Shown here: positions 1 through 64,000 of the stretch, one piece after another | Position numbering within the stretch: the stretch's first letter is position 1 | How the letters are laid out: every line of letters begins with the position of its first letter | Sequence record: OP870145.1 | Length of the DNA: 64,000 nt | Direction: 5' to 3' (one strand) | Source: Escherichia phage vB_Eco_F26 | Made by a program: the position numbers and the translations under genes | Notes under the pieces: model-generated | The model's input: the letters and a program-made list of their open reading frames with translations, nothing else | What the model was told of the DNA's origin: nothing | Databases searched by the model: none

Positions 1-197
1 CTCCGCTGCGTGGTTCCGATCCGAAGAACTTCCAACCAGTAATGGGATTCAAAACTCGTTACGGTATCGGTATCAACCCATTTGCAGAATCCGCTGCTCA
101 GGCTCCGGCTTCTCGCATTCAGAGCGGTATGCCTTCTATTCTGAATAGCCTTGGTAAAAACGCTTACTTTAGACGTGTATATGTTAAAGGTATCTAA
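1..197 (+). CDS. 23: major capsid protein gp23, C-terminal fragment (gene starts upstream of window)
   Basis: Frame-3 translation ends ...SLGKNAYFRRVYVKGI* as in T4 gp23; followed by terminator hairpin and late promoter of gene 24. Confidence 0.85.
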   Translation, partial: PLRGSDPKNFQPVMGFKTRYGIGINPFAESAAQAPASRIQSGMPSILNSLGKNAYFRRVYVKGI

Positions 198-211
198 TCT
201 TTGACGATTTA

Positions 212-229
212 AGGGACCTTCGGGTCCCT
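212..229 (+). terminator. GC hairpin with UUCG loop plus T-run after gene 23
   Basis: agggacc-ttcg-ggtccct followed by ttagttgttttt. Confidence 0.6.
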
Positions 230-245
230 TTAGTTGTTTTTATGG

Positions 246-253
246 TATAAATA
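246..253 (+). promoter_or_regulatory. T4-type late promoter TATAAATA upstream of gene 24
   Basis: exact TATAAATA about 28 nt upstream of ATG at 281. Confidence 0.6.
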
Positions 254-280
254 AATCATATAAACCAAAAGGAAAGCGCA

Positions 281-1564
281 ATGGCTAAAATCAACGAACT
301 TCTGCGCGAATCAACCACAACGAATAGCAACTCAATCGGTCGCCCAAATCTCGTTGCTTTGACTCGCGCTACCACTAAATTAATATATTCTGACATTGTA
401 GCAACGCAGAGAACTAATCAACCTGTTGCTGCTTTTTATGGTATCAAATACCTTAACCCAGACAATGAATTTACATTTAAAACTGGTGCTACTTATGCTG
501 GCGAAGCTGGATATGTAGACCGAGAACAAATCACAGAATTAACAGAAGAGTCTAAATTAACTCTCAATAAAGGCGATTTATTCAAATATAATAATATCGT
601 TTATAAAGTATTAGAAGATACACCATTTGCTGATATTGAAGAAAGTGATTTAGAATTAGCTCTTCAGATTGCAATTGTTCTTTTAAAGGTTCGTCTATTT
701 TCTGATGCTGCAGTAACAAGCAAATTTGAAAGCTCTGATAGTGAAATTGCGGATGCTAGATTCCAGATTAATAAATGGCAAACCGCAGTTAAATCTCGCA
801 AACTTAAAACTGGTATCACAGTTGAATTAGCACAAGATTTAGAAGCAAATGGATTCGATGCTCCTAATTTCTTGGAAGATTTGCTTGCAACTGAAATGGC
901 AGATGAAATCAATAAAGATATTCTGCAATCTTTGATCACAGTGTCAAAACGCTATAAAGTTACAGGAATTACTGATAGTGGATTCATCGATTTGAGTTAT
1001 GCATCTGCACCTGAAGCTGGTCGTTCATTATACCGAATGGTATGTGAAATGGTTTCACATATCCAAAAAGAATCAACTTATACAGCAACGTTCTGTGTTG
1101 CTTCAGCTCGTGCTGCTGCGATTCTTGCTGCATCAGGTTGGTTAAAACATAAACCGGAAGATGATAAATATCTTTCACAAAATGCCTACGGGTTCTTAGC
1201 TAATGGTTTACCGCTTTATTGCGATACTAACAGCCCATTAGATTATGTAATCGTTGGTGTAGTAGAAAATATCGGTGAAAAAGAAATTGTTGGATCAATT
1301 TTCTATGCTCCGTATACAGAAGGTCTCGACTTAGATGACCCTGAACATGTAGGTGCGTTTAAAGTTGTTGTTGATCCAGAAAGCTTACAGCCGTCTATCG
1401 GTTTATTAGTTAGATATGCTTTATCAGCAAATCCTTATACCGTAGCAAAAGATGAAAAAGAAGCAAGAGTAATTGATGGTGGAGACATGGATAAAATGGC
1501 GGGTCGTTCAGATTTGTCTGTTTTATTAGGTGTTAAGCTACCAAAAATTATCATTGATGAATAA
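281..1564 (+). CDS. 24: head vertex protein gp24
   Basis: 427 aa ORF; same length as T4 gp24, capsid-like fold signature, directly downstream of gene 23. Confidence 0.9.
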   Translation: MAKINELLRESTTTNSNSIGRPNLVALTRATTKLIYSDIVATQRTNQPVAAFYGIKYLNPDNEFTFKTGATYAGEAGYVDREQITELTEESKLTLNKGDLFKYNNIVYKVLEDTPFADIEESDLELALQIAIVLLKVRLFSDAAVTSKFESSDSEIADARFQINKWQTAVKSRKLKTGITVELAQDLEANGFDAPNFLEDLLATEMADEINKDILQSLITVSKRYKVTGITDSGFIDLSYASAPEAGRSLYRMVCEMVSHIQKESTYTATFCVASARAAAILAASGWLKHKPEDDKYLSQNAYGFLANGLPLYCDTNSPLDYVIVGVVENIGEKEIVGSIFYAPYTEGLDLDDPEHVGAFKVVVDPESLQPSIGLLVRYALSANPYTVAKDEKEARVIDGGDMDKMAGRSDLSVLLGVKLPKIIIDE

Positions 1565-1569
1565 AACAA

Positions 1570-1587
1570 AGGGACCTTTCGGTCCCT
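1570..1587. terminator. hairpin between convergent genes 24 and rnlB
   Basis: agggacc-tttc-ggtccct followed by ttttatt. Confidence 0.5.
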
Positions 1588-1593
1588 TTTTAT

Positions 1594-2598
1594 TTAACTT
1601 ACCAATTCAATCCAAGCCGGACGAAGTACATCTTGTACCATTTTAACTAATTCCTTTTTAATCAAAGAAGGATTATCCGCTTGAGTTAGAGTAATACCTT
1701 CACGAGAAGTTTCTTCCAAAATATCTTGAACAGTTAGCCCCATCACCTTTCCAAAATCCTTTGGACCAATTTCGCCAATTTTAGAAATAACGTTATTTAC
1801 TCGGTTCAGTGTAACGTAACAAGCTAAAATCCCCACCAATTTGTTATCAGCTTCTGACAGTTCAACTTTAGCTTTAATAGGCTTATCAGACTTTTTCTTT
1901 TCACTAAATTTGGAATTCTTGCATTTAATCGCTACACGATTGCGATTAGGCAGCCAAGAAGGATAACAAGGTTTCAATACATATCCTTCAGCAGTAAATA
2001 CTTCGCCTTTTGCTTCGGCATTCCAGACGCATTTATTTGCATCAACTAACCCAGCATGGTCTACTGTAAAATTATAATCTTGGACGACAGAATCTAAATC
2101 ATTTGGCAATTTAATAAGATCTTCAAATTTACCACGACCCAAAAGTGGAGCGATTTTAAACCCAAATGAATTACAAAACGATTCCATCATGTAATCATCA
2201 ACATAAGTTACATCACCACTTTCTGTAGTGACAATAATGTCAAATACATAAAAATCTTTATCGCCATAATCGACATTCTTCTGAATGCCAGGTCCAGCGA
2301 ATTCGCCAAAGACTTGATAAGATACAACCGCTGAGGTTTCCATAATATCTTGTACTGCTTTAATAGAATCTTCGTAATTCTTTAGAATAATTTCATACCC
2401 AAAGAAATCTTCAGCAGGAAGAATTGGTCCAGTACGTTTAGCGCAAGTTACTTTATCACGCTCAATAATCAATGAGAAATTTGTGCCGTGAATCTTTTCA
2501 CGAGCTACCCACTCCCCACCAGTCAATCCCAAGCTATAAAGTTTTTCAATAAATTTAGAGTTGTAATGATTTTCAAGACTGCTATACTTTTTAAACAT
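1594..2598 (-). CDS. rnlB: RNA ligase 2 (Rnl2)
   Basis: 334 aa; nucleotidyltransferase lysine motif KIHGTN; T4 synteny next to gene 24. Confidence 0.9.
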
Positions 2599-2607
2599 AA
2601 TTAATCC

Positions 2608-2886
2608 TCAAAATGTAATTTCTAACCAATCACCATCACGCTGATCACTATTGACTTTAAAGCTGAATCCTTCTTTTCTCAGCCAATCACCAATTTCTTC
2701 AGTAATCAATTTATCACGAGCAATACAATAATAATTAAAATGTGTTTTACCTTGTTCAGCTGCTTTATTAGCAAGTTCCGAAAAATCTTTAATAAAACAC
2801 TCTAGCTTAAACTGTTTACTTTTTAATGCTTTTTCGCGCAATTGATTAGCAAAAGATTCATTTTCATAAAGATCATACTGTTCCAT
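2608..2886 (-). CDS. hypothetical protein (T4 24.2 position)
   Basis: 92 aa ORF, codon usage consistent with neighbours. Confidence 0.5.
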   Translation of the reverse strand: MEQYDLYENESFANQLREKALKSKQFKLECFIKDFSELANKAAEQGKTHFNYYCIARDKLITEEIGDWLRKEGFSFKVNSDQRDGDWLEITF

Positions 2887-3088
2887 TTTTCACCTTTTTA
2901 TTGATATGTCTTTTTCTATAGACAACTTTTTCTCGAGTCTCAAATTTATTCTTAGCAGTCATAGCTCGAGCCCATAATACAGCCACTTCTTTTGCCTGTA
3001 AGTTCAATTCACGAGCAATTTCAATGAATGACTTTCCAGACTCATGAAGCGTAAACACCACAACCTCAGTTCTCATAATTAATCTCAT
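2873..3088 (-). CDS. hypothetical protein (T4 24.3 position)
   Basis: 71 aa ORF. Confidence 0.45.
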   Translation of the reverse strand: MRLIMRTEVVVFTLHESGKSFIEIARELNLQAKEVAVLWARAMTAKNKFETREKVVYRKRHINKKVKNGTV

Positions 3089-3155
3089 GTTATCGAGTTG
3101 GTGCCATTATATACATCATTTTCTGATTGTGTTTTGCGTGCTTTCAAAATGAAGA

Positions 3156-3173
3156 AAGGGGCCGAAGCCCCTT
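3156..3173 (-). terminator. GC hairpin (GAAG/CUUC loop) downstream of hoc
   Basis: aaggggcc-gaag-cccctt immediately after hoc stop. Confidence 0.4.
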
Positions 3174-3177
3174 ATGA

Positions 3178-4593
3178 TTATGGATAGGTATAGATGATAC
3201 CAGTTTCTAAAGCAGTTTTATGAATGATGTATCCATTACGCGATTCTTGGACATCAACTTCTGGATAGTCTTTAATCATCTTCTGAAGAGTGTAACGATG
3301 CAGGTAGTATTTACTATCTGGGTCGTCAGTTTTCCAATCTTTACCTTCTTCGGTCATTTTTTGGATTTCATCCATAACCCACCAACCGCACCAGATATAA
3401 GCTGAAGTACGATGTGGAAGAGGATGAACATAAGGTAGTTCACCTTCTGGTTCAATTGGAGTCCGTTCAGCAATAACAACTTCAGCTGTTGAACTAATTG
3501 TCTTTGAAGTGTAATTATCTTTAGTTAATACTGCTTCAACTTTAATTGTATGAGTACCCGCTGAGGAGGTATCAATACTATAAGTATTAGTAGAATTACT
3601 TTCTGCTACGTTGTCTTTCTTCCAAGAGTACACAATATTAGTATCACCAGGAGCACCAGTAACAGATGCTGTTAAAGTTGCAGTTCCACCAACAGTAGTA
3701 TTAACTGATGGCGGAGATAAAGAAATGGTGGCACTATTAAATGTCGCATTATTAGTTACTACTGTTGCTTCTGCTGAAATTTCTTTTGTAACATAATTTG
3801 TTGCAGAAACAGATGCGGTGCATTTAAGAGTTTTACTTCCGACTTCGGTCGGAGTGAATTTATACGTAGCAGAAGTTGCATCCGGAATATTACTGTCATC
3901 CATTGACCATTGGAATGTTATAGTAGCACCTGAAGGTGCACTAGAGACATTTGCAGTTAAAGTAATAGGAACACCAAAGACTGTAGTCGGAGACTCGGGT
4001 GTAATTTTTAGCGTCGAAGAATTAGCCTTTTTATTTACAGTCAAAGAAACCGCTGATGATTCTACTGTTTTATCAACGTAATCAGTTGCAGTCACTGTGA
4101 CAGAGCAAGTTATAGACTTAGTTCCTTCAGTTGTTGGTGTATATTCAAAGGTTGATTGCTTTTGACCGTCAACATCGACCCCGTCAACTTTCCATGTATA
4201 ATCAATAGCAGCACCAATAGGTTGATTGCTTACATTAGCAGTGAATGTTGTTGCTGTTCCAATTTCTACTGCCGCAGGAGAAGCCGGAGTAACAGTGATA
4301 GTGGAATTATTTTCTTTCTTATTAACAGTGATAGTTGTTGATGCTTCAGCTATTTCCGGATCTCCTGCGGAAAGTGTATTAGTTGCAACCACTTTAATTT
4401 TTTTTGTTCCTGCTGGAGAAGCAAGAGTATAATCCATTGTAGCAGCCGTAGAGCCCTGTGTTATATCATCTACAGTCCAGACGTATGTAATAGTACCGTC
4501 TGGGGTTTCACCTGCAGGTGTAGCAGTGAATGTTTGTGAACCTCCAATAACCCCTGTAGGAGTTAGAGGAGATAACGTGACAGTGAATGCCAT
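3178..4593 (-). CDS. hoc: Hoc, highly immunogenic outer capsid protein, with four tandem Ig-like domains
   Basis: 471 aa; four ~95-aa Thr/Ser-rich repeats plus C-terminal capsid-binding domain ...ELPYVHPLPHR...WCGWWVMDEIQK...IIYTYP. Confidence 0.85.
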   Translation of the reverse strand: MAFTVTLSPLTPTGVIGGSQTFTATPAGETPDGTITYVWTVDDITQGSTAATMDYTLASPAGTKKIKVVATNTLSAGDPEIAEASTTITVNKKENNSTITVTPASPAAVEIGTATTFTANVSNQPIGAAIDYTWKVDGVDVDGQKQSTFEYTPTTEGTKSITCSVTVTATDYVDKTVESSAVSLTVNKKANSSTLKITPESPTTVFGVPITLTANVSSAPSGATITFQWSMDDSNIPDATSATYKFTPTEVGSKTLKCTASVSATNYVTKEISAEATVVTNNATFNSATISLSPPSVNTTVGGTATLTASVTGAPGDTNIVYSWKKDNVAESNSTNTYSIDTSSAGTHTIKVEAVLTKDNYTSKTISSTAEVVIAERTPIEPEGELPYVHPLPHRTSAYIWCGWWVMDEIQKMTEEGKDWKTDDPDSKYYLHRYTLQKMIKDYPEVDVQESRNGYIIHKTALETGIIYTYP

Positions 4594-4602
4594 AAGTTAT
4601 CC

Positions 4603-5283
4603 TTATTTTAATGTTATGAAAGAAGAATTACGAGTTTCGCGAATTAGAACTGATCCATCGCGATTAATATAATAAATTAAGCTAAATAATGTTTGGTGTG
4701 CTGACGCATGTTCAAAACTAGTTGGGTGAGATTTCCAATCCGGAGTTTCAGCAATCCATTGATAAATCCACCAAGGAACAGTGCAGAATCCTGGATTTTT
4801 TCCAATCAGTTGAAGATTCGGACTAAAGTTTTCCGGAAGAGTAAATACAGACGGCTTTTCAGATTCAATAATCTCAGCTACAGCTTGTTCAAACTTTTCT
4901 TCAACAAACGGAGTGTCTTCAATCAAAACTGAGGTATTTTCAGGAATTTTATCCGTTTCTACTACTTCAATTTTAATGTCAGATTTAACCGGAGAATCAA
5001 TCAAAAGTGCTGCTTCTGGATTGACTTCTTCATCGTCATATTTTAATCCCTCTGCGGCATCAGCAGCATCAATTAAGTCTTTAATAGATAACCCATCAGT
5101 CTCCGGCATAGGTTCACTAGCGAGCTTCTGGAGGGCTTCTTCAATATCAACAACGATATTATCAAAAGATTTATTCTTTTTGACTTTTATACCAAACTGT
5201 TCAGCATATTCAGCTAATTTAGCTTTAGCTTCTTTATTATCATCAAGAGCCTTCAGCTCTGCAATATAATCTTTATCTATCAT
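4603..5283 (-). CDS. inh: Inh, inhibitor of prohead protease
   Basis: 226 aa acidic protein at T4 inh position between hoc and uvsW. Confidence 0.75.
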   Translation of the reverse strand: MIDKDYIAELKALDDNKEAKAKLAEYAEQFGIKVKKNKSFDNIVVDIEEALQKLASEPMPETDGLSIKDLIDAADAAEGLKYDDEEVNPEAALLIDSPVKSDIKIEVVETDKIPENTSVLIEDTPFVEEKFEQAVAEIIESEKPSVFTLPENFSPNLQLIGKNPGFCTVPWWIYQWIAETPDWKSHPTSFEHASAHQTLFSLIYYINRDGSVLIRETRNSSFITLK

Positions 5284-5296
5284 AATATTTCCTCAG

Positions 5297-5304
5297 TATA
5301 AATA
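5297..5304 (+). promoter_or_regulatory. late promoter TATAAATA upstream of uvsW
   Basis: exact TATAAATA about 30 nt upstream of uvsW ATG. Confidence 0.5.
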
Positions 5305-5333
5305 TAGATATATTTATTACATGGTATTTAGAC

Positions 5334-6845
5334 ATGACTGACATTAAAGTACATTTTTATGATTTTAGTCACGTGAGAATTGATTGTGAAGAAAGCACAT
5401 TTCATGAACTCCGTGATTTCTTTAGCTTTGAAGCTGATGGGTATCGTTTTAACCCTCGCTTCAGATATGGCAACTGGGATGGACGAATCCGTCTTTTAGA
5501 TTATAATCGTCTTCTTCCATTCGGTTTAGTCGGGCAAATTAAAAAGTTCTGTGATAACTTTGGCTATAAAGCCTGGATTGACCCACAGATTAACGAAAAA
5601 GAAGAATTATCAAGAAAAGATTTTGATGAATGGCTTTCTAAATTAGAAATCTATTCAGGAAATAAAAGAATTGAACCACACTGGTATCAAAAAGATGCAG
5701 TGTTCGAAGGATTAGTTAATCGTCGTAGAATTCTTAATCTTCCAACATCTGCAGGTAAATCGTTAATTCAAGCTCTGCTTGCTCGGTATTATTTGGAAAA
5801 TTATGAAGGTAAAATTCTTATCATTGTTCCAACAACTGCTCTAACAACTCAGATGGCTGATGACTTCGTTGACTATCGTTTATTCAGTCATGCAATGATA
5901 AAGAAAATTGGTGGCGGAGCATCAAAAGATGATAAATATAAAAATGATGCACCAGTCGTTGTTGGTACATGGCAAACTGTAGTAAAACAACCGAAAGAAT
6001 GGTTCTCACAGTTTGGAATGATGATGAATGATGAATGCCATCTTGCTACAGGAAAAAGTATTTCATCTATCATATCAGGTTTAAATAACTGCATGTTTAA
6101 ATTTGGTCTATCAGGTTCATTACGTGACGGCAAAGCCAATATCATGCAGTATGTTGGAATGTTTGGTGAAATATTTAAGCCAGTAACGACCTCTAAATTA
6201 ATGGAAGATGGACAAGTAACTGAGTTAAAAATTAATAGTATTTTTCTTCGCTATCCCGATGAGTTCACTACTAAATTAAAGGGAAAAACTTACCAAGAAG
6301 AAATAAAAATTATTACTGGGCTCAGTAAAAGAAATAAATGGATCGCTAAATTAGCTATTAAGCTTGCACAAAAAGATGAAAACGCTTTTGTCATGTTTAA
6401 ACATGTATCGCATGGTAAAGCTATTTTCGATTTAATTAAAAATGAATACGATAAAGTTTATTACGTATCAGGGGAAGTTGATACCGAAACCCGCAACGTA
6501 ATGAAAACCTTAGCTGAAAATGGTAAAGGAATAATTATAGTAGCTAGTTATGGTGTATTTTCTACTGGTATTTCAGTTAAAAATCTGCATCATGTTGTTT
6601 TAGCGCACGGCGTTAAATCAAAAATCATTGTATTACAAACAATCGGTCGTGTATTACGTAAGCATGGTTCTAAGACAATCGCAACTGTCTGGGACCTCAT
6701 AGATGACGCGGGCGTGGTTTCTAAATCAAAAACATCTTCTAAAAAATACTCGCATTTAAACTATCTTTTAAAACATGGACTTGATCGTATTCAGCGTTAT
6801 GCTGATGAAAAGTTTAATTATGTGATGAAAGAGGTTAAACTTTGA
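5334..6845 (+). CDS. uvsW: UvsW SF2 DNA helicase
   Basis: 503 aa; Walker A LPTSAGKS, DECH box; matches T4 UvsW length. Confidence 0.9.
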   Translation: MTDIKVHFYDFSHVRIDCEESTFHELRDFFSFEADGYRFNPRFRYGNWDGRIRLLDYNRLLPFGLVGQIKKFCDNFGYKAWIDPQINEKEELSRKDFDEWLSKLEIYSGNKRIEPHWYQKDAVFEGLVNRRRILNLPTSAGKSLIQALLARYYLENYEGKILIIVPTTALTTQMADDFVDYRLFSHAMIKKIGGGASKDDKYKNDAPVVVGTWQTVVKQPKEWFSQFGMMMNDECHLATGKSISSIISGLNNCMFKFGLSGSLRDGKANIMQYVGMFGEIFKPVTTSKLMEDGQVTELKINSIFLRYPDEFTTKLKGKTYQEEIKIITGLSKRNKWIAKLAIKLAQKDENAFVMFKHVSHGKAIFDLIKNEYDKVYYVSGEVDTETRNVMKTLAENGKGIIIVASYGVFSTGISVKNLHHVVLAHGVKSKIIVLQTIGRVLRKHGSKTIATVWDLIDDAGVVSKSKTSSKKYSHLNYLLKHGLDRIQRYADEKFNYVMKEVKL

Positions 6846-7534
6846 ATTATAAATTAATATATGATAATTTAATTAATAGAGCCCAGAATCGGGCTCGCCT
6901 TAATGGATACACTGAAACACATCATATAATTCCTAGATGTATGGGTGGTACAAATGATAAGTGTAATTTAGTAGAACTAACGGCTGAAGAACATTTTATA
7001 GCCCATAAACTTTTAGCTAAAATTCATCCAAATCATTACGGTATAATTAAAGCCGTTATATGTATGGGAATGAACTCAAAGACTCATGAAAGACACGTTA
7101 ATAAATCTTACGCGTGGGAACGTCGTAAAATGGCAGAACTTCAATCCGGCGAAGGTAATCCATTTTACGGAAAACACCATACGGAAGAACATAAACAATA
7201 TATGTCAAAACTCATGAAAAGTCGTCCAATTACATGGGGAAATAAAATTAGTAAAACTAAAAGAATGAACCCAACGAAATGGACTGAAGAAGCTAAAAGA
7301 TTACATTCAATCAATCAATCGGGTAAAAATAACGGCATGTATGGAAGGAAACATTCCGCTAAATCTATTCAGAAAATTAAAGATAACATGCCAGATAATT
7401 CAGGAGCTAATAACCCAGCTGCTAAACCTATAGAAGTAAATGGTGTTAAATATAAATGTATGAAAGATGCTTCTAAAGCTACTGGATTATCAATGTACAA
7501 ACTAAGAATACTTAGAAAAACAGTTAATTTATAA
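6842..7534 (+). CDS. Mob-type HNH homing endonuclease, free-standing, TTG start overlapping uvsW stop
   Basis: HHIIPRCMGG...NLVELTAEEHFIAH HNH motif, NUMOD3-like GxxNPFYGKHHTEEHK repeats; SD AAAGAGG 8 nt upstream of TTG; paralog of ORF 34989..35699. Confidence 0.8.
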   Translation: MNYKLIYDNLINRAQNRARLNGYTETHHIIPRCMGGTNDKCNLVELTAEEHFIAHKLLAKIHPNHYGIIKAVICMGMNSKTHERHVNKSYAWERRKMAELQSGEGNPFYGKHHTEEHKQYMSKLMKSRPITWGNKISKTKRMNPTKWTEEAKRLHSINQSGKNNGMYGRKHSAKSIQKIKDNMPDNSGANNPAAKPIEVNGVKYKCMKDASKATGLSMYKLRILRKTVNL

Positions 7535-7549
7535 GGGCTTCGGCCCTTT
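7534..7549 (+). terminator. GC hairpin (UUCG loop) after HNH gene
   Basis: aagggc-ttcg-gccctt. Confidence 0.4.
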
Positions 7550-7559
7550 GGAGAAAAAG

Positions 7560-7790
7560 ATGTTACTAGGATTTAAACAATTTCTTTATGAAGCTTCTAT
7601 TGATGAATTTATGGGTAAAATTGCCTCTTGTCAAACATTAGAAGGTTTAGAAGAACTTGAAGCTTATTATAAGAAAAGAGTCAAAGAAACTGAATTAAAA
7701 GATACTGATGACATCTCTGTAAGAGATGCTTTGGCAGGAAAAAGAGCTGAATTAGAAGATTCAGACGATGAAGTAGAAGAAAGCTTTTAA
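7560..7790 (+). CDS. uvsW.1: UvsW.1
   Basis: 76 aa from ATG at 7560 (tracker ORF extends upstream to a TTG); acidic C-terminus; T4 synteny. Confidence 0.7.
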   Translation: MLLGFKQFLYEASIDEFMGKIASCQTLEGLEELEAYYKKRVKETELKDTDDISVRDALAGKRAELEDSDDEVEESF

Positions 7791-7845
7791 ATTAAAAAAG
7801 GCCCAACCAAAAAGGAAGGGCCAAAACTATAGACTAAAGGTCACA

Positions 7846-8013
7846 CTATAGCAAAAGTTGTGTTTCATTTAATTGTTCTTCCGAACTTTCTGAAACTGGT
7901 AGTTCTTTAATGTAATTATAGCAAGGCCCAGGATGTACAGGACCTTTGTCTGTTTCAACAACCAATGCAGAATCGATTGGAGTTTTACAGACAACACAAA
8001 TCTTATCTGACAT
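7846..8013 (-). CDS. uvsY.-2-like small Cys-rich protein
   Basis: Start chosen at internal ATG with strong SD AAGGAG 6 nt upstream; CVVC...C motif. Confidence 0.55.
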   Translation of the reverse strand: MSDKICVVCKTPIDSALVVETDKGPVHPGPCYNYIKELPVSESSEEQLNETQLLL

Positions 8014-8136
8014 GATTGTCTCCTTTTGAATATAGTAATATTTATAAACCCATTTTAATCCGCATTTCTTGTACACGGATTAAGCAGGCTTCCATCTCTG
8101 CTAATAGTCGAAATACTTCTTTATAATCTGTCATAT

Positions 8137-8364
8137 TTACCCCATATCTCTCATATGCATATCAATGCCCATATCTTTAGAATAAAAATATTCATCAAGA
8201 TATCCGGCAAATTTTCCTTTAATATAAAGGACATCTTCACCACATGGGTGGTCGGCCAGGATACGAATATCCTGACGCTTAAGATTATGCTTTTTCATTA
8301 AGAATTGAATTTCCGTTTCAAATTCTTCTTCATAATTAAAAGCATCATCAATGTTATATCTCAT
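8137..8364 (-). CDS. uvsY.-1-like hypothetical protein
   Basis: 75 aa ORF, start overlaps uvsY stop. Confidence 0.55.
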   Translation of the reverse strand: MRYNIDDAFNYEEEFETEIQFLMKKHNLKRQDIRILADHPCGEDVLYIKGKFAGYLDEYFYSKDMGIDMHMRDMG

Positions 8365-8777
8365 TATTTTCCAGCCTCAAATGCTCGCATGTCTTGAATA
8401 TGCTTAATAGCAAATCCACGCGATTTAATAGCATCAAGAGCTCCGCTACAGAAATCTAATAAAATTCCCCAATATTGTAATGAAGTATCAACCTTTAAAA
8501 CATCCTTATCAGCTGATAGAACTGTTTTCATTTCTGATTTCTCGTAACGATCCATACTAAATTCATCACCATCTCCTCGTCCCGAGTAGTAGTCTAATTT
8601 AGCTTTAAGAGCAACTTTTTTCTGTGCATCAATTCTAAGCATTTCCTTTTTAATACTTGAATGCTTATTGAGCCATTTACTATATAACATCACATTATTA
8701 GCTGCTTCATACTGTAATTTAGTCGAATCTATAAACACATCTTTCTTCAATTCTTCTTGAAGATCTTCTAATCTCAT
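8364..8777 (-). CDS. uvsY: UvsY recombination mediator
   Basis: 137 aa, same length as T4 UvsY. Confidence 0.85.
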   Translation of the reverse strand: MRLEDLQEELKKDVFIDSTKLQYEAANNVMLYSKWLNKHSSIKKEMLRIDAQKKVALKAKLDYYSGRGDGDEFSMDRYEKSEMKTVLSADKDVLKVDTSLQYWGILLDFCSGALDAIKSRGFAIKHIQDMRAFEAGK

Positions 8778-8811
8778 ATTGTTCTCTATTCAATTGTTAT
8801 TGGATGGACTT

Positions 8812-8848
8812 AGATTCATTATACCACGTTTTAACGTGAAGCATTATA
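8812..8848 (-). promoter_or_regulatory. candidate middle promoter (MotA box ATGCTTCA plus TATAAT) for uvsY
   Basis: minus strand reads aATGCTTCAcgttaaaacgtggTATAAT about 40 nt upstream of uvsY start. Confidence 0.45.
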
Positions 8849-9242
8849 CTCTATTACTGGAAGCCAGCTGCAGTTTTATCTGCTCAATATCATCAGGGTT
8901 ATCGATGACCGAAAAGCGTATTTCTACTATCAGAGTATAATCATCATAAACTGGTATCACATTAACTGATAATTTATCAATACGTGGCTCATAGTTTCTT
9001 ACTGCGCTTTCAATATTGCGCTCAACTGTGTCAGCAGTAAGAGGAGTCATATTTTCAAAAAGCTGGTCTGATAAATCACATCCAAATTCAGGGTCAAACG
9101 GTCTTGAACCTTTTCTTGTTGTAATAATTCCCAAAAGACTGTTTTTAATTGACCTTAATCCAAGTGATCTGGAAACATCTTTGTTCCAATCCATTTTCAT
9201 TTCCGGGTCAATATCAGAATAAAGCTTATTAATATTTGCCAT
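8844..9242 (-). CDS. 25: baseplate wedge subunit gp25
   Basis: 132 aa; lysozyme-like gp25 family. Confidence 0.9.
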   Translation of the reverse strand: MANINKLYSDIDPEMKMDWNKDVSRSLGLRSIKNSLLGIITTRKGSRPFDPEFGCDLSDQLFENMTPLTADTVERNIESAVRNYEPRIDKLSVNVIPVYDDYTLIVEIRFSVIDNPDDIEQIKLQLASSNRV

Positions 9243-9868
9243 TATAGTAACTCAAAGAACTCTTTGAGGCCTCTTATTACGTGAGCATGGGTTTTTCCAC
9301 ACTCTGGACACTTAATTGGAACAGCCAAATAAACGGTAGGTTTTAAAAGCATATCTTTTATAGCTACAATATCTGACTCTGTGATGATAGAATATAAATC
9401 TTCTAGTTCCTTTTCATTTAAGTCTTCAACTGGAATGCTTTCCCCGTTAGCATGAATCGTTTCTATACATGATACTATCATGTGGGCTATATTTTTATCA
9501 TCAAAAATTTTAGGGTAATGGAATTTAATTTTAATGTCACCCAGTGTATACCAGAGGTCTTCTGGTGCATCTATTTGTGTATGTAATAGATTTATATGGG
9601 TTGGTATTTCAGTTCCACAGGTGCACTTCCAGGAGTTTTCGTGATTAACTTCACCAAGAGAATGTGCCCATAAATGAATCAACAATAGTTCTGATTCTTG
9701 GCGGTTTAAATCTTTTGCATTTGTGCAGTCTTTGATTAGCTTTTTAACAATTACTTCTACAGAACCATTATTTTTGGCAGTAATAAGTTCTAGATATTCT
9801 TTAAGCGTGAATGCGCGACAATTGATTATTTTAGAACCAACTCTCACATCAAATTTGTATTCATACAT
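9242..9868 (-). CDS. 26: baseplate hub subunit gp26
   Basis: 208 aa; T4 synteny. Confidence 0.85.
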
Positions 9869-9889
9869 ATTTAGCTCCTTTATTTATCA

Positions 9890-9901
9890 TATTTATAAAT
9901 A
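9890..9901. promoter_or_regulatory. divergent overlapping late promoters (TATAAATA on both strands) for genes 26 and 51
   Basis: tatttataaata palindrome-like sequence between divergent starts. Confidence 0.55.
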
Positions 9902-9918
9902 GAATAAAAGGAGCATCT

Positions 9919-10668
9919 ATGGCAAACATTATTCGTTGTAAATTACCAGATGGTGTTCATCGTTTTAAACCATTTACGGTAGAAGATTATCGAGATTTTT
10001 TGTTAGTTCGAAACGATATAGAACATCGGTCACCACAAGAACAAAAAGAAATAATTACTGATTTAATTGATGATTATTTTGGAGACTATCCGAAGACTTG
10101 GCAACCATTTATATTTTTGCAGGTATTTGTAGGGTCAATAGGTAAAACAAAAGTACCAGTCACATTCGTATGTCCAAAATGTAAAAAAGAAAAGACAGTT
10201 CCATTTGAAATATATCAAAAAGAATTAAAGGAACCTGTTTTTGATGTAGCTAATGTTAAAATTAAATTAAAGTTTCCTTCTGAGTTTTATGAAAATAAAG
10301 CAAAGATGATTACTGAAAATATTCATTCTGTTCAAGTAGATGAAATATGGTATGATTGGAAGGAAATTAGCGAATCAAGTCAAATAGAACTTGTTGATGC
10401 CATCGAGATAGAAACATTAGAAAAAATTCTCGATGCAATGAATCCTATTAATTTAACTCTACATATGTCATGCTGTAATAAGTACATTAAAAAATACACT
10501 GATATAGTAGACGTGTTTAAGCTATTAGTTAACCCAGATGAAATATTTACTTTTTATCAAATTAATCACACACTCGTAAAAAGTAATTATAGCTTAAATT
10601 CAATAATGAAAATGATTCCTGCTGAGCGCGGATTCGTATTAAAACTGATTGAGAAGGATAAACAATAA
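9919..10668 (+). CDS. 51: baseplate hub assembly catalyst gp51
   Basis: 249 aa; T4 synteny. Confidence 0.85.
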
Positions 10669-11843
10669 TGAGTATGTTGCAACGCCCAGGATATCCAAAT
10701 CTCAGCGTTAAATTATTTGATAGCTACGACGCTTGGAGTAATAATAGATTTGTTGAATTAGCTGCTACTATTACAACATTAACTATGCGGGATTCTCTTT
10801 ATGGCCGAAATGAAGGAATGCTGCAGTTTTATGATTCTAAAAACATCCATACAAAAATGGATGGAAATGAAATAATTCAGATTTCTGTAGCTAATGCAAA
10901 TGATATTAATAATGTTAAAACACGAATTTATGGATGTAAGCATTTTTCCGTGTCAGTAGATTCAAAAGGTGATAACATCATTGCTATTGAATTGGGAACT
11001 ATTCATTCTATAGAAAATCTTAAATTTGGTAGACCATTTTTCCCTGATGCAGGTGAATCTATAAAAGAAATGCTTGGCGTCATTTATCAAGACCGTACAT
11101 TATTAACTCCAGCGATAAATGCTATAAATGCTTATGTTCCTGATATTCCATGGACTAGCACATTTGAAAACTATTTGTCATATGTAAGAGAAGTTGCTCT
11201 AGCTGTAGGAAGCGACAAATTTGTATTTGTGTGGCAAGACATCATGGGAGTTAACATGATGGACTATGATATGATGATAAATCAAGAACCATATCCAATG
11301 ATTGTCGGTGAGCCATCTTTAATAGGTCAATTCATCCAAGAATTAAAATATCCATTAGCATATGATTTCGTTTGGTTGACTAAATCGAATCCTCATAAAC
11401 GCGACCCAATGAAAAACGCTACTATCTATGCTCATTCATTTTTAGATTCTTCATTGCCAATGATTACTACAGGAAAGGGAGAAAACTCTATTGTAGTGTC
11501 AAGGTCAGGTGCTTATTCTGAAATGACTTATAGGAATGGATATGAAGAAGCTATTCGTCTTCAAACTATGGCACAATATGACGGCTATGCTAAATGTTCT
11601 ACTGTCGGTAATTTTAACTTGACTCCTGGTGTTAAAATTATATTTAATGATAGTAAAAACCAATTTAAAACAGAATTTTACGTTGATGAAGTTATCCATG
11701 AATTATCCAATAATAATTCAGTAACTCATCTATATATGTTCACTAATGCAACGAAACTGGAAACAATAGACCCAGTTAAGGTTAAAAATGAATTTAAATC
11801 TGATACTACCACTGAAGAAAGTAGTTCTTCCAATAAGCAATAA
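10668..11843 (+). CDS. 27: baseplate hub subunit gp27
   Basis: 391 aa; T4 synteny. Confidence 0.9.
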
Positions 11844-12321
11844 AGAAGTTTCTATTCCTAAAATGGGTCTTAAACATTATAACATTTTAAAGGATGTTAA
11901 AGGTCCTGATGAAAATTTAAAACTTCTTATTGATTCTATTTGTCCGAATTTATCACCGGCAGAAGTTGATTTCGTTTCTATTCATTTATTAGAATTTAAT
12001 GGAAAGATTAAATCTCGTAAAGAAATAGATGGCTATACTTATGACATTAATGATGTCTATGTATGCCAAAGATTAGAATTTCAATACCAAGGAAATACAT
12101 TTTATTTTAGACCTCCTGGAAAATTTGAACAATTTTTAACGGTGAGCGATATGTTATCTAAATGCTTGCTTAAGGTCAATGATGAAGTTAAAGAAATTAA
12201 TTTTCTTGAGATGCCAGCATTCGTTTTAAAATGGGCAAATGATATTTTTACAACTTTAGCAATTCCTGGCCCTAATGGTCCAATAACTGGAATTGGCAAT
12301 ATTATTGGATTATTTGAATGA
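11788..12321 (+). CDS. 28: baseplate hub distal subunit gp28
   Basis: 177 aa; overlaps 3' end of gene 27. Confidence 0.8.
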
Positions 12322-14090
12322 AAAAGCCACAAGAAATGCAAACGATGCGTAGAAAAGTTATTTCAGATAATAAACCAACACAGGAAGCGGCTAAATCCGC
12401 TTCTAATACTTTATCTGGACTTAATGATATATCTACGAAATTGGATGATGCTCAAGCTGCCTCTGAATTAATAGCTCAAACTGTCGAAGAAAAATCGAAT
12501 GAAATAATTGGAGCAATTGATAACGTAGAAAGCGCAGTGAGTGATACTACTGCCGGTTCTGAGTTAATTGCTGAAACTGTCGAAATTGGCAACAATATTA
12601 ATAAAGAAATTGGTGAATCACTCGGAAGCAAATTAGATAAATTAACGAGTTTATTAGAACAAAAAATTCAGACAGCTGGAATTCAACAGACTGGGACTAG
12701 TTTAGCCACAGTTGAAAGCGCTATTCCTGTTAAAGTCGTTGAGGATGATACTGCTGAATCTGTGGGTCCTTTATTACCAGCTCCCGAAGCAGTTAATAAT
12801 GATCCTGACGCTGATTTTTTCCCTGCCCCTCAACCAGTTGAACCCAAACAAGAATCACCAGAAGAAAAACAGAAAAAAGAAGCATTTAACTTAAAATTAT
12901 CTCAAGCTTTAGATAAATTAACAAAGACAGTTGATTTTGGATTTAAGAAATCCATTTCAATTACTGATAAAATATCAAGCATGCTATTTAAGTACACCGT
13001 CAGTGCTGCTATTGAAGCTGCTAAAATGACTGCAATGATATTGGCTGTTGTTGTTGGAATAGACCTTTTGATGGTTCACTTTAAATATTGGTCAGATAAA
13101 TTTTCGCAGGCTTGGGATTTGTTTAGTACAGACTTTACTAAATTCTCTAGCGAAACCGGAACATGGGGTCCTTTATTACAGAGCATCTTTAGTTCTATTG
13201 ATGAAATTAAAAAGTTCTGGGAAGCGGGAGATTGGGGTGGATTAACAGTAGCTATTGTTGAAGGGCTTGGAAAGGTTCTTTTTAATTTAGGTGAACTTAT
13301 TCAGCTTGGAATGGCTAAATTATCTGCTGCAATTCTTCGAGTCATTCCTGGCATGAAGGATACTGCTGATGAAGTAGAAGGAAGAGCACTAGAAAATTTC
13401 CAAAATTCTACTGGAGCATCTCTCAATAAAGAAGACCAGGAAAAAGTTGCAAATTATCAAGATAAACGAATGAATGGAGACCTTGGTCCGATAGCAAAAG
13501 GATTAGATAAAATTGCTAATTGGAAAACTCGTGCATCTAATTGGATTCGTGGGGTTGATAATAAAGAAGCACTGACTACCGACGAAGAACGTGCAGCAGA
13601 AGAAGAAAAATTAAAGCAACTTTCACCTGAAGAAAGAAAAAATGCTTTAATGAAGGCTAATGAAGCCCGTGCCGCAATGATTCGCTTTGAAAAATATGCT
13701 GATTCAGCTGATATGAGTAAAGACTCAACGGTTAAATCAGTTGAATCTGCCTATGAAGACCTTAAAAAACGGATGGATGACCCGGATTTAAACAATTCAC
13801 CGGCAGTTAAAAAAGAACTTGCTGCTCGATTTTCTAAAATTGATGCTACTTATCAAGAGCTCAAGAAAAATCAGCCTAATGCCAAACCTGAAACTTCTGC
13901 TAAATCGCCAGAAGCGAAACAGGTCCAGGTTATTGAAAAGAACAAAGCACAGCAAGCTCCCGTTCAGCAAGCATCTCCTTCAATCAATAATACTAATAAT
14001 GTTATTAAGAAAAATACTGTCGTTCATAATATGACACCCGTAACGAGCACAACTGCTCCTGGTGTATTTGATGCGACTGGAGTTAATTAA
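12318..14090 (+). CDS. 29: baseplate hub / tail length determinator gp29
   Basis: 590 aa; coiled-coil rich tape-measure-like. Confidence 0.85.
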   Translation: MKKPQEMQTMRRKVISDNKPTQEAAKSASNTLSGLNDISTKLDDAQAASELIAQTVEEKSNEIIGAIDNVESAVSDTTAGSELIAETVEIGNNINKEIGESLGSKLDKLTSLLEQKIQTAGIQQTGTSLATVESAIPVKVVEDDTAESVGPLLPAPEAVNNDPDADFFPAPQPVEPKQESPEEKQKKEAFNLKLSQALDKLTKTVDFGFKKSISITDKISSMLFKYTVSAAIEAAKMTAMILAVVVGIDLLMVHFKYWSDKFSQAWDLFSTDFTKFSSETGTWGPLLQSIFSSIDEIKKFWEAGDWGGLTVAIVEGLGKVLFNLGELIQLGMAKLSAAILRVIPGMKDTADEVEGRALENFQNSTGASLNKEDQEKVANYQDKRMNGDLGPIAKGLDKIANWKTRASNWIRGVDNKEALTTDEERAAEEEKLKQLSPEERKNALMKANEARAAMIRFEKYADSADMSKDSTVKSVESAYEDLKKRMDDPDLNNSPAVKKELAARFSKIDATYQELKKNQPNAKPETSAKSPEAKQVQVIEKNKAQQAPVQQASPSINNTNNVIKKNTVVHNMTPVTSTTAPGVFDATGVN

Positions 14091-14098
14091 GGAATAAT

Positions 14099-15193
14099 AT
14101 GGCAATTGTTAAAGAAATAACTACTGATTTAATTAAAAAGTCCGGTGAGAAAATTTCAGCCGGACAGAGCACTAAATCAGAAGTAGTAACTAAAACATAT
14201 ACTGCCCAGTTTCCAACTGGGCGTGCTAGTGGTAATGACACTACAGGGGACTTCCAGGTAACAGATCTATATAAGAATGGATTATTATTTACTGCATACA
14301 ATATGTCATCTAGGGATTCTGGAAGTCTTAGATCGATGAGATCTAACTACTCTTCTTCATCTTCGAGTATTTTACGTACAGCTAAAAACACTATTAGTAG
14401 TACAGTATCAAAACTATCAAATGGATTAATATCAAATAATAATTCAGGAACAATAAGTAAAGCTCCTGTCGCAAATATTCTTTTACCGAGATCTAAATCT
14501 GATGTTGATACATCATCACATAGATTTAATGATGTTCAAGAAAGTCTTATCAGTAGAGGTGGAGGCACTGCTACCGGTGTGCTAAGTAATGTTGCTTCAA
14601 CTGCAGTATTTGGGGCGCTGGAAAGTATAACACAAGGTATAATGGCTGATAATAATGAACAGATTTATACGACAGCCAGAAGTATGTATGGTGGTGCTGA
14701 AAATAGAACTAAAGTGTTTACATGGGATTTGACTCCGCGTTCAACAGAAGATTTAATGGCTATTATTAATATCTATCAATATTTTAACTATTTTTCTTAT
14801 GGTGAAACGGGTAAATCTCAATATGCTGCTGAAATAAAGGGGTATTTAGATGATTGGTATCGTTCTACGTTAATTGAACCTTTATCTCCGGAAGACGCAG
14901 CTAAAAATAAAACACTATTTGAGAAAATGACAGCAAGTTTAACGAACGTTCTAGTAGTTTCAAACCCGACAGTTTGGATGGTGAAAAACTTTGGCGCAAC
15001 ATCTAAGTTTGATGGAAAAACGGAAATATTTGGTCCATGCCAAATACAGAGCATTAGATTTGATAAAACACCTAATGGTAACTTTAACGGATTAGCTATT
15101 GCTCCAAACCTCCCTAGTACATTTACTCTCGAGATTACTATGAGAGAAATTATCACGTTAAACCGTGCTTCTTTATATGCGGGGACTTTTTAA
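14099..15193 (+). CDS. 48: baseplate tail tube cap gp48
   Basis: 364 aa; T4 synteny. Confidence 0.85.
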   Translation: MAIVKEITTDLIKKSGEKISAGQSTKSEVVTKTYTAQFPTGRASGNDTTGDFQVTDLYKNGLLFTAYNMSSRDSGSLRSMRSNYSSSSSSILRTAKNTISSTVSKLSNGLISNNNSGTISKAPVANILLPRSKSDVDTSSHRFNDVQESLISRGGGTATGVLSNVASTAVFGALESITQGIMADNNEQIYTTARSMYGGAENRTKVFTWDLTPRSTEDLMAIINIYQYFNYFSYGETGKSQYAAEIKGYLDDWYRSTLIEPLSPEDAAKNKTLFEKMTASLTNVLVVSNPTVWMVKNFGATSKFDGKTEIFGPCQIQSIRFDKTPNGNFNGLAIAPNLPSTFTLEITMREIITLNRASLYAGTF

Positions 15194-16116
15194 TGTATTC
15201 TTTAGAGGAATTTAATAATCAAGCAATAAACGCAGATTTCCAACGTAATAATATGTTTAGCTGCGTTTTTGCAACAACTCCATCAACTAAAAGCTCTTCG
15301 TTGATAAGTTCAATTAGCAACTTTTCTTATAATAACTTGGGCCTAAATTCAAATTGGTTAGGATTAACTCAAGGTGATATTAATCAGGGAATTACCACGC
15401 TAATTACAGCTGGCACACAAAAACTGATAAGAAAATCAGGGGTTAGTAAATATCTTATTGGTGCCATGAGTCAACGTACAGTTCAAAGTTTATTAGGCTC
15501 ATTTACAGTTGGTACATATTTAATTGACTTCTTTAACATGGCATATAACTCATCTGGATTGATGATATATTCTGTAAAAATGCCAGAGAATAGATTATCC
15601 TATGAAACTGACTGGAACTATAATTCTCCTAATATTCGTATAACTGGAAGAGAATTAGACCCTTTGGTTATTTCATTTAGAATGGATTCAGAAGCTTGTA
15701 ACTATCGTGCAATGCAAGACTGGGTTAACGCTGTTCAAGACCCAGTAACTGGACTGCGTGCTTTGCCACAAGATGTCGAGGCAGATATTCAGGTTAATCT
15801 TCATTCTCGTAATGGATTGCCTCATACTGCGGTGATGTTCACCGGATGCATTCCAATATCAGTGAGCGGTCCTGAGTTATCATATGATGGAGATAACCAA
15901 ATAACTACATTTGATGTTACTTTTGCGTATAGAGTGATGCAGGCTGGAGCGGTTGATAGACAAGCTGCGCTTGAATGGCTTGAATCTGCTGCTATAAATG
16001 GTATTCAAAGCGTTCTCGGAAATAGTGGAGGTGTTACTGGACTATCTAATTCGCTTTCACGACTCAGTAGATTAGGGGGAACCTCAGGAAGCATTTCAAA
16101 TATTAGTATACTATGA
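15193..16116 (+). CDS. 54: baseplate tail tube initiator gp54
   Basis: 307 aa; T4 synteny. Confidence 0.85.
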   Translation: MYSLEEFNNQAINADFQRNNMFSCVFATTPSTKSSSLISSISNFSYNNLGLNSNWLGLTQGDINQGITTLITAGTQKLIRKSGVSKYLIGAMSQRTVQSLLGSFTVGTYLIDFFNMAYNSSGLMIYSVKMPENRLSYETDWNYNSPNIRITGRELDPLVISFRMDSEACNYRAMQDWVNAVQDPVTGLRALPQDVEADIQVNLHSRNGLPHTAVMFTGCIPISVSGPELSYDGDNQITTFDVTFAYRVMQAGAVDRQAALEWLESAAINGIQSVLGNSGGVTGLSNSLSRLSRLGGTSGSISNISIL

Positions 16117-16164
16117 CAGGGATTGTCAATTCGCAGAGTAAAATATTAGGAGCAATATAACAAT

Positions 16165-16182
16165 GGGGACCTTTCGGTCCCC
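16165..16182 (+). terminator. GC hairpin plus T-run after gene 54
   Basis: ggggacc-tttc-ggtcccc followed by atatttttattt. Confidence 0.55.
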
Positions 16183-16188
16183 ATATTT

Positions 16189-16479
16189 TTATTTACGGAA
16201 TGAAATGAAAGCAGAAACTGAAGCAACTAAACTGTCTTCAATATAAACTTCAATTTTTACCGGAGCTTCTGACTCAAATTTACCTGTTACTACACCCTGA
16301 AAAATACTTTCAGTCTGTTCTGGCTTTGAAAAATTTTCAGAAGGAAAAATTCCAAACTTTTTATCTGTTCCGAAAATTTTGATAAATTCATCATAAACTG
16401 CTTCATTAAAAGCATTATCAGCAGGAATAACGCCTTCAACTACAAGTTCTTGACCTAAAAAGCGTAAAGAAGATTTCAT
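16189..16479 (-). CDS. hypothetical protein downstream of alt
   Basis: 96 aa ORF; start preceded by promoter/stem-loop cassette. Confidence 0.5.
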   Translation of the reverse strand: MKSSLRFLGQELVVEGVIPADNAFNEAVYDEFIKIFGTDKKFGIFPSENFSKPEQTESIFQGVVTGKFESEAPVKIEVYIEDSLVASVSAFISFRK

Positions 16480-16484
16480 TTTGT

Positions 16485-16545
16485 GTTCCTCATGTTATGT
16501 CAGTAAGAATACTATAACACAACATGAGGGACTTGTAAACTACAT
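16485..16545 (-). repeat. PeSL-like cassette copy A: early promoter (GTTTAC -35) plus stem-loop sequestering SD
   Basis: 50/53 nt identical to copy at 28957..29012; 9-bp stem cctcatgtt/aacatgagg contains GAGG SD of downstream ORF. Confidence 0.6.
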
Positions 16546-16898
16546 TTTGAACTTTTTAGTACGCGTAATAGGCATGCGTCGATTTTATACTGTTTCATTG
16601 TTTGAAGAGCAGTATCAAAAACAGCATTAATGACACCAATTGGATTTCCACCCAAGTTTTTAAGCTTAACTAATGATAGTTTCTCATTAACACCTATCAT
16701 TACGATATGCATCATTTTGTCGCCTGGTTTAACGTTTTATCTGTATCACCGCCAGAGGTGTATGTACAAAATCTAAATCCAGGAAGCACGCTTTCTTCGC
16801 CGGTTTGAATAGCAAAAATTTGTGGTATTTTATGCTTAGGATTTAAGTTAACAACCGGCGCCGAAGCGCCGTCAAATAATTATGTAATAAGTTCCATG
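16545..16898 (-). pseudogene. decayed tandem duplicate of the alt 5' end (N-terminal ~130 codons)
   Basis: about 70% nt identity to alt 18540..18997; ATGGAACTTATTACATAA gives stop at codon 6; alt segment replaced by ggcgccgaagcgcc hairpin; residual 67-aa ORF 16512..16715 aligns to Alt residues ~63-125. Confidence 0.65.
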
Positions 16899-16900
16899 AT

Positions 16901-18997
16901 TTATCCTTGAACGAACTTGTAAGGCATGTTTGCAATATCTATGCAAGACGCAATAATTCCAAGAGATGATTCTACTTTCTGTTTAACATTTGATGAAACA
17001 AATGATGCAAAGTCAACTCTGTCTTCTATTTCAATATCACCTGTCATTGCAACTACTTCGCCAGTTTCCATTAGACGGTCACCGTCATAAATTACTGATT
17101 CGGTGAGTTCTTCCGTAGTCATAACTTCAGCTTGAATGAGTTTTGTATTATTAGATGTTGTTCCGTCATTATTAGAAGCATCAGTTATTTTATTAACTTT
17201 GACCATCAATCCGCGCGGTAGAATAACTTCAGCTTCTGTTGCTATTCCGAGACTTCCTGGATATACAACATTAACTTTATGAGCTCCATCAATTGCCCAT
17301 CCTATTTGAACTTTAACGTATTCAGGATTTTCTTTATACGCTCTTATTTCGTTTGGATTAATAGTTATTCCTTCTTCATTTTTATCAACTGTTAATTCAT
17401 TGCGAGCTTCTGGTTCTAAAAGACCGATACCAGCATGTGTAATTCCAAAACGTCCAAAAATGATAGGAGTTAAAGAAGTAGATACAAAATTTCTGAAATA
17501 GAACACTTTATTTTTAACTAGTGCTTCGTATATAGGAGCAGTCATGCTTTGAGCACGATAAACTGTAATGCCTTCTGGTATACGGTCACCATTTTCAAAA
17601 GCTGAATCTAAATTATTTATCGCAGATTCAATTTCTTTTTCACTCATTACATCATATCGTTCTGGATTGTAGCGGCCTAAAAGAAGATTATTGATGTCAG
17701 TATATCCTGATCCACAATATTCTCTAATGCCGCGCTTTTGTGATGGAGTATATTTAGAACCATCACGGGCAATAGTAATATCAATCATTGGACCTGCACC
17801 AATTCCAGAAAAACTATAAATCATTCGTTTGAGGAATTTAGTTTTTGCTGCGTTCCAGGAATTTTTAGTTATTTCTTCCCAGACTTCATCTGGCTGTCCT
17901 TTACGGGTTTTATTATGTTTATCAAGCCAATTATCTTTATATTCTTCAAAGAATTTATTAACAGCTGCTGCGTATTTCTCTAAACATTTTATTGAAGTAG
18001 TTGGTTCATTTTTAATCGCATTAAGAATTACATCTTTAATTTTTTCAGAAACTTCATCAACCTCACTTTTTGAAAAGAATTTATAGTCATAGTGAAGTTC
18101 ATTTGCAGTTCCTTCAGCAATAATTTTTGCTGCCTTAGTTTTAGAAGCTAATGAATTAATTCCAAGCTTCATTTCTTCTGCTTCGGGAATTAAAGGAGCG
18201 GTAGCAGGTTTATTAAAATTAGCTGCGGTAGATTCATACTTCTGGAATAATTCACTTTCAAATCTAGAAGATTCTAATGATTGACTTTGCGCAATTGCTC
18301 TACGGGAAATTTTAACTTTAACAATAACAGCTTGGTCAGAACGTTTATCATTTTCTTGTGCAATAGATGCTGCAATTGCCTCATTTTTAGTTACTTGAGC
18401 TCCGGTATCTTTATTGATATAAACATCGCCGACCTTCGATTCAACTTTAGTAAAGAGCTCGGTACTAATTTCCGGAACTCCTGGAATGTCTTCTAGTGAT
18501 ACATTTTTGCGATGTATAAGAATATATGCATACTTTTTATCATAATCCCAGAGTTCCTTAAGAAGGACGTATCTGCCGCCTGAACGACTACGGATAAGTC
18601 TATCAGCAATAACTTGAATTTGTCGAGCTTGACCAGCAGTTTTAGACTTAAGAATACGAAGCATACAGGCATCAATTTTATACTGACGCATTGTTTGCAT
18701 TGCAACAGTAAAAACTGAATTGATGTAATTAATTGGGCTTGGACCGAGACCTTTTAATTTAGCAATTGAACCTTTAGCAGTTAGTGTAAAAGGAACAATG
18801 TGCATCATTTTATCGCCCATCTTTAAATCACGGTTAGTATCACCTCCAGATGTATAGGTACATAAACGAAAGCCTGGTTGTTCAATTGCGTCATCAACAT
18901 GAACTGAAAAAATTTGCGGTATTTTCTTCTTTGGATTTAAGTTTGTAATCGGAAGAGTAGTATCTTCGTCAAATAATTCTGTAATTAGTTCCATCAT
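16901..18997 (-). CDS. alt: Alt ADP-ribosyltransferase (packaged head protein)
   Basis: 698 aa; T4 position between gene 54 and gene 30. Confidence 0.85.
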   Translation of the reverse strand: MMELITELFDEDTTLPITNLNPKKKIPQIFSVHVDDAIEQPGFRLCTYTSGGDTNRDLKMGDKMMHIVPFTLTAKGSIAKLKGLGPSPINYINSVFTVAMQTMRQYKIDACMLRILKSKTAGQARQIQVIADRLIRSRSGGRYVLLKELWDYDKKYAYILIHRKNVSLEDIPGVPEISTELFTKVESKVGDVYINKDTGAQVTKNEAIAASIAQENDKRSDQAVIVKVKISRRAIAQSQSLESSRFESELFQKYESTAANFNKPATAPLIPEAEEMKLGINSLASKTKAAKIIAEGTANELHYDYKFFSKSEVDEVSEKIKDVILNAIKNEPTTSIKCLEKYAAAVNKFFEEYKDNWLDKHNKTRKGQPDEVWEEITKNSWNAAKTKFLKRMIYSFSGIGAGPMIDITIARDGSKYTPSQKRGIREYCGSGYTDINNLLLGRYNPERYDVMSEKEIESAINNLDSAFENGDRIPEGITVYRAQSMTAPIYEALVKNKVFYFRNFVSTSLTPIIFGRFGITHAGIGLLEPEARNELTVDKNEEGITINPNEIRAYKENPEYVKVQIGWAIDGAHKVNVVYPGSLGIATEAEVILPRGLMVKVNKITDASNNDGTTSNNTKLIQAEVMTTEELTESVIYDGDRLMETGEVVAMTGDIEIEDRVDFASFVSSNVKQKVESSLGIIASCIDIANMPYKFVQG

Positions 18998-19030
18998 ATC
19001 CTCTCTAGTGTTTATTCTATTTATAAAATT

Positions 19031-19048
19031 AAAGGCCCGAAGGCCTTT
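19031..19048 (-). terminator. GC hairpin upstream of alt
   Basis: aaaggcc-cgaa-ggccttt. Confidence 0.4.
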
Positions 19049-19235
19049 AGTAATCTAGTGGTAAGAGAGTACGATATATTTCAAACTTTGGTCCTTTTTC
19101 ATAGGCATCAAATGCTTCTGTGAATTTATTATAAGCGTATGCATCTACAAATTCGAGAATGACTTGTGATACAGAAGTAGAAACATCTCCACCTTCTTTT
19201 TGAGCAATGACAATTGTTTCTAAGTAAGCTTTCAT
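19047..19235 (-). CDS. hypothetical protein
   Basis: 62 aa ORF, start overlaps gene 30 stop. Confidence 0.4.
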   Translation of the reverse strand: MKAYLETIVIAQKEGGDVSTSVSQVILEFVDAYAYNKFTEAFDAYEKGPKFEIYRTLLPLDY

Positions 19236-20695
19236 AGACCAGTTACCTCATGAAAATCACCAAATACATCCTCGAATGTATTAGCTTTAGTTTTATCTTC
19301 GCGTAAACGAATCGCAATCGGAAGAAATAATTTAACGTAATCAGTGCGGCCATCAGATTTTAACCAACCATTGCATTCGCACTCTAGAATTTTTCCAATA
19401 TAATAATTTTGGTTTTCCATAATGCGAGTACGGTCAAGTTCATGTGATTTTACGCCGGCTTTATCTTTTAAGCCTGAACCAGCATTTACCTTAATTTTTC
19501 CACACTCTGACTCAAGAATAAATCCACCTGCTTTAGTAGGGTCTTTACGGTGAGGATAAATTCCTACAATTTTTAAATCAACATCAATTACTTCTTTAAA
19601 TTTATAGAGATTTTTTGAACGAGCATTTTCCCATAATCCATCGATATTTTTGAGAATAATACCTTCAAGACCTTGGTCAATATACTTTTTATAAATTACC
19701 TTAGCTTCATCTAGGTTATTTACTACCTGGTTTTCAATTAAAATTACTTTATCATAGCCTGATGTCATTTGTTCTAGTTTAGAAAAACGTACATCATATT
19801 TCAAACGAAATGCAGGAAGACCGTATATTTCTACCAACGGGACATAATCCCAAACCTGAAACTTCATGCATTGAGCTTCTTTTTCAGAAATGGTTCCCTT
19901 TAAAGATTTATTAGCGATTCCATTAGAAGTAGTACGTGATTCAGCTACTTCTGTGAAGTCTTTAACTTTACTGTTTTCAGGATGAGCATCAAAAAGAAAA
20001 TCTAGGCCTTCTGACTCCTTTTTAACTTGCTCATGGTATACCAATTCGCCATCAATTAACACGCCTTCTGGATGAATCTGGCGGGCTTCAGCGGTCATTT
20101 TGATTAATTCTTCCTTAAGAAGATCTAATCCTAGATATTCATTACCGGCTCGTGATAAAAGACGAACATCATCTAATTCATCACCTCTGACTTCGGCAAA
20201 GCACCGAGCCCCATCAGCTTTTAACTGGGCAAAGGCTGGAAATTTGATATTCTTATTAATGCCTTTTTCATCATAAGAACTTGCAAGCATTTGAGGTTGT
20301 TCAGGAATTAAACCTGGCCAAACTTTGTTTGCAATAGATACTGAAGCACCACATTCAAGGTCTCGCATCATCACTCGACGCAAAACTTCAACATCATCTT
20401 TTTTACCATCGGTGATATATCCAGTTAATTCCTCAATTGCTGCATTTCCAGTCAATTTCCGAGTAGCTAATGTGAATTCAATGAAGTCAAGCATATCGGT
20501 AAGAGTCAACATTCCAAAACTCTGGGTAGCAATACCAGGTTTAGGCCATTTCTTGATATAATACTGCAACCCACGAGAATAAGTCAGACGATATACTCGT
20601 TTAAGCAATTCATTATCTTTATTCTTTTCAAGAATTGCTTGCTTCTGCTTAGTTGAACCAATAGATGCTATTTCGTTCAGAATTTTAAGAATCAT
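19232..20695 (-). CDS. 30: ATP-dependent DNA ligase gp30
   Basis: 487 aa; adenylation motif KADGAR. Confidence 0.9.
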   Translation of the reverse strand: MILKILNEIASIGSTKQKQAILEKNKDNELLKRVYRLTYSRGLQYYIKKWPKPGIATQSFGMLTLTDMLDFIEFTLATRKLTGNAAIEELTGYITDGKKDDVEVLRRVMMRDLECGASVSIANKVWPGLIPEQPQMLASSYDEKGINKNIKFPAFAQLKADGARCFAEVRGDELDDVRLLSRAGNEYLGLDLLKEELIKMTAEARQIHPEGVLIDGELVYHEQVKKESEGLDFLFDAHPENSKVKDFTEVAESRTTSNGIANKSLKGTISEKEAQCMKFQVWDYVPLVEIYGLPAFRLKYDVRFSKLEQMTSGYDKVILIENQVVNNLDEAKVIYKKYIDQGLEGIILKNIDGLWENARSKNLYKFKEVIDVDLKIVGIYPHRKDPTKAGGFILESECGKIKVNAGSGLKDKAGVKSHELDRTRIMENQNYYIGKILECECNGWLKSDGRTDYVKLFLPIAIRLREDKTKANTFEDVFGDFHEVTGL

Positions 20696-20961
20696 TGTTC
20701 ATCCTTTAGAGTTTGGTTTACAGCTCTATTATAAATCAATTCATCATTAAGCTCAGTCAAAGACCTGTGGTACGTGGTTCTAACTTTATTTCCTTGCATC
20801 CAGTGCTTGATATAAATGAAACCTTGCTCTACGCATTTTTTAAAAATTCGTTCGTCTTTTTGAGCTCGGAATTCTGGATTGCATCTAAAAAATTGATTTA
20901 CGTGACCGTAATCACGTGTAGTATTACCTTCATTTTCATAAATAGTATGAACAACAAACAT
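20692..20961 (-). CDS. hypothetical protein (30.1 position)
   Basis: 89 aa ORF. Confidence 0.45.
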   Translation of the reverse strand: MFVVHTIYENEGNTTRDYGHVNQFFRCNPEFRAQKDERIFKKCVEQGFIYIKHWMQGNKVRTTYHRSLTELNDELIYNRAVNQTLKDEQ

Positions 20962-21800
20962 TAGAACGCTCCTTGAAAAATATTATCACCACTAGCAGGT
21001 CTATTATACAAATACTCTATGCCACCAGGTTTAATATAGTTCCATGTCTGAAACGGATGCGTCTGATATGGATGATATAGATGATTATAAGGATTAAATC
21101 CAGGAGTTCTCCAGGTAGTGTTCCAACGAAAAGAATCGTTTTTAATCATCTTTTCAATTACATCTTTTATAGCTTTTTCACTATCAAAACTTTCTTTATT
21201 TTCCTTTGGTGAAAAAAGCTTATTCTCTACATCGTTCCATGTATAAACTCGCTGAGCAGTTTTTGGAATATTGTCACGCTCCCCTCGAGCCATCCAATAA
21301 ACAGGAACATTTAATATTTCACTCGCGTGATCGCAGTGGTGAGCGAGATCGTCAATATAACAAATTACGTTATATTTCTCTTTTGCCTTTTTGAACAACT
21401 CTTCTTTTGAAGAATCATGACCACACATCAATACTTCTGAGAAGGCACCAGGAAAAAGAGCATTCAAATTAAATTGACGATTCAGCAGAGCGTCAATAGA
21501 ATCACCCAATGCTGTAACAGCTACAAAATTATAATCTTCTTTTAATTTGTTAATTACACACAGGGCATCTTTATATGGAGACAAGTAACGAATAAAATCT
21601 GAACGATTGTATTTTTCAATTAACTTGACGCCAAGTTCTTCATCACAATTAAAGAGTTTACCAGGAGAAATAAATTTCTCATCTTGGATCATTTTTAAAA
21701 TATGTTCTAACGGAAGATTATATTTCTGAGCAAAATAAGGAAGGCCTGATTGCCAGCTTAAACATACTCCATCAATATCAGTCAAAATAGTAGGCTTCAT
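20961..21800 (-). CDS. hypothetical protein, possible HAD-like phosphatase (30.2 position)
   Basis: 279 aa; N-terminal DIDGV motif resembles HAD motif I. Confidence 0.5.
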   Translation of the reverse strand: MKPTILTDIDGVCLSWQSGLPYFAQKYNLPLEHILKMIQDEKFISPGKLFNCDEELGVKLIEKYNRSDFIRYLSPYKDALCVINKLKEDYNFVAVTALGDSIDALLNRQFNLNALFPGAFSEVLMCGHDSSKEELFKKAKEKYNVICYIDDLAHHCDHASEILNVPVYWMARGERDNIPKTAQRVYTWNDVENKLFSPKENKESFDSEKAIKDVIEKMIKNDSFRWNTTWRTPGFNPYNHLYHPYQTHPFQTWNYIKPGGIEYLYNRPASGDNIFQGAF

Positions 21801-22261
21801 AGAGAGTCTCTTAATAGGTTTAACACATCAATAAATTCAGCTTCGGTTAGTATTGTATCATCTTTTGTTAGACCACTAGCCATGCTGTGCTTCAAAACTT
21901 TTCCTTTCGAGGCTTGTAATGCATCACGAAAGCCCTTGTTTTGGATCGCTGCTTCAAAATATGCATTTGTGTATAATTCTTTCCACGCCGGGGAGTATCT
22001 TGAAAACGGAACTCCAAGCCAGAAGAGGGTCCCACGGTCCTGAGCTCTAGCATAAGACCTTCCAGCTTGTTGAGCGGAAAGCCCGGATAACCCAAATATA
22101 CGACGTTGTTGTTCAACGTTTTTCACCTTGCATCCTTGGAGGAATCCTTCAAGACCTCCAAATTGAATACCATCCATAACGAAAGGCCATTGGGCGAAAT
22201 TACTTAATGCACATGATGGCCACCTAAAATTACTTCTAATCTCTAACTCAGACATTTTCAA
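21797..22261 (-). CDS. NADAR/YbiA-like (DUF1768) protein
   Basis: 154 aa; LSNFAQWPFVMDGIQF...EGFLQGCK resembles YbiA FSNFAAWPIKVDG...EHYFQAQK. Confidence 0.6.
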   Translation of the reverse strand: MKMSELEIRSNFRWPSCALSNFAQWPFVMDGIQFGGLEGFLQGCKVKNVEQQRRIFGLSGLSAQQAGRSYARAQDRGTLFWLGVPFSRYSPAWKELYTNAYFEAAIQNKGFRDALQASKGKVLKHSMASGLTKDDTILTEAEFIDVLNLLRDSL

Positions 22262-22454
22262 TGCTTATAATTTCAACATCAGCCCAATGACCATAGTTTG
22301 GTAGACGAAATTCAACTGGCCAGTTAGGGTCCTTTTCTAATATAATAGACTCAACTCGTGGTTCTTCATGTTCATCAGTATATGGATTTTTATCTGTTAC
22401 TTTATATGTGACCTTAATGTACTGAATTCCAAAAATCTTATTAATTATATTCAT
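22248..22454 (-). CDS. hypothetical protein
   Basis: 68 aa ORF. Confidence 0.4.
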   Translation of the reverse strand: MNIINKIFGIQYIKVTYKVTDKNPYTDEHEEPRVESIILEKDPNWPVEFRLPNYGHWADVEIISIENV

Positions 22455-22648
22455 ACTAATTCCTTTAATCCGTAAATAGGAGATAATTCATCACCCATAC
22501 GAAGGTCTTCATTTCCATCTACCCAGGAAACAATATAAGCCTCTTTTATTTGAACACCACTCCATTTAAATGGAGGTAGAACCTTAGAAATTAATCCAGG
22601 TATACCAACTCCCTTTAATTCAACAGTTTGACCTAAAAAGAATTTCAT
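22451..22648 (-). CDS. hypothetical protein
   Basis: 65 aa ORF. Confidence 0.4.
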   Translation of the reverse strand: MKFFLGQTVELKGVGIPGLISKVLPPFKWSGVQIKEAYIVSWVDGNEDLRMGDELSPIYGLKELV

Positions 22649-22935
22649 TAGAACCTCATCTGAAAACCGTGCGATTTAACATTACCGCCGCCAATATCAG
22701 AAATGTTAATTTCACGCGCAATTGAAGGGTCAATGTCAATTTCACGATTGAGTTTAGTGATAGCTAAAGTATCGCACCCATTTACAATACGGAACTCTAA
22801 AGGACAAACCACATCAACGTAGTTTTTAATCGATTCGCTCGTAGGTTGCAAATGTGCAGGAAGGTCTTTAGGTGCCTTTGAGAAAACAACTTCACAGAAA
22901 TTTTTGCGGGTATCAAAATAAGTAGTCATAAACAT
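22648..22935 (-). CDS. hypothetical protein
   Basis: Start moved to internal ATG (MFMTTYF...) because an early promoter lies inside the tracker ORF; SD GAGGA 8 nt upstream. Confidence 0.45.
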   Translation of the reverse strand: MFMTTYFDTRKNFCEVVFSKAPKDLPAHLQPTSESIKNYVDVVCPLEFRIVNGCDTLAITKLNREIDIDPSIAREINISDIGGGNVKSHGFQMRF

Positions 22936-22984
22936 AACATTTTCCTCAATAGGGGCCAAAGCCCTTTTCTTTTGTTTGTATAAA

Positions 22985-23017
22985 ATAATACTATCACAAA
23001 GGAACCGTACTGTAAAC
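22985..23017 (-). promoter_or_regulatory. early promoter (GTTTAC -35, TAGTAT -10)
   Basis: minus strand GTTTACagtacggttcctttgtgaTAGTAT. Confidence 0.45.
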
Positions 23018-23047
23018 AACTTTATGCAATCTTTGGAAAATAAAAAA

Positions 23048-23065
23048 GGACTCCCGAAGGAGTCC
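23048..23065 (-). terminator. GC hairpin
   Basis: ggactcc-cgaa-ggagtcc. Confidence 0.45.
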
Positions 23066-23070
23066 TCAAC

Positions 23071-23247
23071 TTATGCTTTCTGCTTACCAAAACGAGAAGC
23101 ATCATCTCGAAGAACCGCCCGTGCTCGGCGCATGATCTTCTCAACAGTTTGATTGATACGAGAGTTCGACCCACGCTTGTAACCAGCGCGTTTAGAATCA
23201 CCAACTTTCTTTTCAACTGCTTTCTTTGCTTTAGCTTGTTTTGCCAT
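23071..23247 (-). CDS. small basic protein, hypothetical
   Basis: Start at ATG MAKQAKAKK...; Lys/Arg-rich 58 aa. Confidence 0.45.
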   Translation of the reverse strand: MAKQAKAKKAVEKKVGDSKRAGYKRGSNSRINQTVEKIMRRARAVLRDDASRFGKQKA

Positions 23248-23492
23248 TATAAATTCTCTTTTAAATGAAAATGCAGGACTTATTGGCATTGCCTGCGCAA
23301 GCCCTCAAGGGGAACATAGGTTTTTGGATATTTAACGACCAGGATAACCATAAACCCGTCATCATTCACATTCAAGAGGTACACCATAAAACTGCCGGGG
23401 TCTTAAAACTATAATGATTCGCAAATCATTAATCAGACAGTTCGATGGCTCCTCGATTTTAGCTCACACTAAGGCAGTGAATCTCCAATAAA

Positions 23493-23741
23493 TTACTTCA
23501 GTGTTACCACAAAGTGACGAACTGCTTTTCGTGCAGCAGAAGCCAAAGGCTTAGCATATTTAAGTTCATCTTTTTCCTGAAGCTCAGCAGCTAATGCAGT
23601 TTGAGCAGGATTCAGATGTTTGAAATAACGCAGGATTTCAAGAGCTTCGGCTTCAACATCAATAGATGCGCCATAGTTTTCGTGACCATTATTCCATGCG
23701 TTTCGTTGCAGTTCAAGAGCGTGTTGTAATTGTTTAATCAT
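23493..23741 (-). CDS. rIII: rIII lysis inhibition accessory protein
   Basis: 82 aa immediately downstream of gene 31, as in T4. Confidence 0.75.
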   Translation of the reverse strand: MIKQLQHALELQRNAWNNGHENYGASIDVEAEALEILRYFKHLNPAQTALAAELQEKDELKYAKPLASAARKAVRHFVVTLK

Positions 23742-23888
23742 TTAAAAATTCTCGTTAGAGATTAAAACTCGGTAGTCACGTTCTTCTGAATTTCATCTTC
23801 TTTCGACAGATCTCTCAGTTGTAGACTACCACATAGAATTGTTCGGTTAACTTATTATTCCGACACCCAATTCATATTATTATTTATA

Positions 23889-24224
23889 TCACTTATAAAG
23901 ACACGGAATAGCTTTATAATGACAGGTAACAAATTTTTGTTTAATTTCTTTTGGCTGCTTAAGACCCAGAGCTACAAAAGGATGCGGAACATTTCGAATT
24001 TGACCAACTGGAAGAGAAGTCAAATCACCAACTTCGCAGAAACCTTTAGGAACATCAGGACCAACAGAGTGAACTACACACAATTCAGGAACTTCACCTT
24101 GAACACGTTTACCGATAATAAGTCCTGATTCTGTAACTTCTTCATCACCGGCTTGTGCAGGTTCAGAAACTAAAATAACATATTCACCGACAGCACGAAT
24201 TGGTAGCTGTTGTACTTCAGACAT
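23889..24224 (-). CDS. 31: gp31 GroES-like co-chaperonin
   Basis: 111 aa; T4 gp31 length and position. Confidence 0.85.
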
Positions 24225-24280
24225 CGTTTTTCCTTTTTGCTAACAGATGAATTAATAATAACAAATAATTCTTAAAGCAT

Positions 24281-24589
24281 TTATTTACCAATAAATTGAA
24301 GCAAATGCTCAACTTTCATACCATTAACAGAAATCAATTTGTCAATAGAAAAACCTCGCCAAGCGCCAAGTTCAACATCAAATACTGGAATCATGTCAGT
24401 AGATTCTTTCCGAGTAGATTCAGTCAATTTACCAGTTTGCATGGTTGGCATAAAGTCTGCATCACGAGTACCTTTCATAGTACGAATAGTACCATCAGAC
24501 TTTTCAAAAACTATGTTTGAAACACCCATGGACAATTTAGTTTTCAAAATTTCACGAATTGCTACTTTCTGCTCAGTTGTCAGTTTCAT
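24281..24589 (-). CDS. hypothetical protein (31.1 position)
   Basis: 102 aa ORF. Confidence 0.45.
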   Translation of the reverse strand: MKLTTEQKVAIREILKTKLSMGVSNIVFEKSDGTIRTMKGTRDADFMPTMQTGKLTESTRKESTDMIPVFDVELGAWRGFSIDKLISVNGMKVEHLLQFIGK

Positions 24590-24826
24590 TTATTTACCTA
24601 TTACAGTTTTAATATGAGTTGTTCCACGTTCTTTAAGGGTGGAAAGTAATTTTTGGCATTTTTCTAAATCAGATTTCCAACTATATGGTCTATCATTACA
24701 AACCCAATTTGTCTTATAATACTGTTTCCATTTAGAGAAAAAATATTTCTTATACTCTACAGCAAATGAGATGTTCTCGTTAGAATAAGAACTAATTGCT
24801 GTGAGTTGTACCAAACGAAATTTCAT
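24590..24826 (-). CDS. hypothetical protein (31.2 position)
   Basis: 78 aa ORF. Confidence 0.45.
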   Translation of the reverse strand: MKFRLVQLTAISSYSNENISFAVEYKKYFFSKWKQYYKTNWVCNDRPYSWKSDLEKCQKLLSTLKERGTTHIKTVIGK

Positions 24827-25407
24827 TATTCACCACAGAATTCGTTGATATTTTCCCAGTTTAACTTATTCAAGTTTTTCTTAGGAACATTAAACACTTC
24901 AATACCTGCATTTCGCAGAATATCATCCCAGCCAGGTTTATTTTTATCGTATGTTTCGCAATAAACCAGTTTTTTAATTCCAGATTGAGCTATCGCTTTT
25001 GCACAATCTGGACAAGGAGAAAGTGTTACATACATAGTAGCACCTTCAATAGAAGAACCATTTCGTGCAGCAAACAAAATTGCGTTTAGTTCAGCATGAA
25101 TTTCATTTTTAGATGACCATTCCGAGTGAGCACTACGATGTTCTTTCGCCAAGACAAAACGATCAGTTGAACCAAATGATACGCATTCAGGCTTATGGCC
25201 TTGAATGATAGTATGTTTAGGCTTATTCAACAACCATCCTTGCTCAGCAGCATAATCACAACAGTTCACACCACCTGCAGGTGAACCATTATATCCGGTA
25301 GAAATAATACGTCCATTCTTTTCAATTACTGCTCCTACCTTCCAGGAGCAACATTTTGATTCTTGTGATACTAAATATGCAATTTGAAGTACTGTACTCG
25401 CTTTCAT
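24826..25407 (-). CDS. cd: dCMP deaminase
   Basis: 193 aa; zinc-binding HAELNAI...PCPDC motif. Confidence 0.9.
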   Translation of the reverse strand: MKASTVLQIAYLVSQESKCCSWKVGAVIEKNGRIISTGYNGSPAGGVNCCDYAAEQGWLLNKPKHTIIQGHKPECVSFGSTDRFVLAKEHRSAHSEWSSKNEIHAELNAILFAARNGSSIEGATMYVTLSPCPDCAKAIAQSGIKKLVYCETYDKNKPGWDDILRNAGIEVFNVPKKNLNKLNWENINEFCGE

Positions 25408-25742
25408 TTCATAATCACCAGATAAGCAGATTTAGCAGTTTCAACACGATAAATTTCATGACGAAGTTTAGTTATACTTTTAATAACAGAACTAATTATA
25501 TTCTGCCCATCTTTAAAGCGGTTTTTCTTATCAATAAAAACTGCGCCAGTCATCTTTTTATGAAGCTCAACTGGATACTTCGTCACAATAATAGCATCAT
25601 ACACAGAAGGATGAATACTATTCACCAGAGTATCATTCATTAAAGTTATTCTAATGAACTTTGCTGTTTCAGAGTCAAGCGCTCTATGATCGCCAGTATC
25701 ATTTTCAAGACAATTATCAATTATATCAGTTAAATTCATCAT
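25404..25742 (-). CDS. hypothetical protein
   Basis: 112 aa ORF. Confidence 0.4.
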   Translation of the reverse strand: MMNLTDIIDNCLENDTGDHRALDSETAKFIRITLMNDTLVNSIHPSVYDAIIVTKYPVELHKKMTGAVFIDKKNRFKDGQNIISSVIKSITKLRHEIYRVETAKSAYLVIMK

Positions 25743-25978
25743 AGTACGCCATACACCCTTTGTGCTTCAACTAATCCATCAAAATCCAGTTTAAGATGCG
25801 ATATTTGATCGCCATCACCTGGATTCACAATTACTAATACTGAACGAGGAGTTTCGGTAATAACACGAACCGATGTTTCAGGAAATCGTTCAGAAACCTT
25901 ATTTACCAATTCCTGCGCAAATAGTTTAACTTTTTCTTGGAATTCTTTAGCAGTAATTGGTTTTTCACTTAGCAGCAT
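25739..25978 (-). CDS. hypothetical protein
   Basis: 79 aa ORF. Confidence 0.4.
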   Translation of the reverse strand: MLLSEKPITAKEFQEKVKLFAQELVNKVSERFPETSVRVITETPRSVLVIVNPGDGDQISHLKLDFDGLVEAQRVYGVL

Positions 25979-26039
25979 TTTGTTTTCCTCATTTGTTTGG
26001 TAGAGCTATAATATCACAACTCTACCGTAAAGTAAACTA

Positions 26040-26345
26040 TTAAATTGCTTTGAATTCTGCTGTCTGCGATTCAAAACGAATATCGCCTTTGATGACTAGC
26101 TCAGCATCAAGACCGAATACAACAATGATATGCGCGGAATCTGGATACAGCGTAATGGCAACAGAATCCACCTGGTCTGGAAGCAAAGTGTTCAATACAT
26201 GAGTCACTTGAGCATGGATTCGAAGCTCAGCTGCATTATCAAGTTTTTCAAACATATTATTAGCGATAATTTGGCTAAACACTACTTCTACGATTTTAGA
26301 GTAAGTCGGAAACATATTTACCTCACATAATTTTCTTCGAGCCAA
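26040..26345 (-). CDS. hypothetical protein
   Basis: 101 aa ORF. Confidence 0.4.
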   Translation of the reverse strand: MARRKLCEVNMFPTYSKIVEVVFSQIIANNMFEKLDNAAELRIHAQVTHVLNTLLPDQVDSVAITLYPDSAHIIVVFGLDAELVIKGDIRFESQTAEFKAI

Positions 26346-26379
26346 TTAATAATAGTCCAAGTTTCATGGTGCCAAGCCA

Positions 26380-27580
<1,201 letters not shown>

Positions 27581-27584
<4 letters not shown>

Positions 27585-27811
27585 TTATTTTTCTCAACTA
27601 ATGATTGAATATAATCATGTAGGTCTTTAGATGCTTTGCCCCACTTATTTTGATATTCATTTTTGAGATTAGCACGTGATTGAGCTAATAAAACATCATT
27701 AGTTGGAGGTAAAGATTCTAACCGCTGAATCTGGCGTCCATAAATCATTGCAGCCATCTCGGATTCATAAATCAATCCTTTGAGATGTTCAAATTGATGC
27801 CATGAAATCAT
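27581..27811 (-). CDS. hypothetical protein
   Basis: 76 aa ORF. Confidence 0.4.
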
Positions 27812-28107
27812 TTACATTTATCCTCTTTTAGCTCTTGACGATAATAACATATCATAGTTTTCTGGTCATGTACATATCGTTTTACATCATTAAGCCAAAT
27901 ACGAAATTCCTGGGAATCTTCAAATGGCATACCGACCCAAGCTTTACCATCGATAACTTTAACTTGCCAAGATAGTTTAGCTTCATCATATGACTTTATT
28001 TGTACAGGCCAATTAGGATGAACTGTTTCTTTCTTTACTTCTAGAGGCTTTGTCGAACAACCAACTAGAAGACCAATAGATAATATTACTGCTGATAGTT
28101 TAATCAT
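27808..28107 (-). CDS. predicted lipoprotein
   Basis: N-terminal signal with lipobox LVGC. Confidence 0.45.
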   Translation of the reverse strand: MIKLSAVILSIGLLVGCSTKPLEVKKETVHPNWPVQIKSYDEAKLSWQVKVIDGKAWVGMPFEDSQEFRIWLNDVKRYVHDQKTMICYYRQELKEDKCK

Positions 28108-28457
28108 TTAGAAAGGTCCTGGATGTCTTCTGCGAACTTGTTGAAGGAGTTGTTGATTTGTTTTTCAACCAATCCTGGCTTATGAGCCACCACATCCGCC
28201 TTCTTTGCGTCTTTGCGCAGTTTTTCATTTTCACGCTCAATAGCAGCAATTGCCTCACGATTTTTATTATTCATCGCATCAATATAATTATACTGAATTC
28301 GCAAATTATTTAATGCTAAGGCGTTTTCATTGGCCGTTTTTGTAATTTCAGTAACTGATGTTTCTAATCTTTCTACCTTATTTTTTAAAATAATAGATGT
28401 TCCGCCAAATGCTATTACAAGTAATAGCAATCCAGCTGTAAAATTACTTACATGCAT
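28104..28457 (-). CDS. hypothetical membrane-anchored coiled-coil protein
   Basis: N-terminal hydrophobic helix then charged coiled-coil. Confidence 0.4.
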   Translation of the reverse strand: MHVSNFTAGLLLLVIAFGGTSIILKNKVERLETSVTEITKTANENALALNNLRIQYNYIDAMNNKNREAIAAIERENEKLRKDAKKADVVAHKPGLVEKQINNSFNKFAEDIQDLSK

Positions 28458-28954
28458 AAAGTTTTAATAACCTCTATAATATCGTCTTGAGAAAGACCGT
28501 TAATTAAAATATGATGTTCAGCTGGAGATTTAGAAATTTTAAAGCATGCCTCAACATCTTCTGCCATATCCGATGCACTACGGTTTGGATTACTAATACC
28601 AAGGCGGTGTTTTCCCGTCAAAGGATTAACGATGATATAGCATTTGCAGTTATTGATATGAACATTAGGTTGAGTCTGATTAATGAACACTTCACAATCA
28701 TACTTAGCGAGTTGATTTTCTAAAAAGACTTTCATCTCTTCAACCGCATCAGGAAGCATATCACGGGCTTGCTCAAGACGACGATTTCGATATTCTTTAA
28801 TGGTCGTTTTCCGCTTGACTTGCTTAGCTAAATCTTTCTTAAGATCAGTGATATATCCAACTCGACGATTTCCTTTGAATACAGAAATCCCATCTGTAGT
28901 ATCACCGTATGCTTCAACGACCATTTCAGTAGTAATAAGTTGTAAATCCATCAT
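28448..28954 (-). CDS. alc: Alc, inhibitor of host transcription on cytosine DNA
   Basis: 168 aa at T4 alc position downstream of rnlA. Confidence 0.7.
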   Translation of the reverse strand: MMDLQLITTEMVVEAYGDTTDGISVFKGNRRVGYITDLKKDLAKQVKRKTTIKEYRNRRLEQARDMLPDAVEEMKVFLENQLAKYDCEVFINQTQPNVHINNCKCYIIVNPLTGKHRLGISNPNRSASDMAEDVEACFKISKSPAEHHILINGLSQDDIIEVIKTLCM

Positions 28955-28956
28955 AA

Positions 28957-29012
28957 AGTCCTCATGTTATGTCAGTAAGACTACTGTAACACAACACGAG
29001 GGACTTGTAAAC
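28957..29012 (-). repeat. PeSL-like cassette copy B between rnlA stop and alc start
   Basis: 50/53 nt identical to copy A; GTTTAC -35 three nt after rnlA stop; stem contains SD GAGGA of alc. Confidence 0.6.
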
Positions 29013-29015
29013 AGC

Positions 29016-30603
<1,588 letters not shown>

Positions 30604-30630
30604 AATAAAATGGGCCTTGCGGCCCACTCC

Positions 30631-31133
30631 TTAAAAGTATTTTTTAAAACTCATCATAACTTTATCATCAACATCATTATCAATCTGTGCAACAAGGTAA
30701 GATGACAGTTCTACTTCTTGTGGCGCGGATTGAACATTATCAGAATTAAGATATTCACGAATCCAAGGATATGGGTGTTTAACCGGAGCATCGGTAATTG
30801 GGCATGGAAGACCACACTGTTTCATACGAGATACAGTTAAGTAATCAATAAAGCTCCACATGCTATTTGTATTTAATCCAGGAACATCGCCATCTTTAAA
30901 TAAATGAACTGCCCAATCTTTTTCTTGGCGGTTAACTTCCATGAAAATATCAACTGCTTCTTGTTCACACTCTTGAGCAATTTTAACCCATTCATCACCA
31001 TCAGTACCGGATTGAAGCTGACGAATAATATATTGAGTGCCTTTAAGGTGAAGCTGCTCATCACGTGCAATGAACTTCATAATCTTGGCATTACCTTCCA
31101 TGATTTCCATGTTCTTATGGAAGTTAAAGGTAC
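30631..31133 (-). CDS. nrdB: ribonucleotide reductase small subunit NrdB, exon 2
   Basis: Encodes ...TFNFHKNMEIMEGNAKIM... to C-terminus; joins exon 1 across a group I intron. Confidence 0.75.
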
Positions 31134-31725
31134 CGTTATGTTCGATTGAGCTCGCTAATTCTCAACCCGTTCTCTTATGAACTGCTACATATTACTATGC
31201 AGACCAGACTATATCACAATCCCAGAGGGATTCTCCCCATTTCGAGTCGCTTGACCCTACGTCCGAAGACTAGTCGTTGAACCTTGCTTTGCAATTGTCG
31301 CCGTGCCATCGTTTATATGTTGATGGTGATAAATCTTTCTTATCACAATATGGACAATTCAATTGAATTCTATTTGGATTTAATTTACATCTGTCATTAT
31401 GTTTTAGATAAAATCCAGGACCTTTACCAATGTGACCACAGAAATCACATGTGATTTCTTTTTGTGCAGGATGGGTCCCGTTCTTAACCATTTCTAATGT
31501 TTTTGCTGATGTTCTTTTCTTATGGTCTTCCATCAGAATCTTTAGGTAGGTCCGTTAGCATCTATCCAAATTTTTCTATAGTTCAATTGTGCATCCTCTT
31601 AAAAGTATAATCATATTATACTAATTAAAGGTGCAAGCAAAACCTTGGCTGCTAGTTTTCCTATAAAGGACTTTCTAGCAATTAAAGGAGTTTTCGATAA
31701 ACGTTACCGTTTAAAGGCGCATTTT
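31134..31725 (-). mobile_element. group I self-splicing intron in nrdB (boundaries +/- a few nt)
   Basis: Exon 1 ends GCGU with U.G pair to intron GCGC (P1); intron ends in G; predicted junction restores conserved FYVSFA-C-TFNF. Confidence 0.65.
31270..31533 (-). pseudogene. truncated I-TevIII-like intron ORF remnant
   Basis: 87 aa with Cys-rich zinc-finger-like motifs but no HNH catalytic region. Confidence 0.55.
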
Positions 31726-32401
31726 ACGCAAAAGATACATAAAAACGAATAGCTTCTAAGGCATTAATAACGTGCAAACAGAGGTAAAGAGATTTCATTA
31801 AAGCACGTTTAGCTTCGGCTTCTTGTTTAATAGCTCGGTTTAAACGAAAGTCGGCATCAGGAGATTCTTTAGCTAGTTCTACAAATTCTTTAGCATTTTC
31901 CCATTCACGGGTTTTAGTCAGAACATCATCATAATAACGACCGATAGATTCAGCACGTTTCATAATAGCTTCATCTAATACAATCTCATCAAATACCTTT
32001 GACGGATCAGTATAAAGATTTCGCATGATATGAGTATATGACCGACTGTGAATAGTTTCACTAAAAGTCCATGTAGCAACCCATGTATCAAGGCTTGGGT
32101 CTGAAAGCAATGGCATAAGTACAGCAGACGGCGCACGACCTTGAATACTATCAAGTAATGATTGATACTTCAGATTATTAGTAAAAATATTTTGTTGATA
32201 CTGAGGAAGCTTATTAAACTGTGCAGCATCCATCATTAAGTTAACTTCTTCGGGACGCCAGAAAAACGAGAGCGAACGTTCAATAAGTTCTTCAAATACT
32301 CGATGTCGTTGAATATCATAACGCGCAATTCCAAGACCAGACCCAAAAAACATAGGTTCTTTTAAAACATCGACCTGTTTAGTATTAAAAACTGTACTCA
32401 T
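31726..32401 (-). CDS. nrdB: ribonucleotide reductase small subunit NrdB, exon 1
   Basis: Ferritin-like diiron residues; ends ...NALEAIRFYVSFA immediately before intron. Confidence 0.8.
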
Positions 32402-33993
32402 TATTTTGTCCTGTAAACTAAATTTCCACAGTCCCAGATTCTTCTAAGACCATTTGCATAACAATTTTCTACTTCAGTTATTGTATCATCATAATTTTTA
32501 AGCTTGTTTTTAAGCTTATGTTTCATATAGCTTGAGCGGTGAAATACCTCTCCTTTATCGACGTACCAATAACATGGCTCAGAGATATGACTAAATTCCA
32601 TGACAGAGTCATAAACATTTGATAATGTACTGCACCATCTTCGATTGCCATAAGATAGACAATTAATTCCTTTTAATAATTTTGAGGCTCCTCCTACAAC
32701 ACAAATCCCTAATTTTGAACACATCCTTAAAAGTTCATCACCTGAGCTATATCTAGATTTACCGATAGAAATAATTTGAACTAACTCATTATTGTAATAA
32801 AGTCCTTTATACGTATGAGCTCCTGAGCAAAATCCTTGAAGATGATTCTTATTAATAAATTCTTTTGCCTCATCCTTATTAACAAAACGCGCTTTGCATT
32901 TTCGGGCTGGTATTCTTTCTGATAATCCTAATTTATGCTTTATAATGGATTTCCAGATCTCTCTTTTTGTATCATCAATCCATTCATTTTCGAAGATGTG
33001 AAGTAATTGAATTCCTTGTGCTTCACACATCTCTGTCTTCATCAAATGATAAGTTTCTTTAATTTTATCTGTTTCCTTTGACCCGCTAGAATGCCAATAA
33101 ATTCCATCGTATTCTATAGCCAATTTTTTCTCAGGAATGTAAATATCTAATTCATACGGAGGAATAATTTTTCTAGTTTCTACGCAATCAAATCCTAGAT
33201 CTAAAATGAATTGCTCTATAGAACTTTGAGTATAATGAACGTCAATTAGTCCTTTGGATGAAAGAGCTCTATAAGCCGTCATCCGAGAACAATTTGCTAA
33301 TTGTTGTAGTTCTTCTATAGAAATTTTGTAATTGATTTTATCTAGTATATCATGATTAATATGACCGTTATTTTTAATAGATTTTCCTATAGATGAATAT
33401 AACGATGCCTTATATTCTTCAGTCCAATTTAATTTAGTCTTCTTAGATTTTTCGCGAGATTTTCGAGAATTCAGAATATCAACTGATTTACCGTTTTCTA
33501 TAACTTTTCTCGCTTCTTTCACACTTTCTAATTGTGAATTATGCGTTACCCCATATCGTTTAATTAAAGTTTTTCTATTTTTATTTCTTGAAATTTTTTG
33601 ATGAGTTGTTCCATATTTTTCTAAAGAATTTTTGCGTTGAAGTTCAGACAAATATTTTTTATATTTTTCTTTTCCGCCAAAATTTGTATCACGGCTTTGA
33701 ATTCTCTTATCCGCGAAAAATATCCCTGAGCAGGATTTACTACATGTTGCTGGAAATACACGTTTCTTTGCTGTTTTCAGAGAAATGAAATTTCCACAAA
33801 CTGCACATTTTAGATCGTTAATGTCAATGCCTTCCATAATTTGGAACACATTGAGCTTAAAATCTATTCCATCAGTTAGAAGAGCTTTATCTTCTTCTGT
33901 TAGTCTAGATTTAAGTTTTTCTTCTCCAAATGGAAGAAACTTTCCGTTTTTGTATATATTATCAAACATAGCGTTATTCTTAGTTAACCACAT
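32401..33993 (-). CDS. composite nuclease-like protein: Zn-ribbon-like, KYGxTH repeats, HTH, Vsr-like (PD-(D/E)xK) nuclease domain and C-terminal Cys-rich domain
   Basis: 530 aa; YELDIYIPEKKLAIEYDGIYWHS...QGIQLLHIFENEW matches DUF559/Vsr-like core; stop overlaps nrdB start (TAATG). Confidence 0.65.
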   Translation of the reverse strand: MWLTKNNAMFDNIYKNGKFLPFGEEKLKSRLTEEDKALLTDGIDFKLNVFQIMEGIDINDLKCAVCGNFISLKTAKKRVFPATCSKSCSGIFFADKRIQSRDTNFGGKEKYKKYLSELQRKNSLEKYGTTHQKISRNKNRKTLIKRYGVTHNSQLESVKEARKVIENGKSVDILNSRKSREKSKKTKLNWTEEYKASLYSSIGKSIKNNGHINHDILDKINYKISIEELQQLANCSRMTAYRALSSKGLIDVHYTQSSIEQFILDLGFDCVETRKIIPPYELDIYIPEKKLAIEYDGIYWHSSGSKETDKIKETYHLMKTEMCEAQGIQLLHIFENEWIDDTKREIWKSIIKHKLGLSERIPARKCKARFVNKDEAKEFINKNHLQGFCSGAHTYKGLYYNNELVQIISIGKSRYSSGDELLRMCSKLGICVVGGASKLLKGINCLSYGNRRWCSTLSNVYDSVMEFSHISEPCYWYVDKGEVFHRSSYMKHKLKNKLKNYDDTITEVENCYANGLRRIWDCGNLVYRTK

Positions 33994-34009
33994 CCTTGTG
34001 GTAATTATA

Positions 34010-34999
34010 TCATAATTTACAGGATGAACAATCTTCAGCTTTTGGAGTTTCTATTTCATAATCATCAGTGCCAGAACCATCGCGGGTATTATGATAATAG
34101 AAATTTTTTCCGCCAAAATACCAAAAATACAAAAGGTCATCAATCATTATTGACATTGGAACCTTTCCTTTTGGAAAAATCTGCGGGTCATAGTATGTAT
34201 TCGCTGAAGCTGATTGACATACCCATTTCAGCATAATAGCTACCTGCGTAAGATAAGGTTTATTACCTTTCTTAGCTAATTTCCATGTATAATCATAGAG
34301 GTCTATGTTATGCTCAATATTGGGCACGACTTGATTAAAGGAGCCCTCTTTTGATTCTTTAACAGAGACTGGTCCACGTGGAGGCTCGATACCGTTTGTA
34401 CTGTTAGAAACTTGGGAAGATGACTCACATGGCATAAGTGCTGATAATGTGCTATTACGGATGCCAAAGAGCTTAAGGTCTTCCCGCAGCGCCGACCAGT
34501 CACAAACGTATTTTGGAGCTGCGATTTGGTCAATCTTTTTATTGTACCAGTCGATAGGTAATTCGCCTCGAGACCAACGAGTGTCTGAATAATATTCGCA
34601 AGGTCCTTTTTCTTTGGCGAGCTTAATGGATGCTTTAATGAGTCCATACTGTAATCTCTCAAATAGTTCATGTGTTAAATCGTTAGCATCTTCATAAGAA
34701 GCAAAGTTGCTTGCCAGCCAAGCTGCATAGTTAGTAACACCTACACCGAGGTTACGACGCTTTTTAGCTTTTTCTGCTTCAGGAACTGGATATCCTTGAT
34801 AATCCAAAAGATTATCAAGAGCGCGAACTTGAACTTCTGCCAATTCATTAATTTTATCTTGGTCTTGCCAATCGAAGTTATCCAGTACGAAGGCAGAGAG
34901 AGTACAAAGCCCCACTTCTCCCTTGTTTTCAATAACTTTTATTGTAGTATACTCATCATCTTCGTAAAATTCATCTACAAATTCATAATCAATATTCAT
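34010..34999 (-). CDS. nrdA: ribonucleotide reductase large subunit, C-terminal fragment (NrdA-b)
   Basis: 329 aa; acidic 23-aa head then ENKGEVGLCTLSAF... NSTLSALMPCESSSQ ... YYHNTRDG. Confidence 0.85.
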   Translation of the reverse strand: MNIDYEFVDEFYEDDEYTTIKVIENKGEVGLCTLSAFVLDNFDWQDQDKINELAEVQVRALDNLLDYQGYPVPEAEKAKKRRNLGVGVTNYAAWLASNFASYEDANDLTHELFERLQYGLIKASIKLAKEKGPCEYYSDTRWSRGELPIDWYNKKIDQIAAPKYVCDWSALREDLKLFGIRNSTLSALMPCESSSQVSNSTNGIEPPRGPVSVKESKEGSFNQVVPNIEHNIDLYDYTWKLAKKGNKPYLTQVAIMLKWVCQSASANTYYDPQIFPKGKVPMSIMIDDLLYFWYFGGKNFYYHNTRDGSGTDDYEIETPKAEDCSSCKL

Positions 35000-35831
35000 T
35001 TAATTCTTCTACCTTTTTTCTAGTAATTCCTAAAGCTTTAGATGCTCGATGTATTGATTGATATTCTATACCGTTTATTTTTACAGCAATTAAGTTATGG
35101 GGTTTTAATCCCTTTGGATGAGGTTTACTGACGAAAACTAAATTATCAAGCTCTGAAATCTTATCCAATTTCTTACACTTAAATCCTTTGTGATGCGCCC
35201 GTTTACCTTTACAAACGGCTGACATTGCAGATGAATTTAAATTATGCTCTTTACAAAATTCGTTAAGACCTCGATGAATTTCCTCATGACCATCCGGAAA
35301 TGTAAACACCCAAGATGTTTGAAGTCGAGATTTAACTTCTGGAGACATAGGAATACCTTTGTTCCAAGCTGGTTTGCCTTTATTATTTTCAGATACAGAA
35401 ATAGCCAATTTTCTTCTAAGCCACCCATGGCGTTTATTGGTGTTCTTTCGTTCAATATTATCTTCAGAATAAACACACATCATATTAGCGGCAAATATCA
35501 ATTTATGATTATCTGGATATATCTTTACTAATAATTGATGAGCTATGTAATGCTCTTCTGGCGTCAAATCTACCAGGTTTTCCTTTGTATCAGAACCACC
35601 AATACACAGAGGTATAATATGGTGTGATTCGGTATAGCAATCTAATTTTCTGTTCTTAGCTTTAGAAATAAGGTTATTGTAAATTTTAGAATAATCCATA
35701 ACTTTTCCTCTTGTTATGGATTATTTATTAACGGTCTGTGTACTTTATTTGCTTTGAATTATACCGCCAGGATTAGCTTCATAAAACTTAGCTACATCCG
35801 ACTTCTTAATTTTGATTAAACGGGTTTGTTG
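34930..35831 (-). mobile_element. about 0.9 kb insertion splitting nrdA (HNH gene plus new stop/start tails)
   Basis: NrdA homology ends at ...IPTNDVNS (N-part) and resumes at ENKGEVGLC (C-part); intervening DNA holds HEG. Confidence 0.55.
34989..35699 (-). CDS. Mob-type HNH homing endonuclease inserted within nrdA
   Basis: 236 aa; HHIIPLCIGGSDTKENLVDLTPEEHYIAH; paralog of ORF 6842..7534; stop overlaps NrdA-b start by 11 nt. Confidence 0.8.
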   Translation of the reverse strand: MDYSKIYNNLISKAKNRKLDCYTESHHIIPLCIGGSDTKENLVDLTPEEHYIAHQLLVKIYPDNHKLIFAANMMCVYSEDNIERKNTNKRHGWLRRKLAISVSENNKGKPAWNKGIPMSPEVKSRLQTSWVFTFPDGHEEIHRGLNEFCKEHNLNSSAMSAVCKGKRAHHKGFKCKKLDKISELDNLVFVSKPHPKGLKPHNLIAVKINGIEYQSIHRASKALGITRKKVEELNEY

Positions 35832-37178
35832 GCTATTCACATCATTTGTTGGAATAGCAATTTCACAGCACAAGTTACTCTGACGAATAGGTGCCTTTTC
35901 ACGAATAAACGGAGTATAGTTATTCGTATTATCAATGAACTGCACATAAATCCTTGCTGTTCCTGATCGTTCAGTCATGAGCAATTCAAACAGTTCACGG
36001 GCTTTAATACGCTTTTTACGAATATTAGGGTCTTTTTCTGCGGCTTCGTATAATTCACGGAAACGGTCTTGGTCTTTAAAATAAGAATAATAAAGTTCGC
36101 CACCCATTTCATGCGGACTGAACAAAGTAATGTAATCGTTCTTTCCGAATCGTTCCATCATCAAATCATTCAGCTGAACACCATAATCCATGTGACGAAT
36201 GCGGTTTTCTTCTACGCCTTTGTTATTTTTCAAAACGAGAAGATTTTCAACTTCCAAATGCCAAATAGGATAATAAGCAGTAGCAGCGCCGCCACGAATT
36301 CCACCCTGTGAACATGATTTAACAGCAGTCTGAAAATGTTTCCAAAAAGGAATAACACCAGTATGGCGTACTTCACCCATGCCAATCTTAGAACCTTCGG
36401 CACGAATCATACCAACGTTAATACCAATTCCAGCGCGTTTAGAGATATATTCAACAATTGAAGCGGAAGCCTTATTGATAGACTTTAATGAATCACCTGC
36501 CTCAATAACAACACATGAACTAAACTGTCGAGTCGGAGTACGACAACCAGCCATAATAGGAGTTGGCAATGAAATCTGTCGAGTAGATACTGCTTCATAA
36601 AAACGAATAACATGTTTTAGTCTATCAACAGGTTCATCTTGATGCAATGCCATTCCAATAGTCATAAATGCAAACTGTGGGGTTTCATAAATTTGACCGG
36701 TGGTTTTATCTTTAACTAGATATTTTTCTTTTAATTGCATCGCCCCGGAATAAGTAAATTCCATATCCCGTTCGTGCTTAATTTTTGATTCTAAAAATGT
36801 AATTTCTTCTGCTGAATATTTTGACAATAATTCAGGGTCATATTTACCTTCATTTACACAGTAAGAAATATGGTCAATAAATGAACGCGGTTCATACTGC
36901 CCATAAACATGCTTACGAAGAGCGAACATTAAACAGCGTGCAGCTACATATTGATAATCAGGTTCTTCAACCGAAATAGAATTCGCAGCAGCCTTAATGA
37001 CAATAGTCTGAATATCATCAGTTGTCATTCCATCACGGAGATAAGATTTAATATTTTCATATAATTCATAAGGATCTACTGATGTTCCCTCAGCTGCCCA
37101 AGATAAAACTTTAATAATTTTTTGTGGGTCAAAGCTCTGAGAAACACCACTACTTTTGATAACATTAATTAATTGCAT
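35745..37178 (-). CDS. nrdA: ribonucleotide reductase large subunit, N-terminal fragment (NrdA-a)
   Basis: 477 aa; ATP-cone, CRTPTRQFSSC, ...RQSNLCCEIAIPTNDVNS then basic 28-aa tail. Confidence 0.85.
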   Translation of the reverse strand: MQLINVIKSSGVSQSFDPQKIIKVLSWAAEGTSVDPYELYENIKSYLRDGMTTDDIQTIVIKAAANSISVEEPDYQYVAARCLMFALRKHVYGQYEPRSFIDHISYCVNEGKYDPELLSKYSAEEITFLESKIKHERDMEFTYSGAMQLKEKYLVKDKTTGQIYETPQFAFMTIGMALHQDEPVDRLKHVIRFYEAVSTRQISLPTPIMAGCRTPTRQFSSCVVIEAGDSLKSINKASASIVEYISKRAGIGINVGMIRAEGSKIGMGEVRHTGVIPFWKHFQTAVKSCSQGGIRGGAATAYYPIWHLEVENLLVLKNNKGVEENRIRHMDYGVQLNDLMMERFGKNDYITLFSPHEMGGELYYSYFKDQDRFRELYEAAEKDPNIRKKRIKARELFELLMTERSGTARIYVQFIDNTNNYTPFIREKAPIRQSNLCCEIAIPTNDVNSQQTRLIKIKKSDVAKFYEANPGGIIQSK

Positions 37179-37495
37179 AAGTCCTCAACTTGAAAATCGT
37201 CTTTAAACAATCGGTTAACTATATGAGCTATTATATCACCATGACACGGCTTTGGTTTACATGTGCATCCTAGCCTCATTCCACGTAAAGGCTCTAAATG
37301 TGCTTTAGTTATTTCTCCAGATTTAATTCGACGTATAAAATCTTTTTTGAATAATTCAATGGCAGCCTCCCGGCTGCCAGCATCTTTACCGACGTAATTT
37401 CCCCAAAATGTACCGCGGTGAATATTAACATCAAAGTCGGATTTATATTTATTCACTACCCGGCATAGACGGCCCACGCTGGAATAATTCTTCAT
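37169..37495 (-). CDS. DUF4326-like small protein
   Basis: 108 aa; motif [15 protein letters not shown]. Confidence 0.45.
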
Positions 37496-37712
37496 ATTGT
37501 TTTTCCGTTAAAACAGTAATATCGTAGTAACAGTCAGAAGAAGTTTTAACTGTGGAAATTTTATTATCAAAATACTCACGAGTCATTTTATGAGTATAGT
37601 ATTTTTTACCATAAATGGTAATAGGCTGTTCTGGTCCTGGAACTTCTAACTCACTTGGGTTAGGAAGTGTAAAAAGAACAACGCCAGAAGTATCTTTAAA
37701 TCGTAAAATCAT
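37449..37712 (-). CDS. hypothetical protein
   Basis: 87 aa ORF. Confidence 0.4.
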
Positions 37713-38020
37713 ATTGCCATTTTCCCTTTAATTGCTGGATGCGATTCATAATTTTCAAGGATAAAATCTTTCGGTTTCATGTATTCAGTTAACCAGTAAA
37801 GCTGTGTTTCGGTGTCACAATTTCCAAACTCTATAGGCCAATCAATTTTAAGTTCACACAGTTCTTTAGGCTCACGACGTAAAATTTCTTTACATTGCTC
37901 AGTATGATTCATATAGATGTGAGTATTACCACCAGAAAATATCAAATCTCCTGGGATAAGATTACACATCTTAGCTACAATATGAACTAGTGCAGCATAT
38001 GATGCAATATTAAACGGTAG
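37709..38020 (-). CDS. td: thymidylate synthase, exon 2
   Basis: Begins [14 protein letters not shown]...; joins exon 1 to give conserved [14 protein letters not shown]. Confidence 0.85.
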
Positions 38021-39036
38021 CATTATGTTCAGATAAGGTCGTTAATCTTACCCCGGAATTATATCCAGCTACATGTCACCATGCAGAGCAGACTATATCT
38101 CCAACTTGTTAAAGCAAGTTGTCTATCGTTTCGAGTCACTTGACCCTACTCCCCAAAGGGATAGTCGTTAGGCATTTATGTAGAACCAATTCCATTTATC
38201 AGATTTTACACGATAAGTAACTAATCCAGACGAAATTTTAAAATGTCTAGCTGCATCTGCTGCACAATCAAAAATAACCCCATCACATGAAATCTTTTTA
38301 ATATTACTAGGCTTTTTACCTTTCATCTTTTCTGATATTTTAGATTTAGTTATGTCTGAATGCTTATGATTAAAGAATGAATTATTTTCACCTGAACGAT
38401 TTCTGCATTTACTGCAAGTATAAGCAGAAGTTTGTATGCGAACACCGCACTTACAAAACTTATGGGTTTCTGGATTCCAACGCCCGTTTTTACTTCCGGG
38501 TTTACTGTAAAGAGCTTTCCGACCATCAGGTCCAAGTTTAAGCATCTTAGCTTTAACAGTTTCAGAACGTTTCTTAATAATTTCTTCTTTTAATGGATGC
38601 GTAGAACATGTATCACCAAACGTTGCATCAGCAATATTGTATCCATTAATTTTAGAATTAAGCTCTTTAATCCAAAAATTTTCTCGTTCAATAATCAAAT
38701 CTTTCTCATATGGAATTTCTTCCAAAATAGAACATTCAAACACATTACCATGTTTGTTAAAAGACCTCTGAAGTTTTATAGAAGAATGGCATCCTTTTTC
38801 TAAATCTTTAAAATGCCTCTTCCATCTCTTTTCAAAATCTTTAGCACTTCCTACATATACTTTATTGTTTAAAGTATTTTTAATCTGATAAATTCCGCTT
38901 TTCATAAATACCTCTTTAAATATAGAAGTATTTATTAAAGGGCAGTCCTACAATTTAGCACGGGATTGTCTACTAGAGAGGTTCCCCGTTTAGATAGATT
39001 ACAAGTATAAGTCACCTTATACTCAGGCCTCAATTA
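38021..39036 (-). mobile_element. td group I self-splicing intron (1016 nt)
   Basis: 5' end UAAUUGAGGCCUGAGUAUAAGGUGACUUAUACUUG... after exon CUUGGGU; 3' end ...AACAUAAUG; contains I-TevI ORF. Confidence 0.85.
38168..38905 (-). CDS. I-TevI GIY-YIG homing endonuclease
   Basis: 245 aa; MKSGIYQIKN...KVYVGSAKDFEKRWKRH GIY-YIG motif; C-terminal zinc finger and HTH. Confidence 0.9.
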   Translation of the reverse strand: MKSGIYQIKNTLNNKVYVGSAKDFEKRWKRHFKDLEKGCHSSIKLQRSFNKHGNVFECSILEEIPYEKDLIIERENFWIKELNSKINGYNIADATFGDTCSTHPLKEEIIKKRSETVKAKMLKLGPDGRKALYSKPGSKNGRWNPETHKFCKCGVRIQTSAYTCSKCRNRSGENNSFFNHKHSDITKSKISEKMKGKKPSNIKKISCDGVIFDCAADAARHFKISSGLVTYRVKSDKWNWFYINA

Positions 39037-39585
39037 ACCCAAGAAAACATCTACTGATCGTTGATACCACTGAAGGTCAAGGTATCCATTACGAACATTA
39101 AATTGATAAAACATATGACAAGGCGGTAATGCCATCTGCTTGAGTTCAGCTGGATTCCATGCTGAAACGATTTGACGTCGATCAGTTGGTAATTTTTTAA
39201 TACGATCAATAGTTTCAACTAATTGATCCACACCACCGAAATCACGCCATTGTTTACCGTATATAGGACCAAGTTCACCACTATGGTATCCTAAATCTTT
39301 TGCTTGATTTTCGTAATTTTCATCCCAGACTGTTTTGCCTTGGATTAACGAATCATGCTGAATTAATCGTAAATCATTGACATTTGTGCTTCCTGATAAA
39401 AACCATATTAACTCAGAAATGCAAGCTTTCCAGGCGAGCTTTTTAGTTGTTACTGCAGGAAAACCTTTGGTTAAATCCCAACGCAATTTAGTACCGAACA
39501 AAGCAATTGTTCCTGTGCCTGTTCGGTCATCAGTTTCATAGCCATTTTCAAAAATGTCTTTAATTAAATCTTGGTATTGTTTCAT
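39037..39585 (-). CDS. td: thymidylate synthase, exon 1
   Basis: 183 codons ending ...QWYQRSVDVFLG; stop codon lies in intron. Confidence 0.85.
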
Positions 39586-39626
39586 TTAGTACCTTATATA
39601 AATTATAATACATTTTATGAAGCTAA

Positions 39627-39974
39627 TTAATATGGTTTAGCATCAAATTTTCTCTCAATTTCAGGCGTGAAATATAATTCTTTACCGCGTTTGGAAAAAC
39701 GACCAATAATATGATAATTATTCTCATCAAACGTGATATTACCAATATCCATAGCTTTCAACCAAATATCGATATTTCTATCCAGCTTTATGTCAAAATT
39801 CCAATACGGAGAACTATTACCGAAAATACTGCAAGCGGATTCAGTGAAACAACTGCTATAAATCTTATCTTTGGGAACTACTAATTGATAGACGCCTTTA
39901 ATAAACTGAGGACCCTGCCATTTTGGTTGTTTCGCGTCTTTTTCTAATAGAATAGGGTAATAATTAAAATTCAT
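39627..39974 (-). CDS. hypothetical protein between frd and td
   Basis: 115 aa ORF. Confidence 0.45.
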   Translation of the reverse strand: MNFNYYPILLEKDAKQPKWQGPQFIKGVYQLVVPKDKIYSSCFTESACSIFGNSSPYWNFDIKLDRNIDIWLKAMDIGNITFDENNYHIIGRFSKRGKELYFTPEIERKFDAKPY

Positions 39975-39993
39975 ATTTCCGCCACGCGTTATT

Positions 39994-40820
<827 letters not shown>

Positions 40821-40830
40821 ATTATTTTCC

Positions 40831-41073
40831 TTAAACAGACTTTTTCACAATTTTCCAATCAGCTTTAAACTGTTCAACGTCAGAATGGTAAATCCAGAAT
40901 CCTGCGCTTTCTCCGTCTTCATAAAGAGGGCATCCATCGCATTCATCTTCCCATCCCATATCACGTAAAAGATGTTCAGCTTTTTCAACAAGTTCAGAAT
41001 CTTTACCGATGATATTAAAATACCATTTACCTCTAACTTCTGAATCTTTGATGCTTTGGCGTTGTAATCTCAT
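40831..41073 (-). CDS. hypothetical protein
   Basis: 80 aa ORF preceded by early promoter and SD AAGGAG. Confidence 0.45.
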   Translation of the reverse strand: MRLQRQSIKDSEVRGKWYFNIIGKDSELVEKAEHLLRDMGWEDECDGCPLYEDGESAGFWIYHSDVEQFKADWKIVKKSV

Positions 41074-41097
41074 TTTATTCTCCTTAGTTGATAGGGT

Positions 41098-41128
41098 AAT
41101 AGTATCACACTACTACCCTGATGTAAAC
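41098..41128 (-). promoter_or_regulatory. early promoter (GTTTAC -35)
   Basis: minus strand GTTTACatcagggtagtagtgtgATACTATTAC. Confidence 0.45.
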
Positions 41129-41130
41129 AA

Positions 41131-41391
41131 TTATTTTTGAATTTTATCGAGCCACTTACCAAGCTTAATCATTTCTTTAGTAGCCTTTTCCATACTTCTG
41201 AACTTAACCAATAGAGGATAGGTATCAACACCCATAACTAAACTGGTTACAAGACTGTGTTCACCCACAAGCCATAACGAATACGTTTGAATATCGAGCC
41301 CGTAATTTCTGTCTTTATGGACCCGTACACCCATCACTTCAAATTTCTCACTAGCTTTTTCTACCGCATCCAGGAAATCATCTTTAGTCAT
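41131..41391 (-). CDS. hypothetical protein
   Basis: Start placed at internal ATG one nt after upstream stop. Confidence 0.4.
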   Translation of the reverse strand: MTKDDFLDAVEKASEKFEVMGVRVHKDRNYGLDIQTYSLWLVGEHSLVTSLVMGVDTYPLLVKFRSMEKATKEMIKLGKWLDKIQK

Positions 41392-41392
41392 A

Positions 41393-41779
41393 TTAGGCCT
41401 TAAAAGTTTTTCGCAAAAGTTCAATGATTTCATCTACATTGTTTTCGTCAACAATGCAGTGAATTTTTGTTACGCCAGAAACTATACCTTCATTAGCGGA
41501 TTGAGGCTTTTCTAAAGTTACCTCAGTAAAGTATTTGAATTCTTCAGAGTAAATCTCAAAATACGTCTCAAGTGGGCCACCCGCCATGTATTCAGTGCCA
41601 TCTTCCATAGTTACACGTACCACGCATTCACCAGCACAATCATCACTTTCCATTTCATCTACAACAAAACTAGGTCCGTGCTTCTCTATTAAATTTAGCA
41701 TCATTACATTGCAACGACACTCGTTAGCAAAGTCATTTTTAAATAAAGGGTTAATGATATAAGTTTTTCCAACTTCCAT
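41393..41779 (-). CDS. hypothetical protein
   Basis: 128 aa ORF. Confidence 0.4.
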   Translation of the reverse strand: MEVGKTYIINPLFKNDFANECRCNVMMLNLIEKHGPSFVVDEMESDDCAGECVVRVTMEDGTEYMAGGPLETYFEIYSEEFKYFTEVTLEKPQSANEGIVSGVTKIHCIVDENNVDEIIELLRKTFKA

Positions 41780-41825
41780 TTTGATTTCCTCATTTTAACG
41801 GGGCTATCAAATAGCCCCTTGATAA

Positions 41826-42053
41826 TTATTGTTCAATCAGTCCCATGTAAAATTCTGCGTCTTCAGAATCCATGCCATCACAATATTCATTAGCCATAAA
41901 ACGGGTGAGGTCTTCAAGAGGACCTTCAATAACGATTTGAATACTCCAAAACTTAGAATCTTGCACGCTTGTGATACTAAGTTCAGGATAACGATTACGA
42001 ATAATTTCTTCAATATATTCAAAATCAACGATGTCAATATCAACTTTAGCCAT
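41826..42053 (-). CDS. hypothetical protein
   Basis: Start at MAKVDIDIV with SD AAAGAGGAA; downstream of early promoter. Confidence 0.45.
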
Positions 42054-42092
42054 ATTATTTTCCTCTTTAACTATCAGCAGTATTGCCGATAG

Positions 42093-42125
42093 TTGTATAG
42101 TACCATGGAAGGACAAGGATGTAAA
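42093..42125 (-). promoter_or_regulatory. early promoter with A-rich UP-like element
   Basis: minus strand aaaaattttttcacaaaacgGTTTACatccttgtccttccatgGTACTATAC. Confidence 0.45.
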
Positions 42126-42156
42126 CCGTTTTGTGAAAAAATTTTTGAAATAAAAA

Positions 42157-42175
42157 AGGGGACCTCTAGGGTCCC
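42157..42175 (-). terminator. terminator hairpin downstream of gene 32
   Basis: ggggaccctagaggtcccc followed by tttttt on minus strand. Confidence 0.55.
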
Positions 42176-42198
42176 CAATTAATTAGTAATATAATCTA

Positions 42199-43107
42199 TT
42201 AAAGGTCATTCAAAAGGTCATCCAGGTCCGTGTCATCAGCACTAGATGAACTGCCAGAGCTTGAGCTCATAAAATCATCTTCAGTTTTTGTATTGAAGTC
42301 ATCAACATTGAATGCATCCAAATCATCAGCAACTTTATCAGCTTTCTTAGCAGCAGTCGCTGCGGCACCACCCATAGCAGCAGTTCCCATAACTTGACTG
42401 AACTTAGTGCTCAGTTCTTCAAACGATTTGAATTTATCTTTAGAAGTCATTTCAGAAAGGTCAACCATTTGTTCGAACAGTTCTTTCTGGAAAGATTCAT
42501 CATCAATGTTTGGAATCGCAGATTGATTCAGGAATTTAGATTCATCGTAGTTACTAAATCCAGAAACTTGTTTAACTTTCAGTACAAAGTTAGCACCTTC
42601 CCACGGACAAGTTACATCAACCGGAGTTTCACCCATTTCAACATCAACCGCAATCATTGCATTGATTTTATCCCAGATTTTCTTACCGAAACGGTATTTA
42701 AATACTTTACCTTCGTTTTCTGGAGCAGCCGGGTCTTTTACTACAAGAATGTTAGCCCAGTAAGAAGTTTTACGTTTAACAAGACTGTACTCTTTATTGT
42801 CAGTGTTGTACAGATCATTTTTACTGATGTATTGACATACTGGGCAAGAATCGTAATCACCGTGGGTAGATGAACATGTTTCAATATACCATTTACCATT
42901 TTTCTTGAAACCGTGATTTACAAGAATTGCGAATGGTGCTTGTTCATCATTTTTAGACGGAAGAAAACGAATTACTGCTTGACCGTTACCCGCATTGTCG
43001 AGTTTCAGTTTCCACTCGCCTTTATCTTCAGAAGAAAAACCACCTTTATTTCCAGCCAGTTTAGCCATTTGTGCAGCGAGTTCAGCAGTAGATTTACGTT
43101 TAAACAT
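42199..43107 (-). CDS. 32: single-stranded DNA-binding protein gp32
   Basis: 302 aa; zinc site ...[14 protein letters not shown]; acidic Ser/Asp-rich C-terminus. Confidence 0.9.
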
Positions 43108-43206
43108 TTTTATTTCCTTTTTAATTTAATTAACAGTTGGTGCTATGACGATGTATGACCTCATAGCTGGTCAGTGAGATAATTATAATCTATTTATAAT
43201 AAGCAA

Positions 43207-43860
43207 TTAATACTTGCAGGATTTCACAGTTTCAATGAAAACATTTTTAGCTTTCTGTGAATCAATATTTAAAATTTTTCTATAAGCCTTTAACTTTATA
43301 GAATAATTATTCCAGACTAAATTATCAGTCTGTTCATCATGTTTATCAATTATATTTAAAAATGAATCAAGCAAGATAAACGTTTCAAACGAAATTATGT
43401 TCGATTGCAGAAGTTTAAAAATATAACTTGACTGAACTTTTGGATTATACTCAAAAATTTCTTTAAAAGCAGAAACTTCAACTTTTTTACTAAAATAATA
43501 AATGTTGCGAATATCTTCTTCAAACTTAAATTTAATTTGCTTTAAGCGTCCGATATATTCACGATAAAACACAAGTGCATCAGCGTCAGAGATGTCACCA
43601 ATCCAAGCATCTTGGTTAGCAACCAAATTGCTTATAAAGATTAAAGCAAGTTCCTTTAATTTATATTTTTCTGATAACTTCTGGAAAAAATACTTATCCC
43701 TTCGCTTTTGATAAGCGGCATCAGACACCCGCATGCACCAATTATACTTAATTACATCATACTTTCCATTCATATGTTGTTTTATCATTAAGTATAATTT
43801 ATAAACTGACTTACCATCAATGTATCTTTCACCACCAGCAGGCATGCGGAGTTTAATCAT
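43207..43860 (-). CDS. 59: helicase loader gp59
   Basis: 217 aa; T4 synteny. Confidence 0.9.
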   Translation of the reverse strand: MIKLRMPAGGERYIDGKSVYKLYLMIKQHMNGKYDVIKYNWCMRVSDAAYQKRRDKYFFQKLSEKYKLKELALIFISNLVANQDAWIGDISDADALVFYREYIGRLKQIKFKFEEDIRNIYYFSKKVEVSAFKEIFEYNPKVQSSYIFKLLQSNIISFETFILLDSFLNIIDKHDEQTDNLVWNNYSIKLKAYRKILNIDSQKAKNVFIETVKSCKY

Positions 43861-44204
43861 AGTAGAAAATCTAATGTATTAGTTTTTTCACAACGAACAA
43901 CAGAAGGACGCAAAAGATTTTCGTCAATAGCTTCTGATTGAATTTTTTCAATTATACCCGAAGGAATAAATTTAGCAAATTGAGTTTCAGGAATAGAATT
44001 TTCTTCTAAGAACGCTGTTGTAGCTTCAAGATAACTCATTCCAAACTCTTCTACCATTTTTTCAATGATAAATCCATTTTCTTGTCGATCAAGAAGCTTT
44101 GCTATTTCATCCTTTTCTTTCTTAATTGAAAGTTCTTTTTCTGAAAGACCGGTCTCATCGACCGGACGAATATCATTTAGAGAAAACTGTGTCATAAAGT
44201 TCAA
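43857..44204 (-). CDS. 33: late transcription accessory protein gp33
   Basis: 115 aa acidic protein between dsbA and 59. Confidence 0.8.
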   Translation of the reverse strand: MNFMTQFSLNDIRPVDETGLSEKELSIKKEKDEIAKLLDRQENGFIIEKMVEEFGMSYLEATTAFLEENSIPETQFAKFIPSGIIEKIQSEAIDENLLRPSVVRCEKTNTLDFLL

Positions 44205-44442
44205 CTACCTCTTCAGTTTCAGCTTCAAACACATCACGATTATCTTTATGATACAAAGCTAATAGACGATTAAACATCTTACCATCAACACCAAGTTCAT
44301 CTTTGGCACGAATTCGAATATCTTTAATCAGTTCATTATAACCGGAAATTTTCAGTTTATGATCAGATGCTTCTTTAATAAATTTAGCCAAGTCTTCGCC
44401 ATGGATAGCTTCATCAAATTCAACCATTTCTTTTTTAGCCAT
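44173..44442 (-). CDS. dsbA: double-stranded DNA-binding protein DsbA
   Basis: 89 aa; T4 synteny. Confidence 0.8.
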   Translation of the reverse strand: MAKKEMVEFDEAIHGEDLAKFIKEASDHKLKISGYNELIKDIRIRAKDELGVDGKMFNRLLALYHKDNRDVFEAETEEVVELYDTVFSK

Positions 44443-44450
44443 TATTCACC

Positions 44451-45368
44451 TCAAAATTCATTAATGCTATTAGTTAATTTAGAAAGACCCGCTTTTACAA
44501 AATATGAATAAATTTTGCCACGCGGTGGTAATTTATATGAATTATAGTAATTCACAATGTTTGAAGCAATATTATCAGGAATATAATCAAAATCAATTAG
44601 AACTAAATTTTCTTTATAACGATTATATTCATATTCTGTGAGAAGCACCTTAGCTTGCTCACGGTCATTAGCAATAGCTTCAACGATTGAAGTTTTCATT
44701 GAAGGAGTTCGTTCACCTTCAACTCTGGTAAACCAAAAGTCAGATCGTACTTTAACTGAAGCAACGTTATCCTTTTTGTCACCTTTAAGGATTTTAGTCA
44801 TACAGTCAATTTCAGCAGAACCGCTTTTAATTTTAACCCATTTCTTGTGCATCGGTGACCATTGCTTAACATTTGGATATTTGTGAAGCTGTGTAAAGTC
44901 ACCATCCGATGAAATGATTAAAATCTTGTGTCCTTCTAAAGAGAACTTTTTAACAAGAACAGCAATGTGGTCATCTGCTTCATACTTATCAATATCCATA
45001 ACAATGTATGGCATATAAGCTTTCAATTCATCTATAACTTTATGGCTAGATTCAAAATAACCTTCCCAGTCCCAAGTAGATTCTTCTCGTGCTTTTCCAC
45101 GGTTTTTCTTATAATAATAAGCGAAATCACGACGCCAGTATCCAGATTTCGCGTTATCAATACACAGTACAATTTTAGTGTATCCAAGCGTTTTTGCTTT
45201 TTTGACATTAAACTTAATTGAGTTCAATATCAAATGACGAACCATTGATAAATTAATTTTTTCTTTATCTGGGAAGTTTACTAAAGCAGTTGAAAGCGCG
45301 ATTTGACTAAAGTCAATAAAGCAAATTCCTTCTTTGTAATCTTCATCCAGCATCATTTCTAAATCCAT
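44451..45368 (-). CDS. rnh: RNase H (5'-3' exonuclease, FEN-like)
   Basis: 305 aa from ATG MDLEMM (tracker has 5 extra codons); acidic catalytic residues. Confidence 0.85.
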   Translation of the reverse strand: MDLEMMLDEDYKEGICFIDFSQIALSTALVNFPDKEKINLSMVRHLILNSIKFNVKKAKTLGYTKIVLCIDNAKSGYWRRDFAYYYKKNRGKAREESTWDWEGYFESSHKVIDELKAYMPYIVMDIDKYEADDHIAVLVKKFSLEGHKILIISSDGDFTQLHKYPNVKQWSPMHKKWVKIKSGSAEIDCMTKILKGDKKDNVASVKVRSDFWFTRVEGERTPSMKTSIVEAIANDREQAKVLLTEYEYNRYKENLVLIDFDYIPDNIASNIVNYYNSYKLPPRGKIYSYFVKAGLSKLTNSINEF

Positions 45369-45430
45369 ATGAACCTCGTTCAATTAGTGAGATTTCTATT
45401 ATATACCATCCGAATCTTAAAGTAAACAAG

Positions 45431-45438
45431 TATAAATA
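45431..45438 (+). promoter_or_regulatory. late promoter TATAAATA upstream of gene 34
   Basis: exact TATAAATA 35 nt upstream of ATG. Confidence 0.55.
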
Positions 45439-45472
45439 CTTATTATTGAAAACACAATAGGAGCCCGGGAGA

Positions 45473-48400
45473 ATGGCCGAGATTAAAAGAAAGTTCAGAG
45501 CAGAAGATGGTCTGGACGCAGGTGGTGATAAAATAATCAACGTAGCTTTAGCTGATCGTACCGTAGGAACTGACGGTGTTAACGTTGATTACTTAATTCA
45601 AGAAAACACAGTTCAACAATATGATCCAACTCGTGGATATTTAAAAGATTTTGTAATCATTTATGATAACCGCTTTTGGGCTGCTATAAATGATATTCCA
45701 AAACCAGCAGGAGCTTTTAATAGCGGACGCTGGAGAGCATTACGTACCGATGCTAACTGGATTACAGTCTCATCTGGTTCATATCAATTAAAATCTGGTG
45801 AAGCTATTTCGGTTAACACTGCAGCTGGTAATGATATTACATTTACTTTACCATCTACCCCAATTGATGGTGATACTATCGTTCTCCAAGACATTGGAGG
45901 AAAACCTGGAGTTAACCAAGTTTTAATTGTAGCTCCAGTGCAAAGTATTGTAAACTTCAGAGGTGAACAAGTACGTTCAGTACTAATGACTCATCCAAAG
46001 TCACAGCTAGTTTTAATTTTTAGTAATCGTCTGTGGCAAATGTATGTTGCTGATTATAGTAGAGAAGCTATAGTTGTAACGCCTGCGAGTCTCTATCAGG
46101 CGCAATCAAACGATTTTATCGTACGTAGATTTACTTCTGCTGCACCAATTAATGTCAAACTTCCAAGATTTGCTAATCATGGCGATATTATTAATTTCGT
46201 CGATTTAGATAAACTAAATCCACTTTATCATACAATTGTTACTACATACGATGAAACGACTTCAATACAAGAAGTTGGAACTCATTCTATTGAAGGCCGT
46301 ACATCAATCGACGGTTTCTTGATGTTTGATGATAATGAGAAATTGTGGAGATTGTTTGACGGGGATAGTAAAGCGCGTTTACGTATTATAACAACTAATT
46401 CTAATATTCGTCCAAATGAAGAAGTTATGGTATTTGGTGCGAATAACGGAACAGCTCAGACAATTGAGCTTCAGCTTCCGACTGATATTTCTGTTGGTGA
46501 TACTGTTAAAATTTCCATGAATTACATGAGAAAAGGACAAACAGTTAAAATCAAAGCTGCCGGTGAAGATAAAATTGCTTCTTCAGTTCAATTACTGCAA
46601 TTCCCAAAACGCTCAGAATATCCGCCTGAAACTAAATGGGTAACTGTCCAAGAATTAGTTTTTAATGGTGAAACTAATTATGTTCCAGTTTTGGAGCTTG
46701 CTTATATAGAAGATTCTGATGGAAAATACTGGGTTGTACAACAAAACGTTCCAACTGTAGAAAGAGTAGATTCTTTAAATGATTCTACTAGAGCAAGATT
46801 AGGCGTAATTGCTTTAGCTACACAAGCTCAAGCTAACGTCGATTTAGAAAATTCTCCACAAAAAGAATTAGCAATTACTCCAGAAACATTAGCTAACCGT
46901 ACTGCTACTGAAACTCGTAGAGGTATTGCAAGAATAGCAACTACTGCTCAAGTGAACCAGGATACTACATTCTCTTTTGCTGATGATATTATCATCACTC
47001 CTAAAAAGCTGAATGAAAGAACTGCTACAGAAACTCGTAGAGGTGTCGCAGAAATTGCTACGCAGCAAGAAACAAACGCAGGTACTGATGATACTACAAT
47101 CATCACTCCTAAAAAGCTTCAAGCTCGTCAAGGTTCTGAATCATTATCTGGTATTGTAACTTTTGTATCTACTGCAGGTGCTACTCCGGCTTCTAGCCGT
47201 GAATTAAATGGTACGAATGTTTATAATAAAAACACTAATAATTTAGTTGTTTCACCTAAAGCTTTGGATCAGTATAAAGCTACGCCTACTCAACAGGGTG
47301 CAGTAATTTTAGCAGTTGAAAGTGAAGTAATTGCTGGACAAAGTCAGCAAGGATGGGCAAATGCTGTTGTAACGCCAGAAACGTTACATAAAAAGACATC
47401 AACTGATGGAAGAATTGGTTTAATTGAAATTGCTACGCAAAGTGAAGTTAATACAGGAACTGATTATACTCGTGCAGTCACTCCTAAAACTTTAAATGAC
47501 CGTAAAGCAACTGAAAGTTTAAGTGGTATAGCTGAAATTGCTACACAAGTTGAATTCGACGCAGGCGTCGACGATACTCGTATCTCTACACCATTAAAAA
47601 TTAAAACCAGATTTAATAGTACTGATCGTACTTCTGTTGTTGCTCTATCTGGATTAGTTGAATCAGGAACTCTCTGGGACCATTATACCCTTAATATTCT
47701 TGAAGCAAATGAGACACAGCGTGGTACACTTCGTGTAGCTACACAAGTTGAAGCTGCTGCAGGAACATTAGATAATGTTTTAATAACTCCTAAAAAGCTT
47801 TTAGGTACTAAATCTACCGAATCGCAGGAAGGTGTTATTAAAGTTGCAACTCAGTCTGAAACTGTAACTGGAACGTCAGCAAATACTGCTGTATCTCCAA
47901 AAAATTTAAAATGGATTGTGCAGAGTGAACCTACTTGGGCAGCTACTACTGCGATAAGAGGTTTTGTTAAAACTTCATCCGGTTCAATTACATTCGTTGG
48001 TAATGATACAGTTGGTTCTACACAGAGCTTAGAGCTATACGAGAAAAATAGCTATGCAGTATCACCGTACGAATTAAACCGTGTATTAGCAAATTATTTG
48101 CCGTTAAAAGCAAAAGCCGCTGACGCGAATTTATTAGATGGTCTAGATTCATCCCAGTTCATTCGTAGGGATATTGCACAGACGGTTAATGGTTCACTAA
48201 CCTTAACCCAACAAACGAATCTAAGTGCCCCTCTTGTATCATCTAGTACTGCTACGTTTGGTGGATCAGTTTCGGCAAATAGTACATTAACTATTTCTAA
48301 TACTGGAACGGCAACTCGTCTGATTTTTGAGAAAGGACCTCAAACTGGAACTAACCCAGTACAGACGATGACTATCAGAGTTTGGGGAAATCAGTTTGGT

Positions 48401-49342
48401 GGCGGTTCAGATACAACACGTTCTACTGTATTTGAAGTTGGTGATGAAACGTCTAATCACTTTTATTCTCAACGTAATAAAGCTGGGAATATAACGTTTA
48501 GTATCAATGGTACTGTAATGCCGATAAATGTTAACGCTTCAGGTTCTTTGAATGCGAATGGCGTTGCAACATTCGGTCGTTCAGTTACTGCTAATGGTGA
48601 ATTCATCAGCAAGTCTGCAAATGCTTTTAGAGCAATAAGTGGTAATTATGGATTCTTTATTCGCAATGATGCTGCTAACACCTATTTTATGCTCACTGCA
48701 TCGGGTGATCAGACTGGCGGATTTAATGGATTACGTCCTTTAGCTATTAATAATGCATCTGGTCAAGTAACGATTGGTGAAAGCTTAATCATTGCCAAAG
48801 GTGCTACTATAAATTCAGGTGGTTTAACTGTTAACTCGAGAATTCGTTCTCAGGGCACTAAAACATCTGACTTATATACCCGTGCGCCAACATCTGATAC
48901 CGTAGGATTCTGGTCAATTGACATTAATGATTCAGCTACTTATAATCAGTTCCCAGGTTATTTTAAAATGGTTGAAAAAACTAATGAAGTGACTGGACTT
49001 CCATACTTAGAACGTGGTGAAGAAGTTAAATCTCCTGGTACATTGACTCAGTTTGGTAACACACTTGATTCGCTTTACCAAGATTGGATTACTTATCCAA
49101 CGACTCCAGAAGCGCGTACCACTCGCTGGACACGCACATGGCAGAAAACCAAAAACTCCTGGTCAAGTTTTGTTCAGGTATTTGATGGAGGTAACCCTCC
49201 TCAACCGTCTGATATCGGTGCTTTACCATCTGATAATGCTACAATGGGGAATCTTACTATTCGTGATTTCTTACGAATTGGTAATGTTCGCATTATTCCT
49301 GACCCAGTGAATAAAACGGTTAAATTTGAATGGGTTGAATAA
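45473..49342 (+). CDS. 34: long tail fibre proximal subunit gp34
   Basis: 1289 aa, same length as T4 gp34. Confidence 0.9.
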   Translation: MAEIKRKFRAEDGLDAGGDKIINVALADRTVGTDGVNVDYLIQENTVQQYDPTRGYLKDFVIIYDNRFWAAINDIPKPAGAFNSGRWRALRTDANWITVSSGSYQLKSGEAISVNTAAGNDITFTLPSTPIDGDTIVLQDIGGKPGVNQVLIVAPVQSIVNFRGEQVRSVLMTHPKSQLVLIFSNRLWQMYVADYSREAIVVTPASLYQAQSNDFIVRRFTSAAPINVKLPRFANHGDIINFVDLDKLNPLYHTIVTTYDETTSIQEVGTHSIEGRTSIDGFLMFDDNEKLWRLFDGDSKARLRIITTNSNIRPNEEVMVFGANNGTAQTIELQLPTDISVGDTVKISMNYMRKGQTVKIKAAGEDKIASSVQLLQFPKRSEYPPETKWVTVQELVFNGETNYVPVLELAYIEDSDGKYWVVQQNVPTVERVDSLNDSTRARLGVIALATQAQANVDLENSPQKELAITPETLANRTATETRRGIARIATTAQVNQDTTFSFADDIIITPKKLNERTATETRRGVAEIATQQETNAGTDDTTIITPKKLQARQGSESLSGIVTFVSTAGATPASSRELNGTNVYNKNTNNLVVSPKALDQYKATPTQQGAVILAVESEVIAGQSQQGWANAVVTPETLHKKTSTDGRIGLIEIATQSEVNTGTDYTRAVTPKTLNDRKATESLSGIAEIATQVEFDAGVDDTRISTPLKIKTRFNSTDRTSVVALSGLVESGTLWDHYTLNILEANETQRGTLRVATQVEAAAGTLDNVLITPKKLLGTKSTESQEGVIKVATQSETVTGTSANTAVSPKNLKWIVQSEPTWAATTAIRGFVKTSSGSITFVGNDTVGSTQSLELYEKNSYAVSPYELNRVLANYLPLKAKAADANLLDGLDSSQFIRRDIAQTVNGSLTLTQQTNLSAPLVSSSTATFGGSVSANSTLTISNTGTATRLIFEKGPQTGTNPVQTMTIRVWGNQFGGGSDTTRSTVFEVGDETSNHFYSQRNKAGNITFSINGTVMPINVNASGSLNANGVATFGRSVTANGEFISKSANAFRAISGNYGFFIRNDAANTYFMLTASGDQTGGFNGLRPLAINNASGQVTIGESLIIAKGATINSGGLTVNSRIRSQGTKTSDLYTRAPTSDTVGFWSIDINDSATYNQFPGYFKMVEKTNEVTGLPYLERGEEVKSPGTLTQFGNTLDSLYQDWITYPTTPEARTTRWTRTWQKTKNSWSSFVQVFDGGNPPQPSDIGALPSDNATMGNLTIRDFLRIGNVRIIPDPVNKTVKFEWVE

Positions 49343-49350
49343 GAGGTATT

Positions 49351-50466
49351 ATGGAAAAATTTATGGCAGAGTTTGGACAAGGATACGTCCAAACGCCATT
49401 TTTATCGGAAAGTAATTCAGTAAGATATAAAATAAGTATAGCGGGTTCTTGCCCGCTTTCTACTGCAGGACCATACGTTAAATTTCAGGATAATCCTGTC
49501 GGAAATCAAACATTTAACGCAGGTCTTCATTTAAGAGTTTTTGACCCTTCCACAGGAGCATTAGTTGATAGTAAGTCATATGCTTTTTCGACTTCAAATG
49601 ATACTACATCAGCTGCTTTTGTTAGTTTCATGAATTCTTTGGCGAATAATAGACTTGTTGCTATATTAACTAACGGAAAGGTTAATTTTCCTCCTGAAGT
49701 AGTATCTTGGCTAAGAACCGCCGGAACGTCTGCCTTTCCATCTGATTCTGTATTGTCAAGATTCGACGTATCATATGCTGCTTTTTATACTTCTTCTAAA
49801 AGAGCTATTGCATTAGAGCATGTTAAACTAAGTAATAGAAAAAGCACAGATGATTATCAAACTATTTTAGATGTTGTATTTGACAGTTTAGAAGATATTG
49901 GAGCTACCGGGTTTCCAAGAAGAACGTATGAAAGCGTTGAGCAATTTATGTCAGCGGTTGGTGGAACTAATAACGAAATTGCGCGTCTACCAACTTCAGC
50001 TGCTATAAGTAAATTATCTGATTATAATTTAATTCCTGGTGATGTTCTTTATCTTAAAGCTCAGTTATATGCTGATGCCGATTTACTTGCTCTTGGAACT
50101 ACGAATATATCCATTCGATTTTATAATGCATCAAATGGATATATTTCCTCGACACAAGCTGAATTTACTGGGCAAGCTGGGTCATGGGAATTAAAGGAAG
50201 ATTATGTAGTTGTTCCAGAAAACGCAGTAGGATTTACGATATATGCACAGAGAACTGCACAAGCTGGCCAAGGTGGCATGAGAAATTTAAGCTTTTCTGA
50301 AGTATCAAGAAACGGCGGTATTTCAAAACCTGCTGAATTTGGCGTCAACGGTATTCGTGTTAATTATATCTGTGAATCTGCTTCACCTCCGGATATAATG
50401 GTACTTCCTACGCAAGCATCGTCTAAAACTGGTAAAGTGTTTGGGCAAGAATTTAGAGAAGTATAA
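49351..50466 (+). CDS. 35: long tail fibre hinge connector gp35
   Basis: 371 aa; T4 synteny. Confidence 0.85.
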   Translation: MEKFMAEFGQGYVQTPFLSESNSVRYKISIAGSCPLSTAGPYVKFQDNPVGNQTFNAGLHLRVFDPSTGALVDSKSYAFSTSNDTTSAAFVSFMNSLANNRLVAILTNGKVNFPPEVVSWLRTAGTSAFPSDSVLSRFDVSYAAFYTSSKRAIALEHVKLSNRKSTDDYQTILDVVFDSLEDIGATGFPRRTYESVEQFMSAVGGTNNEIARLPTSAAISKLSDYNLIPGDVLYLKAQLYADADLLALGTTNISIRFYNASNGYISSTQAEFTGQAGSWELKEDYVVVPENAVGFTIYAQRTAQAGQGGMRNLSFSEVSRNGGISKPAEFGVNGIRVNYICESASPPDIMVLPTQASSKTGKVFGQEFREV

Positions 50467-50471
50467 ATTGA

Positions 50472-50490
50472 GGGAGCCTTCGGGTTTCCC
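50472..50490 (+). terminator. hairpin after gene 35
   Basis: gggagcc-ttcg-ggtttccc then ttttt. Confidence 0.45.
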
Positions 50491-50498
50491 TTTTTCTT

Positions 50499-50506
50499 TA
50501 TAAATA
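50499..50506 (+). promoter_or_regulatory. late promoter TATAAATA upstream of gene 36
   Basis: exact TATAAATA about 24 nt upstream of ATG. Confidence 0.55.
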
Positions 50507-50529
50507 CTATTAAAATAAAGGGGCATACA

Positions 50530-51219
50530 ATGGCTGATTTAAAAGTAGGTTCAACAACTGGAGGCTCTGTCATTTGGCATCAAGGAAATTTTCCATTGAA
50601 TCCGGCAGGTGACGATGTACTCTATAAATCATATAAAATATATTCAGAATATAATAAACCGCAGGCAGCTGATAACGATTTCGTTTCTAAAGCAAACGGT
50701 GGCACAGATTCTCGAGGTTTCCAAAAAGAAGTAGAATTTAAAGAAGGCGTTAAGATTTCTGCAACGTTTCCTCGCGGTTCAAACCTGAATGGGTTATATT
50801 CTGGCAATGGAGATGGAGCTTCAAGAGAAAAAGCTAACATGGATTTACGTTCATGGTACGGCATTGGTATTTGGAACTCATGCACAGGTAGTGGGATCCA
50901 GGGACGCACAATCTGGTTTAATGCCAGGCGTGGTACAGTTGAAACAGTTGGCGATATTGTTTCAGGCAAACAAGTTATTTCTAATGCTTCAGGACCGACC
51001 GGCCCAGCACACTTAACTCGCAAAGATTATGTTGATGGAGCAATAAATACTGTTACGGCAAATGCAAACTCTAGGGTGCTACGGTCTGGTGACACCATGA
51101 CAGGTAATTTAACAGCGCCAAACTTTTTCTCGCAGAATCCTGCATCTCAACCTTCACATGTTCCACGATTTGACCAAATCGTAATTAAGGATTCTGTTCA
51201 AGATTTCGGCTATTATTAA
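50530..51219 (+). CDS. 36: long tail fibre distal connector gp36
   Basis: 229 aa; T4 synteny. Confidence 0.85.
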
Positions 51220-51227
51220 GAGGACTT

Positions 51228-54200
51228 ATGGCTACTTTAAAACAAATACAATTTAAAAGAAGCAAAACTGCAGGTCAACGTCCTGCTGCTTCAGTATTAG
51301 CCGAAGGTGAATTGGCTATAAACTTAAAAGATAGAACAATTTTTACTAAAGATGATACAGGAAATATCATTGATCTAGGTATTGCTAAAGGCGGTCAAAT
51401 TGATGGAAATGTAACTATTGATGGAACTTTACGCGTCAATGGACCAATAAACAACTTTGGAAATTTTTCTACAAGTGGTACTATTACGGCAAGTAATATT
51501 GTTTCTGCTACAGTATTCAGATCAACATCCGGTTCATTTTATACAAGAGCAATAAATGATACTGCAAATGCCCATCTTTGGTTTGAAAATACAAATGGCT
51601 CAGAACGTGGCGTTTTATATTCAAAACCGCAGTCTGAAAATGAAGGCGTAATTACAATGCGTGTTCGTCAAGGAACCGCAGCGGGGGCTCAAAATTCAGA
51701 ATTTCATTTCATTTCTACTGATGGCGGTATCTTCCAGGCACGCAAATTAACTGCTTTAACTTCTATTAGTACACCAACTATTAGTGTTAATTTAATTAAT
51801 CATGATTCTAAAGCCTTTGGACAATACGATTCACAATCATTAGTTCAGTATGTTTATCCTGGAACTGGTGAAACTAACGGAGTAAACTATCTTCGTAAAG
51901 TGCGTGCTAAATCAGGTGGAACTATTTACCATGAAATTTGTACAGCTCAGACTGGGCTAGCTGATGAAGTTTCTTGGTGGACTGGTAATACACCGTTATT
52001 TAAACTATACGGTATTCGTAACGACGGTAGAATGATTATCCGCAATAGCTTGGCCATTGGTACTGTGACTGAAGGATACCCGTCAAGCGATTATGGAAAT
52101 ACCAGGGTAATGGGAGATAGGTATTTAGCTCTTGGCGATAATGCTTCTGGACTTAAATGGGTTCGTACTGGCGTTATTGATTTAATGGCTAACGGTATTT
52201 CTGCGGCGACTATTATTAATAATGGTATTAATAGTACTAAAAAATTGATGGTTGGTTATAGCCGTGATTCCGGTTCTACTTGGGATTTCCCAAATAACAA
52301 CCAAGCAATGTTTACTGCACGCACCGATATTGATGGTAATAATAACGGCGATGGTCAGACTCATATCGGTTATAGCAGTAATTCTAAAATGTATCACTAT
52401 TTCCGCGGCACGGGTCGTATGTCTGTTAGCATGGGCGATGGACTTCTTGTTGAGCCAGGTATTTTAGATCTTAAAACTGGTTCAAATTCATTAAATTTAC
52501 GTGCTGACGGTACTGTTGCTTCTGTTCAAACGTTAAAGCTTAATAATGGATTATATTTTAATGGTGATGGAACTAATGCTTCTCTAGTTTTTAAAGCAGC
52601 TTCAGGTATTGATGGCACTAAGCAAATCATGTGGGAAGGCGGTACTCGACCAGGTCAGAATAAGAGTTATGTAAATGTTAAAGCATGGGGTAATTCATTT
52701 AATGCCACTGGCGATAAATCTCGTGAAACTATATTTGAAGTTGCCGATGGCCTAGGTTATTATTTTTATGCGCAGCGTGCCGCGCCTACAAATGATGAAA
52801 CTGTTGGCCCTGTATTAATGCAAGTTTCAGGTTCTTTAAATGCAAAAGGAACATTGACCGCCACTGGCAACCTTTATGTGGGAGGATTGAGTACACATGA
52901 AGGTGCTGTGACCATGAATAATGGGCTTAATTTAACTGGTGGTTCTTCTATTACAGGCCAAGTAAAAATTGGTGGAACAGCAAATGCATTGAGAATTTGG
53001 AACGCCGAATACGGTGCTATTTTCCGCCGTTCGGAAAGTAATCTTTATATTATTCCAACCAATCAAAATGAAGGCAAAAGTGGAGACATTCACAGCTCTT
53101 TGAGACCTGTGAGAATAGGATTAAACGATGGTATGGTTGGATTAGGAAGAGATTCTTTTATAGTAGATCAAAATAATGCTTTAACTACGATAAACAGTAA
53201 CTCTCGCATTAATGCCAATTTTAGAATGAAATTGGGGCAGTCGACATATATTGAGGCCGAATGTACTAATACGGTACGCCCAGCAGGGTGTGGTTCATTT
53301 GCATCTCAGAACGACGCAAACGTAAGAGCTCCGATTTATATGAATATAGAGCGTACTGCTCCTTCTGAATATGTTCCTATTGTTAAACAACGATATGTAA
53401 ATGGCGATAGTACTTATTCTATTGGCACCTTAATTGCTCAAGGAGACTTCCGCGTTCATTATCACCAGGGCAATAGTACTACCGGAACTGATTTAAGTTG
53501 GGAATTCCGCCGCACCGGTGACTTCCGCTTACCTGGTAAAATTATTGTAGGCAACACAACTTTAGGAACTGATGGTAATATCACCGGTGGCTCTGGTAAC
53601 TTTGCTAACTTAAACAGTACGATTGAATCACTTAAAACTGATATTGTTTCAAGTTATCCTATTGGAGCTCCAATTCCATGGCCAACGGATACTCCTCCTA
53701 ATGGTTACGCTATTATGGAAGGTCAGACTTTTGATAAGTCTGCATATCCAAAGTTAGCTGTTGCATATCCTAGTGGTGTTATTCCAGATATGCGTGGACA
53801 AACTATCAAGGGTAAACCTAGTGGACGAGCCGTGTTAAGTGCAGAAGCTGATGGTATTAAGTCTCATAGCCATAGTGCATCTGCTTCAAGTACTGACTTA
53901 GGCACTAAAACCACATCAAGCTTTGACTATGGTACGAAGAACACTAATAGCACTGGTGCTCACGCACACACTGGTAGTGGTTCTACTAGCACAAATGGTG
54001 AGCACAGCCACTACATGGAGGCATGGAGTGGTACTGGTAAAGGTGGTAATCTGATGTCATCATATGCCGTATCACACAGAGCGGGTGGGACTAACACTAA
54101 TGCGGCAGGGAACCACAGTCATACCTTCTCTGTCTCAACTGATAGTACTGGTGCACACGCTCACTCTGTAGGTATAGGTGCTCATACCCACACGGTAGCG

Positions 54201-54299
54201 ATTGGTTCGCATGGTCATACTATCACTGTAAATAGTACAGGTAATACAGAAAACACGGTTAAAAACATTGCTTTTAACTATATCGTTCGTTTAGCATAA
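51228..54299 (+). CDS. 37: long tail fibre distal subunit (receptor-binding) gp37
   Basis: 1023 aa; C-terminal His-rich HxH repeats (HSHSAS..., GAHAHTG, GEHSHY, GNHSHTF, GAHTHTV). Confidence 0.9.
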
Positions 54300-54303
54300 G
54301 GAG

Positions 54304-54319
54304 AGGGGCTTCGGCCCCT
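54304..54319 (+). promoter_or_regulatory. stem-loop between SD and start codon of gene 38
   Basis: SD AAGGAG at 54298..54303, hairpin aggggc-ttcg-gcccct, ATG at 54327. Confidence 0.45.
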
Positions 54320-54326
54320 TCTAAAT

Positions 54327-54878
54327 ATGAAAATCTATCATTATTATTTTGACACAAAAGAATTTTACAAAGAAGAAAATTACAAACCGATTAAAGGTCT
54401 TGGTCTTCCTGCTCATTCAACAATTAAAAAACCTTTAGAACCTAAAGAAGGATACGCGGTTGTATTTGATGAACGTATTCAGGATTGGATTTATGAAGAA
54501 GACCATCGCGGCAAACGAGCATGGACTTTTAATAAAGAAGAAATTTTTATAAATGACATTGGAAGCCCAGTTGGTATAACTTTTGATGAACCCGGCGAAT
54601 TTGACATATGGACTGATGATGGTTGGAAAGAAGATGAAACATATAAACGGGTTTTAATTCGTAATAGAAAAATTGAAGAATTATATAAAGAATTCCAAGT
54701 ATTGAGTAATATGATCGAAGCTTCAGCTGCAAATAAAAAGGAAAAATTCTATCATCAAAACCTTAAACAGTTCTTTGCTCTTTTAGAAAAGCATGAGCAT
54801 TTAGGTGGTGAATTCCCTGCATGGCCTGAAAAAGAACGGAAGCCTTGGTATAAGCGTTTATTCAAGCATTACGTATAA
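54327..54878 (+). CDS. 38: tail fibre assembly chaperone gp38
   Basis: 183 aa, T4-type gp38 after gene 37. Confidence 0.85.
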   Translation: MKIYHYYFDTKEFYKEENYKPIKGLGLPAHSTIKKPLEPKEGYAVVFDERIQDWIYEEDHRGKRAWTFNKEEIFINDIGSPVGITFDEPGEFDIWTDDGWKEDETYKRVLIRNRKIEELYKEFQVLSNMIEASAANKKEKFYHQNLKQFFALLEKHEHLGGEFPAWPEKERKPWYKRLFKHYV

Positions 54879-54881
54879 ATA
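54874..54881 (+). promoter_or_regulatory. late promoter TATAAATA upstream of t
   Basis: exact TATAAATA overlapping gene 38 stop; SD AAGGAGGG follows. Confidence 0.55.
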
Positions 54882-54899
54882 TCCTTAAAAGGAGGGTCT

Positions 54900-55556
54900 A
54901 TGACAGCACCTAGAATATCATTTTCGCCCTCTGATATTCTGTTGGGTGTTCTAGATCGCTTGTTCAAAGATAACGCTACCGGGAAAGTTCTTGCTTCCCG
55001 GGTAGCTGTCGTAATTCTTTTGTTTATAATGGCGATTGTTTGGTATAGGGGAGATAGTTTCTTTGAGTACTATAAGCAATCAAAGTATGAAACATACAGT
55101 GAAATTATTGAAAAGGAAAGAAATGCACGCTTTGAATCTGTCGCCCTGGAACAACTCCAGATAGTTCACATATCATCTGAGGCAGACTTTAGTGCGGTGT
55201 ATTCTTTCCGCCCTAAAAATTTAAACTATTTTGTTGATATTATAGCATATGAAGGAAAATTACCTTCAACAATAAGTGAAAAATCACTTGGAGGATATCC
55301 TGTTGATAAAACTATGGATGAATATACAGTTCATTTAAATGGACGTCATTATTATTCCAACTCAAAATTTGCTTTTTTGCCAACTAAAAAGCCTACTCCC
55401 GAAATAAACTACATGTACAGTTGTCCATATTTTAATTTGGATAATATCTATGCTGGAACGATAACCATGTACTGGTATAGAAATGATCATATAAGTAATG
55501 ACCGCCTTGAATCAATATGTGCTCAGGCGGCCAGAATATTAGGAAGGGCTAAATAA
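54900..55556 (+). CDS. t: holin T
   Basis: 218 aa; single N-terminal transmembrane segment, large periplasmic domain. Confidence 0.9.
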   Translation: MTAPRISFSPSDILLGVLDRLFKDNATGKVLASRVAVVILLFIMAIVWYRGDSFFEYYKQSKYETYSEIIEKERNARFESVALEQLQIVHISSEADFSAVYSFRPKNLNYFVDIIAYEGKLPSTISEKSLGGYPVDKTMDEYTVHLNGRHYYSNSKFAFLPTKKPTPEINYMYSCPYFNLDNIYAGTITMYWYRNDHISNDRLESICAQAARILGRAK

Positions 55557-55829
55557 TTATTTGTTCGTATACATCTCTAGATATCGATATACACCCTCAA
55601 AACCCTCGTTGAATTCGTCGATGAGGGTTTTCTTATCTTCTTGAGTTAATTCAGAAACAATTTTACGGAATGAATTTTGATTTAACTTTCTACCTTCATG
55701 CGTTACTCCAATCTCATTCAGAAATGCAATAAAATTAGCACGATTCTCAACAATATCTTCTCTGGAAAATTTAATCAAAATAGATGCAACAGTAATAATT
55801 TCACGAACTGTATCAATGTTTTTATTCAT
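55557..55829 (-). CDS. asiA: anti-sigma70 factor AsiA
   Basis: 90 aa MNKNIDTVREIITVASILIKFSRE... Confidence 0.9.
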   Translation of the reverse strand: MNKNIDTVREIITVASILIKFSREDIVENRANFIAFLNEIGVTHEGRKLNQNSFRKIVSELTQEDKKTLIDEFNEGFEGVYRYLEMYTNK

Positions 55830-55841
55830 TAACTATACCAC

Positions 55842-55994
55842 TCAATTAGTTGACTTTGTTATAATATCATCAGACGCTTGATTTGTAAACTGGTCTGTGT
55901 TATTTTCTTCAAAAATTTTTTCTACGAATTCCTTGAACGACTCACGTTCCTGAGCTACATTATGCTCGATTACCTTTTCAAGATTATGACTCAT
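55842..55994 (-). CDS. hypothetical small acidic protein (not in ORF track, 50 aa)
   Basis: ATG overlaps arn stop (ATGA); MSHNLEKVIEHNVAQ... Confidence 0.35.
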   Translation of the reverse strand: MSHNLEKVIEHNVAQERESFKEFVEKIFEENNTDQFTNQASDDIITKSTN

Positions 55995-56269
55995 TCGAAA
56001 TAATCTTCAATTTCATAATCATGGACATAAATCATTATAGTTTTTAATATATCATCAATACTTTTTCCTGGAGCTGGAATTACGTAAAAATATCCTGCTT
56101 TTGAGAGGTCTTTATAAGTTCCAATCAAGAAATCATTATTCTCAAGATGCAGTTCTTCAACTAATTCATTGACAATTGAGTGGTATAAATTTGGTAGAAA
56201 CTTATATAGCTTTTCTAGAATATCAATTTTGATTGTATATTGAACCACAGACTGAGAATCAATAATCAT
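55991..56269 (-). CDS. arn: Arn anti-restriction nuclease inhibitor
   Basis: 92 aa acidic protein at T4 arn position. Confidence 0.8.
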   Translation of the reverse strand: MIIDSQSVVQYTIKIDILEKLYKFLPNLYHSIVNELVEELHLENNDFLIGTYKDLSKAGYFYVIPAPGKSIDDILKTIMIYVHDYEIEDYFE

Positions 56270-56352
56270 AGACCTTCCCCTTATGTTTCTGTTTGCGATT
56301 AGATTCTTTAAACGCTTTCTTCTTATCCTTATGAACAGAAGCTTTATTAAAA

Positions 56353-56571
56353 TTATGTTTTGCGACTAAATTGTTCATAGTGCTGAATTACCTCTCTCAA
56401 ACATTTGCATGTGAATGAAAACTTTTTAGCTACACCACATTCAAATATATGTTCTCTTAAATCGCGTGTATCAGTATATCCCATCTCAACGATAAAATGC
56501 CGTATTAGATTTTTATCTTTATCATTGAGAGAATTAAAATAGTCAGATTTTGAATTAATTTCCCTGGCCAA
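56353..56571 (-). CDS. hypothetical protein
   Basis: 72 aa ORF. Confidence 0.4.
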   Translation of the reverse strand: MAREINSKSDYFNSLNDKDKNLIRHFIVEMGYTDTRDLREHIFECGVAKKFSFTCKCLREVIQHYEQFSRKT

Positions 56572-56851
56572 ATTGAATCACCTTCAGTTGACGTTTTAAC
56601 TCTTTTATCATTTCTTCGTTCATCGCAATATAAAGATCGCGTAAAGCAGGTTTTAGCATTCCATTTACTGGAGAACTAAATGGACATACATAATCTTTTC
56701 CTACAAGCTTTTTGGCGAATTCCATATCGCAGAACTTAAATCCCGGCTCATTGGTATAAATTCCCCAATTAGTTGACATCATTTTATTGGCATATTCCAG
56801 TGCCTGGATTTGATTCATAATTCCATCAATTTGAAACTGTTTAATATTCAT
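56555..56851 (-). CDS. hypothetical protein
   Basis: 98 aa ORF. Confidence 0.4.
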   Translation of the reverse strand: MNIKQFQIDGIMNQIQALEYANKMMSTNWGIYTNEPGFKFCDMEFAKKLVGKDYVCPFSSPVNGMLKPALRDLYIAMNEEMIKELKRQLKVIQFGQGN

Positions 56852-57312
56852 TAGTAAAGGTCCTCAGAATAAAGTTCTTTTTCACTACCACCACGTTCAA
56901 TACGTACTTGTCCAGCGTAAGTTGCAATAATCATTGCTTCTTCACGTGTCCAATAATTACTATATTGGTCAATAAACCCTTGGTCATCATCACAAACTTG
57001 TTGAGTAACTAATTGAGATTTAACTACATCTAAAACTTCTGCCATATCTTTAGAATAATGACGAGCACCTGGAATAATAAGAGTTCGTCCATCTTTTAAT
57101 TTAAAACGATTAGCTGCGCAGACAATTCGTCGTTGATACTTTTGATTTTCATCCCAATACGCAGTCTGCCAACAAATTTCAGGAACTTCTTTCAGAATAT
57201 CTTCTTCTGTGCATTTATAACCATGTGCTTTAAATTTTTGAACAAGACTCTCCGGAGTCTCACGAGATAAAGGAACATTTAGCATTTTTAAACGATTGAT
57301 AAATGGGTTCAT
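56851..57312 (-). CDS. hypothetical protein
   Basis: 153 aa ORF. Confidence 0.4.
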
Positions 57313-57638
57313 TTAAACCATCCTTTAATACGTTGCCACAAAGTTTTCTGTTGAGCTTTGTTAACGCCAATTGAGCGAATAACCGGTTGAGATTCCTGGA
57401 ATTCTTTATAATCGGCAAGGTAAATTTCGTAAGCTGCATCTGTAAAGGAACTTATCGCTGCCATAAAATTATTGCGAATACCTACTGGAGCATCTTTACT
57501 TTCACGAATAATCATGTATTTACCAGTCTTAATCTTTACGATAGTTCCAAGATAAGCTCCGTGGTACCAAATATCCCAACCCTCTTGAGTAGGTTCTGCG
57601 CAACGACGAAGTTCATTAACGATTTCTAACTTGTTCAT
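57309..57638 (-). CDS. hypothetical protein
   Basis: 109 aa ORF. Confidence 0.4.
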
Positions 57639-57648
57639 TATTTATTCC

Positions 57649-58284
57649 TCACAGTTCAGATGCTACAGTGATTACAGCTTCAATGTTTTCTGCCGAGCGT
57701 TTAATGTCAAGATACACATTACCGTTTTTAGCGATTTTACATGACATTCCGATGTCAGTAAATTTCTGAATATGATGTTCCATCATTTTATATCCAAAAA
57801 TTCGCATATTTCCATTGTTGTTAATTTCAAAATTACGAATTCCGTGAGTGCGTTTTTCTAAAATAGCGAGATAGTTACTGCGATAAGTTTCAACCTTTTT
57901 AAGAACAAATCCATTTTCATCTAAAAGTTTTAACATGAGGTCTTTATCTTCTTTCATATCGGAAGTAATCTCACGAGCTTTACGAGTTGCTCGTTTTTTC
58001 AGCAGTTCCGGAGCATTTTCCTGTGCGTATAAAGTTGCTGCATTTGAAATAATATCCTGAGCTTCACCTGTAATGATTAATCCATCACCAGATTTCTCCA
58101 CCAGGCCTTTTTTAATCAATACCCCAATATTACTATTAACTACTGCGTTACCTAAATCTGGATGCACCTCACGAACTTCTGCAGCTGTAATGAAATCTTT
58201 CTTAGCAATGGTAATTAAAATCGCAGCAGTTTTTTCATTCAGAACATCGTTAGAAGCTTTGATAATGTAAGTTACTTTAGACAT
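57649..58284 (-). CDS. motA: MotA middle transcription activator
   Basis: 211 aa; T4 MotA length and position. Confidence 0.9.
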   Translation of the reverse strand: MSKVTYIIKASNDVLNEKTAAILITIAKKDFITAAEVREVHPDLGNAVVNSNIGVLIKKGLVEKSGDGLIITGEAQDIISNAATLYAQENAPELLKKRATRKAREITSDMKEDKDLMLKLLDENGFVLKKVETYRSNYLAILEKRTHGIRNFEINNNGNMRIFGYKMMEHHIQKFTDIGMSCKIAKNGNVYLDIKRSAENIEAVITVASEL

Positions 58285-58322
58285 TTTCTAATCTCCGTAA
58301 TTCTGTATCAGTAGTTGATAGT

Positions 58323-58355
58323 TGTATAGTACCACAGTATGCTTTGGTTGTAAAC
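58323..58355 (-). promoter_or_regulatory. early promoter upstream of motA
   Basis: minus strand GTTTACaaccaaagcatactgtgGTACTATAC. Confidence 0.45.
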
Positions 58356-58387
58356 CGTTTTGTGAAAAAAAAATTTTAAATAAAAAA

Positions 58388-58407
58388 GGGAGAGCCGAGG
58401 CTCTCCC
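58388..58407 (-). terminator. GC hairpin
   Basis: gggagagcc-gagg-ctctccc. Confidence 0.5.
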
Positions 58408-58412
58408 TAAAA

Positions 58413-58562
58413 TTACTGCATGACTGTGATAACTGTCATGATAACACGTTGAATTCCGAACGCAAGAAGACCTCCTGCTACGGCTGGAACAACGCCTAAA
58501 CCCGCCAGTAAAATGCTACCAGATACTAATGCAGCGCTTGTAATACCTATAAATGGACTCAT
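58413..58562 (-). CDS. small hydrophobic membrane protein (49 aa, not in ORF track)
   Basis: ATG overlaps gene 52 stop (ATGA); SD GAGGAA; MSPFIGITSAALVSGSILLAGLGVVPAVAGG... Confidence 0.45.
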   Translation of the reverse strand: MSPFIGITSAALVSGSILLAGLGVVPAVAGGLLAFGIQRVIMTVITVMQ

Positions 58563-59887
58563 TTGATTTCCTCTAAATCTTTGGTGTATTCTGTAACTAC
58601 ATCAGTAGTTTTCCAATATTCGTTTTCTTCTTTCTTAGCTTTAGCTTCTTCAGCAAGTTTCTTCGCTTCATCGGAAGTCATATGAAAAATATTCATTCCA
58701 ACTAGTTTATCAACATAAGAAGAATACATATCGATTTTCGAAAGTTCTTCGGTCAGTTCTTTACGAGTTTTACCTTGTACAACAATTTCACCTGAAATTA
58801 CTTTCTTAATGAAATGTGCCTTGGCAAAGGCTAAACGAAAAGCTGACTCAGTTTCTTTAATTTTGTTATCAATTCGTTTTTGGACATAAGTTTTACGAAC
58901 TTCAACAAAGTCTTTAATTAAATCAACTACGTTATCGTAAACTTGTAGTTTTCCTTTCTCATTAATAACCGTAATATTCTGAGAACGACGCTCAATCAAC
59001 CCGAAGTCTTTCATAATTTTTGCATGACGTTCTTCTTCATTATCGCTCAAAGAATATTCTTTGCGGAATTTAACTTTGAATCCAAAACCATGCTCACCAC
59101 AAGCATCATCCCATGTAATGAAGCCTTTATCTTCAAGTGGGTCTAAGATTTTACTCACATAAGTTTCACGATCATACTTATACGGAATCTCAGTGATATG
59201 CATTTGAGTTCGTGAAGTAAACTTATATGTTCCACGAATTTCATATTGCCCATCAATTTCAACGACTTCACCACGAAATTCTGGGAATTCTACCTTCGGT
59301 TTAGTTACTTTCTTTCCTTGGAGAGCTTGCAATACAGCTTTCTTGACAGAAGAAACACTATGAGGAAGAATGTAAGTTGCATAACCAGTTGCAATACCGG
59401 AAACGCCATTAAGAAGAACAGTAGGAATAACAGGCAAATAGAAAGCAGGCGGAATGTGTTCTTTATCTTGATGTACCGGAGCATATTCAGTATCTTTATA
59501 TACGTTATAGAAATTTTTACTTACACGAGCAAAAATATAACGACTTGCCGCTGCCTTTTGGACAGTACGAGAACCAAAGTTTCCTTGACCATCTAATAGA
59601 GGAAAGTTATTATTCCAAGTATTAGCCATCAAAGCACCTGCGTCTTGCGCAGAGTTTTCACCATGATGATATCCAAGGTCCGCTACACCACCTGCAATAG
59701 AAGCGAGTTTGTGAAACTTATCTTTATTTCCTCGTGCCAAATCAAGAGCTCGAGCAATAACAAATCGTTGAACTGGCTTAAATCCATCAATCATATTTGG
59801 AATGGCACGATTTTCAACCGTGTACATAGCATAAGCCAATGCTTCATTATCAATGATACTTTTTAAATCGCGATTATTCAGTTGCAT
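58559..59887 (-). CDS. 52: topoisomerase II medium subunit gp52
   Basis: 442 aa; GyrA-like catalytic Tyr region. Confidence 0.9.
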   Translation of the reverse strand: MQLNNRDLKSIIDNEALAYAMYTVENRAIPNMIDGFKPVQRFVIARALDLARGNKDKFHKLASIAGGVADLGYHHGENSAQDAGALMANTWNNNFPLLDGQGNFGSRTVQKAAASRYIFARVSKNFYNVYKDTEYAPVHQDKEHIPPAFYLPVIPTVLLNGVSGIATGYATYILPHSVSSVKKAVLQALQGKKVTKPKVEFPEFRGEVVEIDGQYEIRGTYKFTSRTQMHITEIPYKYDRETYVSKILDPLEDKGFITWDDACGEHGFGFKVKFRKEYSLSDNEEERHAKIMKDFGLIERRSQNITVINEKGKLQVYDNVVDLIKDFVEVRKTYVQKRIDNKIKETESAFRLAFAKAHFIKKVISGEIVVQGKTRKELTEELSKIDMYSSYVDKLVGMNIFHMTSDEAKKLAEEAKAKKEENEYWKTTDVVTEYTKDLEEIK

Positions 59888-59891
59888 AAAT

Positions 59892-60032
59892 TTACCATAC
59901 TAGTGAATGTAGTGCCATAATAACATCAGAAATGAAAAGCACGACTTGAATTAATCCGAACATTATTCCGTAATATAATGCTATCAATAAAATAGCAAGG
60001 GCTAATGAATAGCCCAAGATTTTCTTAATCAT
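59892..60032 (-). CDS. small membrane protein (46 aa, not in ORF track)
   Basis: hydrophobic MIKKILGYSLALAILLIALYYGIMFGLIQVVLFI... Confidence 0.4.
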   Translation of the reverse strand: MIKKILGYSLALAILLIALYYGIMFGLIQVVLFISDVIMALHSLVW

Positions 60033-60183
60033 TAGTAGATAACAACACAAATGTTAAATATGCACACATACCCTGAGCTAAAGCTTGCGAAAACACACTG
60101 CTGGCATCAATACAGATAGTTAAAACACATGCTACTATCCAACAAATAAATGAAATAACTCCTAATAATTTTGCAATATTCAT
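60025..60183 (-). CDS. ac: Ac-like small membrane protein
   Basis: 52 aa from ATG with SD GAGGAG; MNIAKLLGVISFICWIVACVLTIC... Confidence 0.5.
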   Translation of the reverse strand: MNIAKLLGVISFICWIVACVLTICIDASSVFSQALAQGMCAYLTFVLLSTND

Positions 60184-60193
60184 AATATTCTCC

Positions 60194-60349
60194 TCAACTA
60201 TTTTTAGAACCAATGTACGCGAATAATGATAAAATCGCTAATACGCCCTGAGCTGATGCTTGCAAAAATACTGAAGTTTCTCCAGTTATTACTGTTCCGA
60301 TGCATAAAAAGAACCAACAGAAAAAGGCTATACCGTGAACAAATTTCAT
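60194..60349 (-). CDS. Ac-like small membrane protein, tandem paralog
   Basis: 51 aa; shares SVF-QA-AQG motif and hydrophobic pattern with 60025..60183. Confidence 0.45.
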   Translation of the reverse strand: MKFVHGIAFFCWFFLCIGTVITGETSVFLQASAQGVLAILSLFAYIGSKNS

Positions 60350-60356
60350 ATTTTCC

Positions 60357-60437
60357 TCACTGGCGTCCGAAGACGCCTTTGGTTTTAAGATTGTTACGAT
60401 AGAACTGCATCACGTGTTCGTTATGGAAATTACTCAT
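60357..60437 (-). CDS. stp: Stp peptide (26 aa)
   Basis: [26 protein letters not shown]; start overlaps ndd stop (TAATG). Confidence 0.7.
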
Positions 60438-60895
60438 TAATATGCCTGCAAAACAAATTTAAAGTTATCAGCCAACATACGGTTCATTTCTTCAAGCGTT
60501 TGATACTCAGAATGATGGTTACGAGTAAACGCCAAAGCTAACTGACCTTTTCCAAATCCTGTCGTCAGAGGTTTCATCTTAGAAGCAGGCAGATAAAACA
60601 CTGTGTATGGAACATTGTTATTTGCAATAGTACGCGCAAGCTGAGACCGACGCTGACGAATATGACTTAAAACCGCACTGAATCCTTGCTTAGAACGCTG
60701 ATTACCTACATAAAATCGTGCAGACACGCATGGATTACTAAATGGACGACCATCTAATTTACTCACTAAAAAGTAAAATCCAGGTTTAGATAAAATATCT
60801 TTATGCGGAGTTCCCAAAAACCACTCACCACCCTTGATTGTACCAATAACAGTAGCGCCTGCGTTGTTCAGATCAGTAACAGTCATGTATTTCAT
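60437..60895 (-). CDS. ndd: Ndd nucleoid disruption protein
   Basis: Start at [11 protein letters not shown] with SD GAGGAA; T4 synteny. Confidence 0.75.
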
Positions 60896-60953
60896 ATTAA
60901 TTTCCTCTAAATTATTTTCTACTCCATGGCCGCATGAATACGCGGCCATTAAA

Positions 60954-61169
60954 TTAATCGTCGCAGTCGACGCTCAATTCCCAGAATTCTTCTACGGTAT
61001 AAGTTTCAGTATCATTTTCAATACAGAAACGTTCATTACTGTTATTTGCTAAAGTAGCATTAACTGTCGGTTTCTCGCTAGTGCTCTTAAGAGGTGAAAT
61101 GCGAATTAACTGATCACCGTTATCTAAACAGAAAATTTCACCAACTTTTACATCTTTAAAACTTTTCAT
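60954..61169 (-). CDS. hypothetical protein
   Basis: 71 aa ORF. Confidence 0.4.
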
Positions 61170-61284
61170 AATTCACCTCAAGGAGTATAAAATCCGAATG
61201 CAGTTGTTGACCATCCCATCCAATATGGAAAATTTGCACCAATGTAAAACATAAGAATATAAAACCAAATGTTTAGTAAATTCA

Positions 61285-61503
61285 TTATTTTACACCATTC
61301 CAAATTGTTTCAACTACAGATTTTAAGCCATTTTGATGAATATCCATTCCGACTACCGCCATCAAATAGATTCCAACTACAACTGAACCTAAGGCAAAAA
61401 TCAGCATAAAAATGAATAAAGCCGGAAAAATATTATCGAAAAACCATTCAATAAATGTAAAAGCACTACGCTTACGTTTCATATTTTCCTCACATAAATC
61501 CAA
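61285..61503 (-). CDS. hypothetical membrane protein
   Basis: 72 aa with hydrophobic segment. Confidence 0.4.
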   Translation of the reverse strand: MDLCEENMKRKRSAFTFIEWFFDNIFPALFIFMLIFALGSVVVGIYLMAVVGMDIHQNGLKSVVETIWNGVK

Positions 61504-61603
61504 AATAAGCGTTTAACATATCAATCATTAAAACGATTGGGAATATACTCAAAACTATTAGTATTATAACTACATTCCATATAGCTTTAACAATCTTTTT
61601 CAT
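61490..61603 (-). CDS. small membrane protein
   Basis: Start at internal ATG MKKIVKAIW just after promoter and SD GGAGGAACA. Confidence 0.4.
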   Translation of the reverse strand: MKKIVKAIWNVVIILIVLSIFPIVLMIDMLNAYFGFM

Positions 61604-61627
61604 TTTCTGTTCCTCCGTAGTTGATAG

Positions 61628-61661
61628 GGTAATAATACCACGGAAGAACAGTCCTGTAAAC
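61628..61661 (-). promoter_or_regulatory. early promoter with conserved leader
   Basis: minus strand GTTTACaggactgttcttccgtgGTATTATTAccctatcaactacggaggaaca. Confidence 0.45.
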
Positions 61662-61845
61662 AACTTTTTAAAAATATTCGTAATAAATGTGAATACCAAC
61701 TACTACCGCTGAAACCTGTGCAACCCACCACGCACAAGCAATAAGTACAGAATTCATAATTTTCATAATAACCTCATTACAAAAGTAAATGTTAAACAAA
61801 TTACTGGAATACTAATTAACCAAACAAAACACCACCACAGTGAAC

Positions 61846-62109
61846 TCATAGCTCAATCTCAATGATTTCAAGATTATTTTCTTTAATAGCTTTCTTTAAA
61901 TCATCGTAAATAAGAACTTCCCAAGAATTGTTTAAATCACCATTCAACAAACGCTCTTGTTGCAATTTATCAGTAAGATATGGTTGATCTGATTCATATT
62001 TAGACAATCCCAATGAAATAAATGATGTTGCATCATCAATTTCAGAATATTGTACATAAACAAATTCACCTGTGATTTTATGTTTAACATAAAAGAATTT
62101 AAATTTCAT
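61846..62109 (-). CDS. hypothetical protein
   Basis: 87 aa; preceded by near-identical promoter-leader. Confidence 0.45.
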   Translation of the reverse strand: MKFKFFYVKHKITGEFVYVQYSEIDDATSFISLGLSKYESDQPYLTDKLQQERLLNGDLNNSWEVLIYDDLKKAIKENNLEIIEIEL

Positions 62110-62131
62110 TTTTGTTCCTCCGTAGTTGATA

Positions 62132-62166
62132 GGGTAATAGTACCACGGTCCTTGTGGTATGTAAAC
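62132..62166 (-). promoter_or_regulatory. early promoter with conserved leader
   Basis: minus strand GTTTACataccacaaggaccgtgGTACTATTAccctatcaactacggaggaaca. Confidence 0.45.
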
Positions 62167-62182
62167 TAGTTTATGAAAATTT

Positions 62183-62740
62183 TTAGATGGAAAGATACCA
62201 TCCGTTGTAGTTGCTTTTTCGCACTACCTTACGAAGGTCTTCTCTATCCCCAATGAACTTCGGAGTGTACTGGATGACACCTGGATGAATTTCTTTAGTG
62301 TTGAATATAATTATACAGTCCGCGACTTGATGATTTAGAATGGGCCCTAGATTTATTCCAGAACCGTATGGATACTCTCCGCTGCATCCTGTTGTTACCG
62401 AAATCCAACGTGAGTCAGTTTGATGTGTCTTAACTTCTACACGAAGCCCACAGTATTTTGGATGTGCTAAAACATCCCATGCATATGTGTACGGATCATC
62501 GACATCTTCTTGGCCTTTATTGACATATCCGCTTAGCCAATCTGCCACAAAAAACTCTGCGTACACAGCGATACGGCATCTTTCAATAACTTCTGCTTTA
62601 TCCTGGTTCGGGTTTTGTTTTAAAGAGTATCTTGCTGTATCAGCAATTTTGACCTTCATTTCACTAGTCAAGTTACTGTTCGATAGTGTAAATGTCGGAA
62701 TCTGAAATAGTCTCTGCAAACCCGGATTCGTTTTCTGCAT
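62183..62740 (-). CDS. denB: endonuclease IV
   Basis: 185 aa; T4 synteny next to rIIB. Confidence 0.75.
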   Translation of the reverse strand: MQKTNPGLQRLFQIPTFTLSNSNLTSEMKVKIADTARYSLKQNPNQDKAEVIERCRIAVYAEFFVADWLSGYVNKGQEDVDDPYTYAWDVLAHPKYCGLRVEVKTHQTDSRWISVTTGCSGEYPYGSGINLGPILNHQVADCIIIFNTKEIHPGVIQYTPKFIGDREDLRKVVRKSNYNGWYLSI

Positions 62741-62823
62741 TTAAACTTTCCTTTTATGTCTGAATCACTGGTATTCATATAAATCATAATTTCTCTTAAA
62801 ACAAAAGGGCCGAAGCCCTTATT

Positions 62824-63018
62824 TTATTTGAATTGTGCAATTCTTTTCTCTAGACATTCAGCATAAGATTTCATTGAGATGAACTGTGAAAGTAGTAGTT
62901 CTTGCTCAACTTCACTAACTGTTAGAAACTTTGCGCTTTCTAAAAATTTACTCAGTGCATTAATTTTGAGCATTAATTGATCGTATTCTTCTTTTACTCG
63001 TGCTTGATAACCTAACAT
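62824..63018 (-). CDS. hypothetical protein
   Basis: 64 aa ORF flanked by GC hairpins. Confidence 0.4.
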   Translation of the reverse strand: MLGYQARVKEEYDQLMLKINALSKFLESAKFLTVSEVEQELLLSQFISMKSYAECLEKRIAQFK

Positions 63019-63050
63019 AATTTTCCTTGATGTGATAAGGGCCGAAGCCC

Positions 63051-63989
63051 TTATTTAAATTGTTCAGTAACGTCTTCAACTACTTCGTATTGGCAGGTAC
63101 GCATTTTAGCATCGTTGTAATCAATCGGAATTGATACTACATCACGCGGATGTACTTTAACTTTTACAACTCGGCTGGTTGAACTGCCAAAGTGACGAAT
63201 ATAAGATTTAGAACACACATGCAGACCACGAGAACAAGTCTGTGTATCATCGTCATTCACACGAGTACGCGGCATTTTAACTACTTTACCCGGACTGTTA
63301 TCAAAGGTGTTTGAGTGACAGTCAAAGTAATTGCTGCGAACTACTTTCCAAGCATAGAAGTAACCATCTTCTGTAATTTCAATATCGTTTGCTACCAAGA
63401 AATCAAAGAGTCGAGATACCGCTTTTTGGCTTGGGTTTTCCAGCAGATTTTCCAAGAACGGGAAATAAAATTCAAAGTTTTCGCCTTTTTCCATCGAGTC
63501 AAGAATACGATCAATTAAACCAGACCGCAATTCAATATTTTGATAGAACAAGCTTCCACCTTCAATTCGAACATCACCGGAAATATATTTTTCAACAGCG
63601 CGACGAACGTTAATTTTTTGTGCCGCTTCTTCCAACTTATCCGCTACAAGCAGATTAAGAATTTCCTGGAAGTTTGAATGAGTATTAGGAGTTGCGTTAT
63701 AAGTTACGCCATCAACAGTAATTGAAATGAATTTTTTAGATGCATTCCAAATAATGTCAGATTTAGCAACTGGAGCAATAACTGCATCGCTATTAACTTT
63801 AACTGTAATATCACCGCTAATAGTAACTTTAGGGCGTTTAGCTTCTTCAGCATTTTTCAAAACACGACGGATTGTGTCAACCGATACACCTTGCCAATCA
63901 GCCAATTCCTGTTGGGTGTAATTACCACTTGAATACAGTTTAACAATTTCAGCTTGTTCGTTTTTGGTCAGGCATTTAATATTGTACAT
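63051..63989 (-). CDS. rIIB: rIIB
   Basis: 312 aa, same length as T4 rIIB; window ends 11 nt upstream of start. Confidence 0.85.
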   Translation of the reverse strand: MYNIKCLTKNEQAEIVKLYSSGNYTQQELADWQGVSVDTIRRVLKNAEEAKRPKVTISGDITVKVNSDAVIAPVAKSDIIWNASKKFISITVDGVTYNATPNTHSNFQEILNLLVADKLEEAAQKINVRRAVEKYISGDVRIEGGSLFYQNIELRSGLIDRILDSMEKGENFEFYFPFLENLLENPSQKAVSRLFDFLVANDIEITEDGYFYAWKVVRSNYFDCHSNTFDNSPGKVVKMPRTRVNDDDTQTCSRGLHVCSKSYIRHFGSSTSRVVKVKVHPRDVVSIPIDYNDAKMRTCQYEVVEDVTEQFK

Positions 63990-64000
63990 AATTTTCCTTA

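Follow-up and report, generated by a model that had tools for sequence, protein, structure and literature searches.

Two divergent Ac-family peptides are encoded in tandem between stp and 52.1 in a probable Tequatrovirus

The natural role of the phage T4 peptide Ac has been a puzzle since the 1960s: it is a phage peptide that makes the phage's own infection drug-sensitive. T4-infected cells, and E. coli cells expressing Ac, accumulate acriflavine and become sensitive to it; expression of ac cuts E. coli CFU on acriflavine about 1000-fold (10.1101/2025.06.30.662393). On acriflavine plates, phages with an ac deletion, an ac frameshift or the substitution G38R reach ~1e10 PFU/ml, versus 2.4e6 for wild type, which corresponds to spontaneous resistant mutants at roughly 2e-4; G38R, which lies in the Ac motif, abolishes acriflavine sensitisation, while insertion of a Thr near the C-terminus is neutral (10.1101/2025.06.30.662393). 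The acridine-sensitivity role is established for Ac of the T4/T2 type only, and AcrAB-TolC as the target of Ac is only a proposal of that preprint (10.1101/2025.06.30.662393), which PMC13250531 takes up as an assumption. The neighbouring T4 peptide Stp inhibits the type Ic restriction enzyme EcoprrI, thereby activating the PrrC anticodon nuclease (PMC1484252). A deletion that removes 52.1 through denB (saDelta9) is viable (PMC6071114).

The window—the whole 64,000-nt stretch of DNA that was analysed—very probably derives from a Tequatrovirus (a T4-like phage). This assignment belongs to an explanation covering family identity, shared activity and origin, in which, taken as a whole, we place high confidence. 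Where T4 has a single ac gene (NP_049877, 51 aa; PF26944; phrog_2501), the window has two: ac1, in the same position as T4 ac and with the same 8-nt overlap of 52.1, and ac2, for which T4 has no counterpart. When the DNA of the window is aligned with that of T4 and Aplg8, the difference falls in a 166-bp stretch that is bounded by an imperfect repeat (TGAGGAaAAT-ATGAA / TGAGGAgAATattATGAA). The genes of this region lie on the minus strand, in the transcription order ndd, stp, ac2, ac1, 52.1, gene 52, motA.1, followed by a terminator:

60437–60895, minus strand: ndd, nucleoid disruption protein (open reading frame list; T4 and Aplg8 synteny and annotations; direct reading)
60357–60437, minus strand: stp, 26-aa peptide, identical to T4 Stp
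60362–60377, minus strand: C(UUCG)G tetraloop hairpin, GGCGUC-UUCG-GACGCC, inside the last stp codons
60354–60358, minus strand: ac2 Shine-Dalgarno sequence GAGGA, 4 nt (AAAT) before the ATG (direct reading)
60185–60350, no strand assigned: 166-bp stretch present in the window and absent from T4 (DNA alignment)
60194–60349, minus strand: ac2, 51-aa Ac-family member (GETSVFLQASAQG type), absent from T4 (sequence comparison; AlphaFold2 model)
60190–60195, minus strand: ac1 Shine-Dalgarno sequence GAGGAG, 6 nt before the ATG (direct reading)
60025–60183, minus strand: ac1, 52 aa, T4 Ac ortholog (DASSVFSQALAQG type) (sequence comparison)
59892–60032, minus strand: 52.1, 46-aa membrane peptide (DUF7396; PF24129, E=4.8e-22)
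58559–59887, minus strand: gene 52, DNA topoisomerase II medium subunit, 442 aa (T4 and Aplg8 annotations)
58413–58562, minus strand: motA.1, 49-aa hydrophobic peptide (phrog_3487, E=2e-31)
58387–58408, minus strand: intrinsic terminator, AGGGAGAGCC-TCGG-CTCTCCCT plus T-run, closing the co-directional gene block

The location of ac between ndd/stp and 52.1/gene 52 is common to the window, T4, Aplg8, RB51, RB33, UPEC01 and SHSML-52-1, and recurs in F2, phi25-307, Jiaodavirus phages and L016. At the upstream end of the block, ndd has the T4-type start MKYM, preceded by the Shine-Dalgarno sequence AGAGGAAA; its ORF has an alternative start further upstream, the ATG at 60949, which would give 170 aa. 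The ndd stop codon overlaps the stp start (TAATG). The identity of stp is given by its position just 3' of ndd, its 26-aa product and its profile matches (PF08133, E=2e-21, 75.3 bits vs a gathering cut-off of 25; phrog_6763, E=4e-21). Compared with T4, where a 100% identical Stp is encoded at the same place between ndd and ac, the only change is the downstream neighbour: ac in T4, ac2 in the window.

Tight packing continues downstream. Both ac genes have strong Shine-Dalgarno sequences of their own: that of ac2 overlaps the stp stop codon, and that of ac1 overlaps the ac2 stop codon TGA. The last 8 nt of ac1 (ATGATTAA) are shared with the 52.1 start, and the motA.1 start overlaps the gene 52 stop by 4 nt. 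The overlap with ac1, combined with the absence of a Shine-Dalgarno sequence of its own, suggests that 52.1 is translationally coupled. The tetraloop hairpin sits directly 5' of the ac2 ribosome-binding site (MFE -18.4 kcal/mol in a 71-nt context, z=-3.1) and is kept in T4, RB51, RB33 and UPEC01; since no sense-strand T-run follows it, it is no intrinsic terminator in the sense direction. The homologous position of the terminator beyond motA.1 is likewise annotated as such in Aplg8, and the sole Rfam match, a far sub-threshold one to CrcZ, falls on this terminator hairpin. A strict Mot-box scan of 58–64 kb returned no promoter, and a sigma-70 scan without enrichment gave nothing significant near the ac cluster. 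The arrangement is that expected of one polycistronic mRNA, which would run from ndd through stp, ac2, ac1, 52.1 and 52 to motA.1 and end at 58387–58408, and from which both ac1 and ac2 would be translated.

An earlier note on this DNA, made from the sequence alone, had placed Stp after the two Ac-like ORFs. Stp does adjoin the pair, but in the direction of transcription it precedes both ac genes. The note also described a cluster of membrane and anti-defence peptides; a documented defence-related role exists for Stp, and for Stp only among these peptides. Its proposal that a 60-aa cut-off had missed flanking small membrane peptides was correct: they are gp52.1, a DUF7396 member at 78.3 bits against PF24129 (gathering cut-off 27), and MotA.1.

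The earlier note also stated that two consecutive hydrophobic ORFs of ~51 aa share the motif SVF.QA.AQG. This is the case: the motif occupies residues 29–38 of the ac1 product (MNIAKLLGVISFICWIVACVLTICIDASSVFSQALAQGMCAYLTFVLLSTND, 52 aa) and residues 26–35 of the ac2 product (MKFVHGIAFFCWFFLCIGTVITGETSVFLQASAQGVLAILSLFAYIGSKNS, 51 aa). Given their small size and hydrophobicity (GRAVY 1.15–1.42), the two peptides could resemble each other by chance, as a product of composition. Alignment of the two speaks clearly against this reading, which we consider almost certainly wrong. With compositional adjustment, BLASTP finds 17/40 identities (43%) at E=6e-10. The Smith-Waterman score is 85; composition-preserving shuffles average 24.1 (sd 4.9; z=12.5), and 0/20,000 of them reach the observed value. 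Neighbours of equal hydrophobicity stay at noise: 52.1 and MotA.1, considered as further Ac paralogs, score 21–25 against either Ac, which is the shuffle level, and hhalign gives 52.1 a probability of 0.1% as an Ac relative.

Both peptides match one PHROG family, phrog_2501, over its full length and both at about 1e-25 (Ac1: E=3.7e-25, residues 1–51 on profile positions 1–50 of 50; Ac2: E=4.9e-26, residues 1–50 on 1–50 of 50). This is the direct family score for the window genes; membership in PF26944 (Phage_T4_Ac) comes via close homologs of both types, for which the match is precomputed (P0004, P0007, P0008–P0015). Eight residues are invariant in an alignment of 14 Ac sequences (C, W, T, V, F, Q, Q, G), and the family motif W...T...(S/T)VF.Q..QG is found at the start of helix 2 in both Ac1 and Ac2. 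An HMM search of 1.8 billion representatives returned 11 clusters at E<=0.001; eight consist of small Ac-like phage peptides, and the remaining three, of repetitive proteins, look spurious. The 'ac-like' label of the earlier note thus names the right family, but falls short for 60025–60183: this is the T4 ac ortholog itself, the sole difference being one inserted Thr near the C-terminus, a variant that the preprint reports as phenotypically neutral (10.1101/2025.06.30.662393). The ac2 product resembles T4 Ac in family, size, two-helix arrangement and motif, down to the Gly at which G38R inactivates T4 Ac, yet is only about 40% identical to it.

Hydropathy profiles show two hydrophobic helices in each peptide, with a short turn between them that carries one acidic residue. 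The AlphaFold2 model of Ac2 contains helices at residues 2–21 and 26–49 on either side of the turn (mean pLDDT 79), and the ESMfold description of T4 Ac agrees with this two-helix layout (10.1101/2025.06.30.662393). A search for solved structures of Ac relatives returned none at E<=1. With this layout, Ac1 and Ac2 are predicted to form inner-membrane hairpins. The Gly of the motif is G38 in ac1 and G35 in ac2; the retention of this residue and of the rest of the motif in ac2 suggests that Ac2 has the basic activity of T4 Ac. The likely function of both peptides is to raise drug accumulation. Mechanistically, Ac would interfere with an inner-membrane component through which the host controls drug efflux or permeability, with AcrAB-TolC as the proposed, putative target. 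The two peptides may do the same job, or each may have partners of its own.

A functional analogy can be drawn with AcrZ, a 49-aa membrane peptide of E. coli that binds to AcrB, an efflux pump, and modulates it. Both are inner-membrane peptides of similar small size. They differ in that AcrZ has one transmembrane helix while Ac is predicted to have two, and in that AcrZ assists the efflux of some drugs while Ac is proposed to block efflux. The likeness does not extend to sequence kinship (hhalign of the Ac alignment against AcrZ: probability 0.2%, E=0.34).

Closer relatives of ac2 than T4 ac are found in other phages. The 'ac' proteins of RB51, RB33 and RB68 are 71–76% identical to window ac2, and the single ac of Gaprivervirus, Mosigvirus and Jiaodavirus phages 45–72%; all have the GET(S/T)V core and the same upstream context (stp or ndd, then the Shine-Dalgarno sequence GAGGAAAAT). 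Those phages have no ac besides this one; it terminates in ...ND and runs into the 52.1 start. Window ac2 terminates in ...NS, a second ribosome-binding site and ac1 come next, and the overlap with 52.1 is gone. By these comparisons, ac2 is the ortholog of the sole ac of RB51, RB33, RB68 and the Gaprivervirus, Mosigvirus and Jiaodavirus phages examined.

Is ac2, then, a redundant and decaying duplicate without a function of its own, tolerated in a dispensable region? Relaxed constraint would fit its rate of evolution, much faster than that of ac1 (dN/dS 0.33–0.67 for the ac2 type vs about 0–0.06 among ac1 orthologs). T4 and about 400 relatives live without ac2, and under laboratory conditions the entire region can be dispensed with (PMC6071114). 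However, the dN/dS of the ac2 type is still <1, the core of the motif is invariant, and an intact ORF with a strong Shine-Dalgarno sequence is present in every two-copy phage looked at; in 47 records the ORF is both intact and >=95% identical. Moreover, RB51, RB33 and three other genera have no ac except that of the ac2 type, which is therefore a functional lineage rather than a remnant. We thus regard decay as very unlikely. The intact ORF, the single-copy orthologs in four genera, the Shine-Dalgarno sequence and the dN/dS <1 all argue, at the level of sequence, for ac2 as a real gene.

A different proposal is that Ac1 and Ac2 are specialised, acting on different host membrane targets (efflux pumps, host species) or jointly as a heterodimer. 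The two lineages have long been kept apart and present different transmembrane faces around the invariant motif, and the tandem form is known from phages with Escherichia, Shigella, Yersinia and Citrobacter as isolation hosts. Yet a single ac, of one type or the other, suffices for most phages, a distribution that makes an obligatory heterodimer impossible, and we judge specialisation unlikely. A broader version holds that T4 ac is a derived, Tequatrovirus-specific type, that the widespread GETSVF type is probably ancestral, and that Ac1 and Ac2 are specialised (different targets, or a heteromer). This is a speculative and distinctly improbable combination; were it true, T4 ac mutants would cover half of a two-component system for manipulating drug efflux.

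The preferred reading is of two homologous ac genes, both real, whose split is old. The tandem duplication suggested by the earlier note survives in part: the genes are true homologs lying side by side, but the event is not a recent one, and a joining of alleles accounts for the pair equally well. Ac1 and Ac2 are 37–45% identical, a divergence equal to that between Ac proteins from separate genera, and the nucleotide similarity of ac1 and ac2 is at the shuffle level, bar one short block; the event can therefore be neither dated nor given a direction from the DNA. The junction between the two ac genes is identical in six of six two-copy phages examined, and this common junction points to a single old origin of the pair.

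What form that origin took could be either (i) ancient duplication with differential loss, leaving ac1 only in T4-type phages and the ac2 type only in RB51-type phages, or (ii) illegitimate (unequal) recombination that joined two ac alleles, of T4 type and RB33 type, from co-infecting Tequatroviruses; both fit equally. The joining of alleles, which we entertain as a real possibility short of an even chance, is in keeping with the genus-level divergence of the two peptides, and with the closest relative of Ac1 being not Ac2 but a single-copy metagenomic Ac (P0016; 53–55% identity). Both single-allele forms occur in the same genus with identical stp-ac spacers, the stp-ac2 flank of two-copy phages is RB33-like while their ac1-52.1 part is T4-like, and T-even genomes are highly mosaic. 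Less easily accommodated is the inter-ac spacer (AGTTGAGGAGAATATT), which is no clean join of two parental sequences: it needs about three more changes, one of them a T insertion to which ac2 owes its stop codon. The T4 junction is accounted for equally by ancient duplication followed by loss via the RBS/ATGAA repeat.

Two ac copies are present in about 49/525 phage records (about 9%; 574 places in the 525 records), and 50/552 records cover >=80% of the 701-bp query. The IMG/VR scan with the Ac alignment yielded only four loci, all single-copy and of T4 type. Phage 101117BS1, a candidate carrier of three ac genes with a locus likewise exactly 166 bp longer, has no third ac: its extra DNA lies between ndd and stp and encodes an unrelated two-helix product of 57 aa. 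PADLOC and NCBIfam searches returned nothing meaningful, a literature search found no paper discussing the second ac paralog, and an accessory-gene screen (PMC12373910) makes no mention of ac, stp or ndd.

The tandem ac pair is an already annotated, ordinary variant of a known plastic T-even region. Its interest lies in a comparative and genetic handle on the role of Ac—two deeply diverged lineages, of which T4 represents only the narrower and ~9% of records carry both—and in a practical annotation problem; beyond these, it is a mildly informative variant of a known locus. The under-annotation expected by the earlier note applies unevenly. T4 itself has motA.1, 52.1, ac and stp annotated in its reference, and at least 12 records already list 'acridine resistance (x2)'. 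Several deposited Tequatrovirus genomes, however, leave out stp, 52.1 or one ac copy in their annotation: stp is missing from the Aplg8 annotation, stp and 52.1 from that of pSs-1, and in Yersinia phage PST only ac2 is annotated. Among the matches listed (>=98% identity), 4/17 records have no feature under ac2. One record gives the name 'ac' to the paralog only and has no annotation for the T4 ortholog.

The window closes with 7 kb that correspond to the region from motA to ndd in a T4-like phage (genus Tequatrovirus); all genes there lie on the minus strand. In order of transcription, the features are as follows (ac1 and ac2 are our labels).

60437-60895, minus strand: ndd, nucleoid disruption protein
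60357-60437, minus strand: stp, 26 aa
60194-60349, minus strand: ac2, 51 aa
60025-60183, minus strand: ac1, 52 aa
59892-60032, minus strand: 52.1, 46 aa (gp52.1, DUF7396, E=4.8e-22)
58559-59887, minus strand: gene 52, 442 aa
58413-58562, minus strand: motA.1, 49 aa (MotA.1, phrog_3487, E=2e-31)
58387-58408, minus strand: terminator, after motA.1
57649-58284, minus strand: motA, the last gene listed

An earlier note proposed that ac1 and ac2 are tandem, Ac-like paralogs adjoining stp, on the basis of a shared SVF.QA.AQG motif. The motif is indeed present in both ORFs, and four results rule out a likeness of hydrophobic composition only: (i) BLASTP with compositional adjustment aligns the two proteins with 17 of 40 identities (E=6e-10), (ii) their Smith-Waterman score of 85 (24.1±4.9 in shuffles) is reached by none of 20,000 composition-preserving shuffles, (iii) gp52.1 and MotA.1, which lie nearby and are just as hydrophobic, reach Smith-Waterman scores of only 21-25 with either Ac protein, and (iv) both ORFs match the Ac family profile phrog_2501 over its full length (ac1, E=3.7e-25; ac2, E=4.9e-26). 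Hence, ac1 and ac2 are homologs. The adjoining 26-aa ORF encodes a Stp identical to that of T4 (PF08133, E=2e-21), and the two flanking small peptides that the note pointed out are gp52.1 and MotA.1. The observation is thus correct and statistically solid, and its interpretation right in essence, with three corrections.

The tandem paralogy stands, but ac1 is more than ac-like: T4 has a single ac gene, and window ac1 is T4 Ac with one inserted Thr. The ac2 gene lies within 166 bases (60185-60350) that T4 lacks and that are flanked by an imperfect repeat, TGAGGAaAAT-ATGAA / TGAGGAgAATattATGAA, consisting of ribosome-binding site and start codon. The sole ac gene of phages RB51, RB33 and RB68 encodes a protein 71-76% identical to ac2, and has the same overlap with 52.1 as T4 ac has. 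The corresponding "GET(S/T)V" type is also the only ac in Gaprivervirus UPEC01, Mosigvirus SHSML-52-1 and phi25-307, phage F2 and the Jiaodavirus Klebsiella phages, and JS98-like and Erwinia phages hold more distant members. Only Tequatrovirus was found to have the T4-type "DASSVF" form, whose nearest relative (53-55% identity) is P0016, a single-copy metagenomic protein. T4 ac is a member of the narrower of two Ac lineages. P0016 itself (on T4-like metagenomic contig SRR8048111_24813) is intermediate between both types: its core reads GESRVF and its tail CAYLTF. Two further homologs are of irregular form. Phage T6 Ac (P0014, 49 aa) has a frameshifted C-terminus, which could bear on the differing proflavine sensitivity reported for T-even phages. 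In P0010, an 81-aa ORF called on a 9.5-kb Logan contig, a frameshift close to the 3' end of stp has joined Stp to Ac; this fusion may be genuine or may reflect a sequencing error.

The ac1/ac2 split is old, and its origin ambiguous. At 37-45% identity, Ac1 resembles Ac2 no more than Ac proteins from separate genera resemble one another, and the DNA similarity of the two genes is at the level of shuffled sequence, except for the block GCAAGCNTNAGCTCAGGG. An ancient duplication of a unit of ribosome-binding site and ac, with later loss of one copy through the repeat, fits these data, and the T4 junction matches exactly the expected product of a crossover in ATGAA. Unequal recombination between phages carrying the two ac alleles fits as well. 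In both scenarios, a clean junction would leave the two ORFs as one in-frame fusion (...AAT AGT GAG GAA AAT ATG...). The present inter-ac spacer contains an extra T, which creates the ac2 stop codon, and two further changes, so the junction does not appear to be fresh. Since it is identical in all six two-copy phages read (the window phage, Aplg8, T4_ev151, 101117BS1, PST and pSs-1), it points to a single origin of the two-copy arrangement.

A tblastn search with P0016 gave 574 places in 525 phage records, and therefore ~49 records with two copies; this agrees with the 50 of 552 records in which a 701-bp query was covered to at least 80%. An ac2 at least 95% identical is encoded in 47 records. 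Some ~410 records are T4-type single-copy (459 records with at least 80% coverage, minus the ~50 two-copy records), and RB51-type records form a smaller set.

Several features count for ac2 as a working gene. The ORF is intact in all two-copy phages; its Shine-Dalgarno sequence, GAGGA, lies 4 nt (AAAT) upstream of the ATG and overlaps the stp stop codon, while that of ac1, GAGGAG, lies 6 nt upstream and overlaps the ac2 stop codon. The core of the motif (C, W, T, V, F, Q, Q, G) is invariant across 14 sequences, and dN/dS among ac2-type genes is below 1 (0.33-0.67), although much higher than among ac1-type genes (0-0.06). Both 52.1 and stp start within the end of the preceding gene and have no Shine-Dalgarno sequence of their own, which suggests translational coupling. 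No promoter could be assigned to the cluster by a strict Mot-box scan of 58-64 kb or a sigma-70 scan. The last stp codons, directly 5' of the ac2 ribosome-binding site, form a very stable C(UUCG)G tetraloop hairpin (GGCGUC-UUCG-GACGCC, 60362-60377, minus strand), which is kept in all types (T4, RB51, RB33 and Gaprivervirus UPEC01). Because the sense strand has no T-run after it, a role in mRNA stability or processing is more likely for the hairpin than one in termination.

Both Ac proteins are predicted to consist of two hydrophobic helices and a short turn with one acidic residue (D26 in ac1, E24 in ac2); in hydropathy profiles, the conserved motif opens helix 2. An AlphaFold2 model of ac2 places the helices at 2-21 and 26-49 (pLDDT 79). 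T4 lacking ac is acriflavine-resistant, ac expressed alone sensitises E. coli ~1000-fold to acriflavine and also to ampicillin, and T4 Ac is inactivated by G38R (10.1101/2025.06.30.662393). Because ac2 keeps the equivalent glycine (G35) and the entire motif, it would be expected to share the basic activity of T4 Ac, and to be either redundant with ac1 or altered in partner specificity. Natural two-copy phages offer a simple genetic test of redundancy versus specialisation. Blockage of AcrAB-TolC by Ac was proposed (10.1101/2025.06.30.662393) and restated as an assumption in a 2026 PNAS paper; we hold this efflux-pump step to be possible rather than probable. Ac showed no sequence similarity to AcrZ, and none to solved structures or defence-system models.

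The ndd-ac slot is plastic and forms a hot spot of genes for tiny membrane proteins.

Contents of the ndd-ac slot
T4: stp alone
Window: stp and ac2
101117BS1, UPEC01 and Jiaodavirus Klebsiella phages: an additional 57-aa two-helix membrane ORF, between ndd and stp/ac
Metagenomic contig L016 (source of P0016; locus 720-902): a different TM ORF of at most 60 aa; no stp

The 57-aa ORF (pattern "M..F.MGY...CFERLCK.CG.Y."; 931-1104 in the 101117BS1 locus, 941-1114 in that of UPEC01, 1037-1210 in both Jiaodavirus loci) is unrelated to Ac, and overlaps the stp start in UPEC01 and 101117BS1. Of the peptides in this cluster, Stp alone has a documented role related to defence: it is established that Stp inhibits the type Ic enzyme EcoprrI and triggers PrrC (PMC1484252). 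Phage growth in the laboratory does not require the 52.1-to-denB block, all of which can be deleted (saDelta9; PMC6071114).

The suggestion that the cluster is under-annotated holds for individual records. Stp annotation is missing from the Aplg8 record, stp and 52.1 from that of pSs-1, and stp, the T4-ac ortholog and 52.1 from that of Yersinia phage PST (KF208315). The last applies "ac" to ac2 only, a trap for comparative work. No feature lies beneath ac2 in 4 of 17 listed records with an ac2 at least 98% identical, and Stp is named in only 4 of the 40 two-copy records listed. It does not hold in general: every gene of the cluster is annotated in the T4 reference, and dozens of genomes already have the tandem arrangement annotated, with "acridine resistance (x2)" on the pair in at least 12 GenBank records; Aplg8 YP_010066047 is 100% identical to window ac2. 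We found no paper discussing the second copy, and the survey in the 2025 preprint on T4 Ac was limited to BLASTN matches at 93-100% identity (10.1101/2025.06.30.662393).

When 12 kb around the site were used as query, many Tequatrovirus genomes matched at 93-96% identity; coverage was mosaic, and no genome aligned from end to end. Upstream of ndd and ndd.1, very small hydrophobic ORFs run on (61178-61849, minus strand); these are equivalents of T4 ndd.2 to ndd.6, including a 65-aa ndd.2a/ndd.3-like fusion form, and the majority fall below the 60-aa ORF cut-off. The ndd ORF can be extended upstream by 18 codons to an ATG at 60949 (60896-60949, minus strand), giving the 170 aa annotated in Aplg8 and RB33; the extension spans a perfect inverted repeat at 60926-60949 (ATGGCCGC-ATGAATAC-GCGGCCAT). 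A good Shine-Dalgarno sequence precedes the T4-type start (MKYM, 60895), so the 170-aa version probably reflects an annotation artefact. Finally, a terminator scan detected, on both strands, a GC-rich 6-bp inverted repeat inside the 52.1 coding sequence (GGGCTA-TTCAT-TAGCCC, 59999-60015), with identical bases in T4 and Aplg8.
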